Part shown: positions 1-57,957 of the stretch, in pieces
Position numbering within the stretch: position 1 is the first letter of the stretch
Layout of the letters: each line of letters starts with the position of its first letter
NCBI GenBank assembly: GCA_052168235.1
Contig: JBQLZK010000050.1
Location: 1-57,957 of the forward strand
Origin: Thainema sp.
GTDB lineage: Bacteria > Cyanobacteriota > Cyanobacteriia > Phormidesmidales > Phormidesmidaceae
Direction: 5' to 3'
DNA length: 57,957 nt
The notes under the pieces: generated by a model
Seen by the model: the letters and a program-made list of their open reading frames with translations, nothing else
Told to the model about the DNA's origin: nothing
Databases searched by the model: none
Translations under genes and position numbers: made by a program

Positions 1-4
1 AGCG

Positions 5-36
5 GAAAGGAGCTAATCAGCTGATTAGCTCCTTTC
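5..36. terminator. Perfect 32-bp palindrome downstream of bcp, probable terminator or 3' stem
   Basis: GAAAGGAGCTAATCAG|CTGATTAGCTCCTTTC, 35 nt beyond the stop of the minus-strand peroxiredoxin gene. Confidence 0.6.
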
Positions 37-71
37 TTGTTGTTGGTAAGTTGTTCGTGATAAACGAGTGG

Positions 72-506
72 CTAGCTGATTTCGGCTAGGATGTCTGATG
101 CGTGGGTTTCAGTGTTGATGCTGCTATAGACTTTGCTGATATTGCCGTCCCCGTCAATCACGTAGGTGACTCGTTTAGCATATCCACCGCCGTCAACGTC
201 GTAGGCTTTCATGATACTGCCATCGGTGTCAGCTAGTAGCGGAAATGGCAAGTTGAATTTATCAGTGAATGCTTTGTGAGATGCTTCATCGTCGATACTG
301 ACACCAAAGACAGCAATATCTTTACCTTGGTACTGTGAATAGTTGTCTCGAAAGCTGCAAGCTTCTTTGGTACATCCTGGTGTGTCGTCTTTGGGATAAA
401 AGTAAAGCACTACAGTCTTTCCCTTATAGTCCGAGAGGGAAACTGTTTTGCCATTAGTGTCTTTGGCTGTGAATTCGGGGGCTTTAGTGCCAGCAGTTAG
501 AGGCAT
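72..506 (-). CDS. bcp: Peroxiredoxin Q / bacterioferritin comigratory protein (AhpC/TSA family)
   Basis: VLYFYPKDDTPGCTKEACSFRD carries the PxxxTxxC peroxidatic motif with a CxxxxC resolving Cys. Confidence 0.93.
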   Translation of the reverse strand: MPLTAGTKAPEFTAKDTNGKTVSLSDYKGKTVVLYFYPKDDTPGCTKEACSFRDNYSQYQGKDIAVFGVSIDDEASHKAFTDKFNLPFPLLADTDGSIMKAYDVDGGGYAKRVTYVIDGDGNISKVYSSINTETHASDILAEIS

Positions 507-628
507 ATGTTGCTTTCCTTTTTGCTAATGTACACTCCAGGTATCTTATCGCTGATGACCTTTTAGTGCAGCAGTTTTTGGATAGGTGAAATCAATTTGA
601 ACTGTACGTACTGGGGTAGAGTTGTTGA

Positions 629-1234
629 CTACTTTTTCTGAGCGTAGCGCCCTACAAGCTGAGCTTCTCCTAGGATATGGCCATCTACTGCTTGTATGAG
701 TTCGGATTTTTTAGCTTCTGGAGTGAGTTCCAGTTTGGTATCCAGAGCATAAAGCGTAAACACATATCGATGGGTTCCGCTGGGTGGGCAGGGACCACCA
801 TAACCAATTTCGCGAAATCCGTTTGTACCCTGTAGGATACCGCTATCAAGCTTGGTTTGTGAGGGAATGGACTCGGCTAACTTGGTAACATTAGCAGGAA
901 TGTTGTACAGAACCCAGTGGACGAATCTTTGGCCGGGAGCGTCGGGATCATCCATGATCAGTGCCAAACTTTGAGTGCCTGCTGGCACTTTTTCCCATAC
1001 TAATGGTGGTGAAATGTTGTCTCCGTCACATGTGTACTGAACGGGAATTAACCCGTTGGGTTCAAAGGCAAAACTTTTTAGCTGTAATCCTTTGTTAGTA
1101 GATGAGGGTAAGGTTGTAGGTTCCGGCTCGATAGAGGGTTTATCTAGATTGCGATCGCAACTTACCAACCCCAACCCCAACCCTACTCCAGCTAGGATGA
1201 CACCTCCATATTGCAAAATTTTCCTTCGTTTCAT
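629..1234 (-). CDS. YbhB/YbcL family (PEBP/RKIP-like) protein, probable lipoprotein
   Basis: MDDPDAP, FVHWVLYNIP and GYGGPCPPSGTHRYVFTLYALD motifs; N-terminal KRRKILQ, hydrophobic stretch and LVSC lipobox. Confidence 0.92.
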   Translation of the reverse strand: MKRRKILQYGGVILAGVGLGLGLVSCDRNLDKPSIEPEPTTLPSSTNKGLQLKSFAFEPNGLIPVQYTCDGDNISPPLVWEKVPAGTQSLALIMDDPDAPGQRFVHWVLYNIPANVTKLAESIPSQTKLDSGILQGTNGFREIGYGGPCPPSGTHRYVFTLYALDTKLELTPEAKKSELIQAVDGHILGEAQLVGRYAQKK

Positions 1235-1258
1235 TGTTCTATCGCGATAACGGCATGC

Positions 1259-4200
1259 TCAAGCGCTGAAATATTTAGCGGCTGGGTGGTAGGCCACGAT
1301 CGCAGTGGTGGACTGTTCGGGATAAAGCTGTTCGCTTTCGTCCATATGGAGGCCGATGCGTTGCGCGTCGAGTAAATCAAGCTGTATGTACTGGTCAGCA
1401 ATGTTGGGGCAGGCTGGATAGCCGAAGCTGTAGCGAGAACCCTGGTAGCGCTGAGCCAGAATATCTCGCAACTGCTCGGGTTCGAGATCGCTGTAGCCGA
1501 GTTCTTGCCGGATGCGAGCATGTGTCCACTCTGCAAGGGCTTCCGCTATCTGAACGGCTAAGCCGTGGTAGTAAAGATAGTCGGTGTATTGGTCGGATTC
1601 AAAAAGCTGCTTGGCATACTGGGTCGCAACTTCGCCGACGGTAACGGCCTGCATGGGAAAGACATCAAAGCGTGATGTGGTGCTGCTCATTTCTTTGGGT
1701 AAAAAGAAGTCGGCGATGCACAAGCGACGCATTGATTTTTGGCGTGGAAATTGAAAAGTTGCGATCGCATCTGGTAGCTGATCTAATTCCTGCTTAGCAT
1801 GATCCGGAGCGTAAATTTCAAGGGAATTGCCATCGGCCAAGCACGGGAAGTAGCCATAGATCACTTGAGGATGCAGCAAGTTTTCTTCAACAACTCGCTG
1901 TTTCCAGGTATCTAAAATGGGCTGTACTTTTTCTTGAATAAACTGGTCATAGTCTTCCCGCGTTTGGTCTTTGGGCTTACGGAACTGCCACTGCCCGACG
2001 AACAGTGCTTGTAAATCGAGATAGCTGAAAATTTCATCCAGAGGAATGTCTTGAGGCTGTAGAACTTTGGTGCCCCAGAAAGGTGGGGTGGGTCGCTCAA
2101 TAGCGACATCAACGGCTTCTGACCGTCGAGTGTCAATGACTAACGGCTCTGAATGGGTTTGATTGTTAGCTGAAGATAGTTCTTTGACTGGTGCAGATTG
2201 ACCGTTACTTAAAGCAGCGGTTGTGCTCTGCCCAACCTGCTCGGCTTCATCTAAAAAGCCCTGGAGGTCGCTCCAGTTTTCGCCAGCCTTGGCGGGCATG
2301 AGCTTATCCATGAAGTTCAAATCGGAAAAGGCATCTTTGCCATAAACCACTTTGCCCTTATAGACATTTTGGCAGTCTTCATAGACAAACTTGGGCGTCA
2401 GAGCTGCACCACCCAGGATGACGGGTACCGTGATGCCACGCTCGTTGAACGCTTCTAGATTGTCTTTCATAAAAGCGGTTGATTTCACCAACAGGCCGCT
2501 CATCGCAATGCAGTCGGCTTGATGCTCTTCATAGGCAGCCATGATATTTTCGACGGGCTGCTTGATGCCCAGATTAATCACTCGGTAGCCGTTATTTGAC
2601 AAGATGATATCGACCAAATTCTTGCCGATATCGTGTACGTCGCCTTTCACCGTGGCGATAATCATCGTCCCTTTGGCGTTATCGGAGCCTTCTTCTTTGT
2701 CCATAAAGGGTTCCAGATAGGCCACGGCAGCTTTCATGGTTTCTGCCGACTGAAGAACGAAAGGCAACTGCATCTGACCGGATGCAAACAGATCGCCCAC
2801 GACTTTCATGCCGTCCAGCAGGTAGATATTGATGATATCGAGGGGCGGATACTTGTCTAATGCTTGCTTGAGAACATCTTCAAGGCCAATACGTTCACCG
2901 TCGATAATGTGCTGCTTCAGCCGCTCTTCCAGGGAAAGGTTAGACGTATCGGAGCGCAGCTGAGTCGCTTTTTTCCCAGCGAACAGTTCCGTTAGCTTGG
3001 TCAACGGGTCATAGATGCAAATGTCGCCATCAAACTGTCTGCGATCGCAGATCAGGTCATGACAAATCTGCTGATGCTCCGGTTCAATCTTGGCCAGGGG
3101 CAGAATCTTGCTGGCGCTGACAATGGCGGCATCCATGCCCTGCTCCATCGCGTCGTGCAGGAAGACGGAGTTGAGCGCGACGCGAGCCGCAGAGTTGAGA
3201 CCGAAGGAGATGTTTGAAACACCCAGGATAATGTGGCATCCCGGCAGGTCTTGGCGAATTTGGCGAATTGCCTCAATGGTCGCTTTACCATTGGCGCGAT
3301 CTTCCTCAATTCCAGTTGAAATGGGTAGAGCCAGCGGATCGAAAAAGATTTCATGGGCTGGAACGCCGTACTCGATTGCATCCCGGTAGGCGCGCTGAGC
3401 AATTTGAAACTTCTTCTCGGCTGTCCGGGCCATGCCGTCCTCGTTAATCGTGCCAACGACGATCCCAGCACCGTACTGTTTGGCTAGTTCTAGAACTTTG
3501 AAGAAGCGCTCTTCTCCGTCTTCATAGTTGGTGGAATTCAAGAGGCACTTGCCGCCCGCCACCTTGAGACCTGCCTCCATTTTTGTCCACTCGGTCGAGT
3601 CGAGCATGAGCGGCAGCGTGACGGTATTGACCAGGCGAGACACTAACTCGTGCATATCCGCTTCGCCATCGCGGCCCACGTAGTCTACGTTGACATCTAA
3701 GACGTGGGCACCTTCTTTAATCTGAGATTTAGCCAGAGATACGAGACCGTCCCAATCTTCAGCCAGCAGCATTTCGCGGCATTTTTTAGAACCGCTGGCG
3801 TTGAGGCGCTCACCGACGATCAGAAAAGAATTGTCTTGGTCGTAGGGCTGAGTGCTGTAGATGGAAGCGGCTGCGGGAGCGAAGGGAAGGGGTTGGTAGG
3901 GAACGGGGGTGGAGTTGCGATCGCCAATTTGCCGATCCTTCGGATGCAGGTCTTTTGACATTTCAACCAGTTGTTGAATGTGGTCGGGTCGGGTGCCGCA
4001 GCAGCCGCCAACAACTTGTACGCCCAAGTCTTCGACGAAATGCATCAGCGCCATCCGCAGTTCCATCGGCGTCAGGCGATAGTGGGCTTGCCCTCCAACA
4101 TTTTCGGGTAAACCAGCGTTGGGAATACAGGAAATAATGAACGGGGAATGCTCAGAAAGATATTTGATATGCTCTTTCATCTTGTCTGGGCCAGTGGCGC

Positions 4201-4882
4201 AGTTTAGGCCCAGAATGTCGATGTTATAAGGTTCCAAAATCGTTAACGCTGCGCTGATTTCGGTGCCGACTAGCATGGTGCCCATCACTTCCATCGTGAT
4301 TGAGACCATCAGCGGACGCCGCTCACCTCGTTCTGCGAAGACTTCTTCGATCGCATTCAAGGCTGCTTTGATTTGCAGGACATCCTGACAGGTTTCGACA
4401 ATAAAGAGATCGACGCCGCCGTCGTAAAGCCCCTCAGCCTGTTCCACATAGGCTGTTTTGAGGGTATCAAAATCAATATGGCCCAGCGTCGGCAGCTTCG
4501 TACCTGGCCCCATTGAACCGGCCACGAAGCGAGGTTTTTCGGGCGTGGAATATCCAGCGGCAACGCGCTTGGCAATTTTGGCAGCTTTGTGATTCAGGTC
4601 ATAAGCTTTGTCGGCCAGATCATATTCGGCCAAGACAATTGATGTAGCGCCAAATGTGTCAGTTTCAATAACGTCTGCGCCAACGTCTAAAAATCCACGA
4701 TGAACTTTCTCGACGGCTTCCGGTTTCGTTTCGACTAAATACTCATTGCAACCTTCATACTCTGCACCTCCAAAATCGGCTGCCGTGAGATTTTGCGTTT
4801 GCAGCGATGTGCCCATTGCACCGTCAAATACGAGCACAGGACGGTTGGGACTGCGGAGATGGTCGAGGAATACGCTTTTCAT
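1259..4882 (-). CDS. metH: Cobalamin-dependent methionine synthase
   Basis: [14 protein letters not shown] and GGCCGT Zn ligands, [10 protein letters not shown] pterin domain, [11 protein letters not shown]12-binding motif, SFGYPACP activation domain; 1207 aa. Confidence 0.98.
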
Positions 4883-5333
4883 TGGTCAGTCGTTACAACA
4901 AGATTCCTTAAAGGTGGCCGAGAAAATGGGATTTGAGAATGTGAACCAGGGAAAAATGGAGCTTAGTTTATTGTGCCAATTTCTGGCCCAATTTGCGGGT
5001 TTATCGTTTGTATTAGATTGGCACCAACAGACTTGGACTCAATAACTGAGGGAACCCTCCTCTGGGAGACTCCACGGTTGTTGGTGTTTTCAGCTCAATT
5101 ATGCTCGATCTGCTGATCTACTTCAGTTTGATTATTTTAAGTCCAATTATATAGATATGAATTGTGGCACTTTAGGTAGAACCATTTGAAGTTCAATTGT
5201 GTATCCTGGCTTCGAATAGCATACTTGTGTAAAAGAATCGATAGCGATCGGTGATTACTATAAATTTTGCAATCGCACATGCGTTAAACTCTGTTATCGA
5301 CGAATCCATCTAGGGTATTAGTGAGACGATTAG

Positions 5334-6314
5334 GTGTATCGAGATCTTCGCGAAAACGTTCGAGATACCGTTCAGAATACGGTGCAGGCCATGTATCTGC
5401 GATCGCAGGCCACACCGAAACGCTTCTTTTGGTTTTTCCGCTACTTGACGGTTCAGACTCTCTATCAAACCGTTAAGCGCGCTCTCCAGCAACGGTTGCC
5501 TAGCTTAGCATCGGAAATGGCTTTTAATGCCATGTTGGGTCTATTTCCAAGCATTCTGGTGGTTCTGACTGCGATCGGTTTATCGCCTTCCCTACGCTCC
5601 ACGTTTGAGCGTTTAGCCTCACGAGTTAGTGAATTAGCGCCGTACGAAGTGATGACGCTGATTCAAAACTTTGCCACTGAAATTAGCGATAGCCAGAATC
5701 GCGGCCTATTTTCCATCAGTTTTGTGTTTGCGATCTGGGCCTCTTCGGCGACGATGAGCGCGGCGATGCGCGCCCTAGATCAAATTCATCAGATTCCGCC
5801 CCAGGAAGCGCGCCCCTTTTGGAAAGCAAAACTGATCTCGCTGTCGCTGACGATTAGCATTGTCCTGCTGCTGTTCCTGGCGTCGGGAGTTTTTCTAGTT
5901 AGTGACTTGATGGTGAAGCAACTGATTGCCCAGCAGGGAGAGGTTGTAGGGGAGTGGATACAAGGGCTGCGGCAACTGCTGATTTGGCCGTTAACCCTGT
6001 TCATTGTCTCGTCGGCGTTTTCGCTGCTTTATCGGTTTGGCCCTAGTCGCTGGATTAACGGGAAGCCATTGGTGCCAGGAGCGATGCTGGCTGCTTTGCT
6101 TTGGGCGGCGATTTCTAGCGGATTTCGCTATTACGTTTCACAATTTGGCAATTACAACAAGGCATACGGTGCGGTTGGTGCGGTTATTGTGCTGCTGCTG
6201 TGGCTACAGTTTTCGTCGCTGGCCGTGCTGCTGGGTGATCAGCTCAACGTCGTTGTGGGTGAAATGATGCAGGAGCAGCGACGACGCAAGTGGAAAGTGC
6301 CGGGTTTGTTCTAA
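5334..6314 (+). CDS. YihY/virulence factor BrkB family membrane protein (alternative start ATG 5391)
   Basis: Multi-pass membrane protein with ASEMAFNAMLGLFP and YNKAYGAVGAVIVLLLWL...LLGDQLN signatures. Confidence 0.9.
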   Translation: MYRDLRENVRDTVQNTVQAMYLRSQATPKRFFWFFRYLTVQTLYQTVKRALQQRLPSLASEMAFNAMLGLFPSILVVLTAIGLSPSLRSTFERLASRVSELAPYEVMTLIQNFATEISDSQNRGLFSISFVFAIWASSATMSAAMRALDQIHQIPPQEARPFWKAKLISLSLTISIVLLLFLASGVFLVSDLMVKQLIAQQGEVVGEWIQGLRQLLIWPLTLFIVSSAFSLLYRFGPSRWINGKPLVPGAMLAALLWAAISSGFRYYVSQFGNYNKAYGAVGAVIVLLLWLQFSSLAVLLGDQLNVVVGEMMQEQRRRKWKVPGLF

Positions 6315-6391
6315 TCAAAAAAATATTTGGGAGTTTGGGATAAATACTCTAATATAGAAAGGTTGTAGAATTTTGATCAGGCGAATACGTC

Positions 6392-6571
6392 ATGGCGGTT
6401 CCAAAGAAGAAAACCTCAAAATCCAGACGGGATAAGCGCCGTGCGAACTGGAGTCGGAAAGCATCGTTTGAAGCTGAAAAAGCGCTTTCTCTCGGTAAGT
6501 CAATTCTGACCGGACGTTCTAAGGGTTTTGTTTATCCTACGAATGAAGATGAGGACGAAGACGAAGAGTAA
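6392..6571 (+). CDS. rpmF: 50S ribosomal protein L32 (not in ORF track)
   Basis: Manual translation [59 protein letters not shown], the cyanobacterial/plastid L32 pattern. Confidence 0.97.
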
Positions 6572-6607
6572 GTTATTCGTTGCTCTCATCTCAAATTCTC
6601 AAAACGC

Positions 6608-6643
6608 AGAGAGAGGAGTGCGATCGCACTCCTCTCTCTTTTT
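6608..6643 (+). terminator. Rho-independent terminator of rpmF built around a HIP1 site
   Basis: Perfect palindrome AGAGAGAGGAGTGCGA|TCGCACTCCTCTCTCT followed by a T run. Confidence 0.8.
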
Positions 6644-6677
6644 GGGGCAGGAAATATCTGAAAGGGCCGACGTTACC

Positions 6678-6705
6678 GTAGGGGCAAATGGCCATTTGCC
6701 CCTAT
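6678..6705. repeat. GTAG-type REP-like palindrome
   Basis: GTAGGGGCAAATGGCCATTTGCCCCTAT between convergent genes. Confidence 0.75.
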
Positions 6706-6719
6706 AGGGGTTGTGGAAA

Positions 6720-7409
6720 TTAGGCAACTGATGCGGATTTGGATCTGCTGGGTGCAGCGTTTTCTGGATTAGTTGGCTGTAGTGAGGGCCGAATGATCAG
6801 GTACACCAGCGGGCCAATTAGAGGCAGTAAGGCCACCAGCCAGAAGATAACAGGTTGGTTCTGCCAGCCGCGTCGGGCCATATCGTCGCCAAGTAGGGCG
6901 GGAAAAATCAGGCAGAGTAGAACAAAATCCAAGCTCATGACGTGGACGAAGCGGCGGGTTTGCCATTCGTAGATGTAGTCTGACCAGTTGCCTTGGCTAA
7001 AGCCATAGATGAGAAGTGCGATCGCACCGACTGCCAGTAATACGCCAGTAATGCGAGCGTCCAGTATTCGAATCAGCCAGTTTTTTGAGCCTGTAAACAT
7101 AGGATTGGGCTGACGTAGCGCGAGATACGGTAAGAGCGTAAACGCGCCCAGGCCAAAGGAACCGATCAGAAATGGCCAGGCCCATAGTTTTTGATTCCGA
7201 CCATCGGCTAAAAGAAGACAGGCGTAGATCATTGGCCAGATGCCCATCAGATTGAACAGGGCGATGATGAGCGGATTGATGCCCTGCCAGTCACCCGTGG
7301 ACAGACGTAGAATCAAGTCGAACGTATCGGGTTGATTGGGTGGAGCTAGTAAAACTGCGTAGCTGACGAAGCCAATCCACAGTAGGCCAAAGCCGAATTT
7401 TCTAACCAT
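6720..7409 (-). CDS. Conserved cyanobacterial multi-pass membrane protein (DUF2834-like)
   Basis: Several TM helices; FNLMGIWP, LLPYLALR, RFVHVMSLDF and DDMARRG motifs. Confidence 0.7.
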   Translation of the reverse strand: MVRKFGFGLLWIGFVSYAVLLAPPNQPDTFDLILRLSTGDWQGINPLIIALFNLMGIWPMIYACLLLADGRNQKLWAWPFLIGSFGLGAFTLLPYLALRQPNPMFTGSKNWLIRILDARITGVLLAVGAIALLIYGFSQGNWSDYIYEWQTRRFVHVMSLDFVLLCLIFPALLGDDMARRGWQNQPVIFWLVALLPLIGPLVYLIIRPSLQPTNPENAAPSRSKSASVA

Positions 7410-7742
7410 AATTACCGACGGTTAAGTTTTACAGCGATACATCAAAACAAATGTAACGGTTCCCCACAATCTGTTGTTGCTGTCTTAAGTTGGAAATTGG
7501 AATAAATGGTTAATGTTTTGTCCGTACATAAGAGTCACATAAGAGTCCGACTATTTTTTGTAGAACGCTGGCTAGGCAGGCATTCCACAAGAAATTAACT
7601 ATGGGTTTGAATCGGACTTTTATAACACTGTGAACACTGCGCAAATGTGCGGATTTGACAGCGTTTGTGTATAAAACCGTGAAGATGACGGATTCCCGCG
7701 TCTGTTTTAGGGAATACATAGCGTAATAGCGACATACTCTCC

Positions 7743-8828
7743 ATGTATCCGTCAGGTGCAGCAATGGTGATGATGACAGCGACTACAACAACGGCAACTG
7801 ATACGACTACCGCCGCGATCGCAATGACTACTGCTTGGACACAATCTGATTCAACTGCTTGCCAGAATCAGCAGCCCATGAAAGTCGTTTATTTTCTGCA
7901 GCTCTACGAAACAGGCTATCGCGATTTCAATGGAGTGCATTTACGTGGGGCTGACCTTGGCAGCAAAATTCTGGTCAATCTTGATTTATCCTATGCCGAC
8001 TTAACGGGAATTAATTTCAGTCGTACATTTTTGACGCGCTCAAATTTGTATCAGGCCCGTTTGACCTGGGCCGATCTCAGCTTTATCAAATGCAGCGAAG
8101 GGAGTTTAATTGGGGCCCACTTGACCAAAGCCAATTTACAGGGCGCATTCATGGTCAAGTCAAATCTGGCCAAGGCGCAATTGAGTGGGGCAAATTTGAG
8201 CCATGCCAATTTTCGATTCGCGAATTTGGCGGGAGCGAATTTGTGTGGAGCCAATTTGCAAGGCGTTAATTTTCGGGGCGCGAATTTAGCGGGTGCCAAT
8301 CTCAACTGGGCCAATTTAAGCGGAGCGCGACTGAGTGGAGCCTGCTTAGATGGAGCCTGCCTGACGGGCGTAAATCTGGAAGATGCCTATCTTAATGGCG
8401 TGGATTTAAGCGGCAGTGATCTGAACGGGGCCAATTTGAGTGGCGCGCGGCTGAGCGGCGCAAATCTAGAAGGCGCTAGCTTAGTTGCGACGAACCTGAG
8501 TGCGGCTCGCATGCGCGGCATTCGGCTGGGGCAGGCCAATTTAAAGGCGGCAGATTTAAGCGGGGCCGATTTAGATCACGCAGATTTGCACGATTCGGAC
8601 TTAAGCCAGGCCGATTTGAGTGCAGCGGATCTGCGAGGTTCAAATTTAAGCGATGTCAAGATTGAGGGCGCAGAGTTTACGGGCGGCTGGATGACCAAGC
8701 GGGAGTACGATTACCTGATGTCGATTGCATCGGGTCAAACCACTTGGTCGAATCAGTCCACGCGAGCAACGCTACAGGCGGCTCGGCTCTGGGATGGTGG
8801 CCCCGGTTTTACCAGTATGGGTATTTAG
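7743..8828 (+). CDS. Pentapeptide repeat protein
   Basis: Long A(D/N)LxG repeat array preceded by LYETGYRDF; true start may be a downstream Met. Confidence 0.92.
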   Translation: MYPSGAAMVMMTATTTTATDTTTAAIAMTTAWTQSDSTACQNQQPMKVVYFLQLYETGYRDFNGVHLRGADLGSKILVNLDLSYADLTGINFSRTFLTRSNLYQARLTWADLSFIKCSEGSLIGAHLTKANLQGAFMVKSNLAKAQLSGANLSHANFRFANLAGANLCGANLQGVNFRGANLAGANLNWANLSGARLSGACLDGACLTGVNLEDAYLNGVDLSGSDLNGANLSGARLSGANLEGASLVATNLSAARMRGIRLGQANLKAADLSGADLDHADLHDSDLSQADLSAADLRGSNLSDVKIEGAEFTGGWMTKREYDYLMSIASGQTTWSNQSTRATLQAARLWDGGPGFTSMGI

Positions 8829-8843
8829 TACTCTGTAAATTAA

Positions 8844-8894
8844 GTTTTGATGGTTGATGTGCCGCGCGGAGCGCGGCACATCAACCATCAAAAC
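8844..8894. repeat. Palindromic dispersed repeat (MITE/SDR-like), family A copy 1
   Basis: Perfect 24-bp inverted repeat GTTTTGATGGTTGATGTGCCGCGC-GGA-GCGCGGCACATCAACCATCAAAAC; a degenerate copy lies at 42140-42190. Confidence 0.75.
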
Positions 8895-8925
8895 CCATTA
8901 AACTTAGTTGACAGATTATTTAGTC

Positions 8926-9252
8926 ATGACAGCGATGACAACGTTTGGTGTAGTGTTGGTAACGACTGGGTCGGAAGAGGAAGCATGTGCGATCGCGCAT
9001 GCACTTGTGCAAGAAAAGCTGGCGGCCTGTGTCAACTTCACCCAAATTCAGTCGGTTTATACCTGGCAGGGCGAAATACAGCAGGATCAAGAATGGCAGT
9101 TGTTGATTAAGACCGATTTGGCTAAGTTTGATCAGTTAGCCGCGAAAATTCAGGCGCTGCACTCGTATGATGTACCTGAAATGATTGCCTTGCCTATTCA
9201 ACAGGGATCAGCCGCTTACTTAAACTGGATGTCAGAGAGTTTAGCCCAGTAG
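8926..9252 (+). CDS. cutA: Divalent-cation tolerance protein CutA
   Basis: LVQEKLAACVN, SVYTWQG and LHSYDVPEMIALPI motifs; ATG 8926 preferred over the TTG inside the upstream repeat. Confidence 0.95.
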   Translation: MTAMTTFGVVLVTTGSEEEACAIAHALVQEKLAACVNFTQIQSVYTWQGEIQQDQEWQLLIKTDLAKFDQLAAKIQALHSYDVPEMIALPIQQGSAAYLNWMSESLAQ

Positions 9253-9270
9253 GTGGTTCTAGAAGAGCAA

Positions 9271-9313
9271 TAATTTTGTTCTGTAGTAACAGTGCCCCTA
9301 CAGAACAAAATTA
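9271..9313. repeat. Inverted repeat with degenerate GTAG-REP core, possible cutA terminator
   Basis: TAATTTTGTTCTGTAG-(11 nt)-CTACAGAACAAAATTA; the inner part ends in GCCCCTAC like the other REPs. Confidence 0.6.
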
Positions 9314-9644
9314 ATAAACCCGGAATACCACTACCGCTTATAAGTCGAGGCTTGTATCTGGTAGTACGACCCAAACTTAATATTGCCCTCAAGTAGCAAA
9401 TAATACCGAGTGTTGATGGGGTCGATAAACGATATTCCTCTGCTCTCTTGTATCCAAATGTCTGCACCATCTGGTTTGTAGCTTCTTAAGAGGGGAATGA
9501 TCTAACCTATTCGGTATACTGACGGTATTGGTCAGGATAAATTTGTGACTAGCAAGTTTGCCGGATTGTCTGAATCAAGATGATGTACGATTTTCATAAA
9601 GAAAATTAGGCATTGGAATCATTGTCATCCTCTTTGAGCGATTC

Positions 9645-10538
9645 ATGACACGTTTACGAATTTCCGCTTTCAAGTCTCAATGCACAAACCGACGCTTTCC
9701 AGTCTCGATCTTGCTAGGGGGGATGGCGTTGGCTAGTTTGAGTGGGATAGCGATTCATAGCTATGCGCAGCAGTCTATTCCGGCCCGCATTAATCGCTGG
9801 CTGGCTGTTCGCAACGTCGCTGGCAATGTGAACTATCTGAAGGGAAATGACGCGCGCCCTGCGAAAGTTGGGGATCGGATACAGCAGGTGGGAGAGGGCA
9901 TTAACACGGGAGAAAATTCGACTGCCACCCTGGAAGTGGATACGGGAATTGGCTTTATTGATGTGTCTGAACAGACGAATTTACGGGTGCGGACATTGGA
10001 GTTCGCGCCGGATAATGGCCGCATTACCCATCTGTACGTGAGTCAAGGGCAAGCGCGGTTGCGGGTTCGTACCTTTACGCATCGGGGATCAGAACTGGAA
10101 ATCGAGACGCCTGCGGGAGTGAGTGGTGTGCGGGGTACAGATTTTGGTATCAACGTGCATACCGATGGCCGAATGGCGATCGCAACTTTAGAAGGTCGAG
10201 TGGATACGACGGCTGAGGGTGAAACGGTTGCAGTCCCCGATGGCTTCCAGAACTTTACGATTCCGGGAGAACCACCGACGCCAGCCGTACCGCTGCGCAA
10301 TGATACGAGCTTAAACTATCGGATTCGGCGACAGTTTTCCGGATCTCAGCGTCGATTGTTGCTGATTGGCGAAGTTGATCCCGTTAATATTGTGCTGATT
10401 GAAGATGAACCGCAGCCGCTGAATCGTGATGGACGATTCACGGTGGAGCTACCTGCCCGTACGCGAGTTAGTTTGGAAGTGACGGTGATTACACCCCTCG
10501 GACGGGAAGAAACCCATGAGATTCTGGTGCGCCCCTAG
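9645..10538 (+). CDS. FecR-domain protein with signal peptide
   Basis: INTGENSTATL...VSEQTNL...GQARLRV...IETPAGVSGVRGTDF...TLEGRV FecR signature. Confidence 0.88.
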   Translation: MTRLRISAFKSQCTNRRFPVSILLGGMALASLSGIAIHSYAQQSIPARINRWLAVRNVAGNVNYLKGNDARPAKVGDRIQQVGEGINTGENSTATLEVDTGIGFIDVSEQTNLRVRTLEFAPDNGRITHLYVSQGQARLRVRTFTHRGSELEIETPAGVSGVRGTDFGINVHTDGRMAIATLEGRVDTTAEGETVAVPDGFQNFTIPGEPPTPAVPLRNDTSLNYRIRRQFSGSQRRLLLIGEVDPVNIVLIEDEPQPLNRDGRFTVELPARTRVSLEVTVITPLGREETHEILVRP

Positions 10539-12876
10539 AGCATTTGGTCGGGCTTTAACCCATCATCCGATTTGGCATGCGGGGTGGCGTATACTGCCGG
10601 GAATAGCAACTGCACTTGCGATCGCAGGTCTGTTTCAGTTAGAAGTCTTGCGACCGCTGGAACAAATGGCGTACCGGAGTTTGTTTCATCTGCGGGGGGA
10701 ACGACCTTGGGATGAGCGGCTAGTGCTAATTGAAATCGACGACCGCAGTTTGCAGCAGTTGGGTCGCTTTCCCTGGTCGCGATCTCGCTATGCCAGCTTG
10801 TTAAACCAGCTTTCTGCCAGCCAATCATCGGTAGTGGTCTTTAACTTGCTCTGGTCAGAACCTAGTTCAGACGATGCGGCACTGGCGGCAGCAATTGATC
10901 AGCATGGTCGAATCGTATTGTCGCAAGCCTGGGCGGCGACGTCGGAGCAGCTTTCCCCAGTGCCGCTATTGGCAGAGGGTGCGATCGCAATTGGCCATAT
11001 TCAGCAGCAGAAGAGTAGCGATGGCATTGTGCGAACGCTCTTGCCCTATATTGATGGCGAGCCAGCCTTAAGCGTGGCTGCTGTGCAAGCCTATAGTCTA
11101 GTGGCTGAGTCGATACCGCTGCCCACTGCAGATGACCCTGTGTGGATCAACTGGCCTGCTGCCAGTCGGACGCTGCCGACCTATTCTTTTGTGGATGTGT
11201 ATCAAGGTCTGGTTCCGCCTGAAACCTGGGATAACAAAATTGTGCTGGTGGGCGTGACGGCTACGGGTATTGATGAGATGGTGACGCCATTTGACTATGA
11301 GCCGCCCGCCAATAGTGTGCATCTTCATGCGGCGGCATTGACTAGTTTGCTCCAGCAAAACTGGCTAAAGCCGATGCCGCAGGTCGGCTGGCTGCTAATT
11401 TTGTTCGTGGGTGGGCCAGGGCTGAGCTGGCTGATGACGGGATGCTCAACCCGCAAGCAGTTTGGCATGGTGACGGGACTGAGCATGAGCTGGGGCATCT
11501 TGAGCCTGCTGCTGTTTCGGGCAAATTACCTGCTGCCCGTGGCGACACCGCTGATTCTATTTTGCGCAACAGCCATTGCGATCGCACTGATTGAGCGGCT
11601 GCGGGAAAGCCAGCTTCTCCAGCAGCAGATTGAGCAACTTTGGACGATGTATCAAACCGATTTGGTTGGCCCGACGGGGGAGCTGGCGCTGCCTGTTGAT
11701 CACTGGACGGAACCGAGCTTTATCTACCGTCCGGTTTCCCTGTGGCGGATTACCCAGCTATCTGCGATCGCGCAGCAACTGGGCCGATCCCAATCGACGC
11801 AAACGGCCATTGCCCAGAGCTTATCGGTTGGTTTGCTCGCTGCCCATGAGGATGAGCGGATTTGGTTTCTCAATTCAGTCGCAGCCCACTGTCTGCAAGT
11901 AGAGGTCGGGCAGGACTTAACCAGTTGTCTTGTGCCCCACTGGCTGACGGCTGAAGACTGGCATACGGTGCGTCAACGGCTGTTGGATACGCAAATGGTC
12001 GATATTAAAGAGGTGTATCGCGATCATCACTGGTATGAACTGCAGTTTGAACTGCTGCACTATCCGCTGCCGACCTTTCAGCCGGACGAAAAGCGGGTTC
12101 TCAATGGCTGGCTGCTGCTGATTAAAGATATTAGCGATCGCAAACAAATTGAAACGAATTTGAGCCGTCAAATCGAGGAACAGCGGCAGCTCAATGTGAT
12201 GAAGGATGATTTTTTGAGCACGGTGTCCCATGAGCTGCGATCGCCGATGGCCAATATCAAGATGTCGATTCAACTGCTGGAAATTGCGCAGACACCGGAA
12301 CAGCGTGAGCGGTATCTGGAGATTTTGCGGGCCGAGTGCGATCGCGAAACGGATTTGATTAATGATCTGCTTGATCTCCAGCGTTTAGAAGCTGGAGCTA
12401 AGGATCTCCTGCCTGAACCAATTCCGATTCCGGTTTGGTTGCCCCATATTGCCGAATCGTTTCAGGGGCGGATCCTGGAGCGACAGCAACATCTGGAAAT
12501 AGACTGTCCCGAAGATTTACCCAGCGTCACCACCGACCGCTTGTGCTTGGAGCGAATTCTGGGCGAGCTGATTCACAACGCCTGCAAATACACGCCTCCG
12601 ACTGAACGGATTACGGTGCGGGCCGTGGCGGTATCGCAACACCTGATGATTCAAGTGCAAAATTCCGGTGCCGAAATTCCAGCAGCTGAACTACCGCGCA
12701 TTTTTGATAAGTTCTATCGGGTGGCTAGCGGCGACCGCTGGCAGCAGGGCGGCACGGGACTGGGGCTAGCGCTGATTAAAAAACTGACGGAACTCCTGGG
12801 CGGAGAAATTTGCGTTACCAGTCGGGACAACTTGACCACGTTTACTGTGCAACTGCCTCAGAAGATCGCAGAGTAA
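10516..12876 (+). CDS. CHASE2-domain sensor histidine kinase
   Basis: CHASE2 (IEIDDRSL, GRFPWSR, KIVLVG), 3 TM, PAS-like segment, SHELRSPM H-box, ELIHNACKY N-box, GTGLGL G2 box. Confidence 0.92.
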   Translation: MRFWCAPRAFGRALTHHPIWHAGWRILPGIATALAIAGLFQLEVLRPLEQMAYRSLFHLRGERPWDERLVLIEIDDRSLQQLGRFPWSRSRYASLLNQLSASQSSVVVFNLLWSEPSSDDAALAAAIDQHGRIVLSQAWAATSEQLSPVPLLAEGAIAIGHIQQQKSSDGIVRTLLPYIDGEPALSVAAVQAYSLVAESIPLPTADDPVWINWPAASRTLPTYSFVDVYQGLVPPETWDNKIVLVGVTATGIDEMVTPFDYEPPANSVHLHAAALTSLLQQNWLKPMPQVGWLLILFVGGPGLSWLMTGCSTRKQFGMVTGLSMSWGILSLLLFRANYLLPVATPLILFCATAIAIALIERLRESQLLQQQIEQLWTMYQTDLVGPTGELALPVDHWTEPSFIYRPVSLWRITQLSAIAQQLGRSQSTQTAIAQSLSVGLLAAHEDERIWFLNSVAAHCLQVEVGQDLTSCLVPHWLTAEDWHTVRQRLLDTQMVDIKEVYRDHHWYELQFELLHYPLPTFQPDEKRVLNGWLLLIKDISDRKQIETNLSRQIEEQRQLNVMKDDFLSTVSHELRSPMANIKMSIQLLEIAQTPEQRERYLEILRAECDRETDLINDLLDLQRLEAGAKDLLPEPIPIPVWLPHIAESFQGRILERQQHLEIDCPEDLPSVTTDRLCLERILGELIHNACKYTPPTERITVRAVAVSQHLMIQVQNSGAEIPAAELPRIFDKFYRVASGDRWQQGGTGLGLALIKKLTELLGGEICVTSRDNLTTFTVQLPQKIAE

Positions 12877-13777
12877 AGAACGTGACTTCAGGTGGACAGT
12901 TGATTCGAATGGGTATTTTACTAAATCCGATGCCCCGATTCACGTAGAGCTGATTGCCCGATTGACCATAATCTTCTGCAACCCAACCATCGGCATGGGC
13001 CTCACCGCTTTCAGTTAGGTCGAGCCAGCTCCAAAACGGGGTAGAAGGTAAGCTAATTTGGCCACCGTGGGTGTGACCTGCGATCGCAAATGGTGCTGTT
13101 TCTGCTGGAAACTGGGGAAACGTGGCGGGATTGTGCATCATGACCAGTCGAGGACTGGCGGTGGGTACTTCTGCCAGGGCTGCCTGAACGCGATCGCGCT
13201 CAGCAACATGAGAATCAATGCCAACTAAATAGAGCGTCTGGGCAGGATTCTGCGCGTTTGTAGACTCACTCTCCGGTAACGACAGCGGCACCACTTCATT
13301 CCGCAGAACCACAATGCCAATGGCCTCTAGCGCTTCTTCTACGCGATTGGCTAATTCCGGCTGGGGTGGTGTGTGGCTGTAGTCGTGGTTGCCCAGAACG
13401 GCATAAGTGGGAATACCTGCTGCGGTCAATGGCTGTAGCAGTTCAACCGCTTGACTGATTTCGGCTTCCGGATCTGGAAGCGAATGATAAATAAAATCGC
13501 CGCTAATCAACGCCACTGCAGGGGATGCGTCCACGAGTTCTTCAACGCTCCGGCGCACCGTGCTGACGTTATCCATCCACATGCCAAGCTGAAAATCAGA
13601 AACCTGCCCAACTCGCTGCCCGTCCCACGCTGTAGGTAAATTGGGAATCGTAGCGGTTTCCTGCTCGGAATCGAGGATATATGGTTCAATCAAGCCCCAC
13701 AGCAGAATTACTGCCAAGAAGCCTATAATGCCCAAAAATAAGTACTTTAATGTTCGTCCGACACCTTTCCTATGCAT
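12842..13777 (-). CDS. Metallophosphoesterase (YkuE/YaeI-like)
   Basis: SDFQ, ISGDF, VLGNHD, MHNP, GHTHGGQ and YVNRGIG calcineurin-like motifs. Confidence 0.92.
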   Translation of the reverse strand: MHRKGVGRTLKYLFLGIIGFLAVILLWGLIEPYILDSEQETATIPNLPTAWDGQRVGQVSDFQLGMWMDNVSTVRRSVEELVDASPAVALISGDFIYHSLPDPEAEISQAVELLQPLTAAGIPTYAVLGNHDYSHTPPQPELANRVEEALEAIGIVVLRNEVVPLSLPESESTNAQNPAQTLYLVGIDSHVAERDRVQAALAEVPTASPRLVMMHNPATFPQFPAETAPFAIAGHTHGGQISLPSTPFWSWLDLTESGEAHADGWVAEDYGQSGNQLYVNRGIGFSKIPIRINCPPEVTFFTLRSSEAVAQ

Positions 13778-14006
13778 GTTATTTAAGGCTGATCATCACC
13801 TGACGTTAGACAATGTGACATTCACCTTGTCCTATCGGAGGACGGAAATCTGCGATCGCAGTTCTGCCCTAATTGACTGATTGATGAGAAACCAGCCGCG
13901 TAAGATTGCTATATCGGTATCGTATTGATCGTGACGACTTGGCCTCACGACTTGGCCTTAGACGACTTGAACTTGATTGCTATCCGTCCTGTTCTCCTTA
14001 TGTCTT

Positions 14007-15497
14007 ATGGACTTAACCCCAGCTTCCTCCCAGCAACTCCCCAACTACATCAACGGTCAGTGGTGTGCAGCCAGCACCAGCGAAACCCTAGAGGTGCGAA
14101 ATCCGGCCACGTTGGAGATCCTCGCCCACGTGCCGATTTCGCCCGCAGCGGATATTGATCAAGCGGCAGAGGCTGCCCAGGCGGCGTTTTGCGAGTGGCG
14201 GCGCACCCCGGCCACGACGCGGATTCGCTATCTGTTTCAACTGCGGGAACTGATGGAAGCGCATTTTGATGACTTGGCCCGCACGATCACAATGGAATGC
14301 GGCAAAACCCTGAAGGAATCCCAGGGGGAGATGCGGCGAGCCGTGGAAAACGTGGAAACAGCCTGCGGTATTCCCATGCTGATGCAGGGCTACAACAGCG
14401 AGGATATTGCTCGCGGCATTGACGAGATGATGATCCGGCAGCCGCTGGGCGTGACGGCAATTATTGCGCCGTTCAACTTTCCCGGCATGATTCCCTTTTG
14501 GTTTATGCCCTATGCGATCGCATGTGGCAACACCTGCATCATCAAGCCCTCGGAAAAGGTGCCGCTGACGATGCATAAAGTATTTGAACTGATCGATCAG
14601 CTGGATTTGCCGCCCGGTGTCGTGAACTTAGTCAACGGCGCGAAAGAAGCCGTCGATGCCATTCTGGATCATGAGCTGATCCGCTCGGTCAGCTTTGTCG
14701 GATCGTCACCCGTCGCCAAATACGTCTACAGTCGGGCCGCGCTGAAGGGGAAACGGGCGCAGTGTCAGGGCGGGGCAAAGAATCCAGTGATTATTCTGCC
14801 CGATGCCGATTTGGAGATGACGACGCGCATTCTGGCTGACAGCGCCTTCGGCTGTGCCGGACAGCGCTGCTTGGCGGCTTCGGTAGCGGTGACGGTGGGA
14901 GCAGCGAAGGGCGATTTTACCGATGCGATCTCATCCGCTGCTGAGTCTCGCGTCGTTGGGTACGGTTTGGACAATGGCGTGGAAATGGGTACGGTGATTT
15001 CCGCTCAGAGTAAATCGCGAATTGAAGGGCTGATTCACAAAGGCGAACAGGCGGGCGCTAAGCTGCTGATTGATGGACGAGGTGCCAAGATTACGGGTTA
15101 CGAAGACGGTCATTTCGTGCGGCCCACGATTCTCTCAGATGTTGATCCGGCGGGTGAAATTGCCAAAACGGAAATCTTTGGCCCGGTTTTGAGCTTGATT
15201 CACGTTGACACAATTGAAGCTGCGATCGCACTGATTAATCAAAATCAGTATGGCAACATGGCCTGCTTATTCACCAGCAGCGGCGCGGCGGCGCGTCAGT
15301 TTCGCTACGAAGCGGAAGCGGGCAACATCGGTATCAATATTGGCGTGGCGGCACCGATGGCCTTTTTCCCGTTCAGCGGCTGGAAAGAAAGTTTCTTTGG
15401 CGATTTGCACGGACAGGGACAGCACGCGGTTGAGTTTTTTACGCAAACCAAAGTCGTGGTTGAACGCTGGCCGCAGGAATGGTCACGCCAGTTTTAG
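14007..15497 (+). CDS. mmsA: CoA-acylating methylmalonate-semialdehyde dehydrogenase
   Basis: [42 protein letters not shown] and [16 protein letters not shown] 14007 chosen over upstream TTG. Confidence 0.93.
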
Positions 15498-15565
15498 TCG
15501 CAGTAACTGGTAGCCATAATTTGACGGCAGTCTTAATGTCGAGAGTTTAGTGTGCTTTACTGAAT

Positions 15566-15676
15566 TGCTTAGGAGCGTAAATTTAATAAGGTGAAATCTT
15601 TGGGGTAGGGACACGGCATTGCCGTGTCCCTACGGATGGAATGATTGACAGGCTATTTAATTCACGCTCCTAAGCA
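15566..15676. mobile_element. MITE-like element: 23-bp terminal inverted repeats enclosing a GTAG-REP hairpin
   Basis: TGCTTAGGAGCGTAAATTTAATA ... TATTTAATTCACGCTCCTAAGCA (2 mismatches) around GTAGGGACACGGCATTGCCGTGTCCCTAC (15605-15633). Confidence 0.65.
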
Positions 15677-16549
15677 CCCTCCACTGTCGAAAATGGCCAC
15701 GCAATATTGTATTGATATAATCCAGTATAAAAAGCAACTAGCAAATATTGATTCTAGTGATTAATTCTGACTCGCATCTGTACATCAAGCATGGATCATG
15801 AAATTTATCTGCATAGTGATAAAGCCAGTTCTTTTAATTTAAATTAACCACAAAATAAATTAGGCTGCTCTCCTGACAAGGATTACAGCGCAAAGCAGCT
15901 CAAATTTCTGATTTCGTAAGTTGTGATCGAGTGCGTTAGATCAATCAAATCTTTTAGGTTGAATTTGATTGCAAAGTGCTGCATCCCTCTTATGACGTTG
16001 ATTGCAGCTTGTTCAGTCAAAACGATTTAGCTCAGTCGTTCTGCTTGGCTTTATCTCAACCTCAATTAAGCTTGTCCAACTCTTAATGGTTTAACTATTG
16101 AAGAGATAATTTTGCATGGTTAAAATCTGGGTTAACAAACAGATAATTTTTTCTTAATCTAGCTGATCATGAGTTTTATCTTGAATAAATCCTGTTCGGT
16201 CTAGCTTCACTGCTCAGTTTGGCTATGGCGACGATATTGATGGCTCTAGTGAGCTGCATCCCTGATGAAATCAGCGTTTTATCGGTTCATATGCAAAATC
16301 ATCCACCGACCGAATATCCAAGCGATTTTGTTCAGTCAATGGACTCTGGATGTTTAGATTAAGGAAAAAATAAGGCAATTAAGCCCAAATCGGGAACATC
16401 AAGCCTGATAACCGTCTGAAGGTTAAGGTGCTTGTATATCTGGTTGTCAAACCTGGTACTTCCCAATTTGTCTCTGATTTGAGAAGTGCTGCACCTTCAG
16501 AACTTTGAATTGATCTGCCCAAAGATCCGAAGCCCTTAGGAGACTAACT

Positions 16550-17251
16550 GTGAAAAAACTGATCAACTCCACCCTTTTGCTTAATCTTGGCTTAACTATT
16601 GCTGCGATCGCACTGGTGATCCTAAATTACACCCATCCCAGCTTCATTGTTTACTTAACGGATGAAGACGGTTGGTTTGAAGGCGGCAGCGCCGTACTGT
16701 ATGGCTTTGCTGCTATTGCTTGTCTAATGGGATTACGTCAGCCCCGTTCGCCCCGTTCACTGTGGCGGGTCTGGTGTTTGCTGTTTGCGACGCTGTTCTT
16801 GGTAGTTGCGGGTGAAGAAATTAGCTGGGGGCAGAGGATTTGGGGCATTGCCACACCGAGTTCGCTTGAAAGCGTAAATGTTCAACAAGAACTGAACTTT
16901 CATAATATTGATGGGATTCACCAGCACATTCGACTACTCGCGGTTCTCTTTATCGGCATAGTTTGCATTGCTATTCCCCTGTGGGCACAGATCAACCTGG
17001 CGTTTCGGCAACTGTTAGAGCGATTCGCAGTACCTGTTTTCCCAATCTACTACTCTAGTTTGATTGTGATTGCGCTGCTGTTTATGGTTGTTCCACGCTT
17101 GATCAGTGGCAGAGAGAGCTTTGCAATGGATGAAATCAGTGAGCTTTATCTTTCAATCGCCTTCTGCTTGTTTGCCATAACTCAATTTGCGCGCCCCCAA
17201 CCTGTGTCAATTCCACCGCAATCTTCCTCAGTGTTCTCCTCGCTCAAGTGA
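16550..17251 (+). CDS. Hypothetical multi-pass membrane protein
   Basis: AGGAG RBS, GTG start; TM helices with EDGWFE, GEEISWGQR and NVQQELNFHN motifs. Confidence 0.8.
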   Translation: MKKLINSTLLLNLGLTIAAIALVILNYTHPSFIVYLTDEDGWFEGGSAVLYGFAAIACLMGLRQPRSPRSLWRVWCLLFATLFLVVAGEEISWGQRIWGIATPSSLESVNVQQELNFHNIDGIHQHIRLLAVLFIGIVCIAIPLWAQINLAFRQLLERFAVPVFPIYYSSLIVIALLFMVVPRLISGRESFAMDEISELYLSIAFCLFAITQFARPQPVSIPPQSSSVFSSLK

Positions 17252-17284
17252 TGTTGAGTCCGTTTCCAAAGAGCTGCAAATGAA

Positions 17285-17327
17285 TTGAGGGTTGTGTGAG
17301 GCTGATTCACACAACCCTCAACTTTTG
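17285..17327 (+). terminator. Rho-independent terminator
   Basis: 15-bp stem TTGAGGGTTGTGTGA/TCACACAACCCTCAA followed by CTTTTG. Confidence 0.7.
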
Positions 17328-17736
17328 TTGGTCGCAGCTATAGAAATGGGTAATCTGGATTAAGCCCTATCTAAATTTTCAGCGTCGTGAAAAAGATCGC
17401 ATAAGATGAAGATCCTGAAGGATTCGTCATCGCACGGCTATTTGCTGCCTAAGGTTCTGTTCGTTCTAGGTTTGGTTTACGGATAGCAAACGCGCGTTGA
17501 AAAGTTCATATTTAGTTGGGCCGTTCTCGTTTACACTGCTAAGCATTCCAAGGTCTATAAATTGGTATAACTTGTTGAGTTTTATACTTACGATACTGAA
17601 TTATTAGTTAGATAAGAAAAAGTTGCGATCGCACATGCTCATGTAATTGACTGATGTGATTGGTCGCGAATTCGGATCAGGTTAGCATCTTGGCTTTTTT
17701 CTAATTTCGTGATCGGCGAACTCTCTGCATTCTGCC

Positions 17737-18510
17737 ATGAATATTGCAACTGCCCAAGACTGCCTCTCCATTCTGCGACAAGACGTGCCTGCGTGGAATG
17801 AATGGCGGGATCAGCATCCTGATCTCAAACCAGATTTAACCGAGGTAGACCTGAGCGGTGCGAATTTAACTCGCGCGAATCTCAGTGGCACGATTCTAGT
17901 TGCGGCTAACTTGAGTGAAGCGGATCTGAGTGGGGCCAACTTTATTAACGCCCAACTGCGCCGCGCGAATCTTGGCCAAGCTCGCTTGATCGGTGCCAGT
18001 CTGATTGGTTGCCATTTAGAAGGTGCCGACTTATCTGGTGTCAACTTAATTGGAGCCCGATTGATCAGCGCTAAGTTAACTGGCGTCAACTTTACCCAGG
18101 CAGACTTGCGAAAAACGGACTTGCGAAAAACGGACTGTGCAGCGGCCAATTTTGCGTTAACGAACTGCCACGGTGCCACGTTTCAGGATGCAGACCTAAC
18201 TCGGGCTGATTTTAGCAATGCGGATATTAGTCAAGCCAATTTGCAGCGAGCTGTTTTGATCTGCGCCAATCTGAAAAGCACCAACTGTAGTCAAGCTGAT
18301 TTAAGCGATGCGAATTTGATGGCCAGTCAGCTCAATCGGACGAACTTCACTCAGGCGATTCTCCGCAACACGCTGTTTGTGCGATCGCACCTGCGCCACA
18401 TTATCCTCACAGACGCCATCCTAGATCAAACCAACTTTCAAGATGCCAAAATTGAAAGTACGACCTTTGACGACGTGAACTGCAACAGTTCTATTGGTTT
18501 ATCAAGTTAA
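17737..18510 (+). CDS. Pentapeptide repeat protein
   Basis: WNEWR N-terminal cap then A(N/D)Lxx repeats. Confidence 0.92.
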   Translation: MNIATAQDCLSILRQDVPAWNEWRDQHPDLKPDLTEVDLSGANLTRANLSGTILVAANLSEADLSGANFINAQLRRANLGQARLIGASLIGCHLEGADLSGVNLIGARLISAKLTGVNFTQADLRKTDLRKTDCAAANFALTNCHGATFQDADLTRADFSNADISQANLQRAVLICANLKSTNCSQADLSDANLMASQLNRTNFTQAILRNTLFVRSHLRHIILTDAILDQTNFQDAKIESTTFDDVNCNSSIGLSS

Positions 18511-18549
18511 CGATCCATTCGATCAATTCAAAGTGGTGTAGGTGGTCAC

Positions 18550-19320
18550 TTAATCCAGTTCAATAGTGCGATCGCTGCCTTCTTCCAGATAGTGCTCCCA
18601 GTTGATCGAGGGCATACCCTCGAAAATTTCCTTGAGCGACGTTTCCCAGAGCAAACGGATTTTGGCCAGATAGGGATCGCCAATCCGGAGCTGTAGCTGG
18701 TGGCGGATTTCAAAACTGCCGGAGTTGTACATCATCAAATTAATGGGCGGTCCGACGGAAATATTGGAGCGCATGGTGGAATCAATCGAGAGCAGTGCGC
18801 ATTTCGCTACGGATTCCAGTGCAGTGTCAAACTTCAGCGTTCGATCCAGAATCGGCTTGCCGTATTTCGTCTCGCCAATCTGCAAATAAGGGGTTTCGGG
18901 TGTGGCCTGAATACAGTTTCCTTGACTGTAGACCCGATAGAGCTGCGCCTCTTCGCCGCGAATTTGACCGCCAATCAGCAGACTACAGCGAAAATCAATA
19001 TTGTCTTTTTCTAACCACTGCCGATCTTGCTCTTCTATACTGCGAAGTTTGCGCCCGACGTAGCGAGTGACTTCATACATCGTCGGCTGCGTGAGCAGGC
19101 TTTCATCGGCGGTCGTTTTGATGTCCCGATTCAGCTCGTGCAGTACGGCCTGCGTCACCGAGAGGTTACCAGAAGTGCTGATTAAAATCACCCGTTCTCC
19201 GGGGATAACGAAGTCAAACAGCTTGCGATAGGTCGAAATATAGTCAACCCCCGCATTGGTGCGGGAGTCGGCTGCCATCACCAATCCGGCTTGATTAATC
19301 ACACCCAGACAGTAGGTCAT
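18550..19320 (-). CDS. Proteasome-type protease (Anbu)
   Basis: N-terminal (M)TYCLG nucleophile Thr, DSRTNAGVD, QIGETKYGKPILDR and STMRSNISVGPP. Confidence 0.93.
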   Translation of the reverse strand: MTYCLGVINQAGLVMAADSRTNAGVDYISTYRKLFDFVIPGERVILISTSGNLSVTQAVLHELNRDIKTTADESLLTQPTMYEVTRYVGRKLRSIEEQDRQWLEKDNIDFRCSLLIGGQIRGEEAQLYRVYSQGNCIQATPETPYLQIGETKYGKPILDRTLKFDTALESVAKCALLSIDSTMRSNISVGPPINLMMYNSGSFEIRHQLQLRIGDPYLAKIRLLWETSLKEIFEGMPSINWEHYLEEGSDRTIELD

Positions 19321-19334
19321 ACTGGTTCTAATAC

Positions 19335-19706
19335 CTATCCTCGACCTCGCAGTAGCTGCTTCACTGTTTCCACCATTTCATCGGGGCGAAATGGTTTAGC
19401 GATATAGGCATCAGCGCCCTGCTTCATGCCCCAGTAGCGATCGAATTCTTCGCCTTTAGACGAACAGATGACAACCGGAATATCCTGGGTGGTGCGGTTA
19501 CTTTTAACCCAACGGCAAAGCTCATAGCCGTTCATGTTGGGCATCACAATATCCATGACAACTAGGTCTGGTGGGCTGGCCTCAATTTTCTGCTTGGCCT
19601 CTGCACCATCAGACGCTTCCAGTACTTTGATACCGACTTTACCGAGCAGATCGGCAATCATCTCCCGTACGGTATTACTATCGTCTACAACTAAAACCGT
19701 CCTCAT
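19335..19706 (-). CDS. Single-domain response regulator (CheY/PilH-like)
   Basis: VLVVDDS, MDIVMP, CSSK..EFDRYWGMKQGADAYIAKPF. Confidence 0.93.
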   Translation of the reverse strand: MRTVLVVDDSNTVREMIADLLGKVGIKVLEASDGAEAKQKIEASPPDLVVMDIVMPNMNGYELCRWVKSNRTTQDIPVVICSSKGEEFDRYWGMKQGADAYIAKPFRPDEMVETVKQLLRGRG

Positions 19707-20240
19707 GCTATCTGATGCTCCTGGTGGGCCATTGAATCAAAATGATGGGTAGACATAATGGTGACTTGCCCCCTTAGCCAGGTTAAAAAGGCACTGGGAA
19801 GATGAACACACCGCAATTCAAAAATTGCATCACTCAAACTGCTGACTCGAACCGCTTAATCAAGACATTGAGTCAAGCGGTTTAGCTGAGATACTTCGCT
19901 AAACTGCGATCGCATCTCTACAAATCTATCCTGCCTATATAATTCCCCATTTTTACGGTAACTTCTAACTTTCAGGTGACTAATTCTCTCAGGTGACTAA
20001 TTCTATCGAATTCCGTAGTGAAGCGAAAGTCGAATGGAGGGATTCCGATCGAATCGCGTACGCAATATCCCCATTAGTGCTGAATGAGTGCTGACCAAGG
20101 AGGCTAACACTCCTGAATAATATTCGAAAAACGTGACAAAACCTGAAAACGTTCGAACGTTAGATTGTCTATCTGTCTTCAAGCCAAATGGTGATCGCCA
20201 ACGGTTTAGCTACTCCATAGCAGTATGAGGAGAGGAATCT

Positions 20241-20906
20241 TCAGGGGGTAATCAACCCTTTTTGCAAAGCGAGCACGACTGCCTGAGTGCGATCGCGCAC
20301 CTCTAGCTTTTGTAGAATCGAGTGAACATGCACCCTGACTGTTCCTGGCGCGATATACAGAGCATCTGCTATTTCTGGATTACTTTTACCGCTGGCAATC
20401 AGCGTCAGAATCTCCAATTCGCGCTGGGTGAGCGGATTTTCAGCCGGAATCTCTGCCGGAGTCGGAGCGGGTTGCTTAGCTTGGAAGGCGGACTGAATTT
20501 CCCGAGTAGCGGTCGGATCCCACCAGGAAGCTCCTGCCGCAATCGATTGAATGGCCAAGATCAGCGAATCCGCATCAACCCCTTTAACGCAGTAGCCTTG
20601 TGCCCGCGCCTCAATCAAGCGGGAAATCAGCGCAGGTTGAGAATGGGAGGTCAGGATCAGAATCGGCAGTTCGGGATGGTGCTGCTTGATCTGATGACAC
20701 GCTTCGACTCCCCCTATTCCTGGCAGTCCGACATCCAAAATCACAATGTCAAACGGCTGCTGGTCTACAAGCTGGATGGCGGTTTCACCATCCTCGGCCT
20801 CAGCCGTAATCTGAAGTGTCGTTTCCTGCTGGAGTCGCGTAGACAGCCCCAAGCGAAACAGCTCATCATCTTCTACGAGCAGAATTCTAATTGGCGCGTC
20901 AACCAT
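20241..20906 (-). CDS. NarL/LuxR-family response regulator, probable kdp regulator
   Basis: Receiver domain (LVEDD, LDVGLP) plus LTQRELEIL...SNPEIADAL...TVRVHV LuxR HTH; ATG directly follows the kinase TGA. Confidence 0.92.
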   Translation of the reverse strand: MVDAPIRILLVEDDELFRLGLSTRLQQETTLQITAEAEDGETAIQLVDQQPFDIVILDVGLPGIGGVEACHQIKQHHPELPILILTSHSQPALISRLIEARAQGYCVKGVDADSLILAIQSIAAGASWWDPTATREIQSAFQAKQPAPTPAEIPAENPLTQRELEILTLIASGKSNPEIADALYIAPGTVRVHVHSILQKLEVRDRTQAVVLALQKGLITP

Positions 20907-22004
20907 TCAACTTGTCACCTGTTGCTGCTGAGGCTCGTTCACGTAAGCGGGTAGCCGAAACGCAAAGATGGCTCCCTGAGGCGAGCGTGATTCTGCCCAA
21001 ATTGTACCGTTATGGGCTTCGATAATCTGACGACTCAGATAGAGTCCTAGTCCGGTTCCTTTGGTTTGTCTATCGCCCGAACCTTGATAAAACCGATCAA
21101 ACAGGTGGGTCAAATCATCTGGGTGAATGCCTTGGCCTTCATCTTTAACCTGGATCAGGTGATAGCCATTACGAATTGCCAAACTAACTTCAACTCGTCC
21201 ACCTCGCAGCGAGTGGTTAATCGCGTTAGCGATCAGGTTGGTTAACACACGATGCAGTTGCAGTGGATCGGCAAAGACCCAATAGGCTCGGCGAAATTCA
21301 CTGCCCTCATGGTTGAGGTGAATGTGAACCTGGCGGGAGGCGGCCAGATTGGTGACATCGGCAATGGCCTCTTCGACTGACGCGACTAAGTTGACGGCTT
21401 CACAGTGCAACGGTAGCCCCTCCGCATCGTACCGATAGACATCCATCAGTGTATTGACAAGACTCAGCGTTTTTTGATGGCTGCGGGTCATGATGTCCAA
21501 CGCTTTGCGCTGTGGAAGAGTTGTTGCGCCAAACTGACCGTCTCGGAATGCTTTCAGCGTCTCTAATGCTCCTAACAGCGGCGTTTTGAGATCGTGAGTC
21601 AGCGTTGAAACGAAGTCTTCCCGCATCCGTGCTAGTTTCTCCTGAGCAATGAGCTTGAGCTGCTGACGGGTGATGGCTTCTTCATATCGCTGAATGCGAT
21701 CGCTCAACCAGCCCGTGACAATCAGCGCCAATACGGTAATCAGGCGATTCACGATTGCGATCGCAGTAATCGGTGATCTGCCGGGAATCACCAGATTGAG
21801 CAACGTGAGCAGCACGGCCATTGCTGTAATCACAACAGTTGCTTGCCGACCCAGGCGAGTGCTGGCTAGCAGTACCGCTCCAATGTAGAGATAGCCAAAC
21901 ACATAGGGAGGCGGCGTGCTGTACTCCAGCACAATCACCACAACAAATAACGCTCCAAGCAGCCAAAGCATTTTTTGACGGGCTTGCATTAGGTGATTAG
22001 GCAT
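20907..22004 (-). CDS. Membrane sensor histidine kinase divergent from kdpA (KdpD-C-terminal-like, Hik20-like); start uncertain (22004/22028/22103)
   Basis: Four short N-terminal TM helices, THDLKTPL H-box, NLIANAINHS, DEGQGI, FDRFYQ and GTGLGLY. Confidence 0.9.
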   Translation of the reverse strand: MPNHLMQARQKMLWLLGALFVVVIVLEYSTPPPYVFGYLYIGAVLLASTRLGRQATVVITAMAVLLTLLNLVIPGRSPITAIAIVNRLITVLALIVTGWLSDRIQRYEEAITRQQLKLIAQEKLARMREDFVSTLTHDLKTPLLGALETLKAFRDGQFGATTLPQRKALDIMTRSHQKTLSLVNTLMDVYRYDAEGLPLHCEAVNLVASVEEAIADVTNLAASRQVHIHLNHEGSEFRRAYWVFADPLQLHRVLTNLIANAINHSLRGGRVEVSLAIRNGYHLIQVKDEGQGIHPDDLTHLFDRFYQGSGDRQTKGTGLGLYLSRQIIEAHNGTIWAESRSPQGAIFAFRLPAYVNEPQQQQVTS

Positions 22005-22322
22005 AGATTGAGAAGTTTTTAAATGCATCTGAAGGCGGATTTTAGAGCGTTGAATCGAATAAATCAGGACTTCAATCGCGAGTTTACACAGACTGCTTGT
22101 CAATCTAGTTTAAGAGATAAAATCTGAAAAGCTTGCTGAAATATATCAGATGATATAGATGTTTAGGCAACAATCTAAACGCGTCTATAACTCCCGCTTA
22201 GCTGACTAGTTATAAATTCAGACTAAACTCACTTCTATACCTTCCATTTTCCAAAAAATAAGCTGACAATGATGCCATCAGCTCATCAGTAAATTGATGG
22301 CTAAAGGAGGTATACAAGCTTT

Positions 22323-22586
22323 ATGAAACCCTCTACATCAGTGCATCAGGTTTACATCAATAACGCTTATTTAGGTTCTCATTTAAGCAATATCCAGTTG
22401 CCTAAGCAGTGCTATTTGTTAGGACTAATCCGCAAGCATCAAGTCTTTACTCTGGCTGATGATCCAATCGTTTTAGAGCAAGACTGGCTTGTTGCAGTTG
22501 CACTTAATGAGTCTTTGATGCCAGAACTTGATCTGTGTTTGAAGGGGCGTAAAACGTTGGAATGTTTAAACGCTGGAACATTCTAA
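22323..22586 (+). CDS. Stand-alone TrkA-C/RCK_C-like small protein
   Basis: Strong AAAGGAGG RBS; YLGSHLSNIQLPKQCYLLGLIR...DPIVLEQDWLVAV resembles the TrkA_C pattern; first gene of the kdp run. Confidence 0.7.
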   Translation: MKPSTSVHQVYINNAYLGSHLSNIQLPKQCYLLGLIRKHQVFTLADDPIVLEQDWLVAVALNESLMPELDLCLKGRKTLECLNAGTF

Positions 22587-22684
22587 CGTTAGATCCTCTA
22601 AACTATCTCGACCAAAATAGCGAACGGCTATACGCGAACTAGAAAGACTGGACGTGTCTAATTTTTCAAGCCAAATAATTTATT

Positions 22685-24415
22685 ATGCTTCAAGGTTTTC
22701 TACAACTTGCGATCGCGCTACTCATTCTGTTAGCAGTGGCTCCTTTTTTAGGGAGGTATATGGCACGGGTATTTACGGAGCAACGAACAGTGCTCGACCC
22801 CGTTGCTATTCCATTAGAACGATTGTTGTTTACGACTGGGGGCTTTGCTAACCAGTCATCCATGACAGGCGGCCAATACGTCAGAGCCGTTTTAATTAGC
22901 AATTTAGTGATGGGAATTCTGATATTTCTCATCTTTATGCTGCAAGGCATTTTGCCTCTCAATCCCACTAACTTGGATGCGCCCAGTTGGGATTTGGCGC
23001 TGCATACGGCCATCTCGTTTGTTACCAATACCAACCAGCAGCACTATTCCGGCGAAACCACCTATAGCTACTTCTCACAGGTGGGAGCACTCGGCTTTTT
23101 GATGTTCACGTCAGCCGCGACGGGGATTGCAGTTGCGATCGCATTTATTCGTGGTTTGACGGGTCAACCTCTGGGTAATTTCTACGTTGACTTGACCTTA
23201 TCGATCACGCGGATTTTGCTGCCGATTTCGGTGGTGGGTGCGATCGCGCTGCTAATTGCCGGAGTGCCTGAAACATTTGCTGGCCCTGCCCTAGCTCAAA
23301 CCCTGGAAGGTGCGACTCAATATATTGCCCGTGGCCCGGTGGCTCACTTTGAAATCATCAAAGAACTGGGCGAAAACGGCGGCGGCTTCTTTGGCATCAA
23401 CTCGGCCCATCCCTACGAAAATCCCAACAACTTCACCAACCTACTGGAAACCATCATCATGGTGGTGATTCCGGCAGCGCTGATTTTGACCTACGGCATC
23501 ATGGCCGGAAAGCCGCGACAGGGCTGGCTAATCTTCGGCATGGTGTTTGTCTTCTACGCCGTGATGGTGAGCATTGCCGCTGTGGGCGAATTTCAGGGTA
23601 ATCCCCTTGTCAACAGCATTCTGGGCAGTCAAGCGCCCAATTTAGAGGGTAAAGAAGTCCGATTTGGCTGGGCACTGACCGCACTTTGGGCCGTGACGAC
23701 CACCGGGACAATGTGTGGTGCCGTCAATGGCATGCACGACTCGCTCATGCCTCCTGGCGGTTTTGCCACCCTCTCGGATCTGTTTTTGCAAATCATTTGG
23801 GGTGGTCAGGGTACGGGTACCGCTTATCTGTTCGTGTTTCTCATCCTCACTGTTTTCCTAACTGGGCTGATGGTGGGGCGCACTCCTGAGTTCTTGAGCC
23901 GCAAAATCGAAAAGCGGGAGATCGTCTTAGCCAGCATCATTCTGTTAGTTCACCCGATCGCCATTCTGATTCCCGGTGCCATTACTCTGGCCTTTCCTGA
24001 AACCGTTGGTGCCCCCGACGTCACCACCTTGGCAGGCATCACTAACCCCGGCTACCACGGCATTTCTCAGGTGATTTACGAATACGCCTCTGCTGCCGCC
24101 AACAATGGCTCCGGGTTTGAAGGGCTAGCTGATGGCACTCTTTGGTGGAACCTCAGCGCTAGCTTCTCACTGCTGATGGGTCGCTATGTCCCGATTATTG
24201 CGCTGATTTACCTAGCCGACAGCATGGCTCACAAACAGCCCGTCCCCGAAACCGCTGGCACTCTCTACACCGACACCCCTCTATTTACAGGCATTACCGC
24301 TGGCGTCATTCTCATTCTCGGCGCGCTCACCTTTCTGCCCGTTTTGGCATTGGGGCCAGTCGCAGAGGGATTTGCGATCGCGAAAGCCGCTGCCGAAGTC
24401 ACGGCTGGGCTCTAG
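22685..24415 (+). CDS. kdpA: K+-transporting ATPase subunit A
   Basis: [41 protein letters not shown] and [10 protein letters not shown]. Confidence 0.98.
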
Positions 24416-24484
24416 CTCTGGACAATCCATTAATTCGCTGAATGAACACCGTCAATTTGTAGTCCTTTTATCTCATCAATAGCC

Positions 24485-26572
24485 ATGACCAGTTCTACGC
24501 AACCCCGCCATCAGCCCGGTGGACCTCGTGAAGGGCGACGACACACGCCGAAAGTCGATATGTCCGGCCTTTACCAGCGGGCTTTCAAAGAAGCGTTCTT
24601 TAAACTCGATCCGCGCGTGATGGTGAAAAACCCCGTCATGTTTGTGGTGTGGGTGGGCACAATCATCACGATTTTGCTGACCTTCAATCCCGGACTTTTT
24701 GGCCCGGTGCCGGATAATCCAGTACTGTTCAACGGCCTGATTGCCATCATCCTGTTCTTTACCATCGTTTTTGCCAACTTTGCCGAAGCGGTGGCAGAAG
24801 GTCGCGGCAAGGCCCAGGCGGATGCACTGCGTTCTACTAAGTCAGAGACAACTGCGCGCAAGATTTTGGCCGATGGCTCTACCGAGGAAGTGTATTCCAC
24901 CAGTTTGAGCCGGGGCGATCGCATCAAGGTCATCGCTGGCGACATCATCCCCGCTGATGGGGAAGTGCTAGATGGGGTCGCCTCTGTGGATGAATCCGCC
25001 ATTACTGGGGAATCGGCTCCGGTGCTAAAGGAAGCGGGTTCCGATGTGGCTAGCTCCGTCACCGGGGGCACCAAGATCATTTCGGATGAGCTGACGATTC
25101 AAGTCACTGCCGATCCTGGTAAGGGCTTCATTGACCGCATGATTGCCCTGGTGGAAGGCGCTGAGCGCAGCAAGACCCCGAACGAAATTGCCCTGACGGT
25201 GCTGCTGGCGGTGCTGACCCTGGTGTTTTTAATCGTCGTCGCTACCCTGCCGACTCCCGCCGCCTATATTGGTAGCCCGGTGAGTGTGGCCATTCTGATT
25301 GCGCTGCTGGTGGCGCTAATTCCCACCACGATTGGGGGGTTGCTGAGCGCGATCGGGATTGCTGGGATGGATCGGGTGGCGCAGTTCAACGTGGTGGCGA
25401 CTTCGGGACGAGCGGTCGAAGCCTGTGGCGACATCAATACGCTGGTGCTGGATAAAACCGGCACTATCACTCTGGGTAATCGCTTGGCCGAGGAATTCAT
25501 TCCGCTCAATGGTCACAGTTTGGAGAAAGTCGCGTCGGTCGCGCTGGCCGCCAGCATCTTTGACACCACCCCCGAGGGCAAGTCCATCGTGCGGTTGGCG
25601 CAGCAGCAAGGAGCCACCATCGCTTTCGACAAAAACACAGCGGAAGCCGTGGACTTTTCCGCCCGCACCCGCATGAGCGGCACTAACCTGCCCGATGGCG
25701 GCGAAATTCGCAAAGGGGCGGTCGATGCGATTCGCGGCTTTGTCCGCTCCCGTGGTGGCCACGTCCCAGAAGGGCTGGATCAGGCATTCGAGAGGGTTTC
25801 CCGCTTGGGCGGAACGCCGCTAGCCCTCTGCCAGAATGACGACATTTACGGCGTGATTTACCTGAAAGACATCATCAAACCCGGCATTCATGAACGGTTT
25901 GACCAACTGCGGCGTATGGGCGTCCGCACGGTGATGCTGACGGGCGACAACCGCATCACTGCTGAGGTGATTGCGAAAGAAGCCGGGGTCGATGACTTTG
26001 TGGCCGAAGCCACCCCCGAAGACAAAATCCAGGTGATCCAGGCGGAGCAGGCGCAAGGCAAGCTAGTGGCCATGACGGGGGACGGCACCAATGACGCTCC
26101 CGCCTTGGCCCAGGCCAATGTGGGTCTGGCGATGAACTCCGGCACCCAGGCTGCCAAAGAAGCGGCCAACATGGTCGATCTCGACTCCGACCCCACCAAG
26201 CTAATTGACTTGGTCACGATTGGTAAGCAACTGCTGATTACGCGCGGCGCATTGACGACCTTCTCCATTGCCAATGACATCGCCAAATATTTCGCCATCA
26301 TCCCAGCCATGTTTGCGGCAGCGGGCATTGGCGCACTCAACATCATGGGCCTGAACAGTCCTCAATCCGCTGTCCTCTCAGCCTTGATTTACAACGCGCT
26401 GATCATCCCAGTTCTAATCCCCTTGGCCCTCCGAGGCGTAAAGTTCCGCCCATTGACCGCTAATCAACTGCTCCAGCGCAACATGCTGATCTTTGGCCTA
26501 GGTGGCGTCATTGCACCCTTTATCGCCATCAAGCTGATTGATTTGGCGGTTGGCAGCGTGGGCTTAGCTTAG
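24485..26572 (+). CDS. kdpB: K+-transporting ATPase subunit B (P-type ATPase)
   Basis: [19 protein letters not shown] phosphorylation site, KGAVD and [12 protein letters not shown]. Confidence 0.98.
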
Positions 26573-26584
26573 GAGAACTGAAGC

Positions 26585-27418
26585 ATGATGATTTTTTCTG
26601 ATTCACGATCTCAGTCCGATCGCTCAACTGAGCCATCTCAGGCATCGGATAACCAAACGGAAACCTCTGCGGATCAATCGTTAGCCTCTCCTGCAACCGA
26701 AAACAGCACCACACTATCCGCTGTTCCTGCTGCCAGTATCTTGATCATTCATCACGACACCGATACTCGGCTCACGTTAATGCAGTATCTCCAGATGGCT
26801 GGCTATCGGGTGGACTCAGTAGGGAACTGGGAAACTGCCTTTGAACAGTTGCAGCAGCGGCCAATCGATCTGGTGATTTTAGATTTAGCGATCTCTCGAC
26901 AGGCTGAAGGCGGACTGCTAGGACAGCTTTTGTCACTCTATCCCAGTACCCGCATTGTGATGATTTGCGATCGCTGTAATTTAGAGGATGCTGTAAACGC
27001 CATGAAGCAAGGTGCAGTGGACTTTATCCAAGAGCCGCATGGATATCTACAGCGCCCGTTCAATCCTGAGCGAATTCAATCTGTCGTGGCTGAAGCACTC
27101 CGCTATCCTCTACCCAACAACTTGGGGTTAGCAAACTACGACGAGCTAATTAGCCTCGCTCGACACTGTGCGCAGCAACACGACTTTGACCAGGCTCGCG
27201 AACTCATTGGCGAGGCTGTTAAACAATCGCCGAATCGACCTGAGGGGCTAACGCTGCTTGGGCAAATCACCGAATATCTGGGCGATCGGTTGGAAGCACT
27301 TAAACTCTACCGGGCTGCTCTCGGTCTTGACCCTTGCCATCAACCTGCCCAGCAAAACCTAGACCGAGCCGTAACCAATCACAGTAAAGAACGACCTCGA
27401 TTTAGCGTGAGCGACTGA
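26585..27418 (+). CDS. Atypical receiver-domain protein with C-terminal TPR
   Basis: AGGAG RBS overlapping the kdpB stop; REC fold (ILIIHHD, DLVILDL, AMKQGAVDFI) then TPR (FDQARELI...PEGLTLLGQI...YRAALGLDP). Confidence 0.8.
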   Translation: MMIFSDSRSQSDRSTEPSQASDNQTETSADQSLASPATENSTTLSAVPAASILIIHHDTDTRLTLMQYLQMAGYRVDSVGNWETAFEQLQQRPIDLVILDLAISRQAEGGLLGQLLSLYPSTRIVMICDRCNLEDAVNAMKQGAVDFIQEPHGYLQRPFNPERIQSVVAEALRYPLPNNLGLANYDELISLARHCAQQHDFDQARELIGEAVKQSPNRPEGLTLLGQITEYLGDRLEALKLYRAALGLDPCHQPAQQNLDRAVTNHSKERPRFSVSD

Positions 27419-27474
27419 ATCAAGCCGTTCCTGATTTGGTGTTTAGCGTGTTGATTTAGTTTAAGGACTTAAGC

Positions 27475-27867
27475 ATGATGATTTTCTCAAATTCCCAATC
27501 TCAGTCCGATCGCGTATCTGAATCATCTCCAGTACCAGGCAGATCAACAAAACCCGCTACAGATATCCCCCCGCTTCCCATACCCGCTAACTATGACGAG
27601 TTAATCAACCTTGCTCGCCAGTGCGCTCAACACCATGACTTTGACCAAGCTCGCGAACTGATTGGAGAAGCGTTTAAGCTGTCGCCTGAGCGGCCTGAAA
27701 GTCTAACGCTGATTGGACAAATCACCGAATATCTGGGCGATCGCTTAACCGCGATTAAATTCTATCGGGCTGCTCTTGGCCTTAATCCCTGCCATCATCC
27801 TGCTCAGGAAAACCTAGATAGAGCAGCATCGAATCATACCCGAGCACGACCCAGTTTCAGTGACTGA
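27475..27867 (+). CDS. TPR protein, tandem paralog of the preceding gene lacking the receiver domain
   Basis: Shares the MMIFS.S.SQSDR start and a near-identical ANYDELI..AR.CAQ.HDFDQARELIGEA...LDRA C-terminus with 26585-27418. Confidence 0.85.
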   Translation: MMIFSNSQSQSDRVSESSPVPGRSTKPATDIPPLPIPANYDELINLARQCAQHHDFDQARELIGEAFKLSPERPESLTLIGQITEYLGDRLTAIKFYRAALGLNPCHHPAQENLDRAASNHTRARPSFSD

Positions 27868-27916
27868 ATGCGTGGACTGATTGCACCACGGATGATGATT
27901 AATGGAGATTAACCCA

Positions 27917-28168
27917 ATGAAACAATTCAACTTACAGTTTCTCGAACTAGTTGATATTTGCCTCGAATCCATTCAGCAGCGGCGACATCGTGTGGCTTGG
28001 GGCTTATTGATTGTCCTGTGTCTGAATGTTGCGATCGCACCTGCCCTCTATGCCGCCGATGACACTCTCAGCCGTGGCAACGCCTATGCCTTGGGGCTAC
28101 TCGGCCTTGTCGTCGTCGGTCTTGCCATCTATCTCACTGCCGTCATCCTGCAACCCGAGCGCTTCTAA
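27917..28168 (+). CDS. kdpF: Extended KdpF-like (cyanobacterial KdpG-type) small membrane subunit
   Basis: Two hydrophobic helices ending LAIYLTAVILQPERF (KdpF PERF signature), between kdpB and kdpC; GGAG RBS before ATG 27917. Confidence 0.8.
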   Translation: MKQFNLQFLELVDICLESIQQRRHRVAWGLLIVLCLNVAIAPALYAADDTLSRGNAYALGLLGLVVVGLAIYLTAVILQPERF

Positions 28169-28171
28169 ATC

Positions 28172-28330
28172 ATGTTGAAAAAACTCATCAACCAATTCCG
28201 CGAGCAGCTTCGCTTAATTCGGATGCAGCGTCGCATCCAGAAAGTAGAGCTAGAGCGAGTGCGTGAGCGCCATCATCGCCGCCACAGTAAGGGATCAGAC
28301 TCAGATCCAAACTCCAATTCTCACGATTAA
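28172..28330 (+). CDS. Unannotated 52-aa basic small protein in the kdp operon
   Basis: Manual translation MLKKLINQFREQLRLIRMQRRIQKVELERVRERHHRRHSKGSDSDPNSNSHD; ATG 3 nt after the kdpF/G stop, filling most of the gap to kdpC. Confidence 0.55.
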   Translation: MLKKLINQFREQLRLIRMQRRIQKVELERVRERHHRRHSKGSDSDPNSNSHD

Positions 28331-28365
28331 TTATGTTGTTTTTGTTGTTAGGGAGAAAACTAGCC

Positions 28366-28938
28366 ATGATTCGAGATCTGGTCATTAGCATTCGCACCAC
28401 TGCTGTCCTATGGGTTCTGACCGCAGCCATTTATCCGCTCTTGATTTTTGCAATTGGCCAAATCGCCTTTCCCGCCCAAGCCAGTGGTAGCCTGATCACA
28501 ACTGAACAAGGACAAGTGATTGGTTCTACCCTAATTGGCCAAGCCTTTAGCAGTGAAGAATATTTCTGGAGCCGCCCCAGCGCAGTCGGTTACAGCACTG
28601 GTGAAGACGCTGCCCCCACTGGCCTATCGGGAGCCACCAACCTTGCCCCTAGTAACCCAGATCTGATCGCATTCGTTCAAGAACGATCCGAAATTCTTGA
28701 GACCGCCGAGATTGAGCCAACTGCCGATCTACTCTACAGATCCGGCTCTGGCCTTGACCCCCATATTTCCCCCGCCAGCGCTCTAGCACAAGTGGAACGC
28801 ATCGCTGCTGTTCGTAATGTGTCACCCGATGATCTGCAAGCCCTGATTACTGAAAACATCGAAGATCGCTTCCTCGGCATCTTCGGCGAACCCGCTGTCA
28901 ACACCGTCACCCTCAACCTAGCGTTAGATCAGCTTTAG
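28366..28938 (+). CDS. kdpC: K+-transporting ATPase subunit C
   Basis: GSTLIGQAF, YFWSRPSA, SGATNLAPSN, SGSGLDPHIS and FGEPAVN; GGGAGA RBS before ATG 28366. Confidence 0.96.
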   Translation: MIRDLVISIRTTAVLWVLTAAIYPLLIFAIGQIAFPAQASGSLITTEQGQVIGSTLIGQAFSSEEYFWSRPSAVGYSTGEDAAPTGLSGATNLAPSNPDLIAFVQERSEILETAEIEPTADLLYRSGSGLDPHISPASALAQVERIAAVRNVSPDDLQALITENIEDRFLGIFGEPAVNTVTLNLALDQL

Positions 28939-29073
28939 ACTTATGCAATGTTAAAGCGTTAGTGCGTTCCAGCCTTTCAAACTTCTAATGTCCCAATATT
29001 CAGCTAACGTTCTAACGCACCAACGTTCTAAACCCTCCTACCCTCTAACCTTCTCACTCCCCTCAACCCTTCC

Positions 29074-30192
29074 ATGTACGATCCCGCCGCTATCACCTCT
29101 ATCGATGCGACTACCAATCCCACCCCGCCCGCCCGTCGAGGCAAGCACAAGATTTTCATTGGTATGGCTCCTGGTGTTGGCAAAACCTACCGCATGTTAG
29201 AAGAAGGCCATGCACTTAAACAAGATGGTGTCGATGTAGTCGTTGGCTTACTGGAAACCCACGGACGGGAAGAAACCGCCAGCATTGCAGAAGGACTAGA
29301 GCTGATTCCACGACAGTCTGTGAACTGGCAGGGACGCACACTGACCGAAATGGATGTGCAGGCTATTCTAGAACGCCATCCCCAGATCGTCCTGATTGAT
29401 GAACTGGCTCATACCAACCTACCCGGCTCCCACTATGAGAAGCGCTATCAAGATGTGGAAGCGGTTTTAGATGCTGGTATTGATGTGTATTCAACCGTCA
29501 ATATTCAGCACCTCGAAAGCCTCAATGATCTGGTGCATCGGATCTCTGGAGTCGTAGTGCGAGAGCGAGTACCGGATCGACTGTTAGAAGAGGCCGATGA
29601 AGTCGTGGTCGTGGATGTCACGCCAGAAATGCTGCAAGAGCGGCTGCAAGAGGGCAAAATCTATGCTCCCGAGAAGATTGACCAGGCTTTGGAAAACTTC
29701 TTTCAACGCCGCAATCTGGTTGCACTAAGAGAGCTAGCACTGCGTGAAGTGGCAGACAATATCGAAGAAGAACCGTCTGAATCAACTCAGCATCCCTATT
29801 GCAATATTCAGGAGCGAGTTTTGGTCTGTATCTCTACCTATCCCAACTCGATCCAACTCTTGCGTCGAGGTGCCCGGATTGCTAATCACATGAATGGTCG
29901 CCTCTTTGTGCTATTCGTTGCTCATCCGGATCGTTTCCTATCCAAGCCAGAGGCTCTGCATGTTGAAACCTGTGAGCGGCTTTGCCAGGAATTTGAGGGT
30001 GAATTTTTGCGGGTCAAATCGACAGATGTGGTCTCGGCCATTGTAGATACAGCCAATACGTATCGCGTCACTCAAATTGTTTTGGGTGAAACTCGGCGTT
30101 CCCGCTGGCAGTTGTTGATTAAGGGATCAATCGTACAGCGGCTGATGCGATCGCTTCCGTTCGTTGATCTACACATTATCGCGAATACGTAG
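29074..30192 (+). CDS. kdpD: Truncated KdpD (N-terminal KdpD domain plus USP domain; no TM or kinase)
   Basis: GMAPGVGKTYRML Walker A, DELAHTN, KRYQDV, NIQHLESLND and LRELALR; USP domain ends the protein at 372 aa. Confidence 0.95.
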   Translation: MYDPAAITSIDATTNPTPPARRGKHKIFIGMAPGVGKTYRMLEEGHALKQDGVDVVVGLLETHGREETASIAEGLELIPRQSVNWQGRTLTEMDVQAILERHPQIVLIDELAHTNLPGSHYEKRYQDVEAVLDAGIDVYSTVNIQHLESLNDLVHRISGVVVRERVPDRLLEEADEVVVVDVTPEMLQERLQEGKIYAPEKIDQALENFFQRRNLVALRELALREVADNIEEEPSESTQHPYCNIQERVLVCISTYPNSIQLLRRGARIANHMNGRLFVLFVAHPDRFLSKPEALHVETCERLCQEFEGEFLRVKSTDVVSAIVDTANTYRVTQIVLGETRRSRWQLLIKGSIVQRLMRSLPFVDLHIIANT

Positions 30193-30451
30193 TTAGTTGA
30201 TAGTATCAACTTTGCGTCATGCCGCTGCTGAACTAGGGAAGGTCTTCTTCACTCACAAAATTTGCTAAGCTCTCCCCCTAGGTTATGGACTGTTTGGCGA
30301 TTGCCGTGCTGTCCTTTCGCTAGGAACGAATTGCACTCCCTCCTACCCTTAACTTCCTGCCCCAAACCCAATTTTTTATGAGAAACATACGCGGCAGCTT
30401 TGACAAACCATAAACTGATACTGTGGCTAATGAGAACCCGCGACTTCGCCC

Positions 30452-33142
30452 ATGACTCATCTTTATCGGCTTGACCAGATTCAGCCATCTGACCACTATT
30501 CTGTGGGTGATAAGGCATTCTATCTTGCCGATTTACAGCATCGGGGATACGCAGTTGTGCCTGGTTATGTAGTTCCCGCTCCGGTATTCCAGTCGTTTTT
30601 GAAGTCTATTCAGTGGCTCGAGCCGCTGTTCGCCGACTTACCCAACTCGACGCTGCATTTAGATGTCAACGATGCTCAGCAGCTCAAGTCAATTGCCCAG
30701 CAGATTCGGCAGGCGATTTTGAATACGCCACTGCCTGGGGTTGCTATCGAATGCCTACAGCAGATCGTTGAAGAGATATCCTCTTCTGCGGCCATCCTGC
30801 GACCTTCGTTAACCCTGCGCACAGGAATTGATCCACAGTTAGGTGGTCGGATTCGGGGTTTACTGGAGACTCAATGCTGCCGGACAACAGTGGCGGAGCT
30901 AACGAATCACCTGCGCCGACTCTGGGCAGAACTGTTTCGGGCCAAGAGCCTGGTGTACTGGCAGCGATCGCAGATTTCTCTGGAGCAAATTAACGTTGCG
31001 GTGCTGGTGCAGCCCTTGGCCGATGTTGCGATCGCAGGCAATCTTCGGCTGAGTACGGACATGACCTACACCGCGTATATTGAAGCCGTACAGGGTCAGG
31101 GAATAGCTTTAACGCGCGGGGAAGCAACGCCGGAACAGTGGTGGATTACGCTACAACCGGGACAAATTGATCGGCATTTACCAGGACAGCAGTTCCTCGA
31201 ATATCGCTTACGGGCAACTGCTCGTGAAAACAACTCCGATGTGGAGGAACCTGATGCAGACTCATTTGACCAACTGGGTTTAGCCACTCAGACCCGTGCC
31301 ACCCCCTATCAGGTTGAAATTGTTGATGATCCAACCTTGATTAACCTGTTTTCATCCACTGAAACGTTGCACCAACTGATCGAAATTGCCCATTCAGCGG
31401 GAATTGCTCTAGGAACAACGCTGGATTTGGAGTGGATATACGGCACACTGGAGCCACCGAATCATCAGTCGCATCATCCAGCAGCTCAATTGCTGATTAC
31501 ACAAGTTAATCCCAAAACCCATCGCTACGATCCGGATTTTTTGTTGCCTCAAGTTGTGCGGTGGCGCGATCGCACTTTACCCCACGGTACTGATCGCACA
31601 TCAGAACTCGCAGCAGCAGATTTACCCGCAAACCCAATGTTATCTGCTAGGCAACCGACGCGGATTAACCGAGCCGATGTGCCAGAGTCCGTTTTAGCCG
31701 CTCTTGAGGCAGCAGATCACGCCAATCAAGCGCAGCGGGACTTACTGGTGATTAGCGGTCTGGCGGCTTCAACAGGTCGGGCCAGCGGGACTGCGCAGGT
31801 GATCACCGATCCTTACGCGGAACCACGGGCTTTGTCAGCGGGGACAATTTTGGTGACTACCGAGGTGACACCCGCTTGGTTGCCGTGGCTGAAGCAGGTG
31901 GTTGGTATTGTCTCAGAACAGGGTGGTATGACCTGTCACGGGGCAATTATTGCGCGCGAGTTAGGCATTCCTGCCGTCGTCGGTGCTGCCGGTGTAACCC
32001 AGCAAATCCGCGATCGCGATCGCATTTATATCGACGGTGATTTAGGCCATGTCTACAGCGAACAGCACCGCGAGTCGCACCTAGACTTCGAGCAGCCCCC
32101 ATCTCAAACCGACCAAACTGCTCACCAACCAAACATGCCGCGCCCAGCGGCATCCCCTCAACCTGAACAATCTTCTCACTTACTGACCTCGCTGCAACCT
32201 TCACTAGAAGCGTGGAAGCAGATTCCGGCTACACCTAAGCTGGAGTTTCAGCGAATTCCCACGGCCACCGAGCTGTGGGTGAATGCCAGTCAGCTTCAGT
32301 CGGTGCCAAAACTGCGATCGCTGCCGCTGGACGGTGTTGGTTTACTGCGATCTGAACTTATGCTGCTGGAAGCGTTTGAGGGAGAGCATCCCAGCGCTTG
32401 GCTGTCTCGTCATTCAGCCACCGCCTTTGTAGAGCGGTTGACGGAGCATATTCTCCCCTTTGCCCAGGCCATGTCGCCGCGTCCCGTTTTTTATCGGTCG
32501 CTCGATTGGCGCTCCTACGAAATGGGCCAAACGCAACCATCGGTCATGGGTAAAAATCCAGTCCTGGGCATTCGCGGCACGTTTAGCTATCAGCTCGATT
32601 CCACGCTGTTTGATTTAGAACTAGCTGCGATCGCGCAGGTGCAGAAAAGTGGCTATGACAATCTGCGGCTGATTTTGCCTTTTGTCCGATCGGTTCAAGA
32701 AGTGCAGTTCTGTCAAAAGCGGATTGCTCAGGCTGGGATTGACACGCCTAACTTCCAGCTCTGGATGATGGCAGAGGTGCCATCGGTACTCTTTCTCCTG
32801 CCTAGCTACATTCAAGCGGGCATCCAGGGCATTTCCATTGGCACCAACGATTTAACTCAGCTACTATTGGGAGCTGATCGCGACCATGCTCAACTTGCAG
32901 CAGCCTATGATGAACGTCACCCAGCGGTCGTTGCAGCAATTGAACAGCTAGTTAAAACGGCTCGTCAACACGGCATTCCCTGCTCGATCTGCGGTCAAGC
33001 GCCAGTCCGTGACCCCAAGCTGATTAAGTCTCTGATCCGCTGGGGCATAACGTCGATTTCGGTTGAACTGGATGCGGTAGAGCCTACCTATTGGGAAATT
33101 GTGCGCAGCGAGAAGCGGCTACTGCTAGAACAGCTAGAGTAG
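30452..33142 (+). CDS. PEP-utilising enzyme, PEP synthase-like, with degenerate N-terminal nucleotide-binding domain
   Basis: GGMTCHGAIIARELGIPAVVG phosphocarrier His domain; DGVGLLRSE, NPVLGIRG, SIGTNDLTQ and SICGQAP PEP-binding barrel. Confidence 0.85.
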   Translation: MTHLYRLDQIQPSDHYSVGDKAFYLADLQHRGYAVVPGYVVPAPVFQSFLKSIQWLEPLFADLPNSTLHLDVNDAQQLKSIAQQIRQAILNTPLPGVAIECLQQIVEEISSSAAILRPSLTLRTGIDPQLGGRIRGLLETQCCRTTVAELTNHLRRLWAELFRAKSLVYWQRSQISLEQINVAVLVQPLADVAIAGNLRLSTDMTYTAYIEAVQGQGIALTRGEATPEQWWITLQPGQIDRHLPGQQFLEYRLRATARENNSDVEEPDADSFDQLGLATQTRATPYQVEIVDDPTLINLFSSTETLHQLIEIAHSAGIALGTTLDLEWIYGTLEPPNHQSHHPAAQLLITQVNPKTHRYDPDFLLPQVVRWRDRTLPHGTDRTSELAAADLPANPMLSARQPTRINRADVPESVLAALEAADHANQAQRDLLVISGLAASTGRASGTAQVITDPYAEPRALSAGTILVTTEVTPAWLPWLKQVVGIVSEQGGMTCHGAIIARELGIPAVVGAAGVTQQIRDRDRIYIDGDLGHVYSEQHRESHLDFEQPPSQTDQTAHQPNMPRPAASPQPEQSSHLLTSLQPSLEAWKQIPATPKLEFQRIPTATELWVNASQLQSVPKLRSLPLDGVGLLRSELMLLEAFEGEHPSAWLSRHSATAFVERLTEHILPFAQAMSPRPVFYRSLDWRSYEMGQTQPSVMGKNPVLGIRGTFSYQLDSTLFDLELAAIAQVQKSGYDNLRLILPFVRSVQEVQFCQKRIAQAGIDTPNFQLWMMAEVPSVLFLLPSYIQAGIQGISIGTNDLTQLLLGADRDHAQLAAAYDERHPAVVAAIEQLVKTARQHGIPCSICGQAPVRDPKLIKSLIRWGITSISVELDAVEPTYWEIVRSEKRLLLEQLE

Positions 33143-33149
33143 CTTCTTT

Positions 33150-33248
33150 CTCATCTTGCACCTTGCACTTTGAGAACCCGAAGAGGCGATTTTGGTGCCG
33201 AGATGCGGCGGCAAAACCACCCTTCTGAGTTTTGGTGCAAAATGTGAG
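33150..33248. repeat. Palindromic MITE-like repeat, family B copy 1
   Basis: CTCATCTTGCACC...GGTGCAAAATGTGAG ends with an internal imperfect hairpin; similar to 41820-41897 and 54256-54307. Confidence 0.65.
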
Positions 33249-33253
33249 TTTTC

Positions 33254-35488
33254 CTAAAACGCACGTTTCTGCTTGTTTTCCCAGCGCCAAGCGCCCAGAA
33301 CTAGGCGGATTTCATCGTAACTATACTCATCTCCAAGTTCTTCCTTAAGCAGCTTGAGTCGTTCTGATTGGGTCTTCTCAATCAACTGCCAAATCACCGT
33401 TTGCCGCTCAGGAGCGACTAGGCCGTCGATATACACGGGCTGACCCGATTCAATCAAGCAGGCTAAATGGTCATACACCGTGCGCGCTTTAACATTGCGA
33501 CGAGCCGCAATCTCCTCTGGAGATAGTCCATCTTGATGCAGCTTCAGCGTTTGCAGGTGGGTGCTCGATAGGTAGGCTTCTGTGGGTAGAACTTCCGCAG
33601 TGGGCATTGACTCAACGGTAGCCGTGTCTGCCTGAGTCGGTAAACCATGTTCTTCACAGAACGCTCGAATCTCTTCTGTAAACAACTGGCCGTACTGCTC
33701 CAGCTTGCGGCTGCCGACGCCGGAGATTTGTGAAAAAGCTGTTAGGGTTTGGGGACGACGCTGTGCCATTAGCCGGAGACTGGACTCAGCAAATACGACA
33801 TAGGGCGGTACCGACTGTTGATCAGCCAAACGCTTACGCAGTGCCCGCAAGCGTCTGAGCAGCATGTCTGCTTCAGGAGTCATGCCTCGCTCTTCTTCAA
33901 TTACCGGAGGCGGTTCGTTAATCTCTGGCGGCACAGCCACATGTACTTTGCGCTGTCCCCGCATGACTTCCCAGCTAAGGGTATTGAGTTTCAAGACCGG
34001 GAAACCATCGCTGGTTTCGTCCACCAGTTGCTGCTGCAAGAGGGAGCGGCCCAGCAGTCGCCAGGCGTCTAAACTGCGGTCTTTGCCAATGCCGTATGTA
34101 GAAAGCTGGTCGTGCTTGTACTGCCTAATCCGCTGCTTACGGGAACCGCGCAGGACATCAATGATGTGGCTCATACCGAAGTGTTCACGACAGCGGGCCA
34201 CGCAGGAGAGAAACTTTTGGGCTTCAATTGTCCAGTCTTCAACGGGCTGGGGATGGAGGCAGTTATCGCACTGGCCGCAGTCGCCCGGAAAACTCTCGCT
34301 GAAGTAGCTGAGCTGAATCGTGCGGCGACATACTGTACTCTCGGCGTAGTCAATCACCTGCCGCAACTGCTGGCGCGCGATCCGCTGCTCGTGCTCCAGC
34401 GGCTCTCCGGTGTGGGGATGGACTTTCTGATTAATAATCCAGTCAATGCGCTTGATGTCGGCGGGACTATACATGAGCGTGCAGTGAGCAGGTTCGCCAT
34501 CACGCCCTGCACGGCCCGATTCCTGGTAATAGCTTTCAATATTGCGAGGGAGATCGTAGTGAATCACAAACCGCACGTCGGGCTTGTTAATCCCCATGCC
34601 GAAGGCAATGGTGGCGACCATTACCCGCACGTCATCGCGTAAAAAGCGGGTTTGGTTAGTCCTTCGCGCCTTGTCGCTGAGGCCAGCATGGTAGGGCAGA
34701 GCCGCGATGCCGTCCTGCTGAAGCCGATCCGCTGTTTCATCGACTCGTCGCCGACTGAGGCAGTAAACAATGCCCGAACCTTCAGTGTTTTGAATCTGGC
34801 GCAGCAGGTCTGCGTATGACTGCCGCGCTTTGGGGCGCACTTCATAATACAGATTTGTGCGGTTAAAGCTGGCAATGTGAACGAGGGGTTGCCGCAGCCG
34901 GAGCTGTTGGAGAATGTCCTGACGTACGCGCTCGGTCGCCGTTGCGGTCAGCGCCATCACGGGTACCGAGGAATAGCGCTGGCGGATCATGCTGAGCTGA
35001 CGATACTCAGGCCGAAAGTCATGTCCCCATTCGGAGACACAGTGAGCTTCATCAATCGCAAATCCCGCAATGCCGCGTTCGGCAGCGATTTCATCCAGCA
35101 GTGGCAAGAAGGCATCGCTGAGTAACCGTTCTGGTGCAACGTATAGGAGTTTAATTACTCCGCTTTCGATTTGGGCAATCCGCGATCGCGCTTCGGCAAA
35201 GCCAATCGAGCTGTTAAGAAATGTTGCGCCAATGCCATTGTCTTGGAGAGCTTCCACCTGATCCTGCATCAGGGCAATCAGGGGCGACACCACAATCGTC
35301 AAACCGGACTGCAACAGGGCAGGTAGCTGGAAGCAGAGCGATTTACCGCCGCCCGTCGGCATCACTACCATGACATCCTGATGGTTTAGGCAGGCTTCAA
35401 TTATCTGTTGCTGACCGGGACGAAACTGGTCGTAGCCAAAAAATTGTTTCAGCGATCGTTGAAGATCAAGCGCTTCGGTCTGAATCAC
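33254..35488 (-). CDS. recQ: DNA helicase RecQ
   Basis: MPTGGGKSLCFQ, DEAHCVSEWGHDFRPEY, ALTATA, YQESGRAGRDG, Zn/RQC and HRDC domains. Confidence 0.98.
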   Translation of the reverse strand: MIQTEALDLQRSLKQFFGYDQFRPGQQQIIEACLNHQDVMVVMPTGGGKSLCFQLPALLQSGLTIVVSPLIALMQDQVEALQDNGIGATFLNSSIGFAEARSRIAQIESGVIKLLYVAPERLLSDAFLPLLDEIAAERGIAGFAIDEAHCVSEWGHDFRPEYRQLSMIRQRYSSVPVMALTATATERVRQDILQQLRLRQPLVHIASFNRTNLYYEVRPKARQSYADLLRQIQNTEGSGIVYCLSRRRVDETADRLQQDGIAALPYHAGLSDKARRTNQTRFLRDDVRVMVATIAFGMGINKPDVRFVIHYDLPRNIESYYQESGRAGRDGEPAHCTLMYSPADIKRIDWIINQKVHPHTGEPLEHEQRIARQQLRQVIDYAESTVCRRTIQLSYFSESFPGDCGQCDNCLHPQPVEDWTIEAQKFLSCVARCREHFGMSHIIDVLRGSRKQRIRQYKHDQLSTYGIGKDRSLDAWRLLGRSLLQQQLVDETSDGFPVLKLNTLSWEVMRGQRKVHVAVPPEINEPPPVIEEERGMTPEADMLLRRLRALRKRLADQQSVPPYVVFAESSLRLMAQRRPQTLTAFSQISGVGSRKLEQYGQLFTEEIRAFCEEHGLPTQADTATVESMPTAEVLPTEAYLSSTHLQTLKLHQDGLSPEEIAARRNVKARTVYDHLACLIESGQPVYIDGLVAPERQTVIWQLIEKTQSERLKLLKEELGDEYSYDEIRLVLGAWRWENKQKRAF

Positions 35489-35603
35489 AAATCCCTATCG
35501 TGAATGCTCGGCGAAGCTATTGTAGCTTTACTCTCTCTGCTTGCAACGGATGCTGGAAGATTACTTAGGAATTGTATTTGACCCAATATCCATCGAAATA
35601 ACC

Positions 35604-35670
35604 AGAGGGGCGGGTTTAGCCGTCAAGTTATGAGTCCTAATGAAAACTGATCAGCCAAACCCGCCCCTAC
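35604..35670. repeat. GTAG-type REP-like inverted repeat with spacer
   Basis: AGGGGCGGGTTT (35606-35617) and AAACCCGCCCCTAC (35657-35670) arms. Confidence 0.7.
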
Positions 35671-35729
35671 AATCGGAAATATTTAATTGTGGGTAGTGAA
35701 ACTGATTATTTTTGAGGGCTACCGAATTT

Positions 35730-36263
35730 TTAACTAGCTAGCCAACCCGTGAGCCGCTGCCAAACTGAGCGGTGCGGCGTGGGTCGCTGTCCCAAGGCGC
35801 GACGATAGCTAGCGTAGGCATCGGAGTAGCGGTTTAAACGGTGCAGAGCTACGCCTCGAAACAGCCAGGCTTCCCGATGGTCAGGTGCGATCGCAAGCGC
35901 ATGTTCGCAGCTAGCTAAAGCTGCCTTGACTCGATCTAAATGCAGCAGCGCTACGCCTTGAAAAACCCAGATTTTGGGTTCCTCTGGACAATAGGCTAAG
36001 GCGCGTTGAAAGCTGTCGAGCGCTTCTTGATACCGTTCTAAATTCGATAGCGCATCGCCATATTGGTACCACAATTCTCCATTCTCAGGTTGAATTTGTA
36101 GAGCTTGGCTAAACCTATCAGCAGCTTTTGCATATTGCTGCCGCATGAGCTGCTCTAATCCATCTTGGTACAGTGCTTGAAAACTTCGATTGGGTATTTG
36201 ATTGGGTAGATGAGAAACAGACAAAGATGAGTAAGAAGTCATAGATGTTGTGTGCAACGGCAC
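35730..36263 (-). CDS. Tetratricopeptide repeat protein
   Basis: Successive TPR units (YAKAADRFSQALQIQP, LWYQYGDAL, AWLFRGVAL). Confidence 0.9.
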   Translation of the reverse strand: MPLHTTSMTSYSSLSVSHLPNQIPNRSFQALYQDGLEQLMRQQYAKAADRFSQALQIQPENGELWYQYGDALSNLERYQEALDSFQRALAYCPEEPKIWVFQGVALLHLDRVKAALASCEHALAIAPDHREAWLFRGVALHRLNRYSDAYASYRRALGQRPTPHRSVWQRLTGWLAS

Positions 36264-36662
36264 GCTCTAGTTCAGTCAAACTAGCTCAGTCAAACACGAA
36301 TCAATTACGAATGATGTCGTGATCAGTCTTAATACAATGGCCACAAACCAAACGGAGCCACAAGTCAGACGGGTTCACAACGTAACCATCCTAATTTCAT
36401 AGATACACCCCAAAAGTAAAAAACTGGCTGAGGCATTCCTTCATTTTGCCAATACCAGAACAAATCTCCCCATGTCCGTCTCGGTTTGATACGCTTCGCA
36501 ACATTTTGCAGCAATCCTAAGCAGTCGCTCAACTTCAGAATAGCTGGCTAATGTTAAGCAAAGTAACAATAATGCCGTCAAAACGTTTTACCATCTTGAC
36601 AGCCCACTAGTGCAGCCGATATTGTATGCTCAATACCCGGGTACACATCAATGAGCTGTGAT

Positions 36663-37025
36663 ATGCAAGACAAGCAGAAGGTTACGCTATATCTCCCACC
36701 AGAACTACATCGTCAGTTGAAAATCCGTTCAGCTGTTGATGCAGAACCAATGTCTGAAATCGCTCAGCGTGCGATCGTTTTTTATCTGACGCATGGAGAT
36801 GTAGTCGATGAGTTTGAATGCTCTACCCACGGCAAGAGTCATCAGGTTTACAACTGTCCTGATTGCGCCAGTGCAATGGTGCTGAGGGAAGGAAAGATGG
36901 CGTCTTTGTCAAGTCAGCCCGGCGTATTGTCAGACGAGGAGTTGTCAGTGGGTACTACCTCTGGCGTTCACTCTCAATCCGATCGCCCTGATCATCAGGG
37001 AGAAGAGCTTGTTCCATGTGGATGA
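36663..37025 (+). CDS. Conserved cyanobacterial protein with RHH-like N-terminus (Slr0373-like)
   Basis: KQKVTLYLPPELHRQLKIRSA, a CPDC motif, and position upstream of ycf46/ycf35-like genes. Confidence 0.75.
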   Translation: MQDKQKVTLYLPPELHRQLKIRSAVDAEPMSEIAQRAIVFYLTHGDVVDEFECSTHGKSHQVYNCPDCASAMVLREGKMASLSSQPGVLSDEELSVGTTSGVHSQSDRPDHQGEELVPCG

Positions 37026-37140
37026 AGTTTTAGTTGTCGGGCAGTGGTCTAGCTGATAGCCACAATTTTGGTTGGCGGCTAAGCGCCTCAAGTTCGGTCA
37101 AAATGGCAGATTTGCAACATTTCTCCGAGGGTTATTGGTC

Positions 37141-38649
37141 ATGCAAGAGGAGCTGAGCATCCTAATACAAGCTCAATATCCGCTGATCTACTTGGTTACA
37201 TCCGAGGAGGAGCGTGCTGAGCAAGCCATTTCGCTGATTGCCCAAGCAAAGCCTCAACAGCGTATATTTGTTTGGACGGTAACGCACGGTGTTGTGGAAT
37301 ATGGGCAACCCCGCAGCGTCACCCAGCACAATACGGTTTCACCAGAAGCCGCCATTGAGTGGGTCGTCCGTCAACGAGATCCGGGCATCTTCATTTTCAA
37401 GGATTTGCACCCATTTCTCGATTCACCAGCTGTTACCCGCTGGTTGCGAGATGCGATCGCAAGTTTTAAGGCATCAAATAAAACTATTATCTTGATGTCA
37501 CCTGTCCAGCAAATTCCCATCGAGCTGGAGAAAGAAGTCGTTATGCTCGACTTTCCTCTGCCTGATATGGCTGAGCTAAACCAGGTGCTTTCTCAACAGC
37601 TAGAGCGCTCTCGCTCCAAGCGCATTAGCACTGAAGTGCGGGAAAAGCTGCTTAAAGCAGCACTCGGCTTAACGCGGGATGAGGCTGAAAAGGTTTACCG
37701 GAAAGCCCATGTTACCGCTGGACGATTGACTGAATCGGAAGTTGACATTGTCCTATCTGAGAAGCAGCAGCTGATCCGCCGCAACGGCATCCTAGAATAC
37801 ATCGAAGAGGATGAAACTATCGATTCCGTTGGTGGTCTGGAGGAACTAAAGCACTGGCTGAAGCAGCGCTCTGATGCCTTCACCGAGCGGGCTAGAGAAT
37901 ACGGCCTGCCACAGCCAAAGGGAATGCTGATTCTGGGTGTGCCCGGATGTGGTAAGTCGCTGATTGCTAAGACAACAGCCCGCCTCTGGGGCTTACCTCT
38001 GCTACGCTTGGATATGGGTCGGGTTTATGATGGCTCGATGGTCGGTCGCTCAGAGGCTAATCTACGGAATGCCTTGAAAACGGCAGAATCCATCTCTCCC
38101 GGTATTCTCTTTATTGATGAAATTGACAAAGCCTTTGCAGGCAGCACCGGATCGGCAGATTCCGATGGTGGCACCTCTAGCCGGATTTTTGGCTCATTCC
38201 TGACCTGGATGCAGGAGAAAAAATCTCCTGTCTTCGTCATGGCGACCGCCAACCGAGTGGAGCGGCTACCGGGTGAATTTCTCCGCAAAGGCCGATTTGA
38301 CGAAATCTTTTTCGTTGACCTGCCGAATGAGCAGGAACGCACCGATATTTTCCAAATTCATCTCAGCAAGCGCCGTCGCGATAGCAACCGTTTCGACCTG
38401 CCCCAGTTGGCTAAGGTATCCGAAGGGTTCTCTGGTGCTGAGATTGAGCAGGCGATCATCGCCGCTATGTATGAAGCTTTTGCCCAAGATCGAGAGTTCA
38501 GTCAGCTTGACATCATCGCTGCGATCAAGTCAACGCTGCCCCTCTCGAAGACCATGAATGAGCAGGTGACTGCTCTACGGGATTGGGCTAGGCAGCGGGC
38601 ACGTCCTGCGGCCTCCTCCGTGGCTGAATATCAGCGCATGGAGTTCTAA
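37141..38649 (+). CDS. ycf46: Ycf46-family AAA+ ATPase
   Basis: GVPGCGKSL Walker A, FIDEIDK Walker B, LRKGRFDEIFFVDLP; ATG 37141 preferred. Confidence 0.92.
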   Translation: MQEELSILIQAQYPLIYLVTSEEERAEQAISLIAQAKPQQRIFVWTVTHGVVEYGQPRSVTQHNTVSPEAAIEWVVRQRDPGIFIFKDLHPFLDSPAVTRWLRDAIASFKASNKTIILMSPVQQIPIELEKEVVMLDFPLPDMAELNQVLSQQLERSRSKRISTEVREKLLKAALGLTRDEAEKVYRKAHVTAGRLTESEVDIVLSEKQQLIRRNGILEYIEEDETIDSVGGLEELKHWLKQRSDAFTERAREYGLPQPKGMLILGVPGCGKSLIAKTTARLWGLPLLRLDMGRVYDGSMVGRSEANLRNALKTAESISPGILFIDEIDKAFAGSTGSADSDGGTSSRIFGSFLTWMQEKKSPVFVMATANRVERLPGEFLRKGRFDEIFFVDLPNEQERTDIFQIHLSKRRRDSNRFDLPQLAKVSEGFSGAEIEQAIIAAMYEAFAQDREFSQLDIIAAIKSTLPLSKTMNEQVTALRDWARQRARPAASSVAEYQRMEF

Positions 38650-38769
38650 CAGGCTTTCTCTCCTGCTCCCACAGGAGGAAAGGCTAGCACTTGCTAGCAG
38701 CAATTGGGACTCATCTCCCGATATCTAACCGTTGTTTCTCTCAAGTTTCCCTACAGGAGGAAATCCGAA

Positions 38770-39123
38770 ATGTCTCATTTTAGTACTCTACGCACCAAGA
38801 TCACCGAAGCTGAAATCCTCAAGTCGTCCCTGCGCGATCTGGGCATTTCCGTTAAGACTGAAGCTGATGTGCGTGGCTACAACGGTCAGCGTGTACGGGC
38901 TGACATTGTTGCAGTTCTAGAAGGTGAGTATGACCTCGGCTGGTCTCGCAATGCTGATGGTTCCTTTGATCTGATTGCTGATCTCTGGGGCGTTGCGAAG
39001 AAGCACAATCAGACTGAACTCATCAACTCCATCAACCAAAAGTACGCCGTTAACAAGACGTTGGCTGAGGTTAAGCGCCCCGGTTTGCAAAATGCAAACG
39101 TCAAGCTGGTACTGCAAAAGTAG
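38770..39123 (+). CDS. ycf35: DUF1257 / Ycf35-family protein
   Basis: MSHFSTLRTKITE...VRGYNGQ...YDLGWSRNADGSFDLIADLW; AGGAGG RBS. Confidence 0.88.
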   Translation: MSHFSTLRTKITEAEILKSSLRDLGISVKTEADVRGYNGQRVRADIVAVLEGEYDLGWSRNADGSFDLIADLWGVAKKHNQTELINSINQKYAVNKTLAEVKRPGLQNANVKLVLQK

Positions 39124-39147
39124 GATCTCCCAGCGTTCCCAAGTTTG

Positions 39148-39182
39148 TGGGCCAGCCATTCTAGGGCTGGCCCATTTCTTTT
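39148..39182 (+). terminator. Rho-independent terminator of the ycf46 operon
   Basis: TGGGCCAGCC/GGCTGGCCCA stem followed by TTTCTTTT. Confidence 0.75.
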
Positions 39183-39216
39183 AGTAGGGTAGATTGATAG
39201 GGGAGGCACGCGACGC

Positions 39217-40131
39217 ATGCCTCCCCTATCAATCTTTAGTTCGCGTTTGAACGTGCTGGCGCTGGTGTCACCTGAATTTATACGACTTGAATCTCAAATC
39301 CGGCAGTTGATGATGGACTGCGGATCTCAGGCTAGAAAGCAGTCTATGCGGGAATTTGATGTCTTTACTAAAAGCGCAGGCGATTATGTCACAACGGTGG
39401 ATCGGCTGCTGGATCAGAAGCTAGCGCAGGGATTAGCGCTCTTATTCCCAAACGACGGTATCGTGACCGAGGAGAATGCTCTGTCACGTCAAATCTTCCG
39501 AGACGGTGCGCATCGGCTGTGGGCGGTTGATCCGATCGATGGTACAGCGGATTTTATTGAACAGCGATCGCACTATGCGGTGATGGCAGGATTGCTGGAT
39601 GGCTACCTGCCAATTGCGGGCTGGGTCTATGCACCTGCGCTAGAGCAGTTTTACTGCGGGGGAACCGACTGGGGCATCTTTCAAGCTAGCCGAGCCGACT
39701 TACAGCTTCAACCGTTGCGTTCTACTCCTCCATCCCCACCGGATCAAGACTGCACAATTGTGATCGGCTACCGAGACCGACAGCAGTTTGGAGCTGCGAT
39801 CGCAGATCAGATTCCTAACGTGCAGTTTTCCACCATCGGCAGCTTCGGCCTCAAGGTGATGGAGGTGGTGCAGGGGCGAGCAGGGCTGTACGTGTATCTC
39901 AGTCAGAAAGTAAAGATTTGGGATACCGTTGCGCCCCTGGCGATCGCGCAGGCAGCGGGGCTGATTTGCTGTGACCTAGTGGGAAATGCGATCGCATTTG
40001 ATCCCAGCTGTATTGATTTAGATTCACTGACCCATCAACAGCCGATCCTGGTTGGCTGGCCAGACTATATCTATCGCTTTCGGTTTCGATTACAGCAGGC
40101 AGTCATCGCTAGCCTGCGAGCCGATAAATGA
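39217..40131 (+). CDS. Inositol monophosphatase / CysQ-family phosphatase
   Basis: DYVTTVD, IVTEE, WAVDPIDGTADF, GSFGLK and KIWDTVAP. Confidence 0.9.
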   Translation: MPPLSIFSSRLNVLALVSPEFIRLESQIRQLMMDCGSQARKQSMREFDVFTKSAGDYVTTVDRLLDQKLAQGLALLFPNDGIVTEENALSRQIFRDGAHRLWAVDPIDGTADFIEQRSHYAVMAGLLDGYLPIAGWVYAPALEQFYCGGTDWGIFQASRADLQLQPLRSTPPSPPDQDCTIVIGYRDRQQFGAAIADQIPNVQFSTIGSFGLKVMEVVQGRAGLYVYLSQKVKIWDTVAPLAIAQAAGLICCDLVGNAIAFDPSCIDLDSLTHQQPILVGWPDYIYRFRFRLQQAVIASLRADK

Positions 40132-40411
40132 ATAGATAGTCATCTAGCTCAATAAAATTGGCCAGCCAAGCGTTACAATGCCCATACGCTTGAAAGTTTT
40201 GCTAGCATTTCTGGGTAACATAGGCGAGAGAGGACGCACTAATCCGTTCCTTGATAGCTATACCATTGGTCAGATTGCTTGCAGTATTGAATATCGTTCA
40301 ACTGCTACTTTCACAAGCAATCCGGCTTACCATTACCGCAGGCTGTGCGGCAGTGGTTGTAGAAATCGTTTATTTTATCCGCCTGTTTATTGCTTTTCTT
40401 AAAGGTCTTCC

Positions 40412-41095
40412 ATGCAGACTGAAGCGTTCAGTGAGCTATTTCCGCTCTTCAATGCCGCAAATCCAGAGACTCTAGATTGGCTACTTTCCATTGCCACCGA
40501 GCATGAGTATCCAGCCAATCGAGCGGTGCTGATGGAAGATGCTTGGGGTAATGCCGTATATTTTATTGAATCCGGCTGGGTTAAAGTCCGGCGGCATAGT
40601 GGGGACGAGGTCTTGACGCTGGCAATTTTAGGGCGAGGCGACTTTTTTGGCGAAATGGCCATTTTGGACGAGTCCCCCCGATCAACCGATGTGATCGCCT
40701 TATCTGCTGTGCGTTTGCTCAGTGTTTCCGCTCAACGCTTTATTCAAACCCTCTTCAAAGACTCCCAACTGCACCATCGGATGCTGCAACTGATGGTGCG
40801 TCGTTTACGCCAAACCAATATTCGCTTCCAATTGCGCCATCAACCGCCCGCCGTTAAGCTCGCTAACACACTAGTAGCTTTGGGTGAAAGCTTTGGCCAA
40901 TCAACGGGTACCGGCATTGATATCTTTAATATTCCTTATCAAGACTTGGCTGATATCAGCGATATCAAGGTTGAGGAAGCAGCCAAAATTATGGAAAAGC
41001 TGGATAGCAAGGGCTGGATTTCACTCAATGAAGAGACTCAAATCTTATCACTGCTCCATATGAAGCAGCTTACGCATTTAGCTGGCTATGTCTAA
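40412..41095 (+). CDS. Crp/Fnr-family transcriptional regulator
   Basis: cNMP domain YFIESGWVKV...FFGEMAILDESPRST and C-terminal HTH. Confidence 0.9.
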   Translation: MQTEAFSELFPLFNAANPETLDWLLSIATEHEYPANRAVLMEDAWGNAVYFIESGWVKVRRHSGDEVLTLAILGRGDFFGEMAILDESPRSTDVIALSAVRLLSVSAQRFIQTLFKDSQLHHRMLQLMVRRLRQTNIRFQLRHQPPAVKLANTLVALGESFGQSTGTGIDIFNIPYQDLADISDIKVEEAAKIMEKLDSKGWISLNEETQILSLLHMKQLTHLAGYV

Positions 41096-41277
41096 CTTCA
41101 GTTGAGGCTGAGTAGCCCACTGAGTTAGCGCTCAAATGCTCAGAGCTTCGGATAATTGATCCGACTGAATCTATAAAGATTGAAAACTTCGGTGGAAGAT
41201 AGGAGATCCCCGTGCTAAAAGGTTGGTATTAACTTGAGAATAAACTCTCTTAATCCTGCTGGCTTGAGGATATTTTT

Positions 41278-41766
41278 ATGACGCTCCAAACACCTCCACC
41301 CCCTCCAATTTCTCCCCGCCAGATGAATTTGTTGCGAATTGTTTCATCTATGGCATGGTCGGATGGGCATCTCGCTGAAGAAGAAGTTGATTTGATGCTG
41401 GATCGCTTCAGCCGTTTATTTGCAAAAGATACCAATCAGCAGCAAAAGCTTTACCAAGATCTGCAAGACTATGTAACTCAAAATATTCCACTAGAGGAAT
41501 TAACGCCTAAGCTGACAAGCGAGGCTGAGAAAGAATTGGTTTTGCGTTTAGGATACGAAGTTATTGGCTCTAGCGCTCGAACTCCTGAGGAAGACAAGAT
41601 CAACGAAGAAGAAGCGGCTGCTTACCAACAGTTGGTGAAGCTGTTGGGATTGCCGTCAGAAACAGTAGAGCGAGTTGAAACTGAGGCCAAGGCTGAATTG
41701 GCAGGGAACGATAATATTATTGAGATTTTAGCTCAGCAAATTAAATCGTTCATTGATCACTCTTAA
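41278..41766 (+). CDS. TerB-family protein
   Basis: MAWSDGHLAEEEVDLM...DKINEEEAAAYQQLVKLLGL TerB-like pattern. Confidence 0.75.
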   Translation: MTLQTPPPPPISPRQMNLLRIVSSMAWSDGHLAEEEVDLMLDRFSRLFAKDTNQQQKLYQDLQDYVTQNIPLEELTPKLTSEAEKELVLRLGYEVIGSSARTPEEDKINEEEAAAYQQLVKLLGLPSETVERVETEAKAELAGNDNIIEILAQQIKSFIDHS

Positions 41767-41819
41767 GCAAATCCATATCTGCCTGGTTCTAAGCGCGCGT
41801 AGCGCTATGTTTCGCAAAC

Positions 41820-41897
41820 TGAGAACTCAAAGCGGCGATTTTGCTAGCGCATCACGGTGGCAAAGTCGCCGCTTTGGGTTTGGAGTGCAAAATGTGA
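41820..41897. repeat. Palindromic MITE-like repeat, family B copy 2
   Basis: TGAGAACTCAAAGCGGCGATTTTGC...GCAAAGTCGCCGCTTTGGG...GTGCAAAATGTGA aligns by eye with 33171-33247. Confidence 0.65.
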
Positions 41898-42139
41898 ATA
41901 AGAACCTATCCGAATATCTCGCTTTGGTCGCGACACACTAGGGGTTTGAGAGGGTTTCCGGATAGGCTCTAAACAGGTATCAGCTTGATTAAAAAATAGA
42001 GGGCACTATTTCGACGCCCTCCTGTTTTTCTATTCTGGCCTTTGGAATTTTCAGAATTAGATTTTTCTGTCTTCACTCCCAAAATATTACTAAAAAGCAG
42101 ATGTTGATTTCTGGGGATTTATCAACAATATTTTGGTGG

Positions 42140-42190
42140 GTTTTGATAGTTGATATGCCACTCTTTGCGCGGCACGTCAATCATCAAAAC
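42140..42190. repeat. Palindromic dispersed repeat, family A copy 2 (degenerate)
   Basis: GTTTTGATAGTTGATATGCC...GCGCGGCACGTCAATCATCAAAAC matches 8844-8894; flanks match in inverted orientation. Confidence 0.7.
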
Positions 42191-42378
42191 TGATTTGACA
42201 ATAATTTAATAGAAAGATGTTCTAAGGACTTACGCCTTACGCAAACAAAAGCTAATAAAATCAGTTTTTATTTTTAGGCAGGGGTATTATTCTGCATAAG
42301 CTCCTCTGCCTTAGAGATAGAGGGCTGTAGTTTAGAGCGATTAACGTTCATCTTTGTTGGATAAGCTCCACCCAATCT

Positions 42379-45300
42379 ATGATGAAACCTTCTATCCAGC
42401 CTGCATTGTCTTTACTCTCAATTGGTGCCGTGAGTGGCGTTATTAGTGCGATCGCAACTGCTGCACCTCCAGTACTTGCCCAAGTGGATGCCGTATTTGA
42501 TGGCACAATGGGACCAGCCGGAAGATTAAACGGTGGCGTGGTTCTGCCTAGCCAAGGCACCACAAACGGCACGAACCTCTTCCATAGTTTTTCCCGGTTC
42601 AATGTGTTCAACGGTGCCACAGTGACATTTAACAGCGGTGGCGCGAACAACATTGTGACACGGGTGACAGGGAATACATCTTCCATTATTGATGGTACAC
42701 TCAGCGCCGACGCCAATTTCTTCTTTATCAATCCCTCCGGCATCATTTTCCAAGACGAAGCGCAACTTGATATCAATGGTTCGTTTGTGGCCACGACTAC
42801 TGATGGGGTATACGGCGGTAATCGAGTTAATCAACAATTTAATGCCCGCACAGGTAATCTACTCACCTTCAATGGTGATCCCAGCGGTTTTTTGGCGTCT
42901 CAAGCAACACCCGGTGATATTCAAGTCAATGGCAGTTCGCTGAGCGTTAATCCGGGCGAGAATCTGATGCTGTTAGGCGGAAACGTTACGCTGAATAGTG
43001 CAACATTAACGGCTCCAGGTGGATTTATTGAAATTGGTAGTTCTGCGGGCAACACTCCAATTTCATTAGCCCCAAATGCATCTTTTGATAATGCCTTTAC
43101 CTTTGGCTTTGAAGATAACACTAATCGCTTAAATGTTTCAGTTGGCAATAATTCTCTGCTTAATGTTGCCATGACCAATGATGCAGTTGCTACCGGTATA
43201 ACTAGTGGCGGTAGCCTCAGAATTACGGCAGAAAATATTACCGTTAATCGTAGTACGATTTGCGGAGGAATTGGAACAACGGCTGATGGGGCATGCGGTG
43301 TTCCTGAAGCCGTCAATGCGAATGAAGCTGGTAATTTAGTGCTAGCTGCAACAGGAACGGTCGCTATTAGTGGAGAAAGCTTAATTACGAATCGAATTGC
43401 CGAGAACTCTTCTGGAACGAGCGAAACCATACTTGAAGCGATAGAAGATCCGGTCAGCGCAAGATTTTTTGGTTCAATTGTAATTGGTGGTGATTCGATT
43501 CAAATTAGTAACAGCACTACCAGCACAAGCACGTTTGGGAATGGAAATGCCGGAGCTATATTTTTGCTAGCTGATGGGAATATTCAAGTTGACAATAGTG
43601 GAATTTTTAGCCAAGTTGTTGCTGGCGCGCAGGGCAATTCTGGAATTATCTTAGCGATTTCAGATTCTGCTACATTTAATCGCTCTAGTATTATTTCAAG
43701 TACCGCAGGCAGCAATAGTGGCAGTGCGGCGGGTGGAATTGGTATTCAAACGACTGGAGCCCTGACCTTTTCGGATGACAGTTTGATTTTTAGCAATATT
43801 GAATCTGGCGCTGCAAATGGTATTGGTGGAGCTGTTGTGATTGAAGCAGGATCACTCAAGCTGTTGAGTGGTAGCCAAGTCCAAACGCTGGTGCGCGAGG
43901 CGGCAGACGGTCTGCCAGCTGCACGTGGCAATGCAGGTAGGATTGAAATTAATGTCGAGGGAGCAACGGCTATTTCCGGAAATAGCCGTGTGAATGGCTT
44001 GCCTAGCGGCATTTTCAGCATTGTAGGAGAAGGCGCAGAGGGGAATGGCGGAGTAATCGAGCTTAGTTCTGGTTCCCTTGCAATTAGTGGTGGACGAATT
44101 GGGACGGATATTTTTGGTATTGGCAATGCGGGTGTCGTTCTGATCGCAGTAGATGGAACGACAGAGCTAAAAAATGGTGGCATTATCAGTAGCGTAGTTG
44201 GCTCTGGTGGAGTTACAAGTGCGCCGACCGGAAGTAGCTTTTCAGGGGATGAGATTGGCGTTGTTGAAGAAGCAGGAATTGAAGAAGCAATTGGAGCGAT
44301 TTTCATCAGCACTGGGGCTCTTTCTTTGAGTAATGAATCGGCAATTAGTACAAGTACCTTTGGTCAAGGAGATGCTGGTGGCATTTTGATCTTCTCTGAA
44401 GGAACTGTTTTCTTAACTTCGGGAAGTGCGATCGCAAGTGCTGTGGATCAAGGGCTACAGCAGTCCAGCGGTATTATTTTAATCATTGCGAATGATATCG
44501 GCGTTGTCGGTGGCTCTATCATCAGTGTCGAAAATCAAGGACTGGGTGAAGCTGGAAACTTGTTCTTGCTTGCCAATGAACTACTGGTTGTAGAGACGGC
44601 TGATAGCATTAATTCACTTTTTCCTAGTCAACTATCGGCGACGACTGAAGACGGTTCTCAAGCTAACATCAGCATTTTTGCACCGCTGCTCGTCCTAGCA
44701 GGTGGTAGCGAAATCACGACGGATGCAGGCGTCGGCGATGGCGGTAATATTACAATCCTGTCATCGTTCGTTTATGGTACTCCCTTCGCGGATAACAACA
44801 TTGTGGCACGGGCAATTCAAGGCCGTGGCGGTAACATTACCATCCAGGGAGCCCTAGGAATTGAATTTACGCTGTTGCGAGATATTGATGAGCGAATTCG
44901 AGATTTCGGGACCAGTAACGATATTACGGCAGCATCTGAGTTTGGGATTAATGGCAGCGTTACGCTGAATGCGCTGCAAATTGATCCGGTGCGGGAGTCA
45001 GAAGATTTGCCACAGGATGTCGTGGATGTATCGCGGCTAGTGGCACAGGGCTGTGCAGCAGGTAGTATTCCAGACGTGAGTAATATTGGGGAACTGTTTA
45101 TCAGAGGGCGGGGCGGATTGCCGCAGAACCCGGAACAGGTGCTGGGTAGTGGTATAACCGCGACTGACTTGGTGACGCTAGATTCCGCCGTGGGAGCTTC
45201 ATCAGATGCAGAAGATGCAGAAGATGCAGAACTAATTGCTGAACCGCCTGCCACTGAATCAGCGGCAGATGCAGTCGTTGAAACTAATGACACAGACAAC

Positions 45301-45489
45301 ACCAATGCTGTGACCAGTGCGATCGCAATTCATCGCAATCCGGGGATGCAGGCGATCACAACGCCTGTGATTGAAGCCCAAGGTTTTCAGTTAGATAAAG
45401 ATGGTACGGTTCAGCTAGTTTCCCAAGCAGCGGACACAATGCCTGCCCAGCCAGTCTTTAGAACGCTTACCTGTCGCGATATTAATTAA
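42379..45489 (+). CDS. Filamentous haemagglutinin-family two-partner secretion passenger (TpsA)
   Basis: Signal peptide; TPS domain NLFHSFSRFNV, NIVTRVTG, FFINPSGIIF; Gly-rich beta-helix repeats; C-terminal QGC...GRGGLP...IEAQG...C. Confidence 0.93.
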   Translation: MMKPSIQPALSLLSIGAVSGVISAIATAAPPVLAQVDAVFDGTMGPAGRLNGGVVLPSQGTTNGTNLFHSFSRFNVFNGATVTFNSGGANNIVTRVTGNTSSIIDGTLSADANFFFINPSGIIFQDEAQLDINGSFVATTTDGVYGGNRVNQQFNARTGNLLTFNGDPSGFLASQATPGDIQVNGSSLSVNPGENLMLLGGNVTLNSATLTAPGGFIEIGSSAGNTPISLAPNASFDNAFTFGFEDNTNRLNVSVGNNSLLNVAMTNDAVATGITSGGSLRITAENITVNRSTICGGIGTTADGACGVPEAVNANEAGNLVLAATGTVAISGESLITNRIAENSSGTSETILEAIEDPVSARFFGSIVIGGDSIQISNSTTSTSTFGNGNAGAIFLLADGNIQVDNSGIFSQVVAGAQGNSGIILAISDSATFNRSSIISSTAGSNSGSAAGGIGIQTTGALTFSDDSLIFSNIESGAANGIGGAVVIEAGSLKLLSGSQVQTLVREAADGLPAARGNAGRIEINVEGATAISGNSRVNGLPSGIFSIVGEGAEGNGGVIELSSGSLAISGGRIGTDIFGIGNAGVVLIAVDGTTELKNGGIISSVVGSGGVTSAPTGSSFSGDEIGVVEEAGIEEAIGAIFISTGALSLSNESAISTSTFGQGDAGGILIFSEGTVFLTSGSAIASAVDQGLQQSSGIILIIANDIGVVGGSIISVENQGLGEAGNLFLLANELLVVETADSINSLFPSQLSATTEDGSQANISIFAPLLVLAGGSEITTDAGVGDGGNITILSSFVYGTPFADNNIVARAIQGRGGNITIQGALGIEFTLLRDIDERIRDFGTSNDITAASEFGINGSVTLNALQIDPVRESEDLPQDVVDVSRLVAQGCAAGSIPDVSNIGELFIRGRGGLPQNPEQVLGSGITATDLVTLDSAVGASSDAEDAEDAELIAEPPATESAADAVVETNDTDNTNAVTSAIAIHRNPGMQAITTPVIEAQGFQLDKDGTVQLVSQAADTMPAQPVFRTLTCRDIN

Positions 45490-45509
45490 ACCTACAACTC
45501 AGTCTAGAC

Positions 45510-47300
45510 ATGACGCAGTCTGTTTTATCTCACCCGGTGTCGCTACCGCTAATTGTTGCGATCGCAGTTAGCTCTTGCCAGCTCAAAGCTTTCGCAGCCA
45601 CGCCTCACCACCTGAACTTAAGCCCTGAATCCCCTGAGCTAATGGCACAGGCAGTGCCAACTTCACCGCAGCCTCCTCGGCCAGAGCCAGCTCTGGAGCC
45701 TGAGCTAGAGTTTGAGGTGCCGGAACCCTTACCGCCACCAGAGCAACTGGTGCCGCCATCAGAAGCTGTACCCTCGCCGCTAGAGGAAACAGAGGCAGCA
45801 CCGATCACAATTGTGGTAGAGCGGTTTGAATTTGAAGGGAATACCGTTTTCACTGATCAGGAGTTGGCAGAGCTGCTAGCTCCCTACACCGGAGAGAGCA
45901 TCGCCTTTTCCCAGCTATTAGAAGCGCGATCGCAAATCACGAATGCCTATGCAGCAGCGGGATATACAACCTCTGGGGCACTGGTGCCGCCTCAAACCTT
46001 TACAGAAGGCGTGGTAACGATTCAAATCATTGAGGGACAGCTTGGTGGGATTAATATAACGGGAGTTGAACGATTAGATTCAGACTATGTGATTGACCGA
46101 CTGGCTGTTGCTGGTGATCCCCTCAATGTCGATGTTTTAGTTGAGCGGCTACAGCTGCTACAGCTTGATCCACTCATCCAAACCGTATCGGCTGAATTAT
46201 CGGCTGGGGTGCGTCCTGGTACGAGTATTTTGGATGTCGAAGTGACGGAAGCAGATTCGTTTGCGGTTGAATTTGGCATTGATAATAACCGAGTACCGAG
46301 TGTCGGCACATTTCGGCAGCGGGTAGAACTCCGAGAAGCCAATCTGCTAGGAGACGGTGAACGGTTAAGCGTGGGCTATGGCCGCACAGACGGCAGTGAT
46401 GCCTTAGAGCTAGGCTTTCAGTTTTTCACGAATCCGCGCAATAACAGTACGCTGAGCTTGCGGGCCGGATACTCCCAAAATGAGGTGGTTGAAGGAATTT
46501 TTGAGCGACTCGACCTCGATACCCGATCCTACTTCTTGGAAGCGTCCTATCGGCAGCCAATCATCCTTAAGCCTTCTGAGGAGCTAGCTTGGGGGCTGAC
46601 TCTGTCGCACCAAGAGAGCCGCAGCCAGTTTTTGGGCAGCTTCCTCGGTCGGTCGATTCCCTTTACGTCGATTAGCTCCGATGATGAGGGCCGAACGCGA
46701 GTAACGGCGCTGCGCTTCTTTCAGGACTGGACGCGACGGGGTGAGCGTGAAATTTTGTCGTTGCGATCGCAGTTTAACTTAGGGCTAGACTTACTCGAAC
46801 CAACCATTCAAAGCGATGGTCGCCCCGATAGTCGCTTTTTCTCATGGCGAGGTCAAGGGCAATGGGTGCGGCTGTTGGCTCCAGACACCATCTTTTTAGC
46901 TCGCGCTGATTTGCAGTTTGCGGATCAGGCACTTGTGCCACTGGAACAGCTTGGCCTAGGGGGATTAAACACTGTACGAGGCTATCGGCAAGATTTACTA
47001 TTAACAGATAATGGCTTCTTCGCGTCTGCGGAAGCGCGGTTTCCCATTCTGCGAGTACCAGAAATTGAAGGATTGCTGCAGATTACTCCCTTCGTTGATT
47101 TTGGTGTGGGCTGGAATAGTGAATTTATTGATCCCGATCCCAATACCTTACTATCAACGGGATTGGGCCTGCTGTGGCAGCAGGGCGATCGCCTGTCGGC
47201 TCGGCTTGATTTTGGGATTCCGCTAATTGATGTTGAATCCGTCGGCAATTCACTACAAGAAGACGGCATTTATTTTTCGATTTTGTACACGCCTTTTTAG
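45510..47300 (+). CDS. ShlB/FhaC/HecB-family TpsB outer-membrane transporter
   Basis: POTRA domain (FEFEGNTVF, GYTTSGALVPPQ, IQIIEG), LGGLNTVRGY motif, terminal aromatic residue. Confidence 0.95.
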   Translation: MTQSVLSHPVSLPLIVAIAVSSCQLKAFAATPHHLNLSPESPELMAQAVPTSPQPPRPEPALEPELEFEVPEPLPPPEQLVPPSEAVPSPLEETEAAPITIVVERFEFEGNTVFTDQELAELLAPYTGESIAFSQLLEARSQITNAYAAAGYTTSGALVPPQTFTEGVVTIQIIEGQLGGINITGVERLDSDYVIDRLAVAGDPLNVDVLVERLQLLQLDPLIQTVSAELSAGVRPGTSILDVEVTEADSFAVEFGIDNNRVPSVGTFRQRVELREANLLGDGERLSVGYGRTDGSDALELGFQFFTNPRNNSTLSLRAGYSQNEVVEGIFERLDLDTRSYFLEASYRQPIILKPSEELAWGLTLSHQESRSQFLGSFLGRSIPFTSISSDDEGRTRVTALRFFQDWTRRGEREILSLRSQFNLGLDLLEPTIQSDGRPDSRFFSWRGQGQWVRLLAPDTIFLARADLQFADQALVPLEQLGLGGLNTVRGYRQDLLLTDNGFFASAEARFPILRVPEIEGLLQITPFVDFGVGWNSEFIDPDPNTLLSTGLGLLWQQGDRLSARLDFGIPLIDVESVGNSLQEDGIYFSILYTPF

Positions 47301-47315
47301 ATTGGAGCTAGGGTT

Positions 47316-50288
47316 ATGAAGCATCGCCTCCGTTTCCTGTTCTATAGTCTACTGGCCTTACTCACGGCAAGTTGGATCGTGCTGGCTAAGCCAGGACTGA
47401 CCGATCAGCCTGCTGCTGAGCGAGCCCAATCTGTCGCGGGTTCTACCATTGATCTAGTTGTCCCACAGGTTATTGGTCAACAGCTCGATCAACAGCTTGA
47501 TCAATCTATCGATCAGCTGCAATTATCCCAAGCTAGCCAACTGGAACAAGAGGCTCGATCCGCCTATCGCAACGGTCAGTATGCTGCGGCTGTCCGAGCG
47601 TTTCAGACTGCGGCAGAGGCTTATGCGGCAGCAGGAGACAGGGTACAGCAGGCGGCCATGCTGAGCAATCTATCTCTGGCCTATCAGCAGCTAGGGGAAT
47701 GGACGACGGCAGAGGAAGCTATTACAACCGCTATTTCCCTCCTACAGCCAGATACGGTTTCAGAGCCGATTGCACGTAGTCCACAGCAGTGGTCAGCTCT
47801 GGCTCAGAGCCAGAGCATTCAGGCTCAGCTACAGTTTGCGCAGGGACAGGCAGAAGCCGCAGAAGCAACTTGGCAGCAGGCTGAGGTGGCTTATCAAGCG
47901 GCCAGTGATCTGCCGGGTATGCTGACTAGCCAAATTAACCGGGCGCAGGCGCTACAGGCAATTGGCTTCTATCCAGACGCTCTTAAGCTGCTCACATCAG
48001 TGGTAGAGGGTTTACAGGATCAACCTGATTCAGCTTTAAAGGTAATGGCACTCCAAAACTTGGGAGCGGCCCAGATCATCAACGGAGATTTAGAAACTGC
48101 GGAACATACGCTGCAGCAGAGCCTGGAACTGGCTCAACAGCTCGGTTTGGCAGATGCAGAAAGCGCGGCTTATCTGAGCCTGGGCGATTTGCAACTTCAG
48201 CGGCAACAAGCCGTTGACGGTAATGTGCCACTGACTAGTGCTCAGGTTGCCTATCAGCAAGCTGCGATCGCAGCTCAGTCTCCACTTGCCCAAGTAGACG
48301 CTCAGCTCAAGCATTTGAATAGTCTCATTCAGCTACAGCGTTGGCAGGAAGCACAGTTACTGTGGCCTGATCTGCAAAATCAGCTTGAGCAACTGCCACC
48401 GAGCCGACGCACAATCTACGCCAATATTTCTTTCGTGACGCGGCTACAGGATCTGCGAAATGGTTTGGCGACCGTTGCTCAAGCTGCATTGCAGCCTGAG
48501 TTGGCTGAGGATTCAGCCGATGGTTCAACAAGCGATGAGTTTAGTGATGAGTTTGATATTGAATTGAGTGATGAATTTGATGATGAACCTGATCGTGTTG
48601 CACCCGTTACGCTTGAAGATAGGGCATTGCTGGCTGAGCTACTAGCGCAGTTACCAACACGGCTTGAGCTGGCGCAGCAGCTTCTCCAGGTGCGGCAGCA
48701 AGCGCATCAGCTGGGCGATCAGCGGGCAGAAGCCTATATTGTCGGACAGCTAGCGCATCTGTATGAAGAAAGCGGCCAGTGGGCGGAAGCGGAGGATTTA
48801 ACTCGGCAGGCACTGGCCTTGTCCCAAAGCGGCAATGCGCCGGACGTGGTGTATCAATGGCAGTGGCAGCTCGGTCGCTTGCGGAAAGCCCAAAACGATC
48901 GGGCAGGTGCGATCGCAGCTTATAGCGAGTCAGTTGACACCCTACAGTCCCTACGCAGCGATTTGGCAGCCGCTAGTCGAGAGTTCCAGTTCTCATTCCG
49001 CAAAGATGTGGAGCCTATCTATCGTGAACTGGTGGATTTGCTGCTGTCAGGTGATGATAATCCGGAGAACCTGGCCAAGGCGAGAGAGGTAATTGAATCG
49101 CTGCAGCTAGCGGAACTGGATAACTATTTTCGAGAAGCCTGTCTGGATGCCAACCCCGTGCAAGTTGACGAGATTGATCAGCAGGCGGCTGTCGTCTATA
49201 CCGTTGTCTTGCCTGAGCGGCTGGAGGTGCTGGTTCGCTTGCCGAATGAGGAATGGATTCATCACTCAGAACCTGTCGCGCAGACCACATTAACCGCAAC
49301 TGTGAACCAACTAGTAGAGCACCTGTCAGATCCCTTCAACATTTCATCTACAAGTTTTTCACAGCCTGAGCAAGACGGTTCCAGTGATGATGCAGTCGGG
49401 TTTGAAATCAGACCTGTTGGCGATCCGCAGGCATTTATGCGCGATGCCCAGCAGCTTTATAACTGGCTGATTCAACCCATTGCCGCCGATTTAGCAGCCG
49501 CTCAACCTCAAACGCTGGTGTTCGTCTTAGATGACCAACTGCGCAAAGTGCCGATGTCCGTACTGCATGACGGGAATCAGTATTTGATTGAGCAATATGC
49601 GATCGCACTTACACCTGGGCTTCAGCTCCTGGAAGCGGCTCCGCTGGCTCAGCGTGAGGTGCGAGCCATTGTAGCTGGACTGAGTGAAGAGCGGAAAGGT
49701 GTGGCCGTTGGTCGAGACGTGATTGATTTTCCGCAGTTGGATGCGGTGAAAGCTGAAGTTGAAACCATTCGCTCCCTGGTATCGAGTGAAGTTCTACTGA
49801 ACGAAGAGTTTGAGGCTGAACGGTTAGAACGTACCGTATCGCGCCTGCCGTTTCCGGTTGTTCATCTGGCAACGCACGGTGTGTTTAGCTCAGATCTAGA
49901 GAACACGTTTGTTCTAACCTGGGACGGCAAACTCAACGCCAATCAGCTGAGCGCCCTGCTGCAATCCAGTGAATTAATTCGAGATGGTGCAGTCGAACTT
50001 CTGGTATTAAGCGCTTGTGAAACCGCGACAGGAGACGATCGAGCTGCTCTGGGGCTAGCTGGAATTGCGGTGCGCTCTGGGGCTCGGAGTACCCTGGCTA
50101 CACTGTGGCAGGTGAATGATACCGGAACCGCACAGTTCATGCAAAAGGTATACCAATCGCTGAGCGATACGACCCTGACCAAAGCCGAAATTGTTCGCCA
50201 AGCCCAGATTGAGCTGATCAATAGCGACAGCTATCTCAATCATCCTTTCATCTGGGCACCGTTTGTTCTAATTGGAAACTGGATTTAG
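47316..50288 (+). CDS. TPR-CHAT domain protease with N-terminal signal peptide
   Basis: TPR array, LQLAELDNYF, LYNWLIQP, catalytic VHLATHG and VLSACETA, LATLWQVND, HPFIWAPFVLIGNW. Confidence 0.95.
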   Translation: MKHRLRFLFYSLLALLTASWIVLAKPGLTDQPAAERAQSVAGSTIDLVVPQVIGQQLDQQLDQSIDQLQLSQASQLEQEARSAYRNGQYAAAVRAFQTAAEAYAAAGDRVQQAAMLSNLSLAYQQLGEWTTAEEAITTAISLLQPDTVSEPIARSPQQWSALAQSQSIQAQLQFAQGQAEAAEATWQQAEVAYQAASDLPGMLTSQINRAQALQAIGFYPDALKLLTSVVEGLQDQPDSALKVMALQNLGAAQIINGDLETAEHTLQQSLELAQQLGLADAESAAYLSLGDLQLQRQQAVDGNVPLTSAQVAYQQAAIAAQSPLAQVDAQLKHLNSLIQLQRWQEAQLLWPDLQNQLEQLPPSRRTIYANISFVTRLQDLRNGLATVAQAALQPELAEDSADGSTSDEFSDEFDIELSDEFDDEPDRVAPVTLEDRALLAELLAQLPTRLELAQQLLQVRQQAHQLGDQRAEAYIVGQLAHLYEESGQWAEAEDLTRQALALSQSGNAPDVVYQWQWQLGRLRKAQNDRAGAIAAYSESVDTLQSLRSDLAAASREFQFSFRKDVEPIYRELVDLLLSGDDNPENLAKAREVIESLQLAELDNYFREACLDANPVQVDEIDQQAAVVYTVVLPERLEVLVRLPNEEWIHHSEPVAQTTLTATVNQLVEHLSDPFNISSTSFSQPEQDGSSDDAVGFEIRPVGDPQAFMRDAQQLYNWLIQPIAADLAAAQPQTLVFVLDDQLRKVPMSVLHDGNQYLIEQYAIALTPGLQLLEAAPLAQREVRAIVAGLSEERKGVAVGRDVIDFPQLDAVKAEVETIRSLVSSEVLLNEEFEAERLERTVSRLPFPVVHLATHGVFSSDLENTFVLTWDGKLNANQLSALLQSSELIRDGAVELLVLSACETATGDDRAALGLAGIAVRSGARSTLATLWQVNDTGTAQFMQKVYQSLSDTTLTKAEIVRQAQIELINSDSYLNHPFIWAPFVLIGNWI

Positions 50289-50313
50289 TGTCATAACCCG
50301 GAGTGATAGTGCT

Positions 50314-52548
50314 ATGAAACGACGCCATTTTCTACAGTTTTCAGGGGCAGCATTTGCCTGCTTGGGGTTGAGCCAGCTTCGTTTGGTGCAAACGGGTCAA
50401 CACCTCAATCACGTATTGGCGCAGAGTGCACCACGTAAGCTGGCACTACTGGTTGGTGTTAATGAATATTTGGGAAATGTGCGATCGCTTTATGGCTGCG
50501 TCACCGATGTGGCGCTGCAGCGCGAGCTATTGCTACATCGCTACGGATTTCAGCCGGATGATGTTATGACCCTGACCGATGAGACAGCATTGCAGCCAAC
50601 TCGGGCTAATATTTTGCAGGCATTTGAGGAGCATTTAATTAATCAGGCTCAACCGGGTGATGTGGTGCTATTTCACTATTCCGGTCATGGATCGCTCGTG
50701 CAAGATGCGACAATTCCGGAATTTAATGGGTTAGACGGTACAATTGTGCCTCGCGATGGCCGGATCAATCTGAATGGACGACAGGTACAGGACATTACGG
50801 GCAAAACCCTATTTTTGCTGATGTCAGCCCTGCAAACTGAAAACGTTACGGTGATACTGGATAGCTGTCATTCCGGTGGCGGAACGCGGGGTAACTTGGT
50901 GGTACGGGCGATTTCCCCTAGCTTGAGTAGCGGCGATGCGTTGCCCAGTGACGCAGAGGTTGCTTACCAGCAGCAGTGGATGACTCGCTTAGGGCTGTCG
51001 GAAAGCGAGCTACAGGAGCGTCGCCGCGCCGGTATTGCCAAAGGAATGGCGCTGGGTTCGGCTCAAATTGATCAGTTTGCTGCTGATGCCAGATTCGATG
51101 GATTTAGTGCGGGTGCCTTCACTTACCATCTGACTCAATATCTCTGGCAGCAGCCCACCGTGCGGCCAGCCCAGGTGACGTTTAATCAGCTCGTCTTTGC
51201 TACTCAAAACATGACCAATATCGTCCAAAATCCAGTGCTACAGGTTAAACCTGGTAGCGGATTAGAGAGTAAACCGCTTTATTTACTAGAACCCGTTGCA
51301 CCTGCTGCTGAAGCTGTTGTCCAGCAGCACAGCGGTAATCAAGTTGATTTTTGGCTGGGTGGAATCTCCTCAAGTAGCCTGGTTAACTTCAGACAGGGTG
51401 CGGTTTTTGAGCTGATTAATGCTGCGGGACAGGTAGTTGGTGAAGTGGAACAGGTGGGGCGCTCTGGTTTGGTCGGGCAGGGGCGGATACGGACGACCAG
51501 GGGATCCGCTATACAGCCTGGTATGCTGCTGCGGGAGCACATTCGGGGGTTACCAACTAATTTGTCGCTGCGGGTTGGGCTGCATGAATCGCTGGGAGCT
51601 GACCAAGCTGAAGTGCGATCGCACCTGCAGTCCATCAGCCGCATTCATGTTGTTCCAGTGAATCAGCAAAGCAGTACCGATTATTTACTGGGACGAATGA
51701 CGGAAGCAACTGCTCGGGATGCTCGTCAGGCCAGTACGTCTAGCCCCCCAGCAATCGGCACAATTGGCCTCTTCTCCAGCGGCATGGTGCCCCTACCAGG
51801 AAGTTTTGGACAACCAAACGAAGCCATGAGCGATGCGATCGCGCGCCTCCGGCCTCGGTTCAAAATGCTGCTGGCTGGGCGCATCTTGGCCTCGGTCAAT
51901 AATGGCAGCGCGTCTAATCTCAATGTTGAGGTGACAGTACAACCGCACAGTAGCCGGGGTGGATTGCAGCTGGCTAGCCGGGGTGCCCAAGTAGCCGATA
52001 TTCTGCCGACTAGCGTGACGGAAGATGCCCAACGAGTATTAAATGGATCAACAGTCGAATTACAGATTACTAATCACGAGGCAACGGATCTCTATGTCAG
52101 TGTGCTGCTAATTGCGAAAAATGGTGATATTTTGCTGCTGCACCCATTGAATTGGGATGAAGCGACAACAGCGGCTCAACTTCGAGCAGGGCAACCGATG
52201 GTGATTCCCGATCCAGAGCAGTTTGAATTTGTGGCGCGCAGCCGTGGATTCTATGAGCTGTTAGTATTGGCCAGCACCCAACCCCTACACGATACGCTGC
52301 GGGGACTTCAGCGTATTGCCGGTAATCGAGGATTACGAACGGGGCAGCCTATCTTATTCGATGAGGATGAGCCGGTTGAAATTGTTGACTCAATGTTGAC
52401 CGATGCCAGTCGGGGCATTGGCGTTGTGCCATTTGACAGCTCCACTGCCACTTCGGAAGCTTCAGATTCTGCTTCGTCTGCTGGTACGGTACGGGGTATT
52501 GATTCTAATCAACTCGCTGTCATCTCAGCTACGCTGGAAGTTGTCTAG
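50314..52548 (+). CDS. Caspase-family (peptidase C14, orthocaspase) protein with Tat signal and C-terminal DUF4384-like domain
   Basis: MKRRHFLQ twin-arginine signal; KLALLVGVNEY, LYGCVTDV, catalytic HYSGHGS and LDSCHSG, GAFTYHL. Confidence 0.93.
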   Translation: MKRRHFLQFSGAAFACLGLSQLRLVQTGQHLNHVLAQSAPRKLALLVGVNEYLGNVRSLYGCVTDVALQRELLLHRYGFQPDDVMTLTDETALQPTRANILQAFEEHLINQAQPGDVVLFHYSGHGSLVQDATIPEFNGLDGTIVPRDGRINLNGRQVQDITGKTLFLLMSALQTENVTVILDSCHSGGGTRGNLVVRAISPSLSSGDALPSDAEVAYQQQWMTRLGLSESELQERRRAGIAKGMALGSAQIDQFAADARFDGFSAGAFTYHLTQYLWQQPTVRPAQVTFNQLVFATQNMTNIVQNPVLQVKPGSGLESKPLYLLEPVAPAAEAVVQQHSGNQVDFWLGGISSSSLVNFRQGAVFELINAAGQVVGEVEQVGRSGLVGQGRIRTTRGSAIQPGMLLREHIRGLPTNLSLRVGLHESLGADQAEVRSHLQSISRIHVVPVNQQSSTDYLLGRMTEATARDARQASTSSPPAIGTIGLFSSGMVPLPGSFGQPNEAMSDAIARLRPRFKMLLAGRILASVNNGSASNLNVEVTVQPHSSRGGLQLASRGAQVADILPTSVTEDAQRVLNGSTVELQITNHEATDLYVSVLLIAKNGDILLLHPLNWDEATTAAQLRAGQPMVIPDPEQFEFVARSRGFYELLVLASTQPLHDTLRGLQRIAGNRGLRTGQPILFDEDEPVEIVDSMLTDASRGIGVVPFDSSTATSEASDSASSAGTVRGIDSNQLAVISATLEVV

Positions 52549-52573
52549 TGGTTTGCCTTCTGCAGCATATTCT

Positions 52574-53002
52574 CTACGACATGGTGCGCTTCTGATCGAC
52601 CCACTTGGGTGTGCCCAATGCCGCACAAGTTGCGATCGCAGATGACTGGTATACATCTAAAGCAGATTGCAAGACCAGGCGGTCGGCATCAGACAGGCTA
52701 GCATCCCTGTTGACGATTCCTCGGATCTCCGGTGTGAGTAGGTTCACGACATGATGAGCCGTTAGTGCAACTAAGCTCTGCTCCTGGATTTGCGTAAGAT
52801 AGGTGCGTGCTGATTTGAAGACTGAGAGATTCTCGCTGGTGAATTCGTCCAGGGTTTTATAAAGCCCTTGGGCCGAGTAAAACAGATGGTAGACCGCTTT
52901 ATACGCTGCGCTTTGTTGGCCTGCGTCGCTGACTTTGCCCTGCACAAACTGAAAGAATTGCTGTGTATCAGGCTTCATCACTCTAGGTGAGTAGTATTTC
53001 AT
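52574..53002 (-). CDS. Hypothetical protein
   Basis: Open frame of 142 aa from ATG 53002 preceded by GAGGTTGAG; no recognised motif. Confidence 0.6.
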   Translation of the reverse strand: MKYYSPRVMKPDTQQFFQFVQGKVSDAGQQSAAYKAVYHLFYSAQGLYKTLDEFTSENLSVFKSARTYLTQIQEQSLVALTAHHVVNLLTPEIRGIVNRDASLSDADRLVLQSALDVYQSSAIATCAALGTPKWVDQKRTMS

Positions 53003-53394
53003 CTCAACCTCATGCGGGTATACTGCCTCTGATCTTGCACTAAGTTGATGCGAACCTGCGCCTGCAAAATACAACACAGCCCCTGTAACTTGGCAGATTG
53101 CAGGACTGCTTGAGATTGAAGCCGAATTTAGTCCAAGACTCTGCAGAGGCTTTCTTTTTCAGCGTGGTACCCAGACCTGCTTTTTGGGATATATCCCAAA
53201 AAGCCTCTGATTGAGCCAGTTAGATAAGCGACTTAAAGTCGTTAAAGTTACAGTTAGCTGATACTTTACATTTAGTAAAGAATTTTCAACTTCCCGTGAA
53301 TTCACTATGTGCCCTCTTCCGTATTTTCTCGATGATGAGCCATGATGAAATCGTTCGGTGCTATGCTAACTTTCTATATCTAACCACTTATGAG

Positions 53395-53434
53395 GAAACG
53401 GCCTCCCAGTTCACTTAGAACCAGGGGCCGTTTC
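53395..53434 (-). terminator. Stem-loop downstream of the PEP-CTERM gene
   Basis: GAAACGGCC...GGCCGTTTC arms about 20 nt beyond the stop. Confidence 0.5.
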
Positions 53435-53453
53435 TGTTTAATTCGTTTGTCAT

Positions 53454-53999
53454 TTAGGCGAAGGCTTTTTTCGTGAGTGTGGCCCCAACACCGACTGCGG
53501 CCAGAACACCCACGACAGAGAACGGTTCAGGTACGGATGTGGGGCGAGACGCCCCTGGCTGCAGCGCATTAAAGTCGCTGATGGTATAAAAGACTTCTTC
53601 GTCCGCCAGTTGAGCCGAGGGATTACCTGCAATGGTCAGAGGAAAGCCAAGATCGGGATCAAAAGTTGCTTCCAAGCTAAACCAGTCCTCATCCAGCCCT
53701 GTTTGAAGAATGTCAAAGTAGCCATCAATCGTGTAGACCGTGTCCAGGGTATACGGTTCACCTGAATCGGCAAAAACAACGTCGGTGATCTCACCATCTA
53801 CCACCGATACCCGATGTGGCCCTCGGACGTCTTCTAAACAAAAGCAGCCGTTTTGCACTACAAAACTATACGCTTCGGGCTTGTTTTCTTCCCACAAATT
53901 CCGATTGGCATTTAGTTCAGCCTGCGTCAGCATGGCAGCCGAAGTACTGGTACTAAACCCAACCATTAAAGCCGTTGAAATCATGAAGCTTTTGAACAT
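53454..53999 (-). CDS. PEP-CTERM sorting-domain exported protein (DUF6174-like domain)
   Basis: Signal peptide; YSF...GCFC, TIDGYF, FDPDLGFP and DEE motifs; C-terminal VPEPFSVVGVLAAVGVGATLTKK. Confidence 0.85.
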   Translation of the reverse strand: MFKSFMISTALMVGFSTSTSAAMLTQAELNANRNLWEENKPEAYSFVVQNGCFCLEDVRGPHRVSVVDGEITDVVFADSGEPYTLDTVYTIDGYFDILQTGLDEDWFSLEATFDPDLGFPLTIAGNPSAQLADEEVFYTISDFNALQPGASRPTSVPEPFSVVGVLAAVGVGATLTKKAFA

Positions 54000-54255
54000 T
54001 GGTACACCCGGTCATATTGTTAAATAAATTGATCCAAAATCCGCTTGTAAAACCAGTTTTTATTTTTGTGGAAGCTAGGCTGCACCTGGCGTCCACAAAA
54101 AATTAACTCGGGCTCTTTCTAGTCGGATTCGGTATGAGTCATCACGTGCGATCGCAGTTCTCGCATTAAGGTCGCCACATTCTATCTCGCCCCAAATGCC
54201 AGCAGCACAACCTATCGCAATATTAAGTATCGTCAGATCTCGTACCTAGCGAATC

Positions 54256-54307
54256 AAGAATCCAAAGAGGTAATTTCGCTGCCGTAGCGTAGCGGCAAAA
54301 TACCTCT
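54256..54307. repeat. Partial family B palindromic repeat (copy 3)
   Basis: AAGAGGTAATTTCGCTGCCG...GCGGCAAAATACCTCT resembles the core at 33181-33224. Confidence 0.5.
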
Positions 54308-54460
54308 ACATATTTTGGGGACAATATGCGATCGCACTGCTCAAACTGCGATTTGTACTACAATTCCTCGATTGTCACCAGTCCACCTTCTGTAAACTGG
54401 ACTTTATCGGAAATAGGAGAGAAATCACTGCAAGTCAGCTTCTCCCGTGGCCGTTAGGGC

Positions 54461-54691
54461 TTAAGCAGCTGGGTTCAGAGAACGTCGTTGCTCTGCCCGA
54501 TGGGTCAAGCGGAAATTGTGGAAGCCGCCTGCGGCTTCCATCACGTCATCCACATAATGGTCAACCCAATTGCGGAACGGTTGCCCCAAGATTCGACATC
54601 GCTTGATGCCGCTAATGTGGTGTTCCACTTCGACGCGAACACTAGAAATACTGCGGTTGTGCCTCTTCTCAATCGCGGTGAGAGAGCCCAA
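54461..54691 (-). pseudogene. Transposase C-terminal remnant (DDE_Tnp_4 / IS5-like)
   Basis: LTAIEKRHNRSISSVRVEVEHHISGIKRCRIL...FRN...HNFR is the C-terminal DDE helix motif; the N-terminal part is absent. Confidence 0.8.
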
Positions 54692-54865
54692 ATTATGAAT
54701 TCATCATTTAGGGGATATCCAATCTTCTCTATTACTTCTTTGGGCACATGGCAAGACCCTTAAACAATTCTTAGCATGTTGTCAATTGGTAGCGATACTG
54801 TGTAACACCAGGATGCACTTTGAGCTTGATTGATTTGATGTTTACTTTGTCTTCGAGGTACTACC

Positions 54866-55084
54866 ATGACTTCTCGACGCCCCGCTGAATATTTCTCTCT
54901 GCTTGGACGACTGAAGAACGGAGTTTGGTTCTTTGGCATTTCATCTTGGCTATTTGGCATCACCGATCGCAGTATTGCCGCACTGTCAGATGGATTTCTG
55001 TCTGCCCTAGACCTCATGCAGTTGTTTACAGCCTCATTTTTCTTTGCTGGTTGGTTGCTGCTCAAGCCTAGAAAGCAAGTCTGA
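54866..55084 (+). CDS. Small cyanobacterial membrane protein
   Basis: GAGG RBS; two hydrophobic segments KNGVWFFGISSWLFGITDR and LFTASFFFAGWLLLKP. Confidence 0.7.
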   Translation: MTSRRPAEYFSLLGRLKNGVWFFGISSWLFGITDRSIAALSDGFLSALDLMQLFTASFFFAGWLLLKPRKQV

Positions 55085-55110
55085 TGCTGCCCTGAGAAAA
55101 ATGCAGACAG

Positions 55111-55550
55111 CTATGACCAGTAGGTGTAAATCCAAACGTGACCCGTTTCTGATTGAATGTTTACCTCACACCAAGCCGCTTCATTTGGCACAACGACGTA
55201 CCGTGTGGTTGTGCCGATTACTCAGTAGCTGTCTGTAGACCGGGGCTGGCAGCAATCCACTGCTTAAGCAAAGCAGTATCCACCGTAAATTGATACATGA
55301 ATGAGCGAGTAAAAGCGCTCCCTTCCACATCAAGACTGGCTTGAGCGAAATGTTCTGGAAATGGAGCCAACCGACACCACGATTGAATGATCGTCGAGAC
55401 TGGCACTTGAGGTTGCGATCGCAGTTGAATCACAACCCTAATCATCCCTAACAGCCCGCTTAATCCTAGGAAAATAATTGATCCAACCAGCAGCCGAAGC
55501 CGAAATTTGCGAGAAAAAGTGCGATCGCGCATGGCTCTTCCAAAATTCAT
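55111..55550 (-). pseudogene. Membrane-anchored hypothetical protein, apparently frameshifted near 55221
   Basis: ORF stops at ...SPGLQTATE*, but the shifted frame continues VIGTTTRYVVVPNEAAWCEVNIQSETGHVWIYTYWS* to 55111. Confidence 0.5.
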
Positions 55551-55569
55551 TTGAATCGCTAAAACAGTA

Positions 55570-55578
55570 TGCTATACT
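55570..55578 (+). promoter_or_regulatory. Extended -10 promoter of tRNA-Pro
   Basis: TGcTATACT, 17 nt upstream of the tRNA 5' end. Confidence 0.55.
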
Positions 55579-55595
55579 CGTTAAGCGTTTGACAC

Positions 55596-55669
55596 CGGGG
55601 CGTAGCGCAGCTTGGTAGCGCACCACTTTGGGGTAGTGGGGGTCGTGGGTTCAAATCCCGCCGCTCCGA
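55596..55669 (+). tRNA. trnP: tRNA-Pro (GGG)
   Basis: CGGGGCG/CGCTCCG acceptor stem, AGCGCAGCTTGGTAGCGC D-arm, CCACT-TTGGGGT-AGTGG anticodon arm, GGTTCAAATCC T-loop; CCA not encoded. Confidence 0.97.
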
Positions 55670-55675
55670 TAGAGG

Positions 55676-55710
55676 CAAAGCCCGCTCAATGAGCGGGCTT
55701 TGTGCTTTTT
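55676..55710 (+). terminator. tRNA terminator
   Basis: CAAAGCCCGCTCA/TGAGCGGGCTTTG stem followed by a T-rich tract. Confidence 0.8.
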
Positions 55711-56011
55711 AAAACACCATCTTGAGAAGCTGCCAGACCGGGGTGCAACCCATGCGAGTTGGGTTCGTTTTAGGCACTCTAGCGAGTATTTGGGTACGAA
55801 TTGGGTCTAAGGACAGGACAAAAAATAGAGAGTGTTGAAAGATAATCAGAGCAAAATCGGTTGGATTGAGACCTAAATAGAGAACATCAACTTGCGGGGT
55901 TGAAACAGGCGTGGAGGAGAATGCGATCGCAGCAAAGAAATCCTGTGGGCATTGTTAAGATACACATAATCCAGACTAGCCGTCATTTAAAACACTATCG
56001 AAGAGGTCGAA

Positions 56012-57238
56012 TTGCAGCTCCAACCGCGTACCACCCCTGTTCTTGACCAAATTAAACAGATTGCTCATGCGATCGCACCGCGTCTGATTGAGATTCGTCG
56101 TCATATTCATGCTCACCCTGAGCTGAGCGGTCAAGAGTATCAAACCGCTGCCTATGTGGCAGGTGTCTTGTCTTCTTGTGGTTTGCATACCCAAGAGCTG
56201 GTCGGGAAGACGGGCGTAGTGGCGGAACTACCGGGACAAGATCCCTCGCTGCCGCTGCTAGCGGTGCGGACGGATATGGATGCGCTGCCGATTCGGGAAT
56301 TGACTGAAATAGAATTCGTTTCGCGGCAGACGGGAATTATGCACGCCTGCGGTCATGATGTCCACACGACGGTGGGTCTGGGAACGGCAATGATTTTGTC
56401 GCAGATCATTGAAACGGAGTTACTGCCGGGAACGGTGCGCTTCCTCTTTCAACCTGCCGAGGAGACGGCGCAGGGTGCCCGCTGGATGATTGCAGATGGC
56501 GTGATGCAGGATGTAGCAGCTATCTATAGCGTGCATGTGTTTCCGTCACTGATGGCCCAAACCATCGGGATTCGCTACGGCGCATTGACGGCGGCGGCGG
56601 ATGATTTGGAGATTACGATTCACGGTGAATCGGGACATGGGGCGCGGCCTCATGAGGCGAAGGATGCCATTTGGGTAGCCTCACAGGTGATCACGTCGCT
56701 ACAGCAGGCAATTAGTCGCACCCACAATCCGCTGCGGCCCGTGGTGCTGACGATTGGCCAGATTACGGGTGGACGTGCACCAAACGTGATTGCGGATGAG
56801 GTGCGGATGTTGGGTACAGTGCGATCGCTCCATCCGGAAACCCACGAAACGCTACCGGACTGGATTGAAAATATCGTCGCCCATGTCTGCCAAACCTATG
56901 GTGTGACCTATGAAATGAACTATCGACGCGGTGTGCCGTCGGTGATGAATGATCCAACACTGACCCAAATTCTGGAAGCGTCGGCGGAAGCGGCGTTTGG
57001 CAAAAGCCATATTACGTTGATTAATGAGCCTTCGCTGGGTGCGGAGGATTTTGCGCTGTATCTGGAACATGCACCGGGCAGTATGTTCCGCTTGGGCGTA
57101 GGCTGGCCAGATCGACCAAACTATCCGCTGCATCATCCGCAGTTTGAGGTGAATGAAACGGCAATTGAAACTGGCGTGGTGACGATGGCCTATGCGGTTT
57201 ATCAATACTGGCAGCAAGTTCTACGGGATTTAGGTTAG
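56012..57238 (+). CDS. M20-family amidohydrolase (N-acyl-L-amino acid amidohydrolase)
   Basis: RRHIHAHPELS, RTDMDALPI, MHACGHDVH, FQPAEE, GHGARPH, GAEDFA and LHHP. Confidence 0.95.
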   Translation: MQLQPRTTPVLDQIKQIAHAIAPRLIEIRRHIHAHPELSGQEYQTAAYVAGVLSSCGLHTQELVGKTGVVAELPGQDPSLPLLAVRTDMDALPIRELTEIEFVSRQTGIMHACGHDVHTTVGLGTAMILSQIIETELLPGTVRFLFQPAEETAQGARWMIADGVMQDVAAIYSVHVFPSLMAQTIGIRYGALTAAADDLEITIHGESGHGARPHEAKDAIWVASQVITSLQQAISRTHNPLRPVVLTIGQITGGRAPNVIADEVRMLGTVRSLHPETHETLPDWIENIVAHVCQTYGVTYEMNYRRGVPSVMNDPTLTQILEASAEAAFGKSHITLINEPSLGAEDFALYLEHAPGSMFRLGVGWPDRPNYPLHHPQFEVNETAIETGVVTMAYAVYQYWQQVLRDLG

Positions 57239-57285
57239 AGGTTATAACAGGCTTAGAGGTTGCTGACTTCAAAAAGGAGTCTAAA

Positions 57286-57921
57286 GTGGCAAATCCAGAG
57301 CATTTGGCAAAGTTGAAGGAAGGCGTCGAAAGTTGGAATGCATGGAGAGAAGATAACCAGGATATCCAACCTGATCTCAAAAACGCAAACCTCCATAAAG
57401 TCAATCTTGAAGAAGCCAACCTTTGTAAAGTTAATCTTTGTGGCACCAAACTGAATGACTCTAATCTCATCGGAGCCAATCTTGCGGAAGCTAATTTGAG
57501 GTTGAGTAACTTTCGCAGAGCGAGTCTTGAAGAAGCCAACATTGGTGGGAGTGATCTTCAGGCAGCCGATTTTAGAGAAGCTAGACTCTGTAGGGCTAAT
57601 CTACGTGGAAGTGACTGCCGTGGAACCGACTTCAGCATGGCTGACCTTAGCAGGGCAGACTTTAGCAAAGTTGATCTTACGCTAGCTAATGTCAGAGAAG
57701 CTAACTTTAGTGGAGCTATCCTTAGGAGAACAAACCTTAGTAACAAGGTATTCCAAAATGGAACTAACTTCATTAGAGCAAACTTAGTTGAAGCTGATCT
57801 TAGTAACGCCTACTTTATTAATGTTAACTTGACTGAGGCCAACCTCAGTAGAGCTGAACTTATAAGAGCTTATTTTGATGGAGCTAATCTAAGTGGAAGC
57901 AATCGGTTCTTCCGGGTTTAA
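57286..57921 (+). CDS. Pentapeptide repeat protein, probably truncated by an insertion at 57905
   Basis: AAGGAG RBS, GTG start, MANPEHLAKL...WNAWR cap; repeats stop abruptly at ANLSGSN/RFFRV. Confidence 0.85.
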   Translation: MANPEHLAKLKEGVESWNAWREDNQDIQPDLKNANLHKVNLEEANLCKVNLCGTKLNDSNLIGANLAEANLRLSNFRRASLEEANIGGSDLQAADFREARLCRANLRGSDCRGTDFSMADLSRADFSKVDLTLANVREANFSGAILRRTNLSNKVFQNGTNFIRANLVEADLSNAYFINVNLTEANLSRAELIRAYFDGANLSGSNRFFRV

Positions 57922-57957
57922 GGTGAATTTCGTATACTAGGCGACAACCAGTAGACT
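57905..57957. mobile_element. Possible terminal inverted repeat of an ISL3-family insertion sequence
   Basis: Sequence switches to GGTTCTTCCGG... inside the expected Leu codon; ISL3 ends typically begin GG(C/T)TCT. Confidence 0.45.

Follow-up and report, generated by a model that had tools for sequence, protein, structure and literature searches.

The 57,957-nucleotide stretch of Thainema sp. DNA that was analysed (the window) carries four forward-strand genes, encoding a filamentous-haemagglutinin-like exoprotein (TpsA), a putative outer-membrane transporter (TpsB), a TPR-CHAT protease and a twin-arginine C14 caspase. The features of this block are listed below.

42379..45489, + strand: TpsA open reading frame (1036 aa), filamentous-haemagglutinin-like exoprotein with a TPS Pfam match
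44974..45486, + strand: C-terminal tail of TpsA (residues 866-1036), with C892, C1032 and conserved GxGG and EAQGW-like blocks
45510..47300, + strand: TpsB open reading frame (596 aa), ShlB/FhaC-type outer-membrane transporter with POTRA and barrel (Pfam)
47316..50288, + strand: TPR-CHAT protease open reading frame (990 aa) of the TpsA-associated clade, here called class T; dyad H854/C901, invariant C609
50314..52548, + strand: twin-arginine C14 caspase with DUF4384 (744 aa); dyad H125/C185, invariant R192
41768..52577, no strand: whole block missing from the syntenic site of a genome of the same genus, G001 (synteny comparison)

The open reading frames, their common strand and the intergenic gaps of 20, 15 and 25 nt all agree with the initial annotation, which had described four co-directional, closely spaced genes. 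The caspase length assumes a start at the ATG that opens MKRRHFLQ; a TTG farther upstream, at 50272, would make the gene overlap the stop codon of CHAT. In G001 the flanking TerB-like gene and a 167-aa gene lie 36 nt apart with no block between them, and the presence-absence difference between the two genomes takes in all four genes as a single unit. Together with the 25-nt CHAT-caspase gap, this joint absence suggests that the caspase is co-expressed here. A recent foreign origin of the block was rejected, as GC content, HIP1 density and codon use all fall inside the range of the genome. We also rejected a long-standing association of the caspase with the 167-aa gene downstream of it: the sole similarity was a stretch of 27 residues (E 3e-4) shared with the gene that follows the caspase in G012, and the 167-aa gene had no match among 80 caspase survey loci. 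A promoter and terminator scan gave fewer matches than shuffled sequence and was uninformative.

TpsA has a signal-like N-terminus that by inspection ends in VLA-Q, a TPS domain at residues 59-273 (PF05860, 113.9 bits against a cut-off of 33.5, E 1.6e-32; TIGR01901 of NCBIfam also matches) and a body of Gly/Ser/Asn-rich repeats. Its GC3 is low, as in other TpsAs. TpsB, 20 nt 3' of TpsA, comprises POTRA_2 (PF08479) and ShlB (PF03865); the adjacent pair has the gene-level characteristics of two-partner (type Vb) secretion, and secretion of the filament through TpsB is predicted. A search of the whole TpsA protein found no Pfam or NCBIfam domain besides TPS, and no small gene lies 3' of it, the next gene being TpsB, so it was correctly described at the outset as having neither a toxin tip nor an immunity gene. 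We reject a CDI or polymorphic toxin on the same grounds, as the tail is a conserved two-cysteine region and not a variable toxin domain. C892 and C1032 are each conserved in 25 of 27 aligned tails, and in an independent set the last 240 aa hold exactly two cysteines in 43 of 43 tails. The two are predicted to form a disulfide loop that would anchor the filament in TpsB, although at ~140 residues the length of the loop counts against such anchoring. No arginine is invariant in the tail (R911 is present in 19 of 27), so that there is no clear cut site, and GRGG was rejected as a fixed site because its invariance is confined to the glycines. An atlas search with the tail returned only cyanobacterial 'S-layer family' or hypothetical clusters, and no family, and is of low recognition value.

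The third gene product has a long TPR solenoid N-terminal to its CHAT domain (Pfam E 5.4e-62). All 27 aligned relatives keep the H854/C901 dyad, and C609 is a second invariant cysteine. Only a six-residue basic stretch precedes the hydrophobic helix at the N-terminus, and signal-like N-termini are present in 28 of 31 class-T CHATs versus 156 of 481 other long open reading frames of the genome, as scored by an in-house hydrophobicity rule and not by SignalP. The intact dyad and Sec-like start reported for this protein are thus borne out, the latter across the whole clade, into which all 31 class-T proteins fall (FastTree support 0.982). We infer export to the periplasm, although cyanobacterial signal peptides may also route to the thylakoid lumen (PMC12341915). 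Fold matches include separase, Csx29 and DdvA, with DdvA (PDB 8rw5, 8rot) second-best at E 1.3e-12.

The association of this clade with TpsA is strong. TpsA lies within 6 kb of 26 of the 31 class-T CHATs, and a caspase within 9 kb of two, one being the present locus; this set was gathered from matches to TpsB or CHAT, and its TpsB figures are therefore biased upward. An independent set of 79 metagenome loci chosen by CHAT alone contains TpsA in 42, DUF928 in 33, CHASE2 in 34 and a caspase in none, and where both flanks reach at least 6 kb TpsA is present in 21 of 28. In the organism's own genome (G000) TpsA is directly 5' of CHAT at C18, C21, C50 and C64, five TpsAs share the one CHAT at C21, and the two are fused at C12 and C25. 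TpsA-TpsB-class-T CHAT is thus a widespread module, with CHAT a regular partner of the filament in many cyanobacteria. Class-T CHATs with no TpsA nearby (G000 C31, L073, L082, L083 and 7 of the 28 full-flank metagenome loci) and tailed TpsAs with no CHAT nearby (G000 C12, C45 and C41) also occur, so that the two must in many cases act in trans, or else do not form an obligate pair.

The fourth gene encodes Peptidase_C14 and DUF4384 domains, and its product belongs to family C14, with a His-Cys dyad and a caspase fold. H125/C185 is kept in 22 of 22 aligned relatives and the HC dyad in all 79 caspase survey loci, recovered with an alignment query. R3/R4 is likewise invariant in 22 of 22 relatives, and L35, A36 and Q37 are conserved at 90% or more. 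With its KRRHFL motif, hydrophobic stretch and VLA-Q site the protein fits the pattern of a Tat substrate and is predicted to be exported, so that both the dyad and the twin-arginine signal of the initial annotation hold. Orthocaspases in the strict sense have a p20 and no p10 subunit. The Pfam C14 match spans positions 1-200 of the 233 in the profile and the structural model aligns with plant metacaspase 9 over ~340 columns, which suggests that a p10-like part is present and that 'metacaspase-type' may fit better. R192 is invariant in a GGGTRG loop, and residues 187-206 are of low confidence in the model and predicted to be flexible; an arginine follows shortly after the catalytic cysteine in 79 of 79 active members, in 77 of them as R-G at Cys+7. 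Caspases that lack a neighbouring CHAT also have this motif, as does one Tat-less caspase (G000 C33:38735), and it may therefore simply be an autocleavage site. A YS paralogue is encoded at C94 of the same genome.

In 44 of the 79 survey loci, members of this caspase-DUF4384 family have a CHAT gene nearby, compared with 4.8% of random windows. These CHATs are almost always of another class than the present one: across the 79 loci there are 69 of class A, two of class T and one fused to TPS. The present caspase branches with array-type caspases (support 0.82). TpsA or TpsB is nearby in 7 of the 79, in other gene orders and on separate branches, and TpsB lies within ~9 kb in five, versus 0.8% of random windows; the placement of a caspase beside TPS genes has arisen on some eight different branches. 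At G014:C11 the order is caspase-TpsB-TpsA-TpsA-CHAT on one strand, and at L131 TpsA-TpsB-CHAT faces a caspase. None of 12 other TpsA-TpsB-CHAT triads of the same order, chosen regardless of caspase, is followed by one. Across 400 further genomes from the phylum, the CHAT-caspase junction DNA gave no junction-spanning match among the two candidates scored per genome, a result of little weight. Conserved adjacency of the caspase, as expected from the initial annotation, therefore largely fails (0 of 79 class-T loci, 0 of 12 triads). Of the two-protease envelope system that it proposed, we retain two exported-looking, intact families and an adhesin release that fits the two-cysteine tail; a dedicated filament-CHAT-caspase cascade is not supported. 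The caspase is probably an active twin-arginine enzyme from a second module, rarely beside such filaments, and an add-on to the cassette instead of a fixed second step.

We see about an even chance that the cassette is a filament-pore-protease module with an accessory caspase, in which CHAT cuts the TpsA tail or a bound partner in a release resembling that of CdrA by LapG. The filament would be held in the pore by the predicted disulfide loop, and the exported TPR-CHAT would cut the tail or its partner, leading to filament release or maturation. Cleavage would probably be after arginine, by analogy with the CHAT protease HetF (PMC9457339), and the caspase, gained from another exported-protease module, would not be required. 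In Pseudomonas aeruginosa CdrA/CdrB, C-terminal cysteines are believed to fasten the TpsA in TpsB; LapG in the periplasm, a cysteine protease as predicted here, cuts the CdrA tail and releases it (PMC5422565, PMC11898600). The protease here is, however, a clan CD TPR-CHAT in the same putative operon, CHAT and C14 are the only proteases encoded at the locus, which has no LapD-type c-di-GMP receptor, and the predicted loop is of the length given above. Haemophilus HMW1/HMW1B and HxuA/HxuB have a C-terminal disulfide loop that locks the exoprotein in TpsB, similar to that predicted here, although their operons, as outlined in PMC5422565, are without a dedicated protease gene.

DdvA of Myxococcus xanthus is a periplasmic TPR-CHAT with a His-Cys dyad (PMC11506125), a location predicted for the present protein too. 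A periplasmic TPR-CHAT is therefore not in itself new, and the initial statement that the studied bacterial CHAT systems are cytoplasmic has to be corrected. DdvA is described as an anti-sigma factor that spans the membrane, has its zinc domain in the cytoplasm and is paired with an ECF partner (PMC11506125), whereas here a signal peptide alone precedes the TPRs, the partner is a TPS filament and the cassette has no sigma gene. Craspase Csx29, separase and HetF share the TPR-CHAT fold and dyad, but their catalytic domains are cytoplasmic, and there is no CRISPR effector here. The YS pseudo-orthocaspases (PMC6426788) are of the same family as the present caspase and have a Tat-like N-terminus, although that signal was reported for YS variants and the present member keeps His-Cys. 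C14+DUF4384 orthocaspases, also of this family, number 19 true and 4 pseudo forms in PMC8283722, and the available text of these two accounts makes no mention of a link to CHAT arrays or TPS. Genes of the EACC2-caspase-CHASE2 systems, which also include ECF sigma and DUF1822 (PMC8195603), often adjoin class-T CHAT/TpsA loci elsewhere, but none of them lies within 41768-52577. We found no description of TpsA/TpsB with an exported CHAT, or of Tat caspases in CHAT arrays, in a literature of main texts with few subscription journals, where DUF928 and DUF1822 are rarely mentioned.

The usual extra partners of the filament-CHAT module are DUF928 proteins and CHASE2 sensors. Class-T CHAT could sense the TpsA tail and cut DUF928 at GG-x-T/S-R-G, thereby making or removing a ligand of the CHASE2 receptor, with both proteins encoded elsewhere. 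The gene that most often comes next is DUF928 (co-directional in 17 and convergent in 5 of the 55 loci whose downstream flank reaches 2.5 kb or more), the motif G-x(0-2)-[ST]RG turns up 24 times across 34 DUF928 proteins where shuffles predict 1.0, and eight DUF928 genes elsewhere in the genome could act in trans. We nonetheless think this rather unlikely, since both partners are missing from the present cassette and just 13-14 of the 28 loci with full flanks carry them. The caspase here occupies the slot usually held by DUF928 and could have replaced it as substrate: the tail would activate CHAT, which would cut the GGGTR192-G loop and so render the exported caspase active. The resemblance of this flexible loop to the DUF928 motif and the recurrent caspase-TPS arrangements, G014:C11 and L131 among them, speak for such a cascade, and some support is also left by the proximity of TpsB (5 of 79 versus 0.8%) and by the single block relative to G001. 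It is unlikely, given the 79 class-T loci with no caspase and the loop motif in CHAT-less and Tat-less caspases; no longer or fused caspase form was found either, which is weak evidence. Equally doubtful is its extension to a wider cyanobacterial system, in which exported clan CD proteases of the envelope would all recognise GG-x-T/S-R-G, as present in DUF928 and in the putative activation loop of the caspase. At this locus a filament tethered by its disulfide tail would then set off the periplasmic TPR-CHAT and, through it, the Tat-exported caspase, as an extracytoplasmic initiator-to-effector caspase cascade in a bacterium.

In a quality-control role, the TPR-CHAT would act in the periplasm as both chaperone and protease, guiding TpsA to TpsB and degrading chains that stall, with the caspase unrelated to it. 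The long solenoid and the five TpsAs per CHAT at C21 agree with this, but we judge it very unlikely, as it leaves unexplained both the frequent DUF928/CHASE2 link and the fusions, in which CHAT sits at the filament's own C-terminus. Least probable is a role of the proteases in detecting phage or predator proteins at the envelope, or in the thylakoid lumen, with their genes found beside TPS genes only as members of islands of exported proteins. This draws on the CHAT fold matches to DdvA, for which envelope sensing has been proposed, and Csx29, on the exported S8, trypsin, M23, WD40 and TPR proteins encoded beside the caspase elsewhere, and on the lumen role proposed for Tat-bearing YS pseudo-caspases (PMC6426788). 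The class-T clade, however, follows TpsA specifically, the fusions exist, and the cassette is without a sigma/anti-sigma pair or an effector.

Bacterial caspase-family proteases have mostly been discussed as cytoplasmic cell-death or anti-phage enzymes. The four-gene cascade is not a conserved system and thus matters less than first thought. Two whole cyanobacterial families nevertheless keep export-like signals together with their active sites, and one of the two follows a filament whose tail resembles an anchor. If CHAT does release the filament, it would amount to a LapG-like switch made from a protease of separase type; with a candidate substrate and two cysteines named, this would be relevant to attachment, mat formation and dispersal of filamentous cyanobacteria.

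The four open reading frames of the cassette, TpsA-TpsB-CHAT-caspase (42379..52548, + strand), have the coordinates described in the initial annotation and are separated, as stated there, by 20, 15 and 25 nt, and Pfam assigns them, in gene order, as a TPS-domain exoprotein, a ShlB-type TpsB, a TPR-CHAT protein and a Peptidase_C14 protein with DUF4384. The caspase most likely begins at ATG 50314, judging from the start of its relatives, and GGAG lies 10 nt ahead of this codon, as it does ahead of the CHAT ATG. The catalytic dyads, also reported as intact, are invariant in alignments of both the CHAT (H854/C901, 27/27) and the caspase (H125/C185, 22/22). Confident structure models (pLDDT 83 and 79, respectively) match Csx29, DdvA and separase for the CHAT and metacaspases for the caspase, and the named relatives from a caspase profile search are cyanobacterial in nearly all cases.

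The same-genus genome G001 is colinear with the window through 41767 and again from 52578 at 81–91% identity, with no sequence in between, and other genes follow the TerB-like flanking gene in four more distant genomes. The block behaves as a cassette, and the G001 difference is a single event, either a gain or a loss. Upstream of TpsA are an inverted repeat (~41824-41880) and two short intergenic elements (41890-41975 and 42110-42200) with many genomic copies at 78–89% identity. Three further features of the window are listed here.

Features outside the cassette
52574-53077, - strand: 167-aa flanking gene without a Pfam or NCBIfam match; one paralogue on contig C15 of the Thainema sp. genome (G000)
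53454-53999, - strand: DUF6174 protein with a PEP-CTERM tail near threshold
9645-12876, + strand: FecR-domain gene and, overlapping with it, a CHASE2 histidine-kinase gene; upstream of the cassette by 30 kb

Putatively exported TPR-CHATs fall into two groups: class T, ending in GNW-x, with 31/31 in one clade (support 0.982), and the remainder, class A. The window CHAT belongs to class T. In G000 a CHAT directly follows TpsA at four places, and the two are fused at two. A metagenome set of 80 loci was chosen by CHAT alignment; among the 79 with a called class-T gene (L250 was dropped), neighbours include TpsA in 42, TpsB in 16, DUF928 in 33, CHASE2 in 34 and a caspase in 0, and among the 28 flanked by 6 kb or more on each side, 21, 4, 13, 14 and 0, respectively. 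The order TpsA-TpsB-CHAT recurs in six genome loci (L056, L060, L065, L069, L070, L079) and six metagenome loci (L213, L229, L230, L231, L242, L248), four of the latter with DUF928 next. The conserved caspase adjacency expected of the proposed cascade was not found, as a caspase follows in 0/12 of these loci. Class-T CHATs and tailed TpsAs each occur in some cases on their own, which counts against an obligate pair. TPS-CHAT fusion proteins of 1700–2650 aa occur at L062:11629-19602, L157:11563-19227, G000:C12 and G000:C25, and in the L062 protein a class-T CHAT shares a single chain with part of the TpsA tail profile. At 9645-12876, CHASE2 has a partner of a second type, the FecR-domain gene, and no DUF928. 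Class-T CHATs also have a second cysteine, C609 in a FREAC motif (27/27; gene 47316-50288), which could pair with or shield the catalytic cysteine in an oxidising compartment.

TpsA indeed lacks a toxin tip; its tail is a conserved region bearing two cysteines, C892 and C1032, each in 25/27 aligned tails and often the sole cysteines of the mature protein. Exactly two cysteines lie within the last 240 residues of 43/43 tails from an independent metagenome set. A C-terminal disulfide loop is described as locking HMW1 and HxuA in their pores, and LapG as cleaving the periplasmic CdrA tail to release CdrA (PMC5422565, PMC11898600). By analogy, the TpsA tail would anchor the filament and the class-T CHAT would be the protease releasing or maturing it. 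The triad would work like CdrA/CdrB/LapG; the cassette is not a member of that group, nor of the CDI, DdvA or EACC2 systems. HetF, a cyanobacterial CHAT, is reported to cleave after Arg (PMC9457339); no Arg is invariant among the 27 aligned TpsA tails, R911 being present in 19.

The caspase survey took the best 80 from among 576 confirmed loci, and 79 of these were tallied automatically. A CHAT lies within ~9 kb in 44/79 (26/38 with full flanks), directly adjacent in 33/79 and immediately upstream in the same orientation in 20/79, as against 4.8% of random 20-kb windows of G000, ratios that overstate significance because the surveyed kin are not independent. In L159, missed by the tally, a signal-bearing TPR-CHAT directly follows the caspase. 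Of the neighbouring CHATs, 69 are class A, 2 are class T and 1 is fused to TPS; other neighbours are exported S8, trypsin, WD40, M23 and TPR proteins. The subclade including the G000 C13 caspase has no CHAT neighbour within the flanks covered; its frequent neighbour is, judging from motifs, presumably triosephosphate isomerase. Elsewhere, at least seven TPR-CHAT genes, mostly with signal-like N-termini, form an array around a second active twin-arginine caspase (G000:C33:1-30826), and a signal-bearing caspase-Sel1-DUF2610 gene and a twin-arginine caspase stand back to back (L045:6160-8571). H-x-A-T-H-A replaces H-G after the catalytic His in 16/79 class-A CHATs (L031-L170). The YS pseudo-caspase orthologue (L016, L018, L019, L021-L025, G000:C94) mostly adjoins a conserved ~390-aa gene, presumably sulfate adenylyltransferase.

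Judged from their N-termini, the export signals are traits of whole families. RRxFL is present in 4/5 caspase-family hits of G000, and a strict RR pattern in 74/79 surveyed caspases; in three others RR is combined with a different hydrophobic residue, and in two the protein as called is missing its N-terminus. By our own rule, rather than SignalP, signal-like N-termini occur in 28/31 class-T and 72/79 class-A CHATs versus 156/481 other long ORFs. Cyanobacterial signals may direct to the periplasm or to the lumen of the thylakoid (PMC12341915), and a Tat-like signal with these possible targets had been described earlier for the inactive YS paralogues (PMC6426788). The initial statement that all studied CHAT/caspase systems are cytoplasmic is contradicted by DdvA, described as a periplasmic TPR-CHAT (PMC11506125).

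The caspase has TpsA or TpsB nearby in 7/79 loci (4/38 with full flanks) versus 4.8% of random windows, and TpsB in 5/79 versus 0.8%. Gene orders vary, the window order being repeated in none (G014:C11 reads caspase-TpsB-TpsA-TpsA-CHAT, all on one strand), and the TPS-neighbouring caspases are spread over about eight separate branches; the junction is therefore recurrent, independent and uncommon. The window caspase itself clusters with array-type caspases (support 0.82). The junction is either an accessory link or co-residence in islands of exported proteases.

In the cassette the caspase occupies the slot most often taken by DUF928. The motif G-x(0-2)-[ST]RG was counted 24 times among 34 DUF928 proteins, where 1.0 is expected, and 81 times among 75 caspases, where 7.2 is expected; it is not above chance in class-T and class-A CHATs, TpsA tails and CHASE2 proteins. 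This shared arginine motif and slot leave some room for the cascade. In the caspases the motif forms the loop directly after the catalytic Cys, with Arg in 79/79, and is poorly ordered in the predicted structure. Self-cleavage at this loop explains the motif equally well, since caspases that have no CHAT nearby, and one that lacks a Tat motif, carry it as well.

The cassette is real, and the union here of the TpsA-TpsB-CHAT module with the caspase module is local. The exported active caspase is, as far as its sequence tells, a real family trait. The triad of filament, pore and protease is widespread and apparently unstudied, and would be a variant of regulated TpsA release.
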